A DNA stretch of 64,000 nt from Dimorphilus gyrociliatus. Its lineage: Eukaryota; Animalia; Annelida. Where the stretch lies: positions 186,001 to 250,000 of the forward strand of contig CAJFCJ010000013.1 in the NCBI GenBank assembly GCA_904063045.1. Direction: 5' to 3'. A program made the position numbers and the translations under genes. This document shows positions 1-64,000 of this stretch, in pieces. The notes beneath the pieces were generated by a model. It ran no database searches, was not told the origin of the DNA, and worked only from the letters and a program-made list of their open reading frames with translations. Position 1 is the stretch's first letter. Every line of letters starts with the position of its first letter.

Positions 1-2
1 GC

Positions 3-572
3 GCTTCATCTTCTGATAATCAGAAAAGACCGAGAGTATTCTTTACTGAACAACAAAAGGAAACTTTGCGCAATGCTTACGCTTCCGATCCTTATCCAAG
101 TCAAAATGTTATCGAAAATCTGGCAAATCAATTAAACGTGGGTCAAAAGACTATCGTTAATTGGTTCCACAATCATAGAATGAGAGCTAAACAACAGCAA
201 CACTCAGTATCTAGTCCCGCGTCATCTGTGTCTTCATCAGCTAGAACAGCTGCCGTCGATAGTGACGACGCTCCAAGCCCAGCCTCAACTGCTAGTTCGT
301 CGGCTGGTGCTCTTACAAGGCCTTTAAATGACGCAGCTCAATGGCTATTTCCAGATTTCATGCCCGTAAAAGCAGAAAAAGCTGAAGAGGAGGAGGAAAT
401 TGACGAAGAATCTTCAAATATGAACGTCACCGTTACAAAATCCAACAAGAGAAAGGCTGCAAAGCCCAAGCGTGTCTACGAGCGAGCAGAGCCAGAAAGA
501 AATGGTGAGAGTTGGGATGATGAAGACGACGTGGGCTCCACATCTGGTCTCACCGTTGTTGCTGCATGCTAA
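3..572 (+). CDS. CUX1: Cut/CUX homeobox protein, terminal homeodomain exon (5' part lies upstream of the window)
   Basis: The frame is open from base 3: QKRPRVFFTEQQKETLRNAYASDPYPSQNVIENLANQLNVGQKTIVNWFHNHRMR. This is a Cut-class homeodomain (His in the WFHN position). CASP exons follow downstream. Confidence 0.9.
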   Translation, partial: ASSSDNQKRPRVFFTEQQKETLRNAYASDPYPSQNVIENLANQLNVGQKTIVNWFHNHRMRAKQQQHSVSSPASSVSSSARTAAVDSDDAPSPASTASSSAGALTRPLNDAAQWLFPDFMPVKAEKAEEEEEIDEESSNMNVTVTKSNKRKAAKPKRVYERAEPERNGESWDDEDDVGSTSGLTVVAAC

Positions 573-1310
573 AAATATGAAATGTAAGAAAGAGCGGAGG
601 AGGAGGAGAGGAGGAGAGGAAGAAGTAATGATAATTATGGACAAGACATAAGAAGAGGAGGTTAAGTAAAAGTTGTTTTAGGAGAACTGGAGGGAGAAAT
701 GTGAACCACAAATGATAAAACCGAATATTTCAACTCATGCATTTACTTATTAAGGAGTAACGGTTTAAAAAAAAATGGCGTTCTATTTTCAAGACCCCAA
801 AAACGGAGGGGAGGAAAAAGAGAAGGCATTATTCGTATTTTTTTAAAGTCAATCGTAGTCGTTCAAAACACAAAGGAAAAAGAAATGCACTGATGAAGCT
901 CATCGTTGTGGCGCCTTGTACGATATCGTTCAAGAAAGTGTTGTTCTAATCAAGATATTTTTTTGGCTTTTTTGATAAAATTGGAATTTTGGACGGTGTT
1001 TCCCAGCTTACTAGGAACCCGCCCCCCCGCCCCCAACAAACAAAATCCCCTGCCCACTTTTATAAACCGCCCCCAACTTAAATACCCAACCCCATAAAAC
1101 TGTTTTAATCAGTTTTAGAAAACATTTATCCTTGAAAAGTTTTGGAAAAACAGAAAAGTTGGGTCGCGAAAAAATATTATTCTTGGCTTATTCTTATTTT
1201 TTTTTAAAGAAAATACTTCGCGATGTTTATTAATGATTTAATTTCTTCTTTGGGATTGCTATGTAATTTTTTTCATTATTTGTGTCAGTATTACCGGTAT
1301 TTTTCCTCCC

Positions 1311-1313
<3 letters not shown>

Positions 1314-1348
<35 letters not shown>
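1314..1348. repeat. (AT)n microsatellite
   Basis: Perfect AT dinucleotide run. Confidence 0.95.
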
Positions 1349-1360
<12 letters not shown>

Positions 1361-3008
1361 ATATGTTTACTCTTTACGACGTCAATTTGTGACATAAAGT
1401 TTACAAAAAGGTATATATATACACGTACAGGATAATTGATATATTCATATGTATAATTTATGCGTATAGAACGCGTATAGAAAAAAAAACCTTATACATA
1501 TGTTTATATTAAAAGAAAGTTTTAAAAAAGGTTATATTTTAAACGTATAAACATGCGTTTATATTTTAAAAATTTACATATTATATATATATATATTGAG
1601 CTGGCGCTGAAAATATTTCATATTTGCTCTACGAATGGATGGAACAATGTTCTCCTTTTTACACTGCTGGTGTACGTCTGCTGTTTTAAAGTATGCGTGC
1701 CTTCTTAATTGTTGTTAAACAGATAAAACGTTACACGTTACATATATATTATGTATTTATATAATTTATTCGTAACAAACCATTTATTTTCCTTTGAACG
1801 TTTTTTATAGCCAAAAAAAACAAACAAAACAAATGTAACAAACGTTTCAGATATTTTTGAAGGTTAAAACGATGTCGAAGTTGATGATTTCTTACAAACA
1901 GAAAGGGCAACAGCTATTTAAAAAAAAAAAGAAGAAAAAGCAATCATTACGACAATAAAGATAATTATCTCTCTTTTTGGGACCAGATTTAAATGATAAA
2001 AGGCAGAAGTTGATATATTGCAAATTATTCAGTTTTTGAATTAGTTGAATAGTTAAAAAAAATAGATTTACATATAAAGGAAACAAAATGAGCAAAGTGA
2101 GAAAGATTTATTAGAAAGGAAAAATATTCTCCTTCTTCTGTACTGAAACGTTTTCTACTATTGTAGGTTTTATGATATGTACATATATGTGTATACGAAT
2201 ATGTATGTATCGTATTTTCACTTGTGCCTCTTCACATTTTGTGGGTTTTTTTTAATTATTTTTGAATATTTTAACTGTAAAACTGTAAAACACTTAAACC
2301 TCTCTCGCTTTGATTCCCAATTTTTGAGCACAAGGCGGACGAAAACAAGAAACGAACGGTTTTTTGGGATCACGAACACAACTGTTTAATTATTTAAAAT
2401 TTATTTTCTTTTTTGGGGTGTTCTTTTCACCTCCTGGGAGAGAAGAAGACCGAAAGGAAATGACGATGGCCTTATAAAAAAAAACAAAAAAAGAAAAGCT
2501 AAAGGACGATGATGGTTGAAAGGATCGCAACTATGTAGACAGGGTTAGGATGAAATATTTATCTTTTTCTTTTTAACTTTTGTCTTGTAAGATCATCTCT
2601 TCTGTTTTTTTTTTGGTATAGAAAATAATTTAAATTATTGAATTGTTGTAGACGTATTGGAATATTAACTTTGGCCTATGTTAAATTAATTAGATTCGTC
2701 TTTCGAAGCTATAAAAAAAAAAAAAGAAAGACGTATATACAAAATACGAGTAAAGCAGGAAGGATGGAATATAAAATGTATCTAAAAATGAAACAAAAGA
2801 TTATTAGAGTAGGGTTTTCAAAGAAACAGCTTATCAACAGTCTAACAATAAATAGTCTGGTTAATATTCCAATAGTTTTAAAACTGATATAACGATTGTC
2901 CGCCGGTTTTTAATTTGTTTTTAATTGTCCTATTATGTAGTCATTTTTAACACTTAAAAATTGTAACAATTCATCGAACATCCACGCACGCAAATAGCCT
3001 ACATACAA

Positions 3009-3035
3009 ACACACACACACACACACACACACACA
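3009..3035. repeat. (AC)n microsatellite
   Basis: Perfect AC run. Confidence 0.95.
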
Positions 3036-3379
3036 TGATATATATATCCATTCATTCATTCGTAATATACAGCATATAGATGTTTTATCTTAGTATTTTG
3101 CAATTGCTTTCTTCTTAATTATTATTGTTATTATTATTATTCGCTTTAAAAACATGTAACTTAAATATCTTTGTAAAAGTGAAATCTTGATAAAATTCGA
3201 CATAAGTGTTGTGTTCAATCGGTGCCTCCTCGTATTTTTCTACTATTCAACGCACGTGTTGTTGCTTTATGGTGCTATTAATTGAAAGAAAGGGATGGGA
3301 AAAAAGTGAGTGAAAAAGGGAGAGAGACGGACGGACAGACAGGGAGAGGGGGAGAGAAAATAATAATTAGTTATTCATT

Positions 3380-3412
<33 letters not shown>

Positions 3413-3413
3413 T
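3380..3413. repeat. (CT)n microsatellite
   Basis: CT run with one interruption. Confidence 0.9.
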
Positions 3414-4870
3414 TCACGCTTTCTCTCTTTCTTTTTTTTTTAAGTTTTTTTGTAAAAAAGAAAAAAGTTGCATATTATTTTTTCTTTTTATTTTTATTTT
3501 AGAAAGGAAAATGTTATTATTTTTTTCTTCTTTTTTTTTGTAAATTTATATTGCCATTTAAAAAAAAAAAGAGAAAAAATGAATTATTTTTTAAAATGAT
3601 TGTACCAGACGGCGTTCACAAAAAATTTAAAATTTTTTAATTGAATATTAATTTTTTTGTTTCCCGATTTTTTTTAAACGAAAAAAAAGAAAGAAAAAAA
3701 TCGGAATTGTAATTTTTTTTTTTTAATGTTTGGCTTTTGTTTTAATCATTTCTGAATGTACAAAACAAAAACAAAAAAAGGAAGATTTTTCTCTTATATC
3801 ATTTAATACTTCAGTAAATGACGATAGATTTTTATTTTGGCGTTCAGAAATAATTTTCTTTGTTTATTTTTGTTTTTTTTCTTTGTTTCTTGAAAAAAAA
3901 ACTGCTTGTCGTTTTATCCTATTGTTGTGATGATGTAAATTGTATTTATCATATATTTTTTATATATGAGTAAACCAGTATTTATATATGTATATTGGAC
4001 TTTCTAAAAAGAAATGTTCATACAATATTATTGTGTTGTGATGTCTCTTTATTTTTAAGCTCTCTTTACAGTGTTCGTTTTTTCTTTTTGTATAAATAGA
4101 AAAATGACAACAAATGCATATTTTCTATTTTCATTTTATTAATATTTTTGTTTATTTTAAATATCTACTTGTAACATTACTGCTTACTTCATTTTTGCTT
4201 TAATATTCAATAGTTTCTGTCTTATTCTTGAAACGACAAAACCAATAATAGTCTTATGTTCTTTTTTGACATAACTGTTAAAGTGCATGGTATACATATA
4301 TACCTACTGTGTATTTCTTTGACCACTCTAATAAGTGATGATGTGTCGAGTAGGTGTGGTGCTATTTAGTTTTTAATGGTGAAGTGTGAATGTCGATGAA
4401 AAAAAAAACCAATAAGTGGCAAAAAAACTTATTTTTAAGAAACGCTCCATTCAGTCAGCGCCAGTTTTTTTTTGACTATATTATATTTCTTTTTCTCTTA
4501 ATTGCATTAGGATGTATATATGTATATATACTGTATACATGTTAATGCAATGGTTCATATATATATATATATATATATATATGAACAAAATTATAATGTT
4601 TGTAAAAAATTTTTGAAATGAAAAAATGAATTGCTTTTTTGTCGTTTACGATTTGCTGTTCATTTTACGCTTTTACAGCTTATAAAGGAAAAAATGTTCA
4701 TTTTTATCTCTCTACTTATAATAAGGTAAAGATAAATCTTAAAAGAAAATTATATATATTAGTATATATATATATATATACTTTTAATTGTTCATTTGTT
4801 TAATCCTTCAAGTTTTTTATACGTGCATATAAGTTGATGGATGGAAGAAAAGAAAAAAGAGAGATATGGA

Positions 4871-4904
<34 letters not shown>

Positions 4905-6853
4905 CAGAATAGATAATGATCTCTCTTTTTCTTTCTTATTAATCACTTTTGTTCAATTTACTCCGATGTTCTACATTTGTTTTTGTTTTTTTAACTTATA
5001 TGTTTGGCATTTATTTTTTTTTATTTTTCTTTACGAAAAAGAAAAATAGTAAAAAATCTTTTTTCTGTGGTAGTCATTTTACTATTATTATTTGTTTTTA
5101 TATTTTGTTTTCTCTAAAATCTTTTATTTTCTATCCCGGCCTTATCTTTTTTATAAAGATATATATGAATTAGCTATTCGGCTATTAATATTATCCTTTA
5201 GCTATCTGTCTTTTTCCTTTTTGCCTCCTTTACCCGAGTCATCCAGTGTTCAAAAACAAATATGAAAACCTATTTTTGATTTTTTTTTTGTTTTATTTTT
5301 TTTTTTGTTTACTTTTTTTTTATTTGTTAAAATATTTTATTATAATTATTGTATCGCCATTTTATCCCTTTTTTTTCTTTTATCTATCCATTTCTGAACT
5401 TGTATGTTACTCGCCTTTTAATCTAACTGTATTTGCCACATACTATCCTTCACTAAAACCTATCACTTTTGCCTTTTAAATAATTCCCCTCCCCCCTCTA
5501 TCCTCTCCCTTCTCTCACTTACGGACCGCTCTCGTTCTCTATCCAGATATATTTTGTCTATTTTTGCCTTTTCAAAAAGAAACCTTTTCACCCATGTTCA
5601 GCTTTTTACTTTGCATTTTTTCTCTATAAGTATTATTAGATTGTAAAAGTAGAAATCGTGTACATAGTTGATATATATGTATACATTTAAAAGATAAAAA
5701 AAACTATGTTTGCTCGCGTCTTAGTGTTTTATTTTTGTAAATAACGCGCTTGTGTTCAAAAAAACAAAAAAAACAAATTAGTTCTTAATCGTAAACCAAC
5801 AGCTGCATACGTTTTTTTCGTTCAAACGTAAGAAAAAGTTTTTTAAAGCGTTTCATGATGATACAAATTATGTGTGTATAAAAAAAAGTGACGCCTTAAA
5901 CGGTCGACGTCTAGTCACCCTTTGTCCTTGTTCTATCTCTCTCTCTCCCTCCCGTCACTATACCGAAACCTCCCTCTATCTCCCCTCCCACCAACGTCTT
6001 CACTCTTGTTTATGTTTTTCAAAAGAAAAAAAGAAAAAAATATCTGTTCACTTTTTAATCGTTTGAACGTTTTAAAGTGTCTCTCTTAAAAAACAGAGAA
6101 GTGATGTGTCGTCGCTTCTTGTTTGTCTGCGTCTCCAAAAAAAAAAACAAAACAAAAAAGAGAGGAGAGAAGAAAATAATAATAATAATAATAAGAAAAA
6201 TGTATAAATAAAAAGAGTAAACGATCGGAAAAAAGGCGGGTTTTTTTTTATTATTCGTTTTTTTTCTTTTTTTGATTGAATCGTGAGCGCAATGGATATG
6301 TAATAGCGATTGTTTTGTCGCTTTTCTTCAGTATTTTTTTTTTTCATGTTTATTTGATGGGTGTAAAATTTCAATTGAATATAAAAGTGCATTATTTATG
6401 CCTTAAAAAAATTTAAAGGGATGTGTTGATATACGATAATAAAAATTTATCTAGTTCAATTATTCTATAGTAGGAATAAAGAAATTAATAAGAATTTACT
6501 ATTCTCCCACCAACGCTCCTGTCTACAATTCTTTTTATAGAGTCATTCATTATGATACAAACAAATAAACAATTATAAATAAATATATATATTGATGCTG
6601 ACTGTAGGCTGGTTTTTATTTCTTTTGCTCTTTTGCTTATTTCTATAACCAGAGTTAGGTGAGAAGTAAACTAATATATATGTAGTTTAAGCTTTGTAGA
6701 ATCTCTCCTATTTCCTTCCCGCCCCCACTCCACCCACACTTTCCATCATGTATATTATAATTAATTTTCTAAGAACAATGATAAAGTAACAAACAATCAC
6801 CAAAAACAAAAAACAAACAAACTATCTAATCTGAAAAATAAAACAAAAAACAG

Positions 6854-7521
6854 GCAAACTGTCTCAGTTAGAGAATGATTATCGAGACATATCGAGCACT
6901 TGCCAAGAGCAGAAACATCTAATTGGTCAATTGGAGGATGATCTCAGATCAGTAAATGCTATGTCTTCGATGTTTAGAGGAGACGCTGAAGGCTCTTCTG
7001 CACCTGCCCCTAATACGGACGTTATAGTGGACGTTTCTAACAGCGCTTTGACTGATAAAGATTTAGATTTGAAATCATCGGCATCTGATTCGTTAATGTA
7101 CATAGTCCAATCGCAAAGAGAGAGATTCCGGTTGAGAGCTCAAGAATTGGAAGTTGTTAGTATAACCAATAGATTTTTTGGCTGGCTTGTGATTGATTGA
7201 TTGATTGATTAATTAATTTCTTTTTTTTCTCCCCCTTTTTTTTTTTATTAAAAACCTACAGCAAAATATAGCACTCCAACAGCAAGCTCAAGCAGCTCAA
7301 AACGAAACTGACAAGTTGAGATCGGATAATCTGAAATTGTACGAGAAAATTAAGTTCCTTCAAAGTTATCCGGCTGAGGTAAGTTCGGGGAAATGAAAGA
7401 GATGACAAGGGTAGAATTTAAAATCAATTAAAAATCTAGCTCTGTCTCTATCTTTTATTCTTTCTTTTTGAGTTTCTTCCTTCTTGTTTCTCTTTCCTCT
7501 TTTATTCAATAGTACGTAGAA

Positions 7522-7553
<32 letters not shown>

Positions 7554-8159
7554 GATGCTTTTCTTTTTTGTTAATAATCATTGAATTCTTCAAATAATTG
7601 TCAGAAGAGAAATACCGTTGACGAAACTGTTTCGAAATATCAAGTTCAATATGAAGCGAAATTGGATCCATTTTCCTCCTTTAGTAAAAAGGAAAAAATG
7701 AGAAAGTATATGAACCTAAAACCCTATGAAAGGATCACGTTGAGCATGGGACGTTTTATAATGGGAAATTCCGTTGCTCGTACTGTAACCTTCTTCTATA
7801 CTCTATTGCTGCATATGCTTGTATTCCTTGTACTGTATAAGATCGCTCATACAAATGATTGTAAGAGAGACTTGGCGGCTGAATGTCACAAAAGGTTTGT
7901 ATATAATATGATTTTTTTTTTATTATTCTAGGTTATCTTAATTATTCTATATTTTTTTGTATTCCTTCTCTCCATGAAGAGAGAGAGAGAGAGTTTATTC
8001 ATTTTTCCATATATATTTTGCCATAGTATAAATGGACTTGAAAAAAGTAATAAGAAGAGATAAAATAGTTAGATTTTAATATTTTCGTTTCCTTTATTCA
8101 GCTTCGCGGACCACATGGCTAACGTACATGGGAAAGAGAATTGGAACGGACCGCATTAA
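6854..8159 (+). CDS. CUX1: CASP (golgin) isoform-specific exons of the CUX locus: 6854-7155, 7262-7378, 7605-7894, 8102-8159
   Basis: The GT-AG model is phase-consistent and gives SQRERFRLRAQELE, DNLKLYEKIKFLQSY, YEAKLDPFSSF, a TM segment ARTVTFFYTLLLHMLVFLVLY and FADH, matching the CASP C-terminal domain. The first exon starts in phase 1 and needs upstream shared exons. Confidence 0.9.
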
Positions 8160-8232
8160 ATGTGTTTTAAACCGTTTTGTGAATTATAAATTATTTAAAC
8201 AGTTGGTACGCAAATATGTTCTAGTTGAAAGA

Positions 8233-9405
8233 TTATCTATCGAACGACCAATGATTCTTCTGGTGCTTTTTCTCGGCTTTACCGTTAGATCGTGGTTTAA
8301 GTCCTAAAGCGCTAGGACTATAGCGTCGGTTGAAGGGTTGGTTGAAATCCTTATGATTTGTAGGGCTGGCAACTTTTCGAAATTTTGGGGTCATTTCTTC
8401 TCGTTTATAGTTTTTTGATTGTTCTGCAGTTAAATCTTCGTTCGAGAACACTAATCTAGCTTGATTAGTAAATAGAGGTAGGACTTTTGCTGCCGCTTTA
8501 TCTTTCGATTTTTCCACTTCCCTTCCTCCATCCTGACTAGATGAACGATCTGAGTAGGTGGACGATTGCCTACCTTCGTCGTTTTCGTTCGAATTTTGCG
8601 GTCCATACTCGTCATCGTCGTCATCATCGTCGTCTGCCGACAAGTCGTAATCTTTTGGCGGATAGACGAGCGGTCCTGTTTTTTGAGCGGGTCTTTGCTT
8701 ACTTCCCAACTTTTCTCGCAGCTCGGCAGCCAATCGATGATAGGGCAACTCCTCGTCCATAACATTGGGATCGGCAATGACTTTGTCCTGTATGTAGGAA
8801 ACCTGAGAAACAGGCTTGTACTCTTCGTTCGATTCCAAAGTTTCGTGAGTTCTTGCGCTAGTAACAGAGCTAACGTCGTCGGAGGCAATGGTGGGAGTTT
8901 TTCTCTGCCTGATATTTGTTGAAGCTCTTGCCATAATTTTACCCATGCTGACCAATTCCTCTTCGATTCGCCTTACTCTCTTCTCGTTCTCCTCTAATTG
9001 CACGCAGAGCGAATTGAAGGTGTCGACAAGAGCTTGAGCAGTGTCGGCCGAATCACAGCGATAAGCGTGAACATGAACCGCCCTTTTTGTGTTGGGATTA
9101 TATCCAAGGAAAATGCAGGCGACAACATCTTCATCGGGAGAGAGAGCTTGTGTAGCGTAAGTGACGTCTTTAGATGGTTGAAACGGGTATTTGATCTTCT
9201 TCTTATCTCCCATCTGAATAATTTTCACTTCCTTCTTAGATATATCAATCGTTAATTTCGGTAGCTCATCATTATGCCGTCTCAAAACTAATTCTCGTAC
9301 GATTGGCTCCGTAAACTCCCTTCCCCATAATCCGGAGGATTCCATCCATCCTAGGTACTGAACGTAGAACTTTTTACTTGATTTCCTACTGGATAACGAC
9401 GACAT
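8233..9405 (-). CDS. Intronless PTB/PID-domain adaptor protein with a long disordered tail
   Basis: FYVQYLGW...VHVHAYRCDSADTAQALV is a PTB-fold signature. The first in-frame ATG is at 9405. Confidence 0.75.
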   Translation of the reverse strand: MSSLSSRKSSKKFYVQYLGWMESSGLWGREFTEPIVRELVLRRHNDELPKLTIDISKKEVKIIQMGDKKKIKYPFQPSKDVTYATQALSPDEDVVACIFLGYNPNTKRAVHVHAYRCDSADTAQALVDTFNSLCVQLEENEKRVRRIEEELVSMGKIMARASTNIRQRKTPTIASDDVSSVTSARTHETLESNEEYKPVSQVSYIQDKVIADPNVMDEELPYHRLAAELREKLGSKQRPAQKTGPLVYPPKDYDLSADDDDDDDDEYGPQNSNENDEGRQSSTYSDRSSSQDGGREVEKSKDKAAAKVLPLFTNQARLVFSNEDLTAEQSKNYKREEMTPKFRKVASPTNHKDFNQPFNRRYSPSALGLKPRSNGKAEKKHQKNHWSFDR

Positions 9406-9878
9406 AATTCTCAATTTGCAATACGAAACGAAATAAAAACCGCGCCCCGTTACGCTTCAATAGATTTTTAAGGCCAATTTTTTATTCTATTTTCTTTTGT
9501 CGCTTGCCTTATCCTTCTGTCGTTTTACCCCCTCCACGCCTACTTTGTCTCTTCCTCAATCCCTGCCCTCTCTCTCTCTCTCTCTTTAGATATCTACCTA
9601 ATATTTCTATTTGTAACTATTTTCTTCGAATACATTCAAAGAGCGGCGGCGGTTTCTTGTAAAAAAAAAACAACTTTTTATCGGATACCCGCCCCTCCCC
9701 CCTCCCTCCCCTTGCGCAGACCGCTTAAAAAATTGATTGTTTGTATCGATCAAGCTGCCGCCTCGCAATGTGTTCGCTTTACAGCACTACTCCAGTACTA
9801 AACGCTATATTATACATATAAATACATATTAATTTACATACCGAACGTAAAAGGCAACTACTACTATTAAAGGAATCG
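9406..9878. promoter_or_regulatory. Putative bidirectional promoter between head-to-head intronless genes
   Basis: There are about 470 bp between the two ATGs. A GC box CCCGCCCC at 9688-9695 and CpG-containing patches stand out from the AT-rich background. Confidence 0.4.
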
Positions 9879-10643
9879 ATGGGAAAGAGGAACTCGAAGA
9901 TGGCAAACTCTCATAGGATAGACGCTTTTTTAATGGCCGAGATATATTTATCGGTTTGGCCTCCGACATGCGTTCAAATTGATAAACTACGAGCATTTGG
10001 CCAACTGCAGAATGGTCGGAAGTCAACTATAACTTTACTAGAAGACGGTAATATTAAGACGAGAACCGTTCTAGGAACAAACTACTATAGATCTTGCGAT
10101 GTTGAATGCCTAGATTCGGACGATGGCTTATCGAATTTGCTTCTAATAGCGGTGAGGTTAACGAACGCTAAATATGAATTAACTATATTCAAGTGCCAGA
10201 GTGCGACCGATTGCCGTATGTTTGTAAATATGTTTAGAGAATCTATTAGGCGACCTATGTCTAATTGGTCCTTCTATCCGAAAGAGGACGAAGTGACTAG
10301 GGGAATAAATGATGCTGTAGATAATGTTTTTGGGAAGGATGTAAAAATTCACGAGCCGAAACGTCCAATCAATTCTGTTCGAAGGCATCTAGTCGATCTT
10401 AGTCGGGAAGTAGAGAGGTTAAGAAATGTCGTTAAGAGAAAGCCGTCGTATAAGATGCCAAGCGCCGAAGACGTCAATCAGGGAAGATTGGACGTTATCG
10501 ATCCGGAATTTAGTGGCATTATCAGTGCGAATAAGCAAGAAATCGAAGTTATCAAGGGAAGGCGGAATACGATTACTTTTATCCGTTCCAGCCGTCCAAC
10601 ACCGGTTAGGAAGAGATTCCCCCAACGTGGTTATCGGAGGTGA
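9879..10643 (+). CDS. Intronless 254-aa protein with a possible divergent PTB/PH-like N-terminal domain
   Basis: Long ATG-initiated ORF. YELTIFKCQSATDCRMFVNMF resembles the last strand and helix of PTB domains. Confidence 0.6.
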   Translation: MGKRNSKMANSHRIDAFLMAEIYLSVWPPTCVQIDKLRAFGQLQNGRKSTITLLEDGNIKTRTVLGTNYYRSCDVECLDSDDGLSNLLLIAVRLTNAKYELTIFKCQSATDCRMFVNMFRESIRRPMSNWSFYPKEDEVTRGINDAVDNVFGKDVKIHEPKRPINSVRRHLVDLSREVERLRNVVKRKPSYKMPSAEDVNQGRLDVIDPEFSGIISANKQEIEVIKGRRNTITFIRSSRPTPVRKRFPQRGYRR

Positions 10644-10721
10644 CAAGAGATGGCGCTACTACTATCCGCTCTAATTCATTTTTCATTTATTAATATTTTT
10701 TAAAAGGAACAGACACCCATT

Positions 10722-11320
10722 TTAATACTGTATTTTCGGCGCATTCTTATGTTGAATAATTCTTGTGTAGTTCGATACCGGATAATTAACATATTGTTCC
10801 CCGTACAATGTTCTCTCCCCTAATTTCCTTTCGACATCCTTAAATAGTCTCCTTTTCTCGGCTGAAACTTTAGGCAAGCGCAAATCAATCGAATCGATAC
10901 GGTCGTAGACTCTTGGCGTTATTGGCTTTTGAAAATGTTCGGATAACCATTCTGGATGAACCACGAAAGAGGATCTGAAATATCCGGTCGTTGTGAAGAC
11001 GCTTCTCCTATGTACCGGCGGGTTGACATTTTTATAACGTCGTCCAGATTTCTTTCCGGTAATTGGATCACGGTCCGTTAATTTTGGTAGAGTTAATTGC
11101 GTACTGTAATGTAAAAGTTTTGTTTTAATGAGTAACGAGATAAGGTGAGATATCAGCAAAATGAGGAGGAGGACAAAGAGTTACTCTCTCATTATGTGGT
11201 TTGTTATTTTAGCCCTTACCCTTCTATGAACTGTCTATTTACTTCATTATTCCTATTAATCAACGCGCTCGGTGTTCCGGCGACCGTCTGGGGCGAATCG
11301 CTGTAAATTGCAGTAGTCAT
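10722..11320 (-). CDS. Hypothetical 160-aa protein, two exons (11320-11220, 11103-10722)
   Basis: The ATG exon MTTAIYSDSP...FIE ends GG|GTAAGG (phase 2) and joins ttacag|T ACG CAA in frame with the tracked ORF. The product contains SSFVVHPEWLSE. I do not recognise the family. Confidence 0.6.
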
Positions 11321-11777
11321 AACCTTCTAAAACATTCTAAAGCTCTCAACTGCAACCGCGCAGTTGCCATTGACTATTCCTATTCGATCTTCATAAATTA
11401 TAAATAGGAATTTGGCCTACTTTCTCCTTTTTTTTTTTTTTACTTCAACTAATCCTTCGACCTCAAAAAAGACGCACGCAGAATAAAAAAGCATTCAGCC
11501 AACTATTCAAGCGTATTGAACATAAACATATCATAAATAATAGTGTAATGAAGCACAAAATACTTTCAACAGTTAATATTAAAAGCAGGTTTATAAAAAA
11601 AAAAGTTCCATTATTCTATTATTGTTTTTTATATAATTTTCGTTTTGTTTATCATTAATATTTTTATGTCTTTTTTTTGTTTCTTTCTCATTTTTTTTTA
11701 GATACTTTTTGTTAAGCAGACTTTTGCTTTTTTTTTTTTTGATTTTCTATCAATTTTTCTCCTGTTAGTAGTTTACA

Positions 11778-11780
11778 AAA

Positions 11781-11811
<31 letters not shown>

Positions 11812-11850
11812 TAGAAAATAAAGAAATCTATTCATAAACACTATATATTA

Positions 11851-11899
<49 letters not shown>
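11778..11899. repeat. Compound (AT)n microsatellite region
   Basis: Two long AT runs in AT-only sequence. Confidence 0.9.
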
Positions 11900-11902
<3 letters not shown>

Positions 11903-12405
11903 ATATATTTGTATATTTATATAAAGATAAACAATAAATCCATAATAATATGTTTATGTATATATGCAAATATATACTACATATATGTTCAAAGATTATA
12001 TATATTTATATATGTACTGTACGCATATAAATTGTCTAGTATATATTTATATACATAGATACATAGATGTATGAAATTTATATTAAATTGTGTAAATATT
12101 TAGAGAAACGGGACCTACCCTTAAAGAAATTGTTCATTTTTACTCTGAAAAAATTTTTTATGGGCTGAAAGCGTGAGGTGCCAATTTTTTTGTTAAGAAT
12201 TTTCTGTATTGCATCATTGAAGCTATCTGTAATAAAAACAAAGTTTAAAGTAATGTTTAGTTTCTTTAATAATATATATTATCTGTATACAAAATGTATA
12301 TATATATATATATATATTTGCATACAGTAAAAATATACTGTATTATATATGTATATAATTTGCATTATTAGCTTAAGAATAGTTAAAAGTGTGAATAATT
12401 AAAAA

Positions 12406-15400
12406 CTAACTATATGGCGGTTTCATGGGATCATACCATTGAACGAACAGATCGAAATGAGCTGTTCTCACTAAATTATTAGTAAAACTTTGGACACTCT
12501 TTGGGCGTAAGCTTTCTATAAATTCGTCCCTCTAGTGTGAGAAAAAAAAAAAGAAAGAAATATAAAAAATATCTTATATGGATTTGATAAAATAAATTAA
12601 AGGCAATTTCTTGTGTTCAAAGAATCCCTTCCTTTACCTTGAAATCATAATACATGTCTGATTTATATAAATAATCACTATAATCTTGAAAAAGGGTAGC
12701 TAATAGCCGTTGGAAGCTCTCCCTAATTAAGTCCGAAGCTTGCTCTCTTTTATCTAAAAAAAAATAATAAAGGATATAAAATAAGAAAGGCTACGCTTTT
12801 TGATATTAAATGAATAAAATTGAAGAAGAAAACGGAAATTTACGGCAGGAAATGTTGGATAACGACGCTACAAGTGGTTTTTTCAATTTCTTCGGTAGAA
12901 GTACTGTATCATTTTCTTCGATGCTACCAGAATCCAAGTTAACAATCATTACGTCCTAATAAAATAAAAAAAAAATATTAATAAAAATATTTTATAATGA
13001 TAGAAGTAGAAATTTAGATTATAAAACATTTATAAAAGAACGTCTGAAGGTTATAAACGTCTTACATCCGGAGGGCCATAAACACTTTCTATTTTCTCAT
13101 AAAAATATAGTAGAAATCCGTTTATAGCCGGTCCTGGCTTTTCCATGGTAATTTTCATGCTGGACGGTGTTGCCGGCAAAATGAAATGAGGCCATTTAAA
13201 AGGATATAATAATTCCATGAAGGTCGTTGAAAATTTGGTAAGGACATGCAGATTTTCACTCACGAAGATGAGCTTCGATTCCAATAGAGCAGCAGAGAAT
13301 ATTTTAGTCAAACCCTCAACATCTGTACGCTCCAAAAGAAAGGCATAATCAACTTCCTTCCTACAGTCGACGTATGTTAAATTTAAGGCATAGCTATTGT
13401 TTTCTGACAGTTTCGTAGTCTCATTTTCTTCAGGAATTTTCTCTCTTGTACACTTACGTAATAGAGATCTTATATCGTCAATTTTATTGGCTGTCCTTAA
13501 AGTTTCAACGAAGAGTAGCAATTTATCATATATCTTATCGCATTGGAAATTAGTTAATATGGCATAAATTTCCATTTTATTCTCATTTTTAAAATATATT
13601 CGACGGCAGTACAAATAAGTATAGGCCCCTTCAGCACTTGTTAGAATTTGAACGTAGCCAAAAGAATCCTTTTCCAACTTTTCTAAATCAGGCAATGCAA
13701 GTATCTTTAATGCAGTAATATCGGATTTTTCGGGACAACAGAATTCAAGGTTTACAACTGGTTCATTGTTTATTTCATCAACCGTTAATATAACACATAA
13801 TTCACTGATTCTCGTCGATTTCAGTTTAACGAATTCGTAAACCCCTTCATTCTTTATCACATTTGGATCCTGATGAGAGTTGTAAATTATTAAAAAAATC
13901 AATAACAATAAAATATATCAACAAGACCGGCTAGTTAAAATAGAAGGGACAGGAAATTATTCTACACATATACTTTACAGCACAAGTACTCAACAGAAAC
14001 GACATATGCTAATGATATACATACAATATTAACTGTAATATTATTATTATTTTCTTTTTATATGGAATAAAAAATAGAGAAGAAAAATGCAAAAGTCTAT
14101 CGTTGTATATAATAATTATATTTTTGACAATTTAAACAAAAGAGTACAAACCTGTTTTATACTTTTGGTTCTCTGGAGTTTAGCTTTACATCTTTTATGA
14201 TAAGCAGACGGTTCTTCATCTTCACTGTCGTCTTCTTCGCTTGTCGAAGGTAATTCGCAAGAGTTTACTTTAGCTTTTTCTTTTTTCTTACCTACGATAA
14301 AACAACAACAGATACTTGTTAAAAAATAAAAAGAAAAAAGAAAAAACACATAAAAAATTCTTTAATTCAATTATAATTTAATGTAATTTGTTTTTTTGTA
14401 AAAAAAAAAAAAGATAAAAAAATCTATATATATGCATATATCTAATACATCTGCATATATAGACTATATATATATATATATATAAATTCGATAAATGATC
14501 TAAGCGAAGGAAGATTAATTAATATAAAAAAGAAATTAACCTGATTTCTTCTCGAAAATTCCTCCAGTACTGCTTTTAAGATTTTTGTTCTTATCATATA
14601 TAGGTCTAAAATAAGCATAAAAAAAGAATAAAAAAAAAAGATAGACAATACGAGATAGGAGAAAAAAACGGAAATGGAAAAGAACGAATTGTTTATTTTA
14701 GTTTTAAAAAGGTATTCGTACTAACTTAATAATGTTCACATTGGCATAAGCATTGTCAACTTGCTCTATTACTGGGCAATTAACCTAATGGAATAAAATT
14801 AAATGAAAAAAGAAGAAAAGTAGAAGGCAATAGGAGAACAATTTTATTCTTCTCTCCATTAGGAAAAAAAAATTGCAAACCTCTTCAGCACCGTCTTCTT
14901 TTAAATGGTCATCGTCGAAAGTTTGATCGTATAGTGGATTGTCCTCCATCGTTAATTCTTCTGCGAAAGGAGGAAGTTCCGAATGTCTTCTAGGTACACG
15001 CTCTTCGTCGGTCGATTTGTCGAATTCGTAAGATTTTATGGTCTCTTTAACATTAACAGATCGTCGTCGAAAGACTGGACTTTTCCTACTGAACAATATA
15101 TTTCCGTCCCTTACTTCACGAGTGAATTTAATCTTATAGTCAGAATTTTCATCAGAATTTTCAAATATTTTACGCCTTTCCGACAAACAAATTTTCTTAG
15201 CGACCTTTAAGCTTGGCATCCGATTAAGATCCATCGGATCTGATTTTTCTAAGAACAGAGGGAAACAATCAAAAATAGTAAAATATACAGTATATACATA
15301 TAATATTAATATAAAATCACTATTCATAAACGATTTTCCATATATACAGTAAATGTATAAATACTAACAGTTATATACTGTATATTTATAGATTTATATT

Positions 15401-15983
15401 CATATTTTGTCATCAGAATGTAAAATCTATGTGAAACTGTGGCCTTCATTAAAGTGCAGATAACAAATTAGTCGATGTTAAAGTGTGATACGAAAATCAC
15501 AGCTATTAACTATATCTTATTAAGTCGTTAAACTAAAAATAAATAAGAAATTGTGAAAAATAACTTACTCCTTGCTTGTAAATTTACACCGCTTTCAAAG
15601 CGTTTCGTCAGACATTTGACGTCTACGTCTCCGTTATAATATCCAGGACGTTGCATACGTTGTTTTCTCGAACAAGAGAGTAAGTCGTTTCCCTTTAGGG
15701 AAGCGGTACTACTCTAAAACATGAAAAAAGAAAAAGATTCTTTGTTGAGAACAAAAAAAAATGGTATAATTAATTGAGTTAAAAGATAAATTTTCTGCTA
15801 AGTACACTTATTCTCCACATAGAGTATATGTATGTGAAAAAAAAAATAGAACAAATTTTAAATAATACACTCTTTACAGTAAAAAAGAAGGTTTTGTATC
15901 TTTTTGTGTAGCGTTTCAGGCAGTTATTGGGACAAAAATAAAAAATAGTTATTAAAAATAAAATTCTTAAAATACGATACCAT
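12406..15983 (-). CDS. DENN-domain protein (Rab GEF family, DENND2/ST5-like architecture), multi-exon
   Basis: uDENN/DENN motifs are present (ILTSAEGAYTYLYCRRI, LLESKLIFVSENL, LLYPFKWPHFILP). Further spliced exons give DVMIVNLDSG...LPKKL and dDENN-like IRESFQRLLATLFQDY and FTNNLVRTAHFDLFV, with a stop at 12406-12408. The start (ATG|gtatcg at 15983-15981) is tentative. Confidence 0.75.
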
Positions 15984-16240
15984 CTTCTTCAAAAAGACAA
16001 AAAGAACGTTTTTCCCTTAGAAAATGAATATGCACTTAGTTGGCTTTCACTTCCTCAAATTTAATTCCTATTCTTCTTATTTCTCTCTCTTACACAACGG
16101 ACAGATTTATTTGTCACCTAATACGTGAAGAGATTTATAAAGGCGCCTTAAATGCAATAAAAATATACCAAACTATATTAGTTTGCGGTATTTCGCCTAA
16201 ATCAGGGAATGACAATATATATATATATAAATATATACAG

Positions 16241-16273
<33 letters not shown>

Positions 16274-16816
16274 GTTTATATATACAGATAAAACCTGTAA
16301 CTGATGGTTTTTGTGGACAGTTTCAGCTTTAACTGAATTACTTACCGGATATTGTGGGAATATGATAAATTTATGCCCAAACTAAATCATTACAAGCTTC
16401 TACATCGAATTAAATAGATAGTTTATAAGAACTTTTTCTGATTTGATTTTGTCAAAATTTCCTGTAGAGCCATTTTGTCGTCTGCTTCGCGGGCCAGGTT
16501 AAGGTTGTCACAAAATATTTAAATAACAAGCTGTTCATGTTGTTTTGACCAAGTTTTTATTCAAGATTGTCATTAATAATTGGTTTTTTTTGAAAAATAT
16601 AATGAATATTTTACATATTATTTGAAAAAGAGTAATCAAATTACAATAGACATTTATACGAGGTTTCCGAAAGTATTTAAGAACTTCCGGTAGGCGGTCA
16701 GCCTTTAATTGGGCGAACAATTGATTATACGAGGACTAGTTTAATATATTTTTGATTGAGAAACAACGAAAAATACACAACAAACACATCATCGCCCCGA
16801 AAGTAGTGTGTTTCCA

Positions 16817-18147
16817 TTATTCTGATGTCTGAGCTAGATCGTTTGTCGACGACGAATGTTTTAGTTTAGCCGAACAACCACCAGTTTTTTCGTTAAGAAC
16901 GTGATAAAAATAAAGAGTCATGACAAACGCTAAACAAGGTAGAACCACGCCGGCGGCCTTAAACGATTTCGTTGTTTGTAGGAGATATAGGCCTGGCACT
17001 GTATAACAGGAATAAAGAAGAATTAATTTAAAAAAAAGGGAAAAAATAATAGTCTATTTATAGGCAATTGACTTGTCTAACCTATTCGTAAACGAAGAAA
17101 AATAACGTGACAATAACGATACAACCGAATAAAACTGGAACGGTGCAAACCAATCTAGGATTAGGGTAGACAGACACTGCAATAACAATTGATTACATAA
17201 GTACTGTATAAATATACGTAAAAGCAGAGGCGACATTGAGCGTAAACACCTCATCAATTCACGTTCAACGACAAACAAAAGCGACCGAATAAAAACAGAT
17301 ATACAAACTTACTGAAAAGTAGATAGAAGAAGACTACAATGGCCATAATCAAAATTCTTTTTATAAAATCCCTATCTTGAGATCTTGATGCCGCGAAGAA
17401 AAAGAATGAGAAGCCAGCTGTAAAGGAACGCCCGAAAATGGGCCGTTAGACAAAACTTTATACATACAGTATATATATATATATGTGTGTAGAAAGTTTA
17501 TACTCTTGATGTTTTATAACATAAAAAAAAAAGTAAGTTGAAGAGAAAGGAGGGATAGAAGGGAGAAAGAAAGAAAAAAAAAAGAAAAAAAGAGATGACA
17601 CAAAAAAAGCCCTTGTAGGGAAAAAAGGAAGAGAAGATGAGATAGAGATACTCAAATCTCATTTGATATGACACAAGAAAATGAGGAAGGGATAAAGGAA
17701 AACATACCGAAAAAAGCACCAGCAAAAGTCCGTAGAACAAGTGCAGTATCGCCGCTATCATCTTTTGGATAACTACCATATGAATGACGAAAGAAATGAA
17801 GCGGAGCGACTAGAACCCATATTCCTAGCAGGATAAAAGCCACTGATAGGGTGTACAACCAGGAAATTAATCCTTTCGGTAGTTTAATGTACAATTGTTC
17901 ACTATGGCCAAGGATTTGAGAAAGCTGTCGTGAAAAGGGGAAGAAAAGCAATAATATAATAGGAAAAAAAGCTAATATAAGGAAAAGAAATATTTTTTCG
18001 ACTGAAAGCAAATTACTCTTTCCATGCCTTTAATCGTCTCACCTTTGACCTATGGACATCTCCGTCGTCAGTTTCCCCTACTCCAAGTAATTTTCTCGTC
18101 TTCAAACGACTGTGTAGATCACCACTCGAATGTTTCCTATTTTTCAT
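16817..18147 (-). CDS. TP53I11: TP53I11/PIG11-like four-TM protein; exons 18147-18043, 17924-17708, about 17417-17312, 16998-16817
   Basis: Exon 1, [35 protein letters not shown], followed by LSQILG, matches the conserved TP53I11 N-terminus. Hydrophobic segments follow and splice phases are consistent. Confidence 0.85.
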
Positions 18148-18204
18148 TGAAGATGAGGATTGCAGAAAAGACGGCGAGTAAACGTGCGATTGAGAGACAG
18201 AAGC

Positions 18205-18247
<43 letters not shown>

Positions 18248-20387
18248 TGTGTATGTATGTTTGTGAGAAGATGGATAGGGAAAAAAGGACGAAAAGAGGA
18301 GAGATTAAAATAAGGTAAATAGAAAGTAGAGTAGAGGAATAAGGGAGAAATGCGAAGAAAAAAAATAAAAGAAAACGACCTTGTTTCTTTCCTGTTTACC
18401 TTTTATTTTTTAACCCAGTAATATACTTAAAATTTCATTTTAAAAAGAAAAAGGTATTGTATAAAATAACTCTTCAGCCTACTTTTTTTATATCGCTTAT
18501 CTATCGACGCACGTGGATATTGGCTAAGCGGGAATAATTTGCTGATTTATTGGGGATTTTATAATACTATAAATTGGAATGTCGCAAAGCTATTTTTTTC
18601 CGTGTTAATGCGTCCAACACGTTGCCAAATTATATATTGATCGGGTTTAAATGGTTAACTGTCTCCCACCAAATGTACATCAAAGTTTCCGGTACAGTTG
18701 GCAAGGCAACGCGTGCACTCTACTTGGGTAAGGAATATTTAATTATAGGCTTATTCGGAGATCCTCTCGATCTCCGTGTATATAGTCCGACTAACATTTT
18801 GCAGTCTATTAATAAAATGTCAGTGACGAAAATGCGCTTGCACACAGCTTATTACAGAAGCCTAGATTTTTTCTCCCTATATTCTTCATATTTCCTCTTA
18901 TTCTTTTCCTAATTTTTCTTGAGTTTTTCTAACACTAGCCTTATAATTAGCTATCTATCAATGATTACCGTAATAATAATACTAATAATATAAACGATAA
19001 AAAATAAAGATTATGAAGAAAGAAAAATAATTAAAACTTCTCTTTTGGAGCCAACAACGTACCGTTCGAGCTTATGAACGTGACCTATTGCTTTGTTGAC
19101 GATGCTAGTAGCCGTTGATCCGCTTTCGGCCATTGCATCAGGCGATAGACGTCAAAAAAAAGTGACGCCTCAAAAGCCGATAGGTAGCGCTTTTTTCTTT
19201 AAAAAAAAAAGGACTACGTATACAATTTCTTGTTTTGTTAGTCTTTTCGAAAAAAATAAAAAGCCTCTCATTATCACAATCAGTTATTTGGCTTGAGGTA
19301 TGAAACGGTTTAATATTCCTTCTCTTGCAACATGGCGTGATAACTGATATCTAAAAATGGTAGGAATTGTAGGAAATTGTCGCATGTTAATTACCGTAAT
19401 AGAAAATAGAAAAATTCTACTTTTAACCCTTTGACTAAGGAAAAGTTTTAGAAGGAACCTTTTAGTTTAAAAAGCTTATTAGTAAAACTACATTTGGGGT
19501 AAAATAAAAAGGTGTCTAGAACAACAAAGTTCTAACATCTCTATGGTAACCGATAATATACGAGTTACTTAACTGAATTTCAATGAAGTACTAGTGGAAA
19601 TTTTTAGGTATAAAACTGTTTTGATAATAGATAGCCGACTAGGAAAATCGACTCTCTCTCTCTCTCTCTCTCTCCATCTTAGCTTATAGATAAAGAAATA
19701 AAATGAAATTCGGTTACTCTATCTAAAGATAGGACGGAGGATGAAGAAAAAAAAACCACTTGGCTATAGTTAGAATGTTATTTTATAATTATTTCTATAC
19801 AAAAACGAAATTTATGTAACGTAATTATTGGAAAGAAAATATAAAAAAAAAAAGAGAAAGTCTCCTCTTTTTGTTTGTTTCCAATTTTCATGTGATGTTT
19901 TGGGGAGGGAATTGGGATATTGTGTGTTTGTATGTGTTTTTTTAAAGTGTTTAATTTCGTCTTACCTGTAATTATCGTCAGTTTGAGTAGGATCGTCAAT
20001 AAAAGTTCGTCCGTCCATTGGGAAAGTAAACGCTAAACTGCGGCGTTGGTCAGCTACGTGATACAGCCACTTACGGCGCAAGACTCACTAACTTATAAGA
20101 ATATTCATACTCCATGTATTAGTCACATGCTATGGAAAATTTCTACTTTAGTTAACGTCTATACGTCAGTTCCAATATGTTCCATTGCTTCTTTCTTAAC
20201 TTTCGCCGTCTGGCAGGTAGTTTAACAGGTTCTAACGAGTTGTTTAAACGTAAACCAGAGTGCTCAGGGGGTGATCTGTAATGAGATATATTTGGCACCA
20301 TAACATATAAATATATATTGATACAGTATACACTGTATATAGTTTTTGGTCTTCAATTTTCCGTAAGTAATTATAATTTCGTCTAAT

Positions 20388-21194
20388 TTACCTTTTGATT
20401 AATGGATCTAATTCGATTAAACATGCCATTTCGTGATAAACATCTTGCAATAAACCATTCAAAAGGGGTCTCTTAGCCCAATCAAGATTTATTTGAGATA
20501 GTGAGGATAACTTTACAAACTCGTCCCTCTTATTTGGAAAATATTTTCCAAAGAGATTTTGTAACGAGATACTTCTATCCGGTAGACCGTTGTCTGCCAT
20601 ATAAGACCGGTAGATTTCCTGTATAGGCTTACATATTCCTAAAAAAGGCAAGGCAAACCAGTATGCTTATCTTACTTGGAAATCGCATTCTCTTTCTAAC
20701 CGGGCGTCATAAACAGCAAGGATCTTTTTCAATTTGTCAACGTCATGACAAAGCTACAGGTTTTAAAACGTATTTAAAAAAAAAACATATGAATGGAGAA
20801 GATTAATTAGCTTATTTTCTTTTTGCAGTTTATTTTTTCTGCATTTTCCATTCTCTTACTGGAAATAACTTTTACAAACTAACGTAATACTTTTAGAAAA
20901 CAATCTAAAGGGAATTTTCGCTTTAAGTACATACCTTTTCGATACCGTCCGTTGACAATAGACGCCATAATTCACCGTTGTGTAGAATACCAGGTGATTT
21001 TTTCAAATCGAAAATGAATACCTGCATATCATCTTCATCTGATTGGTCTTTCACTATCCCAAATCCCAGGATAGACAATTTGCCTATTTATTATCCGATC
21101 AGAAACAATTTATGGCACTACTCTATTATATTTAATATCAATACAGCTTAGATCCCTTCTACGTCCTAACAACAAACTTCATTGTTTAAATATA

Positions 21195-21262
<68 letters not shown>

Positions 21263-21499
21263 TGTATGTATGTATGTATGTATGTATATATATATCTATA
21301 AAATTTCATTTTGTTTATAGAAATCTATCAAGTTCATAACGTTTTATACCTTATATCTATGTTATAAATTATTAAACTCACTGTCGTAGCCATCCAAGTA
21401 AGTTTTATAAACAAACGCCAATCGAGGCCCATTTACCGTTAAGATATGACGAACGAGCCTCCTACTTAAACTGACTTTATCAACCACTAGAATTCTCAT
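20388..21499 (-). CDS. EXD1-like 3'-5' exonuclease-fold protein, 191 aa, probably catalytically dead; exons 21499-21382, 21083-20935, 20753-20676, 20618-20388
   Basis: The phase-consistent model gives KLSILGF...QVFIFDL...ILHNGELWRLL...IEKLCHD...SISLQNL...DWAKRPL, the motif order of DnaQ-like WRN/EXD exonuclease domains. Confidence 0.65.
21193..21290. repeat. (AT)n plus (TATG)n microsatellite in the EXD1-like intron
   Basis: About 62 bp of perfect AT repeat, flanked on both sides by TACTGTA and followed by TATG units. Confidence 0.95.
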
Positions 21500-23011
21500 A
21501 TCCGAGCTAAACTAGGTATTTTTTTTCTTGTATACGTGTTCAGTAATCGATTTTATGTCGGCTTCGATCGGTTAGTTATTTTTTCCTTTTATTTTTCTTA
21601 ACAATGAATGAGGACGTTTTAAGAAAGCAATAATCCATTCCTGCCACCTGTCGTTGTAATCACGCAACTAATTGGGCCTAGCTATCACCGTCTCGCCAGA
21701 AATCGGAAATAAGTTAAGGAAAGTGTCGCTTTTGTAGGTGTTAAAGTAATTTCGGCTAATATCAATCAACTTACTATATACGTATTAAACGTATACGTAC
21801 ATACGTATTTTTCTAAAAATGAAAGGGGCGTAAACATAAAAAAAAAACTTATTTTTAAAACTAATAGTTAATTGAAAAAGGTGTCTTTATTACTTCGAGA
21901 CCTGTCGCTGTATTTCTACTGTCAATCATCATTTCGAAACGGTTTTCTTTTCTCTTTCTTTACAACAAAATGTTTAAGAAAAAAAACAAAAAAGAAAAAA
22001 AAAACTAATTTGAATATTTCAAATCTTTTTCTTTTCTTTTTATTTTTCGTTAAAGTTTTTTCTAAAATGTTTTTTTTTTTTTATACAATCTTTTTATTTT
22101 AGCTAGTCGGCGTCTAATTTATCCCAAATATTTTTCCATCCGATATCAGTCTCTCTAGTCCTTTTCTTACGCTTACCTAAAGATATTGAAGGAGGAGGGT
22201 ATGAGAATAGAAAAAGAATAATAAAGTATATCAACAACGTTTTCCATCATTATATCTATTAAAATACAATTATATATCTATACTGTATATACTTCTATAT
22301 CGACGTCGACCGTTTATTATTTTTTATTATTATCAGACATTCGTATTGTACTGATGAAATCTGTCAATATATTTTAACTGGAACTAATTTACTAATGGCT
22401 CTTTCTATAGTGTCTTTTAAAAACAAAAAATAGTAGATAAATCATAAGGGCGGCCGTAAAAAGAGGATAGAGATAACGACTAAACATTTCGGCGAAATTA
22501 CCCGATCAAAAGAGATAGAGATGAGAGGCCGAGAGAAGAATAGTGTATAATCGACAGGAAAACACAATATCAATAATAAAAGAAACAATTATCGAAAACG
22601 AAACAAGAACAGTAATAATGGTAATAATAATGAAAATAATAAACAACAAAAAAAAATTGATATAAAAAGAAAACCGTACGCTTTTTATCTGTTAAAAAAA
22701 GAGAGGGAGAGAGAGGGAGAAAAAGAGAAAGGAGAGAAAATAGAAAGAAAGTGCTCAGATGTTAAAAGCCCCTTGTCGAGATTCATTGTCTTTTACGCGA
22801 CGGGCTATATTAATCATAATACAACTATAAAGATTTATAAAAGAGAAGCTGTCCGTAAAAATGAGCATTTTTATTTTTAATTTTTTTTATCTTCGCTTCT
22901 CTCTTCTCAGTTCTATTTTGTCTTATTAATTAAACCCATTAAATTCTTCTACGTTCCTTTCTACTAACGATACAGTTTGTCTACTAAACTATATAAAAAC
23001 GTTTAAGGTTC

Positions 23012-23441
23012 TTACTTACCGGGTGAAAAACACATAGGATCGCTTAAACAATTTCTAACCATATTCATCTTTAACCTATTCAAGTACGCCCGACCAGCGG
23101 ATGAACCGATATGACTCAGTAAACACGGAAACGCCGAACATTCCGATCTTTTGTTGTAAACTTCGTAATTGAATCTATTGGTTTTTAATTTAAGGCGGAA
23201 AGGTTAGTAAGGAGGAGAAACAGAGAGAAGCTCTCAACTACTAAATTAGAAAATTGGTATATTAAATTATACGAGAATTCTTATCGAGGGATTGTCTGAT
23301 AACTAATGAAAGAGACGGGTTTAATTAGATATTTCTTTAATTAGAATGAAATTTGTAAAAAATGAGAAAGATGAAAGAAACTTACCTACCGAAAGCGAAG
23401 GAGGGTAGAAATACGGCAATCAAAATAAATAGCTTTATCAT
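23012..23441 (-). CDS. Small secreted prepropeptide (candidate neuropeptide precursor), 71 aa; exons 23441-23390 and 23175-23012
   Basis: Signal-peptide exon MIKLFILIAVFLPSFAF with a phase-1 donor G|GTAGGT joins caatag|AT. The product is DSITKFTTKR-SECSAFPCLLSHIGSSAGRAYLNRLKMNMVRNCLSDPMCFSP-GK-stop. It is not in the ORF track. Confidence 0.75.
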
Positions 23442-24160
23442 AACTAAATTGGTTCAGAAACAAAATAATTGAATTAAATAAAGGAAATATTCGTTTAGAA
23501 TAATATTTCTACCTTCAATAATTCTACGCCTCATCAGCGTATGCGATTTAGCGGTCGTCAGATGGCGGAGGCGTGTTTATTAGAATAAGTCGGGGATAAG
23601 TTTTATGAATTTGCATACATAATACTCATCATTTGAAAAACGGGTATAGGATTAAATATCGCATTGGGGAAAGTGTAATCACACTGTTATAACATAAACA
23701 TATTATTAATATTTATCTTTAACCTTCCATCACCTCCAGAGTCTACAATTATTGGGGTTCGTTTCTTATTTTATATGCTTTTTGTTTTATTTTTGCAAGA
23801 AAAGCAATTTTTTTATCATTTTCTTAAGTGAAAATTTTAAATTAATTGTTTAAAAAGAAGAAACAAAAGATGGAGTGGATAGGGCAGGGAATCGGGAGAG
23901 TCTTTTTGTTATTAACTGCCAAATATACAACTCCATCGGTCATAGTGACGAGAGGTAAACTTCTCTTATCTTCTTCGACTTTGCATCTCAAGTAGCTGTA
24001 AAAACGTTGTTACGGGAACAATGAGATTGCAGAATAATAAAAAAAAAATGGAAAAGTAATTAACTGCTCTATATTCCGAAAATGAATTAATTAGCATAAA
24101 GGCGGCAATTAACTAAAAGCAAGAATTAGGAATGACAGACCCAAAGAGATCAATCTAAAT

Positions 24161-27100
24161 TTACGCATCATCAGAATCAAACAATTTTTTACCAAGCACA
24201 CGGTTAAGAGTGAGTCTACTTTGAAATATATCTGGGTTATATGGTCTGAACTTTCCAGCTCTCGACTCGTCTACAGCTAAAGCGAAGTCTGCAGAACCAA
24301 CAACAGGTACTACTGAATCTACACTACGACGTTTCTTCACCTCACGAATACGATTATCTTCTCTTATATCGGATAAGTTGTGCAACGTAGTCCTATTGGC
24401 CTCCGAGAGTGCGTCCCTATCGCTGAGTAGTTGTTTATTGCGACGTTCGCTGTTTCTTAACATCTATTGAAACGAACATGAATAAATGATTTCACCCAAT
24501 CTTCCTTTGCTTAAAACACCATTTCTTTCGTAACAATTATATTAGAAAAAAAAAAAAATGTTTTCTTCTTCTCATTACCTCTTCCAATTCCAGAATACGG
24601 TCTTCTTTCAATTCGATCTACAAAGAATAAAAACAATAGCGATATAAGATCATCTATTATATTCTGTTATTATATTATATACAATATTGTTTCACTTACC
24701 GTTTGCTCTTGCATTGCGTTAGATGATTTCAGACTGTCGATTTTTTGATTTTTCTCTTCGATAATCGCCGCCTCTCTTTGGACACGATTAGCCATCTGTT
24801 TAACATGTATTTTAATTATCCACTATTAAACAACTCTCATGAAGCTAATTAAAAAAAAAATAATTTACCTCCTCAAATAGAAACTTCGAATCTGCCTTGG
24901 AATCTTCCAGCTGATTCACCAATCTCTCTACGGTTTCCTTAAAAGTCTTAATTAAAAAACAGATCATTAAAATCACACTCTAAGAAGATATCAAGACTCT
25001 TTAACGTTTCTTTCCTCATTTTATTTTCCTTTTTTTATTATCCTACTCTATTTTATGTACCTTAGTTTCCTTTTCAAAATTATCCAACTTCTCCTGTAAA
25101 TGCGAATTCTCATCGATTAAGCAAGATTTCTCATCATCAGCAACACTCAATTGTTTCTAATTAAAAGAGAAAAAAATAGAATAATTATGATAAATAGAAA
25201 AGTTGAAAGATTTAGGAGGAGGAGGGAAAAAAAAAAGGGACAGGGAGAGGGATAAAAGAAACTTCTTTAAAAGTCTCCTAAGCAATAAGAACCTTTGTGA
25301 TTTCAATGTCATTGTGCATTTCCTCCAGAGATAATTTCAAATCGGAAATTTTATTCTCGTATTCCCAGCATAAATCCTCCTTTTTCTTCAATTCTTCGTA
25401 CAAGCGTTCCCTCTCCTTCTCAAGATTCGTAACCTGAGACTTTACATCAGTAAGTTGCGCCTGCTATTGACAAATAAACAAATATAATTTCTAAAAATAC
25501 AATAAAAATTTTTACCAATAAATCCCCATTTCCCATATACATATTTTTCATATTTTCGTAATCCTTTCTTTGTTGATCCAATTTTCCAACAACCTCCTAA
25601 TTCCATCAAATAATAAAATTATTGAATAAGCCTACTTATGAAAAAAAAAAATGTATAATATTCATTCGTATACCATATGATTTCGCTTAAGTTTATCGCA
25701 TTCAACAAATGCTTCTTCCTTTAAACGAGTCTCTTCTATAATATTATTTCTAAGTTCTTTCACTTCAATCTGTTTAAGAAATGAAAAGAGTTTTACAAAT
25801 AAAAAGTAAAAATTGAAAAATATATAATTACCATTTGATTGTCGATTTTCTCGTCTAATGAATTAATTTCTCCTAATAGTTCATTATTTTTGTTTGTAAA
25901 CTGACAAAGTGAAAAGAGAAAATAGATAATAATAAAAAAAAAAAGGAAAAAAAGATTCAATCTCTTTGCATTTTACAAAGTAGAATGAATAAAATAATAT
26001 TGATCGAAATAAAAACCTTTTCGATAACAGAATTCTTCTCTTGTTCCAAAGAATTGAAATGATTCTGAAGTTCCGTAAGAGTTTTTCGACAGTCTATCAA
26101 TTATAAGAAATAAATTGTCAATAAGAAAATAAAAACTAAACGATAGTCTATTAAAAATTTTAGTAAGGAACCTTTTTCTATATTCTCTAAACTAGACTTT
26201 TCTTCTTCAATTTTTTTGATTTTAGTTTCGTAATTCTTGTTGAAAATTGGAAAAAAATATTAATAGGCTGTTTTTATATATATATATATATATATGCTTT
26301 TCAATTACGAAATTGAAAACTCACAGAACGATCCGTTTGGAATAGCTTTCGTTCGGCTTCAAGATTATCTTCAAGTTCTACGTTTTTAAGCATGAGCTGT
26401 TGTAGTTGTTCGTGTAATTCATCGATAGTTTTCTGCCATGTGACTAAATCGTTGGCGATTTCTAATTCTTCGTCAAAGCACGAAGGGCTAGAGCCCAAAT
26501 TTACTTTCGTAATACGATATGGACTATTCGGTCCGAATGAATGTACATATTTCCTATGAACATCAGTACTTTTACGTAATATGCCCGACATCATATCACG
26601 ATGCTGCGTTAGCTTTTCAATAATTTTGTTTTTTTCATCAATTTTTGCAGAATACTCTCCAACGGTTTGAGCTAATAGGTTTTCAGCCTAATTACAAGAA
26701 ACGATATGACAAATATTATTACTTAATTAAATGGAAATCAGTAATGTAATTTTCTTTTTTTTTTTGATTTTATAACTTACGTTCGTCTTCAACTCTTCGT
26801 AATCATTTAGTATACTTTGCGGTATATCGAGAGCTGTACGTAAATTTGGTTTTAAGTAATGGCTTTTTTTTCCTTTTTTGTTTTTTAATACAGTAAAGTT
26901 ACGAAAAAGAATATCAGTAATAAAATACTGATATACAAATATTTCTCAAATAGACTTACACTCAAACTCTCCATAGTATTTCTTCAATTCTTGGAAATCC
27001 GCTTCATCTCTTGCCTCACGATACGGATCTATGGCTTTGAAACGATTTAATTCAGCGTTCACTCTAAATATATTGAATAAAATTGAATATATATATAATA

Positions 27101-29584
27101 AAAAAATAAATAAATAATGATATTTCTACTAACTCTTCAATTCTTAATCTTAATTTACGTATAACATCGTCATTCTTTCGCATTTTCAACATTAATTGAA
27201 GTCTTGTACTTTCATGTTTTTCGTTTGAATCATTTTTCTTATTTTCAATTTGATCTTGTAAATCATCAAACGACTTTTTTAAATCGTCGTTATTCAATTT
27301 ATGCATTTGATTTAGTTCATCTAACACCTTTTTGATTAGAAAAAATAGATAAGTAATTAATATTAGGCACTTCAATAGTATAATAAATATTATTTATATT
27401 AGTAACCTGAATATATTGATGAGATTGCTTCAATAACCTCATGGCACGAAGAAATTTCTCTGTATCGTCATTGTGTAATGAAGACGTATTATACTTATTA
27501 TCTTGCACTTCAGCTGCAGCTTCTATGTTAGCTGTTACGAATATTAAAACTGTTAATAGATTGATCTTACGTATATAGGGTATATATATATATATTTTAT
27601 ATATATATATATTCTAATATATTTATATGTATATGTATTTAACCATTTTTTAATTTAGCTTCCAATTGTTTGATTTTGGCTTTTGATTCCAAAAGTAAAT
27701 ATTGCAATTTAGCAGCGTCCAAACTTTCAGATTCATTTTTTTCGGCCTATAATCGAAAACAGTATTAGAAAAACAATATAAAATATATTGAGTCTTAATT
27801 TGGGGATGATGATTAAAAAACAAAATTAACCCTATTCTTAATGGTGGAACATTTTGCAGCAAAATCCAATGTATTCTTATTATCACTGTTATGTCTGTAG
27901 AGTAATTATTATTATGTAAGGCCGTACAAATATCAAAAGATACGATAACCTTTGATCCTGATGAATACAAGCGATTACTCCAGCTTTCGCATTACCTCCA
28001 AAGGCGTCCTAGACAAAAACATATTCAAATAGAAAAACTCTATATATTTAGTATATTATTAATTACCTTTAATAAATAGGTCAATTTATTAGAGCGAAAA
28101 CTAGGTATACGACCAAAGTTGATTTCGTTTATAGCTGCTTGGAGCATGGTGAGAGATGTATTAATATCAATACCTTCCTACAATGAAAATAATTATAAAA
28201 AGCGAAACGGAGGAATTTATAAAACTAATTTACTTTCATTCTAGTTCCAGTTGCACCGGTTTGACTTATTCTCTCCGATCCGGCTAAATCGACGAGATGA
28301 AATCTTGATAAAGATTTCTTATTACCCTTCTCTGTAGTTTCCTGTAAGAGAGCATTCATTTTTTACTCGATTAATAACTTTCACCCCCAACTCCTCCTCC
28401 TTCTCTTTAATCTTAATCGTTTTTCCTATTACCTCAATCGAAAGATACATGGTAAATATCGCGTGAGATCGCGAACTCGTCGCATTCATATTTGTTTCAC
28501 CCATATTTCTCTTGGATAAACCCATAAGCAGTGGCTGTTTATAACATATATAAAAGATTTTAGACAAACTACAATGTTTATATATATATATATTCAAATA
28601 GGTAACCATTTCAGCATCCTCTTCGGATCTTATATCAATCTTTCTTGCTCCCACAATATTAACCCCAGTTTTTTCCTGTCTAAGTTCAATTTTATTGTAG
28701 ACCTTAGCATCCACCAATAAATCATAAATATTTTCCTAAACGAAAATAGATTAATACTATTTTTAGAATATTCACAAAGATAATTTAGCTAGGAGAATTT
28801 ACTTTATATATTTCAACAAACGAGATGCTTAATTGAACTTTTCTGGAGGCGCTATTCGCTGGCATATTTCGGCATATATAGCGCACTGTTCGTGGAATAA
28901 TTCCTGCCAGAGAAAAATCTTGATAGAAAGTCTGGTTGGCATCGCCAAGCATTGTAAAGGTTTTTCCACTTCCAGTTTTTCCGTAGGCGAATATTGCCGA
29001 ATTGTATCCCTCCAGGAAGTTATTAGCAAAGTTTTCAGACGAGTACTTGAAAATCTCTTCCTACAATTGTAATTATATAGTTAATATCATATTAATTCTC
29101 TTTCTATCAATTTTGAATGCCCTAAATAAATAGCTTCACTTATCACTTACTTGTGATGCATTACTCGTGAAAATTTTACTGAACGTGTAAGCTTTTCCAT
29201 CATAAACAATACAGTTACCATGAACCTTTAAAGAAAAAAATTCCTCATGATTTTTCAATATCTTTTAACAAATGGCGACATCTAGCGTTTATCAACAATT
29301 CGAAAACGGTTTTATCTTCAGGACCATACTTACATTAATAACAGCATTCCGACGAGCAGCTTCGTCAACAGGTTTAATTCGAATAAAGGTTTTGAAAGAA
29401 TCTATATGAAAAATTGTGAACAACAAAAAAAATAAATGTTACACATTTGCAAAGTTGTCATAAAATAAGCAAAAAAAGTAGTTGAAAATTTTGAAAAATG
29501 CATAAAAAAGCGTCATGCACGCAAAAAACTATTCGAAGAATATGCATTGCATTTATTTGAGCAAAAATACAAACTTGATTCCAT
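24161..29584 (-). CDS. KIF15: Kinesin with N-terminal motor and long coiled-coil tail, KIF15/kinesin-12-like, many exons
   Basis: P-loop YGKTGSGKT, switch I NATSSRSHAIF and switch II DLAGSER are present. GGNAKAGVIACIH...TLDFAAKCSTIKN resembles KIF15. Coiled-coil exons continue to the stop at 24161. The subfamily call is tentative. Confidence 0.7.
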
Positions 29585-30162
29585 GATAAAGCAAGAAAAA
29601 TATTCTTGAAACAAATAACTCTTTAAAATCAGCCGGCCGATAAAATGGCGACGATTTAGGCGGCAAATGCTCGCGTTAAATTATGTCTAAAAAATTATTT
29701 TTCAAGTTTGAAAAAATTTAAATTAACTTGACAGTAAACTAATTAAAAGATAAAATTATTTTTAAATAAATGAGAAAAAATTTACTTAAAATGATCTAGT
29801 TAAAGTTCCCAAAAAAAAAGTCATACTGTTGAAAGCAGCGGCACTTCGTCATTAGTATTCATGGTCCAAATCCAAAAACAAAATTAATAAAAAAAGGTAA
29901 GTCAGTTTAATCGCCAAAAAAGATGAATTTTTTTATTTTTATCAATTAAGGAAAGGTTTTTAGTGAAGAACAAAGACCTCTTTAAGGTTTTTAAACTATT
30001 TAAGATCAAATTTGTCTGTTTTTTTCATCTTTGGTTAAAAGTGTTTTTAACTTTCGCTGAGTCATAAGACTAGAATTAAATACACCAATTCTTATTTATA
30101 TATTTATATATATGATTATACTGTATTTATCATTTTAATAACAAATATGCTTTATTCTAGAT

Positions 30163-31596
30163 ATGGAGAGTTTTCATACCATTCTAAGTATTGTAAGACA
30201 ACATAGTGGCAACGTCACTCTGCTGAAGCTGCTAAGTGTTCATCTGGCCACAGTGATGATATCAATTGCGTTGTCTCCTGAAAAGCTCCTTTTGAATCTA
30301 CGTAATCCAAATCTTATATATAACTCGTTTTGGAGTTGGACTGGATCATTGTGCGGGTATTTATTGTCAACTACCGTGCTTCAATTCACTGGACATAGAC
30401 CTCTTGTATTTGTTCTAATGGCTGCTAGTTCACTCTACGTTCTTACACCTGGTCTACTTCTATTTCGAATAGCGACATCATTTCTATTTGGTCTTGGAGT
30501 TCCTGCCATATATTCACTGGCCTTACACTTAATTAAACCTGCTGCTATGATGTATGGACGTGAAGACTTTAGCCATAGAATCGTATGCTCTATTACTGGC
30601 TGCTTTTTTTTCGGGCATACACTGCTAAATATACTAAGACTAGTTTCTGCCTATCAGGAACCGACCACACGAAGCTACCAGATTGAAGACTGTGTGTTGG
30701 GTCTTACATCAGGACATCCATGGTTTAATTACAATTTTCCCCCAAGCCTTATCAACCCAGTCAAAATGGAAACCGTTATATTAGTTGTCACAATTGCTTC
30801 CATAATTGCTCTTTTGAAATATGCCTGTGATAGCCACGATCATAGTTTCGATACTTCTAGCGGGAAGGCAGTTGCCGAAAAAATATTAATGGGTGCTGCA
30901 GCGCCATACATTATGTTCAATTATATTTTGTCTGGTCCTTTGATTGCTTACTGTGGAATTCAATCTACCATTTCATTCTTTGGCTTATCCAGCGACTATC
31001 TAGCCGATCGTACGCCAGAAGAACTGATATGGTTTCAACTTGTTCGTTCATTCGCAGCCTCAGTCTCCTGTTTAGTATTCGCTCTCATTCCAAAGTTTGT
31101 GTCATCATCCACGAGCATGTTTATTTGTCTAGTTACATACATTGTATCGTTCTATTACGATGTATCATTCCCTAAACATCACAATTATGAATTGGTCCTT
31201 ATGTTTGCGATTTATGGTTTTGCTTTTGGTGGATCATTCGTCAACTTGATGGTAGACGGATGTAAGAGATACCCAGGCCATTGGTGTGCCATAGTTGGCT
31301 TTCATTTTTTGTGCTTTGCAATCGGTCAAGGTGTTGGTACATTTATTACAGTGAGGGTATGCGCCTACTACACGCACGTCCCATGCTGGATAATATTTAT
31401 CCTCAGTCTAGTTGCTTATATTGAGGGAAGACTTCATTACAATTATTTTTTTAAGAAACGATTTGAAAAGGGTCTCTTAACACCCTTTCACATCGTAACC
31501 AACGGTATCTTTAGATTGCCTGAGGATCCACCGTCACCACCCAAATATGAAGATATCTGTCAAAACGACGTCGAAGAGGATGAAAGTTCCTTGTGA
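30163..31596 (+). CDS. Intronless multi-pass membrane protein, divergent MFS/UNC-93-like
   Basis: 477-aa ORF with about 10-12 hydrophobic segments in two bundles, a luminal loop Cys and a cytosolic tail containing PPKY. The family call comes from topology only. Confidence 0.6.
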   Translation: MESFHTILSIVRQHSGNVTLLKLLSVHLATVMISIALSPEKLLLNLRNPNLIYNSFWSWTGSLCGYLLSTTVLQFTGHRPLVFVLMAASSLYVLTPGLLLFRIATSFLFGLGVPAIYSLALHLIKPAAMMYGREDFSHRIVCSITGCFFFGHTLLNILRLVSAYQEPTTRSYQIEDCVLGLTSGHPWFNYNFPPSLINPVKMETVILVVTIASIIALLKYACDSHDHSFDTSSGKAVAEKILMGAAAPYIMFNYILSGPLIAYCGIQSTISFFGLSSDYLADRTPEELIWFQLVRSFAASVSCLVFALIPKFVSSSTSMFICLVTYIVSFYYDVSFPKHHNYELVLMFAIYGFAFGGSFVNLMVDGCKRYPGHWCAIVGFHFLCFAIGQGVGTFITVRVCAYYTHVPCWIIFILSLVAYIEGRLHYNYFFKKRFEKGLLTPFHIVTNGIFRLPEDPPSPPKYEDICQNDVEEDESSL

Positions 31597-32510
31597 TTAA
31601 TAACCAAATTTGTGCTATTTATTTAAATATTTATGTTCACTTGAAACATTTAAAATTATCAATGTAATGTGTTTTTTTTCACTTGTTTCCTTTTCATTCT
31701 AGTCATAAAAAGAATAAAAAAAGTCATTTATATTTATAAAAAAGCAATCTTGGAATTTTATAATATCTTTTCATTCTTTTCTTTCTAGTTAAACTTTTTG
31801 AAAAAACAAGCCTATTTGATTAATATGCATTTTTTTCGGTTATAACTGCTCTAATTCTTAATGAGAGCTTCTGTACTGACTATTGAATTAAGATGGTTTA
31901 ACCTCTTTAATCGAGAGACAATTAATTGACAGTTTTTTCCCCATTGAGTTCTTTTTAGAGCTTGTTCAAGCAATTATTTTCGCTCAAAGGACGTTTTAAT
32001 CGGTTTATTTTTCGGGAAAACCAATAGACAAGCAATGATCGATGCAAATAAAAGTTCATGTACGTGACTGTTATTGATAAAGAACTCTAATTGAGCATGT
32101 GTTTTTGGAGTTTAAACTAATCAAGCTGTGCTGATGACTTTTTTACAGACCTGAATAATTGACGAAAGTTATTCGAGAGATTCGCACATTATTTATCAAT
32201 ATTAAAAAGGCTGGCGCCAAGGAAGTGCATATTCACTTCCGCTAAGTTGAAAATAAATACCAGTTTTTTCTGGCTGAATATTTTTATAAGAAAACAAACA
32301 ACCCCCTTTTATCAATCATCCCGATAGAATTATTCGGTTTAGATCTGCTGTAGCAAATTGTTAAGAGGTAATTATTTCGTAACATAAATAATTTTTATTA
32401 TTACGTAATTTTGGCGGAGAATTGCAACAAGTTACGTATTCTATTAATTTTACGAACGTTTGCAGTTATTTTTCAAAATAGATTATAAGTTTAACCGATC
32501 ATTGCAGATT

Positions 32511-35500
32511 ATGGCTGATTTTGACTGGGGATTTGGCGGAGATGAGGATGACTTTGATGAAGAAGGAGGAGATTTTCGTGTAAGACTTTATCTAACGATG
32601 TAGATGATGTTTTTAATACATTTACATTTTCAGGCGCAACCGGTTCAAAGAGATGGTTTAATTTTGTTGATTGATTGCTCTAAGGCTATGTTTACAGTCA
32701 GGGATGAAGGTTCTTTTTTCAGTCAGGCGATAAATGTTAGTAAATTAGTTACAGAAATAGTTAATTGATTTTAATGAGAATACAAAAACAAAAAATCTAT
32801 TTCAGTGCGCTGTCGGAGCAGCAAGGAACAAAATTGTTAGTAATGATAGAGATATGTTTGGAGTTGTTTTCTATTCAACTGTAAGTCAACAAAAAATTTT
32901 AAATAATGAAATTTTATAATCTCTTTGTATTTAATTTCGCAGAAAGAAACAAAGAATCCCAACGATTTTAAGAATATTTCTGTTGTCAAGAATTTGGAAC
33001 AACCTGGAGCTGATACTGTATCAGATTTAGAAAAGTTTATCGAAGGTAAATTAATAATGTTCTGTTTCTCATTATGCTTCTTGTAAACGCCATTCATTTA
33101 TTATTTATTTATTTACTTATTTAATCATTCATTCATTCATTCATTCGTTCATTCATTTATTCATTCATTTATTTATTTATTCATTCATTTTTTCCTAGAT
33201 GAGGATTATGAAGAATTCAAAGACAATTATGGAAGTTCCGATACTTATCAACTGAGCGATGCTTTTTGGACTTGCTCCAATTTGTTCTCGAATTGGTATT
33301 TTCATAGTAAAATGCTATATATTATATTTTAACTTGTGATCTTATTACAGTTCTACCAAATTGGGTCAGAGACGTATACTCTTATTCACAAGTGATGATG
33401 ATCCATCAAAGGGAAACAAACATTTTAAAGTTAGAAAAAAGAAACTATTAAAGGAACTTATTGAATTCTTAAATTATTAATCTATATTGATTTCAGAATT
33501 CGGCAGCTGCAAAAGCTGGTGATATGAGCGAAAACAAAATAGATATAATGCTTATTCCGATGATAACGTCTACAACTCCTTTTGATGAAAAAAAATTCTG
33601 GAAGGTTTGTTCTTTGTTTTATCAAATTTATCTTATTAATTTCTTTTTTGCAACAGGATGTCTTAGTTAATTTGACGGATGATAGTGAAGAATTTATAGC
33701 AAACGCAGCCCAAACGAGACGTGAATTAGAGAATGTGTAAGTACTAAGATGGAGACAATAATTATTTAGAAATAAGATAACTTATTCTTCTCTTTATAAA
33801 GGATTCGATCAAAAGCTCACAAGCAAAGGGCACAAACAAAACTATCCTTAAATCTTGGCGGAGACGTCGAATTATCAGTTGGAGTGTTAGTCTTATCTAT
33901 TGATTTCACTTTAGCAAGTTATTTCAAATAATTTTGTCTATTTACACAAAATTAGGTATAATCTCATTCGAACTTGTACGAAGCCATCTGCTATTAAATT
34001 ATACAATAAAACGAATGAGGAATTGAAAACAACTAGAAAGGCGTTCCTCGAGGAAACTGGCGAAGTGCTATTGCCTCAGGATATGAAGAAAAGTTTGAAG
34101 TTTGCCGATCGTCAAATTTGCTTCGAACCCGAAGAGATAAATGAAATGAAAAGGTACGGCGACGTTGGAATGTTTCTGCTTGGCTTTAAACCGATGAAAT
34201 ATTTAAAGAAAGATTATCATGTAAGACCAGCTCAGTTTATTTATCCAGATGAAGGAGGCACTTCAGGAAGTACAAACCTATTCTCAGCCTTATTAAGAAG
34301 GTGTTTGAAGAGAAATGTATTCGCCTTATGCCGATTTACAGCCCGCAAAAATGCATTCCCAAGATTTGTAGCCCTTGTACCTCAGGTATAAACTGTATTT
34401 TGTTTTTTATACCTTCCCAAAATTTAGGATTAGGATATATTTTTGGTCGTCGTTTGTTTGACGAAGAAATAGTCACGTAGACCATCCTTTTTAAACAGGA
34501 TAATCAAGCCTTTTAGTTTTTTTAAGTTTGGTAAAAAGCTAATGCTCAACAACTTCCACGTAACTATTTGTTGTTTTCGTGTCCTCAAATTCTTAAGGTT
34601 GTTGATTGTCTCTTTAAAAGATGCAAAAAACTTTTAGACAAAACTCACCCCGTTTTGAGGTGAGAGGGACACCTCAAAAAATAGCTTAATAATGCTCAAA
34701 AACAAGTTGATTCTCCTCACCCATAAAAAATTTGGTACTCAACTCAAAAAACAACTCTTGTTTTTTTATGGTGTTTAAATTTAGAATTTTCGAAGTTTGA
34801 ATTTTCTTTTTTTTTATTTTTTTTTATAAAAAAAAAATTAAAAAAATATTCAAAATAGAAAATATATGTTCTTTTTTCTCTTATTAATTTATATAAAATT
34901 TCTGTATGATTTTGTTTAATGGAATCTATATAATGGATTTTATAGGAAGAAGAACGCGACGAACAAGGCGTTCAACAAGTTCCATCGGGCTTTCATGCTA
35001 TTTTCCTACCATTCTCCGATGATTTTCGAAAGATCAAAGCGGTCGAGGACCCAATAACGGGTATTTACCTTATTATACTATATGCATATTATTTCCCCTT
35101 AATATTTAAATAATTTTTCCTTTCCAACAGCCAACAGTGATCAAGTTGAAGCTGCAAAACAGCTAATTAGCTCTCTAAATATACCTTTTCAACTAGATAT
35201 GATTGAGAATCCTGCCCTACAAACCCATTTCGCTAATGTAGAAGCAATTGCCCTAGATCGTGACATGCCCGATAAAGTTACTGACCTTACAAGTATGTAT
35301 ATATACAGTATATATATATAAATATATATCGTGTATTATACGATTCGCTTGCATTCAATAATTAACGAGGATAATGAGAGAGAAAAGACACGTTTCTTGG
35401 AAAAATAGCTCTATTTTAATAATACATCTTTTCTTTTAAAAGAATAGGAATGTAATTTAACTAATAATGCAACAGTATAGCTCTATAGCATTTTGCGTTT

Positions 35501-36162
35501 TTATCCCAAGAGGATAATAAGAACTATAGCTATAAGTGTCCCTTTTGTCTATATGTTTGGTCAAATATATTCCTCTGTTTATTTCTTTCTTTTTTCTCTC
35601 TCTCTCTCTCTCTTTTCAGCGATATGATTTTATAATTGAACATTGATATATAGCTTTACAAAGGTATCACTTTTTAATCGTTCGGAATTACATATTTAAT
35701 AAGTATAATAATAAAGGATTGATCTGTTTATATAAACGACTATAATCGAATATAATCTTTTCGATATTTTCGAGTTATTGATATTTTTTACCTTGCTTTA
35801 TTTTTCTTTATATTATTAATTATGCTATATTTTAAATATTGCAAATGTAAAGACTAAACTATATAAAACTTTCACTTTTTATAGAACCAGATGTTGGAGC
35901 CATGATGAAAAGAGCATCAAAAGCTTTAAAGGAATTTGGCGATTTACTTTTTCCATCCGATTATACTCCGGGAGCTAGGAAGAGGGGTGGACCACCAGCT
36001 AAACGACCTAAAGTAGATCCAGAAGAAATGGCTCGGAATGGAGCTTTGGGTAAACTAACAGTAGCTATTCTAAAAGAAATTTGCGCCGAAGTGAATGTTA
36101 AGCCTAAAGGAACAAAGAAAGCTGATATTATTGACGCTTTAAACAAGCATTTCGGAGTTTAA
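32511..36162 (+). CDS. XRCC6: Ku70 (X-ray repair cross-complementing 6), multi-exon
   Basis: vWA start DGLILLIDCSKAMF, core LLGFKP...HVRPAQFIYPDE, PRFVALVPQ|EEERDEQGVQQVPSGFHAIFLPFSDDFR, and a C-terminal SAP domain LGKLTVAILKEIC...KKADII. Confidence 0.95.
33097..33190. repeat. (TTCA)n/(TTTA)n tetranucleotide repeat in a Ku70 intron
   Basis: Degenerate ATTC/ATTT array. Confidence 0.85.
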
Positions 36163-36259
36163 CGTGACTATAGAGGCAAATTATTTACAAGTTCTATCTA
36201 TTTTCTACCTAACAAAGCGTTAAACAGTAATAAATGTATTTAAAAAATGCTTTGGGAAA

Positions 36260-37744
36260 TCAACCCTCTTCTTCCTCGTCGTAATTTTCGAACGCATCAT
36301 CACAATCGTCGATTTTAGCATCTTGATATTGTTGGTACTCTGATATTAGATCTGTTATATTCGAATAGGCTTCGTCAAACTCCATTTCATCCATCCCTTC
36401 ACCTGTGTACCAATGAAGAAATGCCTTTCGATTGAACATTGTTTTGAATTGATCAGCTATTCTCCTGAACATTTCCTGTATGGCTGTACTATTGCCAATA
36501 AAGGTCACTGACATTTTTAGACCTTTTGGCGGTATGTCGCAAACTGCTGTTTTCACGTTGTTTGGTATCCATTCGACAAAATAGGGGCTATTTTTGTTTT
36601 GGATATTTAACATCTGTTCGTCGACCTCTTTTATCGATACTCTCCCACGGAACATGGCTGCAACTGTTAAATATTTACCATTTCGTGGGTCGCACGCGGC
36701 CATCATGTTCCTTCCGTCGAACATCTGTTGAGTAAGCTCTTGAACTGTCAGGGCGGTATAATGCTCCTTTCCTCTAGCGGTTAGGGGTGCAAAGCCAGTA
36801 ATAAAGAAGTGTAACCGAGGAAAAGGTACCATGTTCACTGCCAATTTTCTTAGGTCGGCATTCAGTTGGCCAGGGAATCTAAGACAAGTTGTTACACCCG
36901 ACATTGTAGATGATACGAGATGATTCAGATCGCCATAGGTGGGATTCTGAAGTTTTAAGGTTCTATTGCAAATATCGTATAGCGCCTCGTTATCTATGCA
37001 ATATGTTTCGTCGGTATTCTCTAACAATTGATGTATGGATAAAGTAGAATTGTATGCTTCGGTAACGGTATCCGAAACTTTTGGCGAAGGAAGAACTGAA
37101 AATGTATTCATTATTCTGTCGGGATACTCTTCCCTAACTTTTGAAATTAGAAGAGTCCCCAATCCGGATCCAGTTCCCCCTCCTAAAGATTGACAAAGTT
37201 GGAAGCCCTGTAAACAATCGCAGACTTCCGCCTCTTTTCGAACAGCATCCATAATAGGTTCGATCAGTTCGGCTCCCTCTGTATAATGACCCTTTGCCCA
37301 ATTGTTTCCAGCTCCACTTTGACCATTGATAAAGTTATCCGGTCGGAACAAACCACCGTATTTGCTGGATCTGATAACATTTAAAGTTCCCGGTTCTAAA
37401 TCAACCAGAATTGCTCTCGGTACATAAAGTCCACCTAAAATGTTTTGTAATGTCTTTATTATTTCGCTCTAATTTTTAATTAATAAGCTAAAGTAATAAT
37501 TACCCGAAACTTCATGATAGTAGACGTTTGTTCTCTCTAATTGATAATCGGATTGTCCACGAAACTTTCCATCCGCCTCTATACCGTGTTCTTCCGAAAT
37601 AACTTCCCAAAACTGAGGTAATAAAGACAATCGCTCGCTTTATTTAAACTATCGCCTTACACCTATTCGCTAATGTAAGAAGTTCACCTTAGATCCTATT
37701 TGATTACCGCATTGACCTGCTTGCAAATGAATAATCTCTCGCAT
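36260..37744 (-). CDS. TUBB: Beta-tubulin, divergent isotype, three exons
   Basis: [38 protein letters not shown] and [17 protein letters not shown] are present. The acidic tail ends EEEEG. Confidence 0.95.
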
Positions 37745-38377
37745 ATTCAGACAAACACAAACTCCTCTCTAGAAAACTTTGAAGAAATGACAAAAGTCCG
37801 AATAAAATCAGACAAAGAGAAGAACAGTGTAAGTTTACACATTGTCGTATTCAGTTACCTATAGCTAGATCTCAAAAAGACAGAGAGAGAGAGACAGAGA
37901 GAGACAGAGAGAGACAGAGAGGAGAGAAGAAGAGAGGAATACAAAGGAAATGTTGAGAGACAGAAAAAGAAAGACCTAAAACTTGCGATTGGATCCTACG
38001 ACAAAATTATTTTGTACTATCTATCTATAATTCTAACACCTATTTTTCTTTTTAATCTAGATCACTTACGTATGTTGTCTGTCTTTTTTTGGTTAAAAGT
38101 GTAAATGTTCCTTTTTTTGTATTGTTTTCCTGGTTTGAAGGTTAAACGACAAATAATGCATTTTTAAAAAGAAAAATAGCTTTTACAAAATTTAAAATTA
38201 AATCTCTATAGATAAAGTACTTTTTAAAAATAAAATCATCGAAATAAATTAAGATCTAACGTCGAGCTGACTAAAAACCGAGACACGAAAGCCATTTAGA
38301 TTTTATATGATATTTTTTACTCTTAACCCTTAAATATCAAGAAGAGCAATCACTCACAATCAAATAAACTTTGTAAC

Positions 38378-39652
38378 TTAAATAAGACGTAAACGGACAC
38401 CTTCAGCCAACATCTTCCAAGTGACATTCTGGACGATTTCGACGTCGCAACTAACCGAGTAAGCTATCGGTTTCTTGTAAAAATACTGAATGTTAGTGCA
38501 TTCAGAAGTCAACTGGCGTTGAAAGACAGCCGCCATAATTTTCATCGCATCCAAAAGTTCTTCCTCCGTATAACCAGTCCATTTTTCCCAAGCAGTAGTC
38601 CATATTCCAGAACCGAGAATACGGTTCGACAAACAAACAGCAGCAGCCGCAGCCAAAGATGGCTTCAAAGACGCTCCACGCTCGCAAAGTACGCAAATAT
38701 CTAACAAATAAGCCGTTAAAAATTGTTGATTCTTACTCGGAGTTTCGGTGGTCTGGTACCAAGCGCTGGTAAAGCAGTACGGGGTTGGTGGCCAAAGGTC
38801 AAAATTAAGTTTTCGAACAATAAGCTTTTCCATATCGTAAATTTGCTCTTTGGTATACGCGTCATCGGTATACCTAATCAATCTCTTAACAGAAGGCACA
38901 TAACGTTCATTCAACTTAGCCGCTAACAAAATAGAAGTAGATGAAACAAGCTGGATGAGAGCCAAGTCAGTCGGAAAGACAGACAAGGTTCTATCCATAA
39001 TATTAACAGCAATATGAAACGATTGACGTTGCATCTTTTCAGAGCGAATAACAGCATGCATCCAATCAACCACAACTTGCCTGGTTCTTTCGGTGATGTC
39101 AACGCAACACTTTAAAAAATCAGGTTTAACTGCTAAATCTCTTTCGCGATCTTTCAAATGACGTAAAACTTGAACAACATAATTACTGCAATCATAAATA
39201 TGAACGCCAGGAGGGGGTTGAAGTTGAACATCAACGCAAATCCCTTGATCGTCATCTGGCTCTTTCTCTTGTATGACTTTAGTCGTTACAATGTCTTCGT
39301 CATCGGTAACCTCAGCTTGTTCTTCCTTCTTAGCGGTCGCTCCTTTATCAGAGCGTCTCTTAACAGGAGGACTTTTCGGTCTCTTACTTTTTCTACTTCT
39401 TAAAAACGGTGGTAAACGAACTCGTTTCTTCTTCCTTCCATCTCCATTGGTAACGTCGGCAAATGGCTTTCGCTTTTCTAATACTTTAGCCGCCCTTGAA
39501 TCACTTAAAACGGCGTCAAACGATGGCAGCTTGTCGGACAATTCTACGAGGGCGTTCCTTCTCCTTGAACCGGACGCTTCGACCCTGTGTAACTTGTCCT
39601 CAAACAAACTTAGAGTATCGTTCGTGTTAAACCTCCGCTTATTCTTCAACAT
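38378..39652 (-). CDS. Intronless A/B-type cyclin (cyclin B3-like by D-box; tentative)
   Basis: Cyclin box RQVVVDWM...FHIAVNIMDR...LAAKLNE...DMEKLIVRKLNFDL. D-box-like RNALVELSD and RKPFADVTN. The first in-frame ATG is at 39652. Confidence 0.8.
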   Translation of the reverse strand: MLKNKRRFNTNDTLSLFEDKLHRVEASGSRRRNALVELSDKLPSFDAVLSDSRAAKVLEKRKPFADVTNGDGRKKKRVRLPPFLRSRKSKRPKSPPVKRRSDKGATAKKEEQAEVTDDEDIVTTKVIQEKEPDDDQGICVDVQLQPPPGVHIYDCSNYVVQVLRHLKDRERDLAVKPDFLKCCVDITERTRQVVVDWMHAVIRSEKMQRQSFHIAVNIMDRTLSVFPTDLALIQLVSSTSILLAAKLNERYVPSVKRLIRYTDDAYTKEQIYDMEKLIVRKLNFDLWPPTPYCFTSAWYQTTETPSKNQQFLTAYLLDICVLCERGASLKPSLAAAAAVCLSNRILGSGIWTTAWEKWTGYTEEELLDAMKIMAAVFQRQLTSECTNIQYFYKKPIAYSVSCDVEIVQNVTWKMLAEGVRLRLI

Positions 39653-39929
39653 CTCGACGTTTAACCCGGGCGGGATTGACGAAGAGACTAGCGAAAACAC
39701 GCGCCTTATATGCTGTCGGTGATTGTGCTCGCAAAATAGAGTATTTATTAATTACAAGCTCAATAAAACTTCAGTACTGTCAACATTGTTACACATTTTT
39801 TATATGACCTCTACAAATTAATCATCAGTTTTCAATGTCAAATGTGAAAAAAATTGGATTATCTTCCCTAGAAAGATCCTCATCTCTTCAATTTTGTCAA
39901 GCCTAATGTATGTTCATCATATCTAAACG

Positions 39930-42033
39930 CTAGAGATCATACATTTTAACATCTACCGGCGGTACATTCTTTTTTCCTGAATACGGTGGGGGAGGAGTGA
40001 TCATTACAGGTCCAACAGCATTCGAGGAAGGTCCCGGAGAACCTCCACCACTACCTATGCGTTGTATTCTTGTGCCCCTTGAGCAGCATTTCAAACAAAG
40101 CACGATAACAAAGTCCAAAAACAGTTCGAAAAATTCCAGTATGGTTAACACGGAACAACCCAAGTATAGACCCAATACTCCTCCAATATCGGATAAGAAT
40201 TGTATTGGAGAGTATTTCGGTTCCTCCTCGATACTTTCAAAGTTGAATTCCGTATAAAATATTGATACTTTAAGGAAATTTCTACTGGGCTTGGTTGTGT
40301 CCGAATCATTGATGATTTTCTTCGTGCCATTATTCAATTCTTGTAAATCTTTGTACAAAGCCTTCTTATGTTTGTCAGAGGGCCATAAATTTGAGGATAC
40401 TATAGGTCTAAAGGTGTTTTCTGAGCATTTATTTGGGCAACTACAACTTAACTCTCCATTAGAATAGTCTGTTTCAACTTTCTCTTTGCAAGCAACAGTC
40501 GTATCATTCGTAGAATCGCATGCCGTCTTATTTAGACCTGGCCAAGTGTTCCACGCTTCATTTAAAGCTTGTCCAGTCAATGGTATCTGAGGGTCGGCGC
40601 ATTTACACCTTTTTATCGTCCAGGACTGAAGACATGTCTTATAACAGGCTGTTGTGCTATACTTGACGTCATAGTGTTCCTCATAAACATTTTTATCTTT
40701 ATTCAAACTACTAGTATCAACGCAATCTCCGTAGACTCCACCTTGTCGTTTCAATTTTATCATACTTATCCCTATACTCGTTGATTGACCAGGGCTGACT
40801 GATATTCCTTCATCCTCGGGAAAAGCCATTTTGGTTTGATTATGAATAACCACCCGTACACCAGCAGATTCGGCAAGATCACCAATATAATCGTCTTGCT
40901 CTATATTTAGGACGAGTGTTAAACCATATTGTGGGCCAGGTTTATAGGATTTTTCGACGGCCAGTGATCCCCATCCAGAGTTGAAAATATAACAATTTCC
41001 ATGTATGTTATTATAAAAGTGAACGAAATCTGAAGTATTACAAACATATCCAGCATATTCACAACTTAAGAGCATGTCTTCAAGTTGATGACCCATAGCA
41101 GTCTTAGCCGAAGTAGGAATATCAGCTAAAATAGTTGTAATTCTCTTCTTTAGTTCAAAGCCTTGGTTTGTCACTTTTCCGTCTTCTCTAGGTCTAGGCT
41201 TTACACCAAGTTGTTCCGGTTTTGGTTCTGTTTTTTAAAGAAATTTTATATTTTTCGGATATAGAATGGTACAAAATCTAACTTGTACTAGGACCAGGGG
41301 GACCACCAGGACCACCAGGACCTCCAGGACCTCCAGGAGCACCAGGAGCACCAGGGCTAGACGGACCGGCTGGAGAACCAGGACCAGCTGGACCTGCAGG
41401 ACTACCGGGACTGGCTGGACCAACAGCGCCTGGTGCTGGAGCAGGAGCAGGAGCAGGAACAGGACCAGCTCGTGCTATTTATATTCAAATGGTATTTAAT
41501 AATAGCATTATAATTGATTAAAGTGTATTAAGTCTTACCAGATCTCTTTCGACGTTTTTTAGAAGTAGTTGTTTCGTCTATACTATCCGTTGCTTCCAAT
41601 AATATTTTAATATCATCACTGCGACTAACTTCTTTCTCCTTGATTGGATTTATATTGCACAAGGTAATAGCAGGAAAATTTAACTCCGGTTTGTGATCGA
41701 TTTTTACGTTTACATCTACTCCAAAAGAAGCGTAATCTTTTGCCAAGTCTTGAATGTTATAAGCAAGAATTCCTGCCATACCCAAACTAAATATCAGCCA
41801 TATAGCTTTCTTAATATATCCTATAAAAAGAAAAAGTTATTGTATCTAAATCAGAGTATTATTAAAATATTATTACCCCTCGCAAGGTTAACGTGAGGTA
41901 TTCCGTGGCAAGTTGTTTTATTAACAAACCCTTTAAATACACTGGAAACAGGTCTCTCCGACATTGGAGATTTTTCATATTCCTCACTTGTTACTGAATC
42001 GTACATTAGCGGTGAATTATCTCGATTGTCCAT
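39930..42033 (-). CDS. DEG/ENaC/ASIC-family sodium channel subunit, four exons (42033-about 41877, about 41820-41539, 41474-41283, 41227-39930)
   Basis: HG motif TTCHGIP, TM1 then [28 protein letters not shown], a Cys-rich thumb domain and TM2 [21 protein letters not shown]. Confidence 0.92.
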
Positions 42034-42675
42034 TTTTGTATATTTCTAGTCTATCTTTCTTCTAAGTTAACTGATCTTTTAGAGATTGAAAATGAAATAT
42101 AATGCAATTTATGGTTGAAGGTAGTAGTCTCGATCCGTCTAAAAATTTTCTTAAAATGCCTCAACAGCAAAAGAAGTCTAGTTATTTAGAATATAAAGTT
42201 GTAACTAATAAATAGTAATAAATAATTCAAATTTAAGATTTCTATGACACTGCAGGGTTTAGGTCTATGATACATTGTGAATGGTTTTAAGTCTGCCTTA
42301 AAGGAAGGTTATTTATCTCAAAGATTCAATTTGATTTCCTATTTTAGTCTTATACGTTGTTATACAATAATACTATTTTACGTCGATTTATTGACAAATA
42401 CGATGATCGCTGTGATTGGTCACTGTCACTAATGAATCATATCTACTATTGAATTGAATCGAAACGCAAAAATATTTTTATTATAAAATTAGTCGTTTTG
42501 ACAGCAGTAAATATTATTGACCGGGTGGGGTATAGATATTTCAAAATCCGAATAACGATCAAAGTCTTTTACATTTTGAAATATTTAATCAAGTGTTCTT
42601 GTCCACTAAAGTAACAGTAAAGTAGGTGGCTAATCCTGTTGTCAATTCGATTGCTTTCAAACAGAAATCTCCTTT

Positions 42676-44345
42676 TTAAGTAAATAGCAACCAATTAGCC
42701 GGATTCGAAATTAGGATTTGATTGATTGCGTCCCGAGAGATATCTCTTACAAGCATTTTTGGCACAATATTCTCAAGAATATGGCAAAAGCCGTGACCTC
42801 CATATTTTTTCTGAAAAAGCAAATTAGATATTCAATTACATCATCTCTTCCATTAAGGAAACTTTTAAGGGATAAGCTCACCAGTCTATGAAGGGTATGA
42901 ATATCTTGAGCCACAACAATCTTATCTGCAAATCCATCATCAACTAGCCTCTTTATGTAAGCCACCCTCTGCGAGTCTGAAAGAAAATCAATAGTTTCAT
43001 CGAGAGGATAGTTGATGACCTCAACTCCAAACAAGTCATATTCCAGATAGCATGTTGTATCCAATAGATCCATTAATGTACAATAATCTTGTACAGTTCG
43101 ATCTATATGGGAAATAACCACCTTATCGATATTGCATCCAGCTTCCGACAAAATTCTGATAATCTCCATTGGCGCTCTATGATTTCTACCTGGATGAATA
43201 GATACTCCACACCCTAAATCCGCCTGGGCGATGGCTGCTCCTTTCAGAACTTTTCTCTCTGCGTCTAAAATGTAAAGCAACTATTATTAACTAAAGGTTA
43301 CATTTTAAGCAAGATTAACAAGCTCTTAAGTTATTTATTCTCTATTACCAGTCAACGGCCAAGAACAACCTATCTCCCCGATTAGTCCACATTTCACACC
43401 ATCGTAACCAACAAGTACTTCCTCCTTAATTGACTCTGCGATGTCTTCGACCGACATACCAATCATTTCAGGCGGATGAGCACTATCGACATAGTAACCA
43501 GCCCCTGCAACTACTTTTACGCCGGTTTCCTCACTGATTTTTTTCACTGCCTGTATATCACGTTTTAAACCTTTCGTTGTACATTCAACAACTGCCGAAC
43601 CTCCAAATTTCTAAGAATAAAAAAAAAACTATTAGGAAATTCGAATACTACAATTATAAAATAATTTTACCTTGAAGTCCATTAAATCGGCTTTAACTGC
43701 TTCAACATCAAACAACTTCAGATTCGGTATGTGTTGCCATCTATTAATATTTGTCAGATTTTTAACATAAATAAATAAATTACAGTTTCAGTGAAAAATT
43801 ACATACGGATTTCTAGATATCCAACCGTAATTTTCCAAAGTCATTGGAATATGAGAGTTTTCTGTCTCTTCAAGTAGCATAGGATATTCCATATAGAGAT
43901 GTTCATGAGCCAGCGTTATTCCCAGGGTAGTCGGTTCGATCAAACCGGTGACTGGAAATAAGACATAAAATATATTTGCTTTTCTATTTTATGACAAGCG
44001 TGCTATCTTTGAAAAGTATATAACAACGGAATGGGTTAATGAGCTGCAAAAAAAAAATGGAAGACAAAAAAGGCCCATTCGCCGCCGGGAAAGAAAGGGA
44101 AATCTGATAAGATGACACCAGACCTTAATTATCAAAAGAGTGACTTTTATAGCTTAATCTGACTTCTTAATAAAGATGCAACATTGTAATTAACAAATAT
44201 CAATCTAGAGGAAACATACAACTGGTTTCGAGACAGATGATATAACGTTACGGTTTATAGATTTATTACTAATAAAAATTGAGAAATTTGGATTGTATTA
44301 TTTATTCTTACCTGTTTGTATCTTTGTACTAAGAGAATTGTCCAT
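42676..44345 (-). CDS. PTER: Phosphotriesterase-related protein (amidohydrolase), multi-exon
   Basis: [59 protein letters not shown] and [18 protein letters not shown] are present. The stop is at 42676-42678. Confidence 0.92.
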
Positions 44346-45659
44346 TTTACTCTTGTTTACTAGGAGAGTTTACGTATATGGTTTCCGTAAATAACACCCT
44401 CTTGATGAAACGTGTCTATATATTTTGACATCCAATAGGAAGTCTTACAATCATTTAATGCGGAGTTAGCGCGATGTCTTTATTAATTGCTTAAATGTAC
44501 AATAAGACTAGTTTTTTGTAAATAATTCTACGCGGTCAATTTTTTAATTAATTAGTTTTCTTAATTAAACAAAAGGAATAATCTGTCCTTTAGTGCGGAT
44601 TAATAAAAATTACACTGAGTAGTGTTGGTAAGCACTGGGGAGTATTTCAAAGTTAATAGTTTGAACTAAAACAGAGGCCTATACCACTTGACAAGCGATA
44701 TGGCATAAACCAATATACAAATAGCATTACTGTTATCTACAAACGAAACGAAAAAAGTTCTGTATAAAGTACTCAAAAATAGGTAGGCGTGAGGCGTTTA
44801 ATTATAATTTAAACAAAAAATGGAGAATATTAAAAAAAAAAACGTTCCAAAAATCGAATAAATTATTATTTAGTTCTAAACTCTTTGTAATTTTCTACAA
44901 AAAAGAATTTATATATACATTATTGTTTAAAGAAGAAATGTTAGAATAATCTTTAACAATATTAGTAGATGTATAAAATTTCTATAATGGAGAAAAACAT
45001 ACGAAATATGAATAATGGTTTGTCCTGGTTTATTATTTTCTTTCTTTCAATCGTAAAGAAGTTGTTTTGTGTATTTTGTATCTTTAGTGGATTTTTATGT
45101 ACCTAATGAACTTTGTGAAAAAGAATCTGTAAGCGAACGACTGCGTATAAAATGCTAATGAGGATAGAAGAGGTTTTTTTTTGCAATAAAAAATATCACT
45201 ATATTGGATTAAACAAAGATAATTAATATTTTTTTTTGCATAATTTCTTCAAAAAACTATTTACAGATGATTTTGTCAAGAAGACTATTAGTGATTAGTA
45301 TCCTGTAATATCGAATAAAATTTTAAACGTCATACTCCTCTTAACAGAATAGAATGAAAAGGGCTGGAGAAAAACGTTATTTTAGGGGGAAAAAAGAAAT
45401 TTTTCGCTCTCAAAATTTACCTTTAGTCAAGTCTGCCTTGACTAATGCAAGGTGATAAATGGGGAAAAAGATGTTAGAGTCAACTTCCCCCTCCTTTTTT
45501 CTCTCTCTCTCTCTCTCTTCTCTATTTCTTTCTTTCTATTTATTTTTCTTATCTGTAGAATCCTCTTTATAAATCAATTGTCTTTATAAGTTATAATACT
45601 ACGTTATTTAAAACTGAAAGAAATTTGTGAAAGTTTTCTTTTTCATTTTCGAGTAACAA

Positions 45660-45703
45660 GATTCTTAAATCATCTTTCCTTGATTCTTAAATCATCTTTC
45701 CTT
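45660..45703. repeat. Perfect 22-bp tandem duplication
   Basis: gattcttaaatcatctttcctt occurs twice, directly adjacent. Confidence 0.9.
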
Positions 45704-46244
45704 ACTTCGTTATTCGATAAACAAGGAGTTTTAATCGATCCGACTGACTTTTATGGCTATTTTATGAGAAGGAAGAAAGTAGATCAATTAGCTAATCCAT
45801 CAATTCTAATATTTGTTTTTCTTCTATTCTTTGTTGTCGATGTTTTTCTTTTTCTCTTTTTTAAACAGCACAGAATAAGTGATAAAGAAGAAAGAGGAGA
45901 ATGCTAAATTTTTATACAAACTTTAGAGCAAAAATGGAAAACTATTCACTTGTTTTTGGTATAGTCTTGAATTGATTGATAATACAAAATAAGCATATAC
46001 ATAGTTCAGAGAGAAAATGATGGAGTAGAAAATAATAGTAATAATAGTAATGACAAAAAAGAGTGGGTCGATTTCAATCACGATTGTTCGCCCCCAAGAC
46101 GAAAGCAAGGTAAATACAATTACACAGAGCAATTTATACAGTCAAATCAGATACAATAATTACTAACAAACACTATAAAGAGATGGAAAGGTATTGTTTG
46201 ATCCCCTTAATGTCTTACCAATGCCTTGATAAGGATAAATAAAA

Positions 46245-47519
46245 TCAGTTAGTTAATTTTTTCCTTTTTTCACCCTTTTTTCTATCAATTGTTATTGCTC
46301 TTGCAACATTATAGTACAAATTAAAGTTACTAGCTATAACAGGTATTGGTAAACCAGTTGATAACATACCGGAGAGAGCGCAAATGGCGCCTACTAAATA
46401 TCCCCAACCTGAACTTGGGTGTTTATCTCCGTATCCAACAGTAGTCATAGTTACAATTGACCACCAGAAACCAATGGGTATATTGACGAAGTGAGATTCT
46501 TGAAAAAATTCAGCAAAGTAGATAAGAGTGGAAAAAAAGAGCATACCCAAAACTATTAACATAATAAGGAGCAAAACTTCTCTTAACGAGGCTTTAAGAG
46601 CGAGCAATAGTATTTTCATCCCTGTAAAATGTCTCGCTAACTTAATCATTCGAATGGTCCTCATAACGCCCAGTACACTTAAAAAATAGACAAAACCGAA
46701 AAGCCTATCATCTGTCAAGTATGAAGGATTCGTAAATTCAACGATAGTAAGGCATAAGGTTGATAGAACACACAGACAATCAATGATATTATAGAATGAT
46801 AGAACAAACTTCTTTTTGTCGGGACTCAAAATAAATCTGAGTAACAATTCCACACCAAATAATACCATACAAGCTATGTCGATATTAACAAGCATTGGAT
46901 AAGGCGTTGTTGTCAACTGAAGTAACATTTTTGGATTTGTTTCCCCAGTTACGTTCCGTTTTGGTACTACAAGATTAATTCTAAATGACCTGTGAGTAAA
47001 CATCACCAATAAAGTAACGGAAGTAATTACGGCCGCTAGAAAGAAAAAGGCCCATAATTTTGCCGGCATACTTGACATAGGATTTTCTAGGAAATTCCAA
47101 GCACCTAATCTCCATCTCGATATGCATTGATCAGCCTTTGGTGCTGATTCGTTATCGATTTTATCAAAGAAATTTATCACTTCATTTCTCATCTTAATTT
47201 CTCTTTCTTTGGCTACGAAAGCGGCCCAACAGCAATCCGCTATATATTCTTCTCCTATTCCCCAATACTCTAGTTCCTCTTTTAGCACTAATCCACAAAC
47301 GCTTTCAGCCGTAACGTGTATACGACCATATCTATAAGCGTCTAGTATGTAATTGAATAGCGTAGGATTCCTATCAAAATAGTATTCTCCCACTGCTGCA
47401 TCGTAGGCGTCATTTTCTGCTGATAAGGTTGAAAGTTTCGTACCAGGTAAACTCCTCAATGTATCTGCTCGACACTGGAACTTAACACCTCCGACATTTA
47501 ATGTAATCCTATCTTCCAT
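46245..47519 (-). CDS. Intronless voltage-gated potassium channel subunit, Kv3/Shaw-like
   Basis: T1 domain (LNVGG...EYYFDRNP), six TM segments, pore WWSIVTMTTVGYGD and S6 LPIPVIASNF. Confidence 0.9.
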   Translation of the reverse strand: MEDRITLNVGGVKFQCRADTLRSLPGTKLSTLSAENDAYDAAVGEYYFDRNPTLFNYILDAYRYGRIHVTAESVCGLVLKEELEYWGIGEEYIADCCWAAFVAKEREIKMRNEVINFFDKIDNESAPKADQCISRWRLGAWNFLENPMSSMPAKLWAFFFLAAVITSVTLLVMFTHRSFRINLVVPKRNVTGETNPKMLLQLTTTPYPMLVNIDIACMVLFGVELLLRFILSPDKKKFVLSFYNIIDCLCVLSTLCLTIVEFTNPSYLTDDRLFGFVYFLSVLGVMRTIRMIKLARHFTGMKILLLALKASLREVLLLIMLIVLGMLFFSTLIYFAEFFQESHFVNIPIGFWWSIVTMTTVGYGDKHPSSGWGYLVGAICALSGMLSTGLPIPVIASNFNLYYNVARAITIDRKKGEKRKKLTN

Positions 47520-48869
47520 AAATTCTCTTGCTTTTAGAAATTATATTGATAAGGAAGGAGAAGTTAATGGAAGAAAGCAACGCAGACACACAGATAGAGT
47601 AAAACAAAAAAAAAGAGTGGGGGGGGAGGGAGAAGGGGGAGGAGAGAGATCGAAAAAGAGAGCAAGAGATAGGGGAAAAGAGAGATATATAGTTTTAGAG
47701 AGTCAGCTACTGGACTTATCCAAGTGAGCGAAGGAGAGAGAATGAGAGAAAGAGAGAGAGAGAGAGAACTATTAAAGATAAACAAAGCTACTAACCGCAC
47801 TAAAGCTTGTAAAGACAATAGGAAGTTTGTAAGGCTATAATAATAAATATCGAGAAAATTAATAATAAAACACCGCAATAAAGCATCTATTTTAAAAAAG
47901 AGCAGAAAAAAGCATGCAAATAAACTTCAATTAGCTCCGCCGCGCATTCGGATGACAGCGATAAGGGCGAATCGTGTTGACTGCATCGCGTCGCTGCGTT
48001 AAATAAATATAGGCCGTAAAAAATCGCCTTTTCAACCCCACAAATATTGACTAAAACGTAAAACGTTTGTTTGAACTATATAAACAGTATATATACCTGG
48101 TCCGATTAAGTAGTTCGCTATCAAACAATCTTTCAACGGTTGAAACCTACTCGAGTAACGATATCATTTATTATTTTTCCATCATTCCTCATTCAAGCTC
48201 TTTATTTATCTTTTCTTAGTTAAATATTTTAAACAACAGTTTGTTAGTAAACATTAACTACAAACAATAAAATAAAAGAATATATAGATAAAAAGGAACA
48301 AAAAAATTGGTAAAATATACTATTAGTTGTACAGGAAATATGTTTTTTTTTTACCTTGTTTACACAATTCTGTCTGTCTTTTTTTTTTCTACATATACAG
48401 TATAATCCCACAATCCAAATGTTTGTAATATGCGCAAAGCAATTCTTGACCAATTATTGCTTTTCTGAACAAACTATAAATTATGTATTCTTTTATATCA
48501 TCCTATACGCATTGACGTGTAGAAGGATATATTCTAAAAGAGATAAAAAAAAAAAAAAAGAGGGAGGGGGGCGAGGGGAGGGCTTGTAAATTTTCTCTTT
48601 TTTCGAATAGAGAGAGCAGCTTTATAGACTGTGTTTTATGTGGTAAAAATATTGCTTAGCATGCTAAAATCTCTTTTTTTTTTTTAATTATAAATATAAG
48701 GAAGTTCAATCTTTTAGTTAGAGTTTATTGGAAACCAAACCTAGGTATATTGATTATCATTGATCCAGGCGTCGTCGCTGTTACATTGTAGAGTGGCGCG
48801 TCAGGCAACGGCGTTCTTTCAGTAGAAAATTTCAAGCCGTCTTAGACGCCGCATCAATTGAGAGTCAGA

Positions 48870-50318
48870 ATGGGAGATCTTGCTGAAAGGTTTGTCTTAT
48901 CATTTATTACGTAGTTAACTCTATACTGTTATATTTTATCATTAAACGTATATGTCGAGTACATTTCCTCTCCATTGTTATCAATTAGTAGTTTTTATTG
49001 TAATTCTATTTATCTGTTTAGGAAGACTAACGAATATTGAGTGGCATTCCACAAGTATTTACGAATATCTATAAAAGCCTACGCGCACTCTCGCTCTCTC
49101 TCTCTCTCTCGTAATTAATTTAAAAACAGGTTGTGGAGAATCTTTTCTTTTAAATTAAAAGGCTAAATTAACTATTCCATTTACTTTGTAAATAATTATA
49201 TTTTGTGTTTAAAGATTCTTTTATAAATAAAATAGGAGTTTTACAAAGATTTACACACGATATCAAGTTTTTTTCTATTACCTATTTCGCAATTTTATGT
49301 CATTGACTTTACAGAGAAAATATAAATGTAAGCCTATAAGATATATTGTATACGCCTTACAAGATGGCAGAGTTTTGACACAGATAACCTAGTTGAGGAG
49401 AATTTTTTTTGGTTACTTTACAAAAGATGACTAGAATCGGTAGGGTTATTTTTTTTGTTAAATTGCCTCTCAAAAAGTAATGAAAGGGTGTGTCCTTGTC
49501 TTTATTCAAATGGGCTTATCTGTTACGTCAAAATGTTAAGGTCGAAAGGCCGTTTTTTTGTAATATAATACAAGAATTTTGGCCTGCGAAATAGAGTTTG
49601 AGTGTGTAGTAATTCAGATATACAGCGCGCTCTCTGTGAGAGAAGTGAAATATACAGTAAGAAAAAAAAAGAGCCAGAATCAACTAGAGAAAAGATATTA
49701 AAAGACAGCGACAAGAGGAGATTGAGGAAAAGAACAGAGAGAGAGAGAGATAAAAAAAGATACAAAACTACCAATAATAACATTAAAGAATTATTTCCTT
49801 TTTACATCTTTTGTTTAAAAAACTAGATTAGTCATCAAAAAAACAGAGAAAGAGAAATATTATTGCGAGAGAAACGTTTCTTATGGTCCTTTATTATTTC
49901 TTTTATAACTTGTCGTTCAATTTATGGTTTTATGACAATGACGTGTAAAATTAGTTCAAAGAATGAGGAAGCCAATAAAGCGCCACAGGTGAATAACTCT
50001 CAGCCCGAAAATGAAGAGGATCGAAACAGTACAATTAACGCTCGCCAGTCAGCCAGACACAGGCAGAGACGTCATGGAATTTGTCATACTCAAAATGATG
50101 CTTTAAATATAAGATCAACTCTAGCGCCAGAATCAAATACAAATGAAAATTCGTGAGTTATTATATATTTTTTGATAATTTCTCTTCCTTTATTTTTACC
50201 TTGTTTTGTTATGTTTTTATTATTTGAGAAAAAAAAAGAGTTGATAAAAGTTTTTTTTTTTTAAAAAAACAAAAAAAATATCTGCAATAGGTTAAAAAAA
50301 AATATCTCATCGCTCTAA
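48870..50318 (+). CDS. Hypothetical 81-aa hydrophilic protein; exons 48870-48889, 49955-50152, 50291-50318
   Basis: Three exons with matching phase-2 junctions (AG|gtttgt, attag|T, TC|gtgagt, aatag|G) give MGDLAES-SKNEEANK...RHRQRRHGICHTQNDAL...ENS-LKKNISSL. I recognise no homology. Confidence 0.4.
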
Positions 50319-50352
50319 TCCTGCTTATTCTGAAAAATGGTTTTTTATTAAA

Positions 50353-50394
<42 letters not shown>

Positions 50395-50699
50395 AATACA
50401 TAAATGTATCAAATATTTAATATATTTATATGTTTATCTACCCCGAAAATGTTACAAACATACTGAATGTTTATATCTCTTTTGTTATCTGAAAAGAAGA
50501 TTAATAATAAACTATTTTTTCTATGTGAATAATGAATTTTTTTTATGTAAGAACAATTACTTTATACGTATTAGTGTAAATAGTATATTTATTTAAAAGT
50601 GCTATTACTTATTCGATATTATCTTCTCATATAAAAAATGAAGGGAGGAGGGGGGAAGGGAGAGAGAAGGAGTGAATTAATAATAAATTATCAAATAAA

Positions 50700-51873
50700 T
50701 CAATTAGCGCTTTTATTGAATAGAAGGAAATCTTTAATTGAATGCCATACATTAGAATCGTCGTATAAGTACGTCATAGAAGATTTAAGTGATGGTTGTA
50801 AAGTCGATCTATGATGTTCGAATAGCCAAAGTACTATACCCCATACAAGAGCTCCAAAAATTGGGAATGGTTCTCCTTTCGGTTTTGGAATGGCACCTTT
50901 TTCGACGGCTAATTTGGCAAGGGCGTATAATATTCTTGATAGTAGATACAAATTAATCTATAATAGAACAAAAGAAGAAGAGAATGGAATGTTTTGAATA
51001 TAAGTTGAAAATCCCCCTAGTTAATTAATACAAGTAAAGTAGCTTTGGAATAGAAATAAATCCGGTTTGATTAACGAGCGCTACTGGTAGCTCTTCAAGG
51101 ATTCATTATAATATGTAGCGTCACGCAATTAGGCTTTGAAGTTGTCCACGTAAAGTTATTAATATAATTCTAATTATTACGTTGCCATAGAACAAGCGTG
51201 TTTCTTACACGGTGGACAATCGACACTTTTGACCATAGCCTATTAATAAACCATCTACGTAATATAGAGTCTATTATTCACCTGTTCGTTGATTTTGTTG
51301 TATCTTCCAAAAACGATGTAACCGCCTATGAAAGCTGCCACAAATGAATGAAATTGATACCGATCTCCTTGTAGTTTTTCTAGTACTGACGATATACTTT
51401 TATATATGAAAACAAAGGAAGCCAAATTTTTCGAATGGGTGAAGGTTGCCTCTAGAATACCTTTCAATTGGTTCATAAGTCTATTGAGAAAGTCACGGTT
51501 CATTGGTTTAGTATCAATAAGCAGAACACCAAAGTAAAACACTTACGGTCCTCCTTTGAATAAAAATGTCATTACCAGGGCATGAGGAGCCCTAATCTTA
51601 GCTCCATATCTGTAAAAAAAATTATACTGAATCTTTAGATCTTCTCTTTATTAACAATTTCCTTAGTTGCAATTTAGAAACCTTCTATTATCGCTCAAAA
51701 GTATGTCATCTTTTGATAAGATTTGAAAACTTTTACTATTTTATAACTACTTAAATCAATTAAATTAGGATATTATCTTACACTGCTCCATTTCTGAGAC
51801 CTTTTAAGGGTGCTAAAACACTCTTATACTGTCCTGAAGAAAGAATTTGATTTATAATTTGTATTAGTGACAT
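50700..51873 (-). CDS. PXMP4: Peroxisomal membrane protein 4 (PMP24), four exons
   Basis: LKGLRNGAVYGAKIRAPHALVMTFLF, HSKNLASFVF, YLLSRILYAL and FEHHRSTLQPSLKSSMTYLYDDSNVW match PXMP4. Confidence 0.95.
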
Positions 51874-54389
51874 CCTTGAACTTCGCCTAGTGAACTCGTC
51901 GCCTGACTATTCTCGTATAAATTCGATTCGTCTCCAAACTCTTTCATTCATTTTAATTGAGAAACCTTTGGAAAACTCTCCGAAAGGTTAAATAAGTCAA
52001 TTGGTCTCTCATCGATTACTAATTCTAATGAAAGGTTATTGAAATTTATTCTTAGGCCTACTTTAAATGGTTTACCACTATTATTGTCTATTATTGTTAT
52101 ATCGTCATTACTGATTTTTTTATTGTTGTTGTTGTTGTTATTATTTGTTTTTTCTTTCGTAGTAAAATTTTAATATACTTATTCATTAATCATTGTTTTC
52201 GTACACGTAATTTGAAGTGTACAAATTTATTCGGTAGGCGGATATTTAACCAACTATCAACTTTTGTTAGGTTGAATAAATGACTTTATGTTTATTCTTT
52301 TCAAGCTTAAAAACTCTCTATCTATCTCTTTTCTAAAAACAACAAAACACTATCTGTTCGATTTACTACGTAAATATTGAATTTATTGTTGTTCTTCTCA
52401 CTTCATCAGTGATTATAGCCAACCTTTTGCATTTATAACCTTATATATCCACCAACATAATTCGTTTGCCCTATTGATCAATCAGCCTTTGTTAGTTTGC
52501 TATTAGCAAAAAAGAAATATTCTATAATCGTAACGCTGTTCATAAATTTTAATAAATTAACTTCTATTCTCAAATTTCGTTATTCGATCGACTCCCCTCT
52601 TACTCTCTTCATCTCTGATTCCAATCAGTGGACAGTCTCCAACGCATAAAATATTTAGTAGTTCTCCTAAAACTAGCCCATATTTTTTATTGAAGAGAAG
52701 AAAAAGAGCGAAATCTTCACGGGATAATGTTAAAGATATTCAACTATCGTATTCTTGTTAGTTTCTCTTGATCGATTTCAATAACTAGACTTTATACGAG
52801 TATAAAGTATAATATATCCTCTATGATTAACAAATTTATAATGATTTTTCAATGAAAGATTGATAAAGAGTCTATATTTCCTTTTATGCTCAATAAGGCT
52901 TTTCAAAATGTTACTTACTTAGTATTTATTTTGATGCTTCTAGCGCAAACTGTAGATTCACGTAATTGAATGTTCTATTTTAAGTAAAAATTATATATTT
53001 AATATTCGCATTTAAGTGAATTTATCCCATAATTTTCCACTTAAATCCTCTTTTTTTCCGTAGCTTTAACATTCTTCTAAATTAGAATATCTTCTTTTTT
53101 TAAAGATCAAATTTGTTATATGTTATCTTCTTAGATCTGGTACAGAATAATGATTCTGTAGGAGATTTCCGGTACAGTTGGCCTTTGATCTTCGTCCTCG
53201 TTCCTGTATGAGCTCCATCGGCATGATGTACTTTCATACAATAACTATAAATAGTTACCCATTCCTCTTATTCATTATTTTCAATGAACTAAAAACAAAC
53301 TCATCTAAATATTTGAGTATCACGTGATTCATTCTGCAAACATTCTATAAAATTTGCGTTCTAATTCTTTTTCTCTATTCCCAATATATTTATCATTTAG
53401 AACCTGGAATTATTGATGAAATTATTAACTCTTGAAAAGGTCAACTAACGATATTATCCTCTAAAGAATAATTCGTGTAAACTTAATAGAATTATGCAAT
53501 GTTTCAGAATAATGAGTAAGAGTTTCTTAGAAGAAATAATTGTATCGTTTGAATTATTAGAGAATGCGGAAATGAGACGCAAAATTGAAAGCTTAGAAGC
53601 TTTTCGACAACTTTACCGTGTATTATTACCATTTTCAAAATAATAATAATTTTCTAGCCATTTCATGCTTTAGGACGGAGATATGCGTCAATTCTATGCA
53701 ATAAACAGGTATGTTATTCAAACTCCTTAGATAATTATTATATAGGTGATGGGAACTTGGTCTCTAAATGAAAAATACACTCTGCTTTACTAAGATTACT
53801 GATACTGTATTTATTAAAAATTTTTGCATATATTTCGCCAAATAACGTATTTTTTCGACAACAATCAAAATATCATGTTAAAATAAGCGTCACACGACAA
53901 ATGAGTATAATCACATTGAAAACTTGAGCATAAAATCCATTAAAAGTAGACTGCTGCAAACTTAAAAAAATTTGTCTAAGCAAATGTTTCATAACCGTTA
54001 GAAAATCTTGACAAAAAAGTTTGTGTAGCTATCAAATGGTTAATATGAAACGTATATCTGTGTGCATAATTAGTCGGTCTCAAGCACTGATAAAAGAAAA
54101 ATAACAGAGCACCATCTATTTATATCAATTAGGGTAGTCAGTTTGAATTTCTCTTTTATCATTAACATCTAAAATCTGAGAATTTGTCAAAAGAAAGCAA
54201 AAACAAGTAGTACCTTGAGACCGTGAAAAAACAAAGCTGATATAATTAGACAAAAATAGTAAACCAAGTAATAATTAGCGAACACTTTCAGCATCTGCAT
54301 GTCTACGAAGTACAGATATGAAAAGGAAAAAGACTATATTAAATTTCATATTTTGTTATATATTTTACAGGCAAGTCGGGCAACGTGTC

Positions 54390-57300
54390 TCAAAAAGTTT
54401 GCGAATCATTCAGTGGACAATCTTCTGTGTTATGATTATCGAATTCTGTTGTGGAAATGCAAAAAGCAATAATAAATAGATAGAGTTGTGCAATTTCATT
54501 TTTTGACAAACCTTCGCAAATGTCACAATATAACCTTGCTCTGCGTTTTATTGTAATAGGATCTTGTTCTAAAGGATCGTCAGATTCACTATGTACGACA
54601 AATAGAACAAATAAATGATGGTAATTCCATATTCTGGACAGAAATTATTAGTAATGAAGGCAAAAAAGAGACTTACTCTCCAGTTTTTAAGATGTCAATT
54701 TGCCTTTGTAATTCAAGTATCTGTTTTTGTTGATCTGCAATTATTGTCTTTTGGAAATCCAGTTCGGCCTTAACCTAAATTAATAAATAAATATACTTAT
54801 AACTATTTAACAGAGAAGCTTCTAAAAATTTGTACCTGTGAGCTATTATCGTTCCTATCTCTTTCCTTAGCAGGTGAACCTGGAAGTGAAAAAAAAAATA
54901 TTCTATTACACTATTGTTCGATAATTTACAAAAAACTTTTTTTTGCTTACTTCTATTTCTATGGGATTTTAATTCCTCCGCTTGCTGAGCTATCTATTAA
55001 CATAAGAGATACTTGAAATAAAACAGTTGATTTTTTTATTGTTCAATAAATTTGACCTTAGACTCGAAATCTTGTTTTAGTACAGCTTTCTCGTTCTTTA
55101 TTTTTTCCAGCTCAGAAGTAATCTAAAAGTTTAAAAGAGAGTTATGTAAATATTTCGAGATCAAACTAAAATATATATATTTACCTGAGTTACTCGTCGG
55201 TGGAGGTCTTCTTTCAACTCAAAGTTCAAGTCACTGGTCGCTCTACGTATGGGAAAAATGATCGATTAAAAATTTCGATGTTTAAAACTTTTTTTATTAT
55301 GTGTCGTCCACTTACTGTAGGCGAGCTTTTTCCCCAGATAACAAATCAATTTGATTAGATTGCTCGACTGTCTATACACAATAAACATTTAATTATTAAC
55401 TATCACTCTCAAAGTGTAGCACTTACTTTTTTACGCAGTTCCTCTATTTGAGAATTATTGCCCTAAAAGATATAAAAAAAAGAGAAACAATACCACTATT
55501 AGTAAAATACTCTGCAAGTATTGAAATATTACATTACCGATACATTAGTAGTGTGTTTAGTTAAATCTTCTATTTGTTTCTGCAGGTTTATTAATAACTC
55601 ATCTTTTTCAAACACTTCACTCTCTAGCTCATGGCACTTTTTCAGCTGAAAATTATGTTTGAAAATATTGACCGACAAAGTTAAGTGTTAAAGCTAATAC
55701 CAAATCATCGATTTGCTGAGTGGCACCGGGATTCAAAATATCCGATGAGGTTGCTTGCCCTTCGTTTCTGAGCCTAGATTTGGTGTCGGAAAAATTAAAT
55801 TAAGTTTCTAAACAGTATTCGAATATGGTAATTAGAGCTATTGTCAATTAATTTCGTGCAATACGCCAATGGGTAAATCATGCAATGAAGATAGATAGAT
55901 AGACTATAAAGAACTACTTTTAAGGTAACAATTAAAACGGGTCAACTTAAATTTATGCAAAACGGTTATCATAGTCCTAATTGCATAAATAATCATAGAT
56001 AGTAGATTAATATCTATTAATACTAGCTGAGCTTGGTAAATTATTTTATCAATAGAAAATTGGTAACTACTATTGAAATTGGGTAAGAGCAAGATAGTTA
56101 AATGTTATCTGCATCAGACTAAACTGTTAGTGAGTTTTAAACACTAAAATATATAAAATAAAATTAATCATTTCAGGTTTAATTGATTTAACAAATTAAA
56201 TTAGGATCAAATTTTCAACCAATTTAGTTTCTGTCAAAAAGACGAACCTGTCACTATCCTGCTTGACAGAGGATGATTCAGAACTGGCAGCTTTTCTTAG
56301 ATCTTCCATCATTGCCCGCTTTAGTTATGAAATAATAAATCAAATCTAAACACCAAAACTAGATAGTCAAGACAATAAAACTAATTTCAAAATAGAGTTA
56401 TTATATAACAATTAACATTAGATTTATGTATTGACCAATAGTGCCAAAATACTTACATGCAATAGATTGAAAGTAGAGTAAATAATACACCAAAGAAGAC
56501 AATATAAATTTACTTACTAGGTTCGTAACTTCAGCATCCCTTTCCTGTTTTTCGGTAGAGACTATAGCCAATTTTTGCTTTAAATCTGAATATACAAATA
56601 ATATCAAACATTATTATTCTTTTAAAAAGAAAGCTCTCCTTAAATTTTTAATGATAAACCTGCTATTTCCGTTTTAAGGTCTTTTATAGTGCATTCTAAA
56701 TTATCATTTGCGTGAGCTTTCAAAGCATCATTTTTCATTAATTCTAAGTATCAAAGATATAAGTAAGCATTTACAAAGACAATAATTGCATTAACTACCG
56801 TTTAAATGTGTCTGAACATTTGTATAACGTTTTTCTAGTTGGTTATAAGCTTCTTCTTGCTGACCCACTTGTATTTGCATATCATTAACGGCTTCGTCAT
56901 GTTTGAAAATCAGATTATCCATATTCTCCTTCAACTTAATTATCTCATCTTCCAAATTGTATTTATTTTTCTTTTCTAGATCTAAAGTTTGTTCCAAATC
57001 CTGAACTTTAGTCTCCAGAGATGATTTTTCCTGTAGTTCTTTCTTAAGACTGTCTTTCAGTTGGTCAACTTTCCCATTAATTTTATCCTTAAAAAAGAAA
57101 ACAAACACCGATGTATTTACAGACAATATAAATTCAAAATCTCTGAAAACCTCTGAGTTTTCTTTATCAGTAAGCAAATTGTTGATTTTAGATTCATTGT
57201 CTCGTTTTAGCTGCTGTAATAATTGTATTTCTTGATCTTTACATTTGGAGACCTATTTAAAAATTAAGTAAAATTATTAATTTCCTTTTTGTAAGTCAAT

Positions 57301-60300
57301 TTCCTCACATTTTCCAAGTCCAGTAGTTTCTGTTCCAAAGATTTTATTAAATCTTCTTTTTCGGATTTGCAGTCTTCAAACTGTTTGGCTGTGCTGGCTT
57401 TTGAATGTTTCAATTCTTGAATCGTATTCTAAAAATTATCACAAAGTTTAAATATAAACTACAATTCTTTATTAATTATGGAAACCTCTAAAGTGGAAAT
57501 TTTCTCCTCCAAATCGTTTCTGAATCCATTTTCCTTTTTCACAGATTCCTGTTTGACTGACTTAAGTTTTCCATCTATGTATTCCTTTTTAAATTATAGT
57601 ACAAAACATTATTAATACAGTCTCTAAATAAATAAATAATATATTTTTTACTTGGACAGCCAATCGAAAAGATTCAACCTGAAAAATATAAAAATATATT
57701 TGTCCAGTAGTCAGAAATATTTACTGAATGTCTAATATAATTACCTCTGCTTCGTCAGTTTTAAAAGATAAAGAAAAGAAATAATCCAAATTCTCAATAT
57801 ATTCCTTCAAACTAACAGCTTTCAATCTCTAGAAAAGGATTAATGCTTTGAATTTCGTATTACTATTCACGTGGATTAATAAACAAACCCTGTTCAGTTG
57901 GCTTATTTGCTTTTCAGCTTCAGTTAATTCCGAAATAGTTCTGTCTTTCTCCGCAATAGTGTCTTTCAATTTTTTATCATATTGTTCTTTATCCTATTGA
58001 AAGAAAAAAACAATTAAAAATTATTCTTGACATAATAATTTCATTATATAACAATACTTACTGCACTCAGTGTATTCTTTAGTTGCCTTATTTCTCTCAT
58101 AACATTTTCCTTCTCCGATATAATTTCCTTCATACGTTCCCCATCCGAGCTCAAGTTCTTGGAAAATATCAATAATTATTAAATGCTATTACAAATGGCA
58201 AAAATTAAAACCTTTTCATAATTTTCTACTCTTTTAGTCATATTGCCTAGATCGTCGGCGATGTTTTGTTTTTCCAAAACTAATTGTTTTATACGCTTTT
58301 CCTGTTCTTCCTCCAGCTATGAATTTGTAATGGTTAGCTCTTAATTACTCCATTGAAAACAAAGTAAAAATGTACATACTGATTTAAGTTTGTTATTGCT
58401 TTTTAATAAGTCTTGTTTAAGATTTTCATTTTCAAAATGTGAATTTTTGAGGTCAACCTCAATAGATTCTTTTTGCTAAATAACAGTGTTTTTTTTACAT
58501 TCTATCTGTTGAAAAGATTTATGACCTACTGTTGTTAATTTTTTCTCCAGTGCAAGCAATTCTTGTTTAAGATTTTCATTTTCAGAAAGAGTTTGTTGTC
58601 GACTCTCTACTGCAACCTCTTTATCCTACAAAGGTATATGTATAACTTTCTATAATGCATTTTATATCTACGAATATTACCTTTTTCAAGCTATTTTCCA
58701 GTTCGAGTAGTTGACGTTTAAGAATTTCATTTTCGGATAAAGCGTTTTGCAAACTTTCTTCAACGGCTTGCCTTTGCTGTTTTTAATTATACACTCTAGA
58801 TTGATAGTACTATTTCAACTAAAAAAAACTATGTTATTTACCGATTCAACTAACTGCTTCATGTCATTTATTTCGTACAGTACTTTTTCTTTTTCAGCCA
58901 CTGCGTTCTGTAGCAGCTCTTCTTTTGCTTTTTGATCCTTTTAGCGAAATATAAATAAATTACAATTCTTTAATCACTTAATAATAAATTTTTAAAAAAT
59001 TTTACTTCTTTCAATATTCCAATTTCATCCATAAGATCTTTCACGTTGTTAGCAGCTGTTTGCTTTTCTAATTGTTCTTTCCGTACAGAATCACTAATAG
59101 ATTTCTGATTCTTTTAAAGCAACAGATTAAATTAGCAATGCCAAAAAATTGAACATAACAGATTACTTACCTCTTCCAGGAGTGATATTTTATCCAAATA
59201 TTCTTTTTCAGCTGTATTTTTCTCTTCAAGAAATTCCTTAAGCTTTTTATTTTCATTATCTTTTTCCTATAATTGAACAAGTCAAAATAGAAATATTTCT
59301 TCTCGAAATAAGTAAACCTACAATCTTCAGGGAAGATAATTCAGTCTCAAGTCTTAAAACTTTTTCCATTGCAGCCTCCCGTTCAAAAATTGACTCCTTG
59401 AAACTTTCGTCTCTCTGCTTCTTGTCCTAAGAAAACACTTAATGAAACACAGTTAAAAGTATAAACTTCTTTCGCTTACTAATTCCATGTAAGCCAATTT
59501 TTGTTTAATTTCCATCATTTCAGTTAAAGCAATCTCTTTAGTTTTGTTATATTCTTCACATTTCGTTTGTGCCTCCTCAAGTTGCTTCAACAATTCCTTA
59601 TTATCTTTCTGTTATATTAAAAATTTTATTAAATATTTAAAATTTGTACAACGGGAAAACTACCGTTTCTATGATATTTCCCCTCTTAATCTCATTTAGC
59701 TCTTTTAAAGCTGCATCTTTTTCGTTAAGTAATTGGATATAACGTTGATCTTCTTCAATTTTCTTACTCTGTAAGGTAATTTCATTTCTAACATGCTTTT
59801 CATTAGTTATTTTTCATTTACCTGTAATTCTTCTTTCTCGATCGTTCCCTCCTCCTTTGCAAATTCCAATTCTTCAACTTTTCTATTATGACATTACATT
59901 ACAGTAATAATTTATAATAACTATTGCAATAACTATTGCAGATAGGGTATTTACCTTCTTTCGTCGTCTAACTGATCTGTCATTGCCAACAGATCATTTT
60001 CTAATTTTTGAAGTGTTTGTTTTAATTCCATGTTCTCATCGTGTATTATATTAAATTCTTTTTTTAAGTCTTGTACATAGCATTCAGCCTGAAGAGAGTT
60101 GGTTAAGTATCAAATAGTTTTTGTAGTATATATATGCATGTATGTATGTATGTATGTTTATACCTCATCCTGTTTATTATAAGCAGAAGCGATCTCAGCT
60201 CTATCGTCATCTCTCTCTTTTAATAACTGGGTGATGTGTTGCTCTTTTTCTTTAATAGCTTTTTGTAATGTTGTAACTGATACAGAATTCATTGATGGTC

Positions 60301-62070
60301 TTGAATTGGTCTTCTTCGTCTAGATATGTTCGATTAAAAGATCACTATTAATATCAAGAATATTTTAATTGCCCTAGATGCAAGCAATTTACAAATAAAA
60401 ATAATATTCAATTTACAATATTAATGCTAAACTACAAAATTGGCATGCTTGAAATGATGAAAAAAATGAAATATTATCTATATTAAATAACTCAGATAGA
60501 TAATGTGAACATTCCGTAATTTAAATTATTACCAGCTTTTAACAAATACAAAAAAATATAATAAAATACACAAAAGAAAGATATAAAGCAAAAGTTGCTC
60601 AAAATTGATTGTTAAAGACTTTCATTCATTTTTTTTCATTTAGATATTGCAGATTTTACTTAGAAAAGTTCTCTCTCAAATGAAATACTGTCAAGTTTGT
60701 TTTAAATTGTTAACTTTGGACAATTTGTAAATAAACCTTTTGAATTTGATTAATTGCTGAAATGGTATTTTTTCTGGTAAAGTGTAAGAAAAAGAAAAGA
60801 AAAGAAAAATAAATGACATCACACCTGAATAGCACCAACACCCAATCTTACCCTAGATCGGGACACACTGGAACAAACCGATGAACCGATAGAGGATATA
60901 CTCTCCATACTTCCTGACAGATCTCGAGACATTTTTCTTCCTCCATACGGCATTATTGGAGTTTTTCTGGATTGCATGGGTGGTTCTTTCATAACATTTC
61001 CTGGTTTTGCAAATAGTCCATGATCTGGTTCGCACATGAAATATCTGAGGAAAAACAACACGATTATTTTTTTAAAACTTTTATTAAAAATATTATTACC
61101 TTTGTCCTTTCACTACTCCATTGTTTTTTCCTAACGGTTGATCCAATTCCACGCCTATCCAAGTTCCATCAGAAAATTGAGTGAGGCCAATGAAACGAAC
61201 TGTTCCATGTTTTGTTCCAGAAACAATAACTCGATCTCCTATACCATAGTCTAATGAGGACGGCGGGGCGGGAAGCACTGAATCCGTGGGTGTGGTTTTC
61301 TCTAAGGGTGGTGTGGCACTACTTGAACTGAGACTAGAAATGGGTTTCGAGTTTGCATTAAACTCTTGACTAGGAAGCTTCCTCACCCTGTCGGCTCTAA
61401 CAAAAGTTCCTCTGTTTGGATCACACTATTCGGAGATTGAATTAGATAATATTATATTGTATCATGAGAATTCGTGTATATGTATATTTACTTGAAAATA
61501 TCGAATACCATTATACATTCCATCATGATTTCCATAACATTCATCTAAAACTAGTCCAACTAAGAGACCTTTTGCAAAGCTAGTCTCGCCAATATAAGCG
61601 ATTTGTCCTTTTTTTCCTTTAGTAGTGATAACACGATCTCCAACCTTTAAATCTTCAAAAGAGTTATCAGAAAAATCCGGTACTTGCGCTTGTGGATCTG
61701 CAATTGCAGGTTCTTTAAATTTTGCGATTGTAAATACATGATAAAAAAAATACAGCAACATAATCGTATTAATTCTATGAAATAACAAACCAGGCAAACT
61801 TTCTAAGACGTCATTCTCATACTTTGCCAATAGTTTATTTGGTACGCCTGCGGCTCTAACACTCTTCTCAAAAGCGCCTGCATTCAAGACATACGAAATA
61901 AGAATATGCGAAATAAGTAGGTTTATTATCGGAAATTGTCGATACAATATAAATTAACTGTAAATCAACAGTTGGTAATGAATTTAAGGGGAAAGTACAT
62001 TACCTTGTGCCTTAACTGGTCGGGCTAATTTGGAACCTGGCCCGGGTAATTTCGAATTTCTCTGACTCAT
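54390..62070 (-). CDS. CLIP1: CAP-Gly domain linker protein (CLIP-170/CLIP-190-like), many exons
   Basis: Two N-terminal CAP-Gly domains, a Ser-rich linker, a long coiled coil and a C-terminal zinc knuckle YCDICE|[11 protein letters not shown], ending DSQTF-stop at 54390. Confidence 0.88.
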
Positions 62071-62871
62071 TTATTTTAAAATTCTGCTCCTCCCTGAAAC
62101 AAACAATATTATAAATATATTGTGTCGAAACTTGAATAAATATTGCGTAGGTCATATAAATAAAAGGCTTAATAGGGTCTGCAAATCATTACTAAAAACA
62201 GATCATTAAAAAACTTGCGATTCAAATGAAAATCAGCATGGGGGAAAGTTGATCATCATAATGTCACAAAGCATCTTTGAACAATGAAGCGTGTCTGCAC
62301 GTACAAAATCAATAATATACACTTGTACGATGACTCACAACTTGTACATTTTCTAGGGAACTTTGATGTTCTTTTTGAAAACGACATATAATCTAACAGT
62401 ACTATATAGTCTTTAGCTTTCGATCAACTACAGATATAATAGGAAATCAAATTATCTTACCGTAGGGATATTAAAAACAATATATTAAACGAGGTAAAAT
62501 GTTAAAAGAGACGCTTAAAATGCAGACAGCGTTCAAACATGAGAACAATCAATATGGCGATATTAGAATGATTCTAAGTCTTGCGTAAAATATACCACTC
62601 AATTCTGTACGTTCATTTTCCTTGAGACTTTTTAAAATAATAAAATATTTTTTATTTGCTTATTGATATTTTAAAAAATAAATTATTCTATACTTTCAAC
62701 TGAAACAATTTTTTTCATCCAGTGTACATCTATTTTGAAAGTAAGTAACAAACATCCGGTCACATGATTTGGAAGTGGAAAGTTGTCTGCTCCACCGTTG
62801 TCGCCATATACGTTCTCGCCCCGTAATAGCTTCATTCACAACTGGCAATGATTTAAAAATACGCAGGGAAG

Positions 62872-64000
62872 ATGTGGATCAAACCGTCCTTTACCAGCCA
62901 TAGTTCCCTTACATTATGGTAAGCATCTCATTTTTTTCTGAAAAAGTACTTGCCCTAAATAAAGTACAAGTAACTTATTGAATCAGCTGTTCGTCAAAAA
63001 ATTTGCACAGCATTCTCGAAAGTTAGTTGTATAAATTATTTGTTTTTTTACAGGGCTGTGGAACGAGCCAATCCTTATTTTCAGCTTCAAAGAAGAAAGG
63101 GTGTAGGTAAGGGGCAAGGATTGAGTGGTTTGTTCGTAGGAACTTTCGACTCTGTTTTTGACTCAAAGGTGAATTATTTATTTAATACTAAATACTAGGT
63201 GACGATTAGAATGAAAATAGACTGAGACATTGTGCTTTTATACCCGTATAATTGCTAATTAAAGCGATACATATACTGTATATATGGAGAATAGCTAAAT
63301 ATCATAGTCTTTTGTAATTTAATTTTTTACTAATGTTCTTTGTATGCATATATAGGCACCATCATATCGCATAGTGCGTACTCCTGAGGCCAGTAATAAA
63401 GTCATGAGTAAATATTTTAATTAAATATAAGTTTTTACCTAACTAATTCATCTCTATTTTTTTAAGCCATTTCACTCGCTTGGGATAAAGATGAAGCCTA
63501 TAGTGATTTTGAATGGCTTGAAAAACACCTATTGCCTACAATTGGTATGTTTGGATTGTTTCTTTTTATATTATCAATTTATTCATTCGGAATCATATTT
63601 TATTCCATTAAGCCACAATTATTTTGGAAAAGGACGAAGACGTAGCTCAATTTATACAATGTAAAATTGAGAGTATTATTGCTAACTCTCCGACTCAAAC
63701 ACGTCTAGAAGATCCCGACAACTTTACACGCTCAGAATTAAAATTTTTCAAACTGTTCAACATGCCCGATGAAGAGAGATTAGTCATCTGTAAGCGATAA
63801 AAATTTATTGAATAATTATATATTATTCATAAATGTTATGTGTTACAGATTATTCCTGCAGTTATTGGAAGAATAAAATACCTAGACAAGGAAAACTGTA
63901 TCTTAGCATAAATTATTTATGCTTTCATTCATTCTTTATTGGTATAGAGACAAAATTAGTTATACGTTGGACAGACGTTGTAGTATGTATTTTAATCATT
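62872..64000 (+). CDS. TBC1D9: TBC1D8/TBC1D9-family GRAM/Rab-GAP protein, 5' part (runs off the window)
   Basis: MWIKP...[18 protein letters not shown]...[37 protein letters not shown]...[21 protein letters not shown]1D8 cannot be excluded. Confidence 0.88.

Follow-up and report, generated by a model that had tools for sequence, protein, structure and literature searches.

A candidate precursor of an amidated four-cysteine peptide hormone in the annelid Dimorphilus gyrociliatus, with relatives in molluscs and a nemertean

Organization of the locus

The window analysed here is a stretch of 64,000 nucleotides of the Dimorphilus gyrociliatus genome (contig CAJFCJ010000013.1, positions 186,001 to 250,000 of the forward strand), and all coordinates refer to it. 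On its minus strand, flanked by a kinesin-like gene on one side and a further gene on the other, lies a set of four exons that we consider likely to form a separate gene. Transcript evidence for these exons consists of assembled contigs, with the strand read from GT-AG joins. Contig X3 (5566 nt) is 100% identical to the window and carries the joins 23443|23513, 23386|23174 and 23020|22176, all three of which are GT-AG on the minus strand, while contigs X1 and X2 of a sister species that is ca. 92% identical also join 23386|23174. The features of the locus are as follows:

23513..23687, minus strand: exon A, 5' UTR and possible first ATG at 23534 (MRRRIIE-); X3 join 23513|23443 and a 579-nt contig of species A
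23444..23512, minus strand: intron 1, 69 nt, GT..AG; joint 23443|23513, plus-strand ends CT..AC
23386..23443, minus strand: exon B, ATG at 23441 and predicted hydrophobic signal peptide MIKLFILIAVFLPSFAFG, phase 2 end, donor AG|GTAAGT; translation and contigs of two species
23175..23385, minus strand: intron 2, 211 nt, GTAAGT...AG; joint 23174|23386 in X1, X2 and X3, GT-AG check
23020..23174, minus strand: exon C, (R)FNYEVYN spacer, KR, 42-residue peptide and base 1 of a Gly codon; matches P0001-P0025 along its full length
23152-23147, minus strand: KR, candidate cleavage site, in exon C
23021..23146, minus strand: predicted mature peptide SECSAFPCLLSHIGSSAGRAYLNRLKMNMVRNCLSDPMCFSP, Cys 3, 8, 33 and 39 (C-x4-C-x24-C-x5-C); alignment A2
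22177..23019, minus strand: intron 3, 843 nt, phase 1 within the Gly codon, first bases GTAAGTAA; X3 joint 22171|23015, cut +5
22103..22176, minus strand: coding part of exon D, remainder of the Gly codon, KRKKR (22174-22160), TRETDIGWKNIWDKLDAD and TAG (22105-22103); spliced translation
22093..22098, minus strand: AATAAA polyadenylation signal right after the stop codon, by pattern only

A second AATAAA is found at 22044, likewise as a pattern only. The spliced open reading frame encodes 94 amino acids, or 102 if the upstream ATG at 23534 is used. No entry for this precursor in Dimorphilus was returned from the protein collections searched, which suggests that the gene is unannotated in this species. 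A single-exon K+ channel gene lies nearby in the same window.

The initial annotation of this region had proposed a hidden precursor assembled from the same letters, and these indeed read as described, with the ATG at 23441 leading into MIKLFILIAVFLPSFAFG and a later exon reading FNYEVYN-KR-SECSAFPC...CLSDPMCFSP-G-K-stop. Its splicing has to be redrawn. The junction that it gave, 23390/23175, is not GT-AG because such an intron would end in ...ATA, and the spliced transcript that exists in two species is joined at 23386|23174. The phase-2 donor AG|GTAAGT, which had been expected to give an early stop, is the one used in the contigs, with the acceptor AG at 23176-23175, and keeps the frame; a frame check shows that the early stop arises from the other donor, G|GTAGGT. 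In the terminal "G-K-stop" (GGTAAGTAA), the amidation signal holds and the stop does not, since GGTAAGTAA is the splice donor G|GTAAGT. Exon C ends at 23020, the first bases of intron 3 (GTAAGTAA) are what had been taken for "K-stop", and the frame resumes at 22176 as ...CFSP-G-KRKKR-TRETDIGWKNIWDKLDAD*. With real splicing giving G-KRKKR, the signal for amidation and cleavage is retained and takes a more canonical form.

The exon described as that of the signal peptide does encode a hydrophobic leader, yet it is an internal and not a first exon, as its acceptor sits 2 nt upstream of ATG 23441 and the upstream exon A has an in-frame ATG at 23534 that would give an MRRRIIEV- leader. Operon organization or trans-splicing was considered for an ATG placed 2 nt past an acceptor and rejected, given that this acceptor is cis-spliced to exon A and that the D. 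gyrociliatus genome paper reports no operons and no trans-splicing. The true 5' end of the gene is located beyond the upstream edge of exon A, perhaps near 23745-23755, and several upstream ATGs would be part of the 5' leader if the transcript starts near 23750. A possible TATAAAA box can be read from the sequence at 23775-23769.

Transcription and coding potential

The 579-nt contig of species A spans 23501-23687 plus 42 further, more diverged bases, and its loose end reads ...CFSPGKRKRRSRTTD by eye, with the G-KR signal retained. Reading the codons of exon C by eye, six of the seven listed differences between the species are synonymous (binomial P = 0.0013). The open reading frame is not a chance frame, as spliced contigs in two species, this synonymous bias and the homologues described below all attest.

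X3 is continuous from the coding exons of the kinesin-like gene through the peptide exons, and the stop codon of the kinesin-like reading frame at 24161 lies upstream by 650 nt if counted along this spliced contig and by 720 nt if counted along the genome. The exons could thus be taken for a spliced 3' UTR that belongs to the kinesin-like gene upstream, in which case the open frame would be incidental. X3 extends into the next gene as well. Three introns 3' of a stop codon normally trigger nonsense-mediated decay, and three introns past the kinesin-like stop codon would be expected to do so here. Against this reading stand also the 579-nt sister-species contig, which contains the peptide gene only, the mostly synonymous nature of interspecies substitutions in the peptide frame, and the homologues of the same layout that stand alone as genes in molluscs and a nemertean. 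Moreover, an AATAAA at 23791-23786 would suit the end of the kinesin-like gene, followed by the TATAAAA motif. Taken together, an origin of the exons as kinesin-like 3' UTR is close to refuted and appears exceedingly improbable to us compared with a separate peptide gene.

A conserved family in three phyla

A word-indexed search with the 102-aa precursor returned zero candidates, and the family surfaced only by full HMMER searches. In a library of 1.84e9 proteins, phmmer gave 25 matches (E 3.7e-9 to 9.5e-4) that span the entire mature peptide at 36-52% identity, and 23 of them are genuine; P0011 and P0023 were rejected as relatives, since one is a tandem repeat in translation and the other a TPR protein from bacteria. 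Further members were found by profile searches. The named relatives belong to 12 molluscs (Lottia with LOTGIDRAFT_152669, three Haliotis species, Patella, Gigantopelta, Littorina, Nucella, Babylonia, Dreissena, Mactra and Ostrea) and the nemertean Tubulanus, and all of them are labelled "uncharacterized" or "hypothetical" proteins. This fits one of the two identities that had been offered for the peptide, an uncharacterized spiralian hormone, and the relatives recovered across molluscs and a nemertean have conserved cysteine spacing and G-(K/R)(K/R) end.

The framework C-x4-C-x24-C-x5-C is kept in all 38 relatives (38/38), with 37 residues from Cys1 to Cys4 as in Dimorphilus. A dibasic site lies one to two residues upstream of Cys1, 33 of 35 relatives have a Gly directly after the peptide, and a basic pair follows this Gly wherever the protein is neither cut nor read into an intron. 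The mature peptide is the main conserved part, with a mean column identity of 59% (alignment A2) vs. 21% over whole precursors (A1), and signal peptides and propeptides have diverged. The family consensus reads KR-x-C-x-G-F-P-C-M-Y-T/S-H-L-G-x-K-A-G...C-x-x-D-P-x-C-(F)-S-P-G-K/R-R. Its invariant or near-invariant residues F6, P7, H12, G18, D36 and P37 are all found in the Dimorphilus peptide, which differs by Ala at G5, Leu at M9 and Leu at Y10.

Dimorphilus (G|GTAAGT), L010 (G|GTTAGT) and Lottia (G|GTAAAT...cag|GTAAACGT) all have the phase-1 intron within their Gly codon, while genes of the P0003/P0007 type are intronless and hence without it. The Lottia gene model appears to be mis-spliced at this intron. 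Only one copy of the gene is present in each species open to inspection. Flanks of P0001-P0008 and P0029-P0036 hold retroelements only and no informative genes; a 5S rRNA gene adjoining P0003 is, we presume, invertebrate-like. The closest relatives come in part from sponge-associated metagenomes, so that the family might range beyond Spiralia, which we regard as much less likely.

Predicted processing and biological role

The encoded protein is probably a genuine precursor of a peptide hormone and a member of a conserved and apparently unnamed lophotrochozoan family represented in annelids, molluscs and a nemertean. The precursor of 94-102 residues would be composed of a signal peptide, an 8-residue spacer, KR, the 42-residue peptide, G-KRKKR and an 18-residue C-terminal peptide. 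By eye, its N-terminus shows the hydrophobic core LFILIAVFLPSFAF, A-F-G at positions -3 to -1 and an optional basic n-region MRRRIIEV, and homologues likewise start with hydrophobic leaders in the alignment of whole precursors. Cleavage of the signal peptide is predicted after AFG. Prohormone convertases would then cut at KR and KRKKR, the former directly upstream and the latter, as G-KRKKR, directly downstream of the predicted peptide in Dimorphilus, whereupon a carboxypeptidase would remove the basic residues and peptidylglycine alpha-amidating monooxygenase could act on the exposed Gly to leave a Pro-amide. The central proposal, a hidden secreted precursor from which a four-cysteine Pro-amide peptide of 42 residues is released, is thus supported and has gained strength, given a gene that is transcribed and spliced, carries G-KRKKR and has conserved cysteine spacing, though secretion and processing are predictions from sequence.

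The mature product of about 4600.1 Da may form two local rings, Cys3-Cys8 and Cys33-Cys39, that flank a helical middle segment. An AlphaFold2 model consists of one helix (residues 5-35, pLDDT 85), and such a single long helix would fit with two local rings. An amphipathic character of the middle segment was considered and rejected, as the inter-ring segment has a hydrophobic moment no higher than that of shuffled versions (p 0.44-0.73). The product would act as a single-copy peptide hormone or neuropeptide, putatively expressed in neurons and presumably the ligand of a GPCR.

Small disulfide-rich secreted peptides with dibasic sites occur among pheromones and toxins, too. The peptide could then be a secreted non-neural product (pheromone, antimicrobial or defensive peptide, or gland product) that uses the same convertase and amidation machinery, and this reading would accord with transcript evidence that consists of contigs only and with a net charge of only about +2 to -1 across family members. 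However, both the sequence and the framework are very strongly conserved in three phyla, a pattern typical for hormones under constraint from a receptor rather than for defence or pheromone peptides, which evolve fast. The same low, variable charge together with the absence of amphipathicity argues against a membrane-active antimicrobial. In addition, the single-copy state of the gene where it can be inspected and the language-model neighbours of P0007, which are neuropeptide precursors only and provide a lead, speak for a hormone or neuropeptide, so that we view a non-neural role as very unlikely.

Database comparisons returned no established family. Pfam searches with the Dimorphilus precursor and its exon gave no match at E<=10, and no family member scored above threshold. 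In a language-model atlas, the best score of the exon was 0.83, a value that is not informative, and the neighbours of P0007 are generic neuropeptide precursors. A profile search of the PDB and Foldseek on the AlphaFold2 model gave chance matches or none.

Detailed catalogues of neuropeptides exist for annelids, molluscs, nemerteans, brachiopods and phoronids and serve as a basis for reconstructing the evolution of bilaterian peptide-receptor systems. Among the full texts of about 8.4 million papers, peptide strings of the family gave a chance match in a single paper only, and searches for GFPC and FPC(M/L/I/V) in the parts covered of the supplements of De Oliveira 2019, Thiel 2021 and Conzelmann 2013 found unrelated proteins only. 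The family appears to have been missed by the main spiralian neuropeptidome catalogues. On a balance that we judge to be even, Dimorphilus may provide the first annelid member, validated by transcripts, of a still unnamed neuropeptide family conserved in Annelida, Mollusca and Nemertea. Its peptides would have ca. 40 residues, disulfide rings at both ends and an amidated C-terminus, and its receptor could belong to an orphan group of lophotrochozoan GPCRs.

If so, this would be a new ligand family that is single-copy, shows 33-51% identity across three phyla and has an invariant four-cysteine framework. The peptide is short enough for synthesis and would be an immediate candidate for deorphanizing lophotrochozoan GPCRs, with assays on offer in Dimorphilus, Platynereis, Crassostrea and Aplysia. 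The locus also illustrates that ORF-based annotation, and even annotation based on models, misses such genes when a splice donor is readable as Gly-Lys-stop.

Comparison with known peptide systems

The initial annotation had also offered a calcitonin-like identity, and the peptide could be a strongly divergent paralogue of calcitonin/CGRP/DH31 with an N-terminal ring, a helical middle, a C-terminal (S)P-amide and an added C-terminal disulfide loop. It would then act via a class-B receptor of the calcitonin/DH31 type, such as a member of either of the two DH31/calcitonin receptor clusters of lophotrochozoans. It shares with the calcitonin superfamily an N-terminal ring (KR-SE-C-SAFP-C with Cys 3 and 8, presumably disulfide-bonded) and a Pro-Gly-basic amidation motif (...CFSP-G-KRKKR). 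Its architecture is similar overall, with one peptide of 40-42 residues right after KR, a Cys at position 2-3, a ring and a ...SP-G-(K/R)R end. Calc_CGRP_IAPP (PF00214) is the sole Pfam family that matches more than one member (P0024 with 18.4 bits, E 0.0033; P0003 with 13.9 bits), both alignments being collinear from signal peptide to ring, and the language-model neighbours of P0007 include a DH31 cluster in second place. Ligand assignment is incomplete for the two DH31/calcitonin receptor clusters (Thiel et al. 2021).

However, both PF00214 matches fall below the gathering score of 22.3 bits, and 19 of the 21 members, Dimorphilus included, have no match. Alignment of the family profile A2 to A3 with hhalign gave a probability of 0.5% (E 0.12, 14 columns), which is a weak test because A3 comprises four lophotrochozoan calcitonins only, and the profile search returned no calcitonin-family chain from the PDB, which presumably includes such peptides. 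Two additional invariant cysteines set the family apart from the single Cys pair of calcitonins, and the non-amphipathic middle segment argues against a calcitonin-type helix after the ring. Furthermore, canonical calcitonin and/or DH31 are already present in annelids, nemerteans and molluscs (Thiel et al. 2021). Calcitonin kinship is thus not supported at the level of sequence, and we consider it rather unlikely. The preferred reading remains a separate peptide family.

In lophotrochozoan calcitonins such as the nemertean NCLVNLGGHCATETAAAIADMYHYLNSAESP-amide, x-C and an N-terminal ring lie just past the dibasic site as they do here. These peptides of about 30-40 residues similarly end in ...SP-G-(K/R)(K/R), e.g., ...SPG-RR, ...SPG-KR or ...ESPG-RKKR, to yield a Pro-amide (Thiel et al. 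2021, supplement, PMC8557429). By contrast, their ring is x6-x9 while it is fixed at x4 here, the second Cys pair is absent and their precursors usually contain two calcitonin copies. In the vertebrate peptides CGRP, amylin and adrenomedullin, a ring of six residues (C-x4-C) leads into a helix-forming segment, the C-terminus is amidated and a Thr before the second ring Cys is conserved. Dimorphilus has Pro in place of this Thr, the profile search of the PDB returned no such chain as a significant match, and the vertebrate peptides are without a second disulfide.

Orexin-A resembles the family in having a Gly/Ala-rich stretch similar to H-G-A-G. It is also comparable to the peptide described here in being single-copy, roughly 33 residues long and C-terminally amidated with four cysteines in two disulfides (Semmens et al. 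2016), but its cysteines are all clustered N-terminally and it has no C-terminal ring of the kind predicted for the Dimorphilus peptide. Allatotropin is the protostome orthologue of orexin, and lophotrochozoans have it separately (Thiel et al. 2021). Neither the Dimorphilus precursor nor family members match the Pfam Orexin family.

The true homologues are the proteins of molluscs and the nemertean, none of which has a described function. Lottia LOTGIDRAFT_152669, Haliotis rufescens LOC124110742, Ostrea edulis LOC125646399, Dreissena polymorpha LOC127868337 and Tubulanus polymorphus LOC141913259 show 33-43% identity over the mature peptide. They share the layout of a predicted signal peptide, propeptide, KR, peptide and G-(K/R)R with a putative Pro-amide end. 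Dimorphilus sits on a long branch. It has SAFPC-LL where the consensus is xGFPC-MY, and three residues follow Cys4 (CFSP-amide) vs. two in the relatives (CSP-, CDP- or CNP-amide).

Gene structure and transcript evidence

Translation of the genomic minus strand recovers every element proposed for the hidden precursor in the initial annotation, with the signal-peptide ORF MIKLFILIAVFLPSFAFG running from ATG 23441 and the spacer, dibasic site, four-cysteine peptide and terminal letters following downstream as FNYEVYN-KR-SECSAFPCLLSHIGSSAGRAYLNRLKMNMVRNCLSDPMCFSP-G-K-stop. The splice originally drawn between them (23390/23175) has to be abandoned since it is non-GT-AG and its intron would end in ...ATA. 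Scripted joining of the alternatives instead yields a continuous frame from the donor AG/GTAAGT (exon end 23386) and the acceptor AG at 23176-23175; the early stop formerly ascribed to this donor arises from G/GTAGGT, the reverse of what had been stated.

Transcript data comprised assembled contigs from three public sequencing runs, X1 to X3. X3 matches the window at 100% identity and is clearly spliced, which identifies it as RNA; its 5566-nt contig joins 24463-23513, 23443-23386, 23174-23020, 22176-21382, 21083-20935 and 20753-..., all joints being GT..AG on the minus strand after the stated cut offsets are applied. The 23386/23174 junction also occurs in a 579-nt contig of X1 and X2, which represent one sample of a sister species (90-95% identity in the peptide-gene exons), so that the predicted joining of signal and peptide exons is seen in contigs of two species. 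The spliced contigs further show that the signal exon is internal and not the first, with an acceptor 2 nt ahead of ATG 23441, that the supposed Gly-Lys-stop, GGTAAGTAA, contains the phase-1 donor G/GTAAGT of an 843-nt intron, and that a fourth exon follows:

22105-22103, minus strand: stop TAG of the fourth exon, which codes for G-KRKKR-TRETDIGWKNIWDKLDAD in the spliced contig
22098, minus strand: AATAAA motif after the stop of the peptide gene

Because the frame runs on into G-KRKKR, both the 42-mer that had been predicted and the signal for its amidation are retained, in a more canonical form (Pro-Gly-Lys-Arg). Beyond 23016, the sister-species contig ends in a loose stretch that we read as ...CFSPGKRKRRSRTTD, indicating that the same splice and G-KR are conserved. 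In the upstream exon, an in-frame ATG at 23534 reads MRRRIIEV-; judging from the sequence, this start would supply the predicted signal peptide with a basic n-region.

Placed in this frame, six of the seven listed differences between the species in the peptide exon are synonymous (P ~0.0013 for at least six of seven when one quarter is expected), and the other replaces Ser by Leu within the first ring.

Independence from neighboring genes

The X3 contig passes through three consecutive same-strand genes within 20700-26600, with the peptide gene in the middle:

24161-28717, minus strand: multi-exon kinesin-like gene, upstream, its ORF ending at 24161
23791-23786, minus strand: AATAAA motif between the kinesin-like stop and the peptide gene
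23775-23769, minus strand: TATAAAA motif just downstream of that AATAAA
21499, minus strand: ATG of the next gene downstream (MRILVVDKVSL...)

From the kinesin-like stop to the peptide-gene ATG, there are 650 nt in the spliced contig and 720 nt on the genome, and the 579-nt sister-species contig covers the peptide gene alone. Most simply, the three-gene contig suggests read-through transcription or an overlap of UTRs or of the assembly in a compact genome. The D. gyrociliatus genome paper (PRJEB37657) describes a 73.8-Mb genome with introns of 66 bp at the median, little space between genes and long UTRs, and reports operons and trans-splicing to be absent. The presumed 5' leader (23513-23745, minus strand) holds some eight upstream ATGs, each opening a short ORF (e.g., 23616, 22 aa), which would be unusual if transcription starts near 23750.

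The kinesin-like gene carries the motor motif SSRSHAIFT in the ORF 28322-28717, a long coiled-coil tail over many short exons, and introns of 52-136 nt. Genes are closely packed in the window: large exons at 36260-37351, 38378-39700, 39930-41174 and 46245-47519 belong to genes for a beta-tubulin, a cyclin-like protein, a DEG/ENaC-type channel and a single-exon Kv channel (BTB_2 + Ion_trans). The product of a single-exon potassium-channel gene near the peptide gene recurs with every residue identical on contig CAJFCJ010000013.1 of assembly GCA_904063045.1, the D. gyrociliatus assembly of PRJEB37657.

A conserved spiralian peptide family

Neither a word-indexed protein search with the precursor returned relatives nor a Pfam search with it a family. 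By phmmer, the exon gave 25 matches among 1.84 billion representative proteins (E 3.7e-9 to 9.5e-4), of which two are spurious and 23 are small proteins aligned along the entire mature peptide at 36-52% identity; profile searches, proposed earlier as a check, added further homologues. The members that carry a name are:

Gastropods: Lottia gigantea (LOTGIDRAFT_152669), Patella caerulea, three Haliotis species, Gigantopelta aegis, Littorina saxatilis, Nucella lapillus, Babylonia areolata
Bivalves: Dreissena polymorpha, Mactra antiquata, Ostrea edulis
Nemertean: Tubulanus polymorphus

The expected conservation of cysteine spacing and of a Gly-basic end is borne out, with the framework C-x4-C-x24-C-x5-C placing Cys1 and Cys4 exactly 37 residues apart in 38/38 sequences and Gly directly following the peptide in 33/35. 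F6, P7, H12, G18, D36 and P37 show little or no variation, and the relatives carry a dibasic site one or two residues ahead of Cys1. The would-be amidated residue is Pro in 19/35 (Dimorphilus, molluscs and the nemertean) and Ile, Ala, Val or Gln in the remainder. Many unnamed matches are ORF calls that read into the intron just past this Gly. At the DNA level, the donor at the Gly codon is G/GTTAGT in L010, a DNA record of a relative, and G/GTAAAT in Lottia, where the following exon starts GTAAACGT compared to GTAAGCGT in Dimorphilus; these matches indicate that annelid and gastropod share a phase-1 intron within the codon of the amide-donor Gly. The LOTGIDRAFT_152669 model (L. gigantea KB201304.1, 2771-2930 + 11628-11710) has 22 extra residues, SKVVSGVTFSPTRNLGFDISLS, between CSPG and KRKRR that its orthologues lack, probably a spurious mini-exon or wrong splice at the conserved intron.

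A tree built on the 40-residue peptides resolves them only weakly; in it, Dimorphilus groups with unnamed sequences having three residues past Cys4, and molluscs and the nemertean form the other half. The closest unnamed relatives, from ENA metagenome assemblies (L004, L005, L008, L009, L011, L012, L014), are intronless and of two paralogue types, GCKGFPCMYTHMGGSAGNASIKK... and DC(R/S)GFPCM(F/Y)THI..., sometimes on the same contig, with few genes and many retroelements in their flanks. Several come from host-associated metagenome assemblies, and the study codes PANK22 and KELL22 on some records belong to what we take to be sponge microbiome studies. A full-length 5S rRNA gene (L013 2058-2176, 110.7 bits; GCA_029980185.1), presumably invertebrate-like by its appearance, lies 3.8 kb upstream of the homologue P0003.

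All named members, from molluscs and the nemertean, are labeled "uncharacterized" or "hypothetical", in line with the suggestion of an uncharacterized spiralian hormone. Peptide strings of family members retrieved no description from non-subscription full-text literature, the sole match being due to chance, and no member occurs in the searched parts of three large neuropeptidome supplements on molluscs, on nemerteans, brachiopods and phoronids including Tubulanus, and on Platynereis. Within the literature covered, the family is thus apparently unnamed. Protein searches returned no Dimorphilus entry for the locus, which suggests that the deposited annotation lacks this gene, as had been anticipated.

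Proposed processing and resemblance to calcitonins

Going by established prohormone biology, signal peptidase would cleave after AFG and convertases after KR and inside KRKKR, whereupon carboxypeptidase would remove the basic residues and the amidating monooxygenase would convert Pro-Gly to Pro-amide, giving a product with two disulfides and a computed mass of 4600.119 Da. It would most likely act as a neuropeptide or hormone via a putative GPCR. The gene and its precursor layout are nearly certain and the neuroendocrine role is less so; taken as a whole, we consider this reading likely to be correct.

AlphaFold2, run on a 35-sequence alignment, predicts a single helix (residues 5-35, pLDDT 85), a model more readily reconciled with a local ring at either end of the helix than with a hairpin. 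The middle segment shows no significant amphipathicity, Foldseek with this model gave no match, and a profile search of PDB sequences nothing relevant.

The calcitonin/CGRP/IAPP model is the only Pfam family matched by more than one member, though at 18.4 and 13.9 bits, short of its 22.3-bit cut-off; the Dimorphilus protein gives no match to it. Comparison of the family profile to four lophotrochozoan calcitonins (Thiel et al. 2021 supplement, PMC8557429) by hhalign gave a probability of 0.5%. Calcitonin kinship, and with it the earlier label "calcitonin-like", is therefore not supported by sequence. Like the peptides described here, those four calcitonins begin with x-C, carry a ring and end in ...SP-G-(K/R)R, whereas their rings are x6-x9 and the second Cys pair is absent, so that, by profile, ring and structure, the resemblance is one of layout only.

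Follow-up and report, generated by a model that had tools for sequence, protein, structure and literature searches.

The GC-rich stretch described here lies in the window, by which we mean the whole 64-kb stretch of DNA of the miniature annelid Dimorphilus gyrociliatus which was analysed, and is likely to be a genuine lineage-specific coding exon, named exon C, which would add a disordered spacer to the finger loop of an ENaC-like channel, the collagen-like reading of its opposite strand being a by-product. That exon C is a real coding exon, whatever its product may do, appears highly probable. The original prediction had proposed a symmetric phase-1 exon of 192 nucleotides at positions 41283-41474, placed directly after a furin-type site in the ectodomain of a channel and encoding a flexible Gly/Pro tract, and had offered as one explanation that an inverted fragment of a collagen gene had been exonised. 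The description of the exon could be confirmed, the collagen origin could not.

Host gene and anatomy of exon C

By its predicted translation the host of exon C is a compact minus-strand gene of four exons for a trimeric sodium channel of the ENaC/degenerin type (Table 1). The hallmarks of the DEG/ENaC family are present in the exon translations and in their alignments to ENaC chains, i.e. two transmembrane segments, the HG motif, the sequence FPAxTxCN following the first transmembrane segment, and a cysteine-rich ectodomain. The exons were searched one by one. In this way exon B yielded 49.7 bits with the Pfam profile ASC (PF00858, cut-off 23.6 bits) for profile positions 20-104, and exon D yielded 234 bits (E 4.6e-69) for profile positions 130-455. 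The gap from 104 to 130 in the profile falls exactly at exon C. Among solved structures, those of human ENaC are closest to exon D (beta with E 8e-52, alpha, and gamma); FaNaC and ASIC rank clearly lower. The nearest named relatives retrieved by a protein word search with exon D come from a nemertean and an annelid, and the best paralogue within the same genome is only 38% identical. At 14 paralogue loci of the genome, a search of about 1.5 kb around the core match revealed no P/G/A exon like exon C. Neighbours of the channel gene in the window are genes for a phosphotriesterase-related protein (PTE), a cyclin, and a beta-tubulin.

Table 1. Positions in the window of the channel gene parts, of the repeats inside exon C, and of the antisense reading.
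Feature	Positions	Strand	Description
Exon A	41877-42033	-	157 nt; start ATG, N-terminal cytoplasmic part, HG motif; ends in phase 1, then GTAATA
Intron A-B	41821-41876	-	56 nt
Exon B	41539-41820	-	282 nt; TM1, FPAITLCN, first finger helix, KKRRKR-S at end; phase-1 donor G/GTAAGA
Intron B-C	41475-41538	-	64 nt; GC 19%; GTAAGA...ATAG
Exon C	41283-41474	-	192 nt; GC 65%; phase 1 at both ends
Intron C-D	41228-41282	-	55 nt; GC 22%; GTTAGA...ACAG
Exon D	39930-41227	-	1298 nt; remaining ectodomain, TM2, C-terminus with PPPPY motif
6-nt repeat	41438-41468	-	5.2 copies; GGAGCA on plus, (Pro-Ala)n on minus; common to the exon of the relative (TRF, alignment)
9-nt repeat	41290-41402	-	12.6 copies at 72% matches; reads (Pro-Gly/Ala-Gly/Ala/Ser)n (TRF)
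Antisense Gly-X-Y reading	41291-41425	+	15 triplets; judged a noncoding by-product

Exon C is bounded by an AG acceptor (upstream flank ATAAATAG) and a GT donor (downstream flank GTTAGA), and stop codons directly beyond both splice sites close its open frame. Its symmetry results from the adjoining exons, as exon B ends with KKRRKRS plus one base followed by GTAAGA and exon D opens with the two bases which complete the codon, and this puts both ends of exon C in phase 1. The encoded peptide has 63 residues, namely 22 prolines, 19 glycines, 12 alanines, six serines, two valines, one arginine, and one threonine, bordered by split codons for alanine at the start and lysine at the end. This is the composition of a disordered, flexible tract, as had been proposed. 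It begins two residues past KKRRKR in the finger loop, which agrees with the location claimed for it behind a furin-type site. The exon had been noted to be absent from the mechanical list of open reading frames; the reason is that its P/G/A frame contains neither ATG nor GTG nor TTG.

All three introns of the channel gene are in phase 1 and have a GC content of 16-22%. The coding length amounts to 1929 nt with exon C and to 1737 nt without it, both divisible by three. The donor GTTAGA of exon C carries an unusual T at position +3 and is weaker than the other donors of the gene. As skipping of the exon is frame-neutral and its donor weak, alternative or rare use is conceivable.

Repeats inside exon C and the plus-strand reading

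Two tandem arrays with units of six and nine nucleotides occur inside exon C (Table 1), the latter with a core at 41300-41355 of 6.2 copies at 93% matches (TRF). The 9-nt array coincides with a register in which proline recurs through 15 triplets, and the 6-nt array adjoins it. In 20,000 shuffles of the exon C residues the longest Pro register was 10 triplets, so the period of three exceeds what is expected from composition. The third base varies in five of 14 Pro-register codons and the first two bases in none of 28 positions (Fisher p = 0.002), a result which separates coding from noncoding sequence only and does not decide on the strand, the frames on both strands sharing their wobble positions. 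Exon C is assigned to the minus strand because of splice sites, phases, and gene context. The open frame alone proves little, repeats of the (CCAGCA)n type being open in all frames. Replication slippage of the 6- and 9-nt units is probably what makes the tract evolve fast. The units gained or lost would be Pro-Ala for the shorter repeat and Pro-Gly-Gly, Pro-Gly-Ala, or Pro-Ala-Gly for the longer one, and frame, composition, and splice phases would be retained throughout.

The 15 uninterrupted Gly-X-Y triplets which had been described on the plus strand at 41291-41425 could be reproduced, and they are the sole run of at least eight such triplets in the whole 64-kb window. The caveat that had been attached to them, that wobble positions are common to the two frames, that Gly and Pro change places, and that an x-Pro-x repeat automatically yields Gly-x-x on the other strand, proved to be exactly right. 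Read from minus to plus, Pro (CC) becomes Gly (GG), Gly (GG) becomes Pro (CC), and Ala (GC) stays Ala (GC), while Ser (TC) is turned into Asp/Glu (GA), Ser (AG) into Leu (CT), and Val (GT) into Thr (AC). By the complementarity of CCN and GGN, a Pro-x-x repeat composed of P, G, A, and S must therefore read as Gly-X-Y with P, A, L, D, and E in antisense, and it is the 9-nt Pro-register repeat on the minus strand which causes the plus-strand reading. The "perfect collagen" of the plus strand is neither a gene nor the relic of a gene.

Capture and exonisation of an inverted collagen gene fragment by the channel gene can hardly be the origin of exon C. What could be quoted for it, besides the uninterrupted triplets themselves, is an E value of 1.4e-5 with the Pfam profile Collagen (PF01391) and a 23-mer of the 9-nt repeat shared, with two mismatches, with one collagen gene. 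The score behind this E value, however, is 25.2 bits and below the cut-off of 27.2, against 30-45 bits for true collagen stretches of the genome, and the single other place in the genome where the 23-mer occurs at up to two mismatches, a real collagen gene, is what is expected for the coding of GPPGPP. When the 192 nucleotides were searched against the whole 77.9-Mb genome with a method that skips simple repeats, only the exon itself was matched. In the proposed nucleotide comparison with the genome's collagen genes, the best blastn-short match to 13 collagen loci was 25 nt long with 34.2 bits and stayed in the range of triplet-shuffled controls (mean 30.5, maximum 36.2), so that in these 13 loci no DNA similarity beyond the controls was found. 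Codon usage did not discriminate between the strands, collagens and ordinary genes using GGA/GGT and CCA/CCT about equally. The residues L, D, and E of the plus reading, counted as "collagen-typical", are simply the antisense of four serine codons, and the overall composition is unlike that of the genome's collagens: Pro makes up 38% of the plus reading, which contains two charged residues and lacks Gln, whereas real collagen runs have 13% Pro, about 19% D+E+K+R, and 6% Gln. Finally, the orthologous exon of a related species described below encodes (Pro-Ala)n, and its antisense reads (Gly-Ala)n without a Gly-X-Y run of at least four triplets in any frame. This argues decisively both against capture and against the collagen reading as such. 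A small collagen-like gene or exon coded by the plus strand and nested antisense in the channel gene deserves practically no credence. An open plus frame does extend from 41282 to 41518, and AG and GT dinucleotides occur on this strand, yet a stop codon is located at 41279-41281, no start codon precedes the repeat, and plus-strand partner exons, a signal peptide, or non-collagenous domains were not seen. Moreover, 39930-42033 is filled by the minus-strand channel gene, and the Gly-X-Y reading is not conserved in the relative.

A collagen-like triple helix formed by the sense strand products of three subunits was also considered and rejected, with only six Gly-X-Y triplets in register, which are absent from the orthologue. 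Exon C thus has 15 antisense and six sense triplets in common with the triple-helix repeat of PF01391 and differs from it in the noncoding nature of the antisense reading, in score, in composition, and in the lack of the pattern in the orthologue.

The orthologous exon and the question of exon or intron

In contigs from public reads, a protein word search with exon D retrieved a gene of 73-75% protein identity. As the open reading frame is 73% identical, the gene order PTE-ASC-cyclin-tubulin is the same, and the best paralogue reaches only 38%, this gene is the orthologue in a related species. The relative is represented by four genomic contigs which still contain the introns, and every one of them breaks inside a (CCAGCA)n repeat; exon C of the relative is split there across two contigs and is seen at its ends, not at full length.

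On the upstream side, exon B of the relative ends with KKRRKRS plus one base (phase 1), followed by GTAAGT and an intron of 57 nt. Exon C then starts with (A)CT CCC GTG CCT GCT..., resulting in a PVPAPAPAP start common to both species. The five differences in this shared 5' end are all at third codon positions. Beyond the break, the downstream contigs read PAPAPA...PGPAPAPGPAPVPGPAPAPGPASTPGSK plus one base up to the donor GTAAAT, and a 54-nt intron (GTAAAT...TTAG) leads to exon D; exon C of the relative accordingly ends with PGPAPAPGPASTPGSK in phase 1. It mostly encodes (Pro-Ala)n. The orthologous exon A is also present in the contigs. Both junctions, both phases, and the short flanking introns are kept in the relative, and the sequences of these introns cannot be aligned between the two species.

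We infer the inclusion of exon C in the mRNA from one observation, its conservation in the relative. Were the stretch instead a GC-rich mini- or microsatellite inside a single intron of 311 nt from exon B to exon D, it would never be translated. In frame splicing from B to D, the tandem repeat nature of the stretch, and its weak donor GTTAGA fit such an intron, which we nevertheless consider quite unlikely. The repeat is found at the same place in the relative despite unalignable flanking introns, and there it has AG and GT in the right phase as well as the PVPAPAPAP start with changes at third positions only; likewise, variation within the Pro-register codons of the window is confined to wobble positions. 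The GC content of 65% is set between introns of 19-22%. The median intron of Dimorphilus gyrociliatus has 66 bp, and splicing is adapted to short introns (PMC7854359). With 64 and 55 nt the two flanking introns are of typical size, and an intron of 311 nt would be about five times the genome median. Exon C might also be a true cassette exon, retained in the mRNA of certain tissues or stages and left out elsewhere, which would yield channels with and without the spacer. The phase-1 symmetry, the length divisible by three, and the weak donor in the window would suit a cassette; nothing beyond this frame compatibility favours skipping, however, and the donor GTAAAT of the relative is an ordinary one. 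In addition, where the introns of a genome are very short, splicing mostly proceeds by intron definition, a mode that favours the constitutive inclusion of exons. Regulated skipping of exon C therefore seems rather unlikely to us.

The polybasic motif and a possible role of the tract

The end of exon B, KKRRKR/S, fits the convertase consensus R-X-K/R-R. Exon B aligns with residues 49-139 of human gamma-ENaC in such a way that KKRR is placed on RKRR 135-138, the proximal furin site of gamma-ENaC (PMC8791634, Table 1). All residues of KKRRKRS are identical in the relative though five of the seven codons differ synonymously, which shows the motif to be under purifying selection. In the alignment, the relative, Lineus (REKR), and Lamellibrachia (KKKKRKRKKR) each have a polybasic motif at these same columns; two paralogues of this genome also carry one, NKRRRKRS (KRRRKR) and KSKRRKKRE (KSKRRKKR). 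The stretch which follows the motif differs from case to case. In the window it consists of P/G/A and in the relative of (Pro-Ala)n, the Lamellibrachia gene model has a C-type lectin domain with a mucin-like, Thr-rich stretch, and in Lineus the stretch is short; of the two paralogues, one has an acidic and Tyr-rich stretch and the other a Ser/Thr-rich one. These features suggest that a motif for cleavage or recognition has been conserved and that the spacer behind it is permissive, disordered, and fast-evolving.

After the gap, the ENaC alignments start again only with residue 32 of the exon D query (39930-41234, minus strand), which corresponds to residue 223 of beta, 234 of gamma, and 258 of alpha. 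Exon C together with about 30 further residues therefore occupies the place of the GRIP region of ENaC. As in the GRIP of vertebrate ENaC alpha and gamma, which belong to the same family, the tract follows the first helix of the finger and comes before the helix that leads up to the conserved GH..L..C block. There are clear differences, however. Furin sites flank the inhibitory tract in ENaC, whereas the annelid channel has a single polybasic site; the annelid tract is of pure low complexity, with no similarity to the inhibitory peptides of ENaC; and the beta-strands of GRIP are not recognisable in the annelid channel, the solved-structure alignments skipping this region. Between exon C and the conserved core no second R-X-K/R-R motif was found. 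An LKKR directly precedes the residues which align with ENaC beta from 223 onwards, and because of this position at the start of the aligned core it is not the distal site; in gamma-ENaC the distal cleavage site lies about 50 residues upstream of where the aligned core starts. Activation of ENaC needs two sites around the tract, and GRIP is held to be unique to ENaC in the literature (PMC8791634). As the second, distal site is absent, an inhibitory mechanism of the ENaC type is disfavoured for the annelid channel, and a role of the tract as a sequence-specific inhibitory peptide is unlikely in view of its low complexity and its turnover between species.

Exon C is best read as encoding a flexible spacer, or tether, which follows a convertase site. 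In the secretory pathway, cleavage behind the polybasic motif would leave the P/G/A tract as a flexible new N-terminal tail of the C-terminal fragment; without cleavage the tract would form a long slack loop. Cut or uncut, the Pro/Gly/Ala/Ser spacer of about 64 residues, presumably intrinsically disordered and extended in a peripheral finger loop of the ectodomain, would act as an entropic spacer or tether, neither as a folded module nor as a sequence-specific peptide. That the channel is cut, that the tract is disordered, and that it serves as a spacer or tether are all predictions.

Among known systems, Pro-Ala-rich or Pro-Ala-Ser linkers occur in the E2 linkers of 2-oxo-acid dehydrogenases, in the hinge of OmpA, and in synthetic "PAS" polypeptides. 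They likewise consist of almost nothing but P, A, S, and G, contain (Pro-Ala)n runs, and let one expect an extended, hydrated, non-folding chain. The annelid tract differs from them by its location in an extracellular loop of an ion channel, by having a small exon of its own, and by the additional Gly-rich 9-nt repeat. Elastomeric repeat proteins rich in Pro and Gly, such as flagelliform silk (GPGGX), elastin (VPGVG), and resilin, can also be compared. Like these, exon C is dominated by Pro plus Gly (65%) and has PGG and GPGG motifs. It differs in encoding only 63 residues, without the hydrophobic residues for elastin coacervation and without cross-linking motifs, and its orthologue swaps most of the tract for (Pro-Ala)n.

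Exon C would then be a real but ordinary low-complexity exon in the finger loop of a DEG/ENaC channel. Its antisense "perfect collagen" is a textbook-type effect of codon complementarity and calls for caution when both strands of Pro/Gly-rich repeats are scanned. What remains is modest, a quickly evolving exon for a disordered spacer in an insertion-tolerant loop of the channel. The conserved polybasic motif preceding it is a more interesting lead than the exon itself; this motif is under purifying selection and recurs at the same alignment columns in the annelid relative, a tubeworm, a ribbon worm, and two paralogues. It is a speculative and on balance improbable thought that spiralian ENaC-like channels are processed at a finger-loop convertase site equivalent to the furin site of gamma-ENaC, with the lineage-variable tract serving as a tether or gating modulator unmasked by cleavage. 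If this were true, protease control of DEG/ENaC gating would not be an invention restricted to ENaC and linked to tetrapods, and protease regulation of the finger domain could be older or convergent.

Gene neighbourhood and the orthologous exon

The DEG/ENaC channel gene lies in a compact cluster of five genes spanning about 8 kb, where it is preceded by a Ku70-like SAP domain gene, a beta-tubulin and a cyclin and followed by a phosphotriesterase-related protein. The same order is kept in two contigs of the related species (L001 and L033). All four of the contigs obtained for this species from public reads stop within a (CCAGCA)n repeat of the exon orthologous to exon C, the Pro/Gly/Ala spacer of the finger loop, and this repeat exceeds the k-mer of the assembler.

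Coordinates of the features in the window and in contigs of the related species
Feature	Location	Strand
Gene cluster around the channel	35902-43943	
Furin-type polybasic motif, channel	41539-41562	minus
Furin-type polybasic motif, orthologue	L033:5166-5190	
Contig ends in (CCAGCA)n repeat, orthologous exon	L001:1-60, L031:1-60, L032:1270-1308, L033:5260-5294	
PPPPY, channel C-terminus	39930-40010	minus

The polybasic motif of the finger loop

A furin-type polybasic motif occupies one and the same finger-loop position in the channel and its orthologue (both KKRRKR), in two of the channel's paralogues in this genome (loci L019 and L020; KRRRKR and KSKRRKKR), and in a tubeworm and a ribbon-worm protein (P0003, KKKKRKRKKR; P0002, REKR). 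Its counterpart in the alignment with human gamma-ENaC is the proximal furin site, RKRR. Such tracts have been regarded as specific to ENaC (PMC8791634).

In P0003, a hypothetical protein of 732 amino acids from the annelid Lamellibrachia satsuma, the loop that holds exon C in the window channel contains a C-type lectin domain (PF00059) followed or preceded by an extended threonine-rich, mucin-like stretch, both lying after the polybasic motif and before the conserved core. Either this protein is a channel that binds matrix or glycans, or its gene model is a fusion; the C-terminus of the model is truncated.

The C-terminal PPPPY

In ENaC subunits a PY motif binds ligases of the Nedd4 family. 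The PPPPY at the C-terminus of the channel, which is also present in the related species (P0001), is a PY-type motif resembling it; in a weak second alignment stretch it lies opposite the PPPNY region of ENaC beta.
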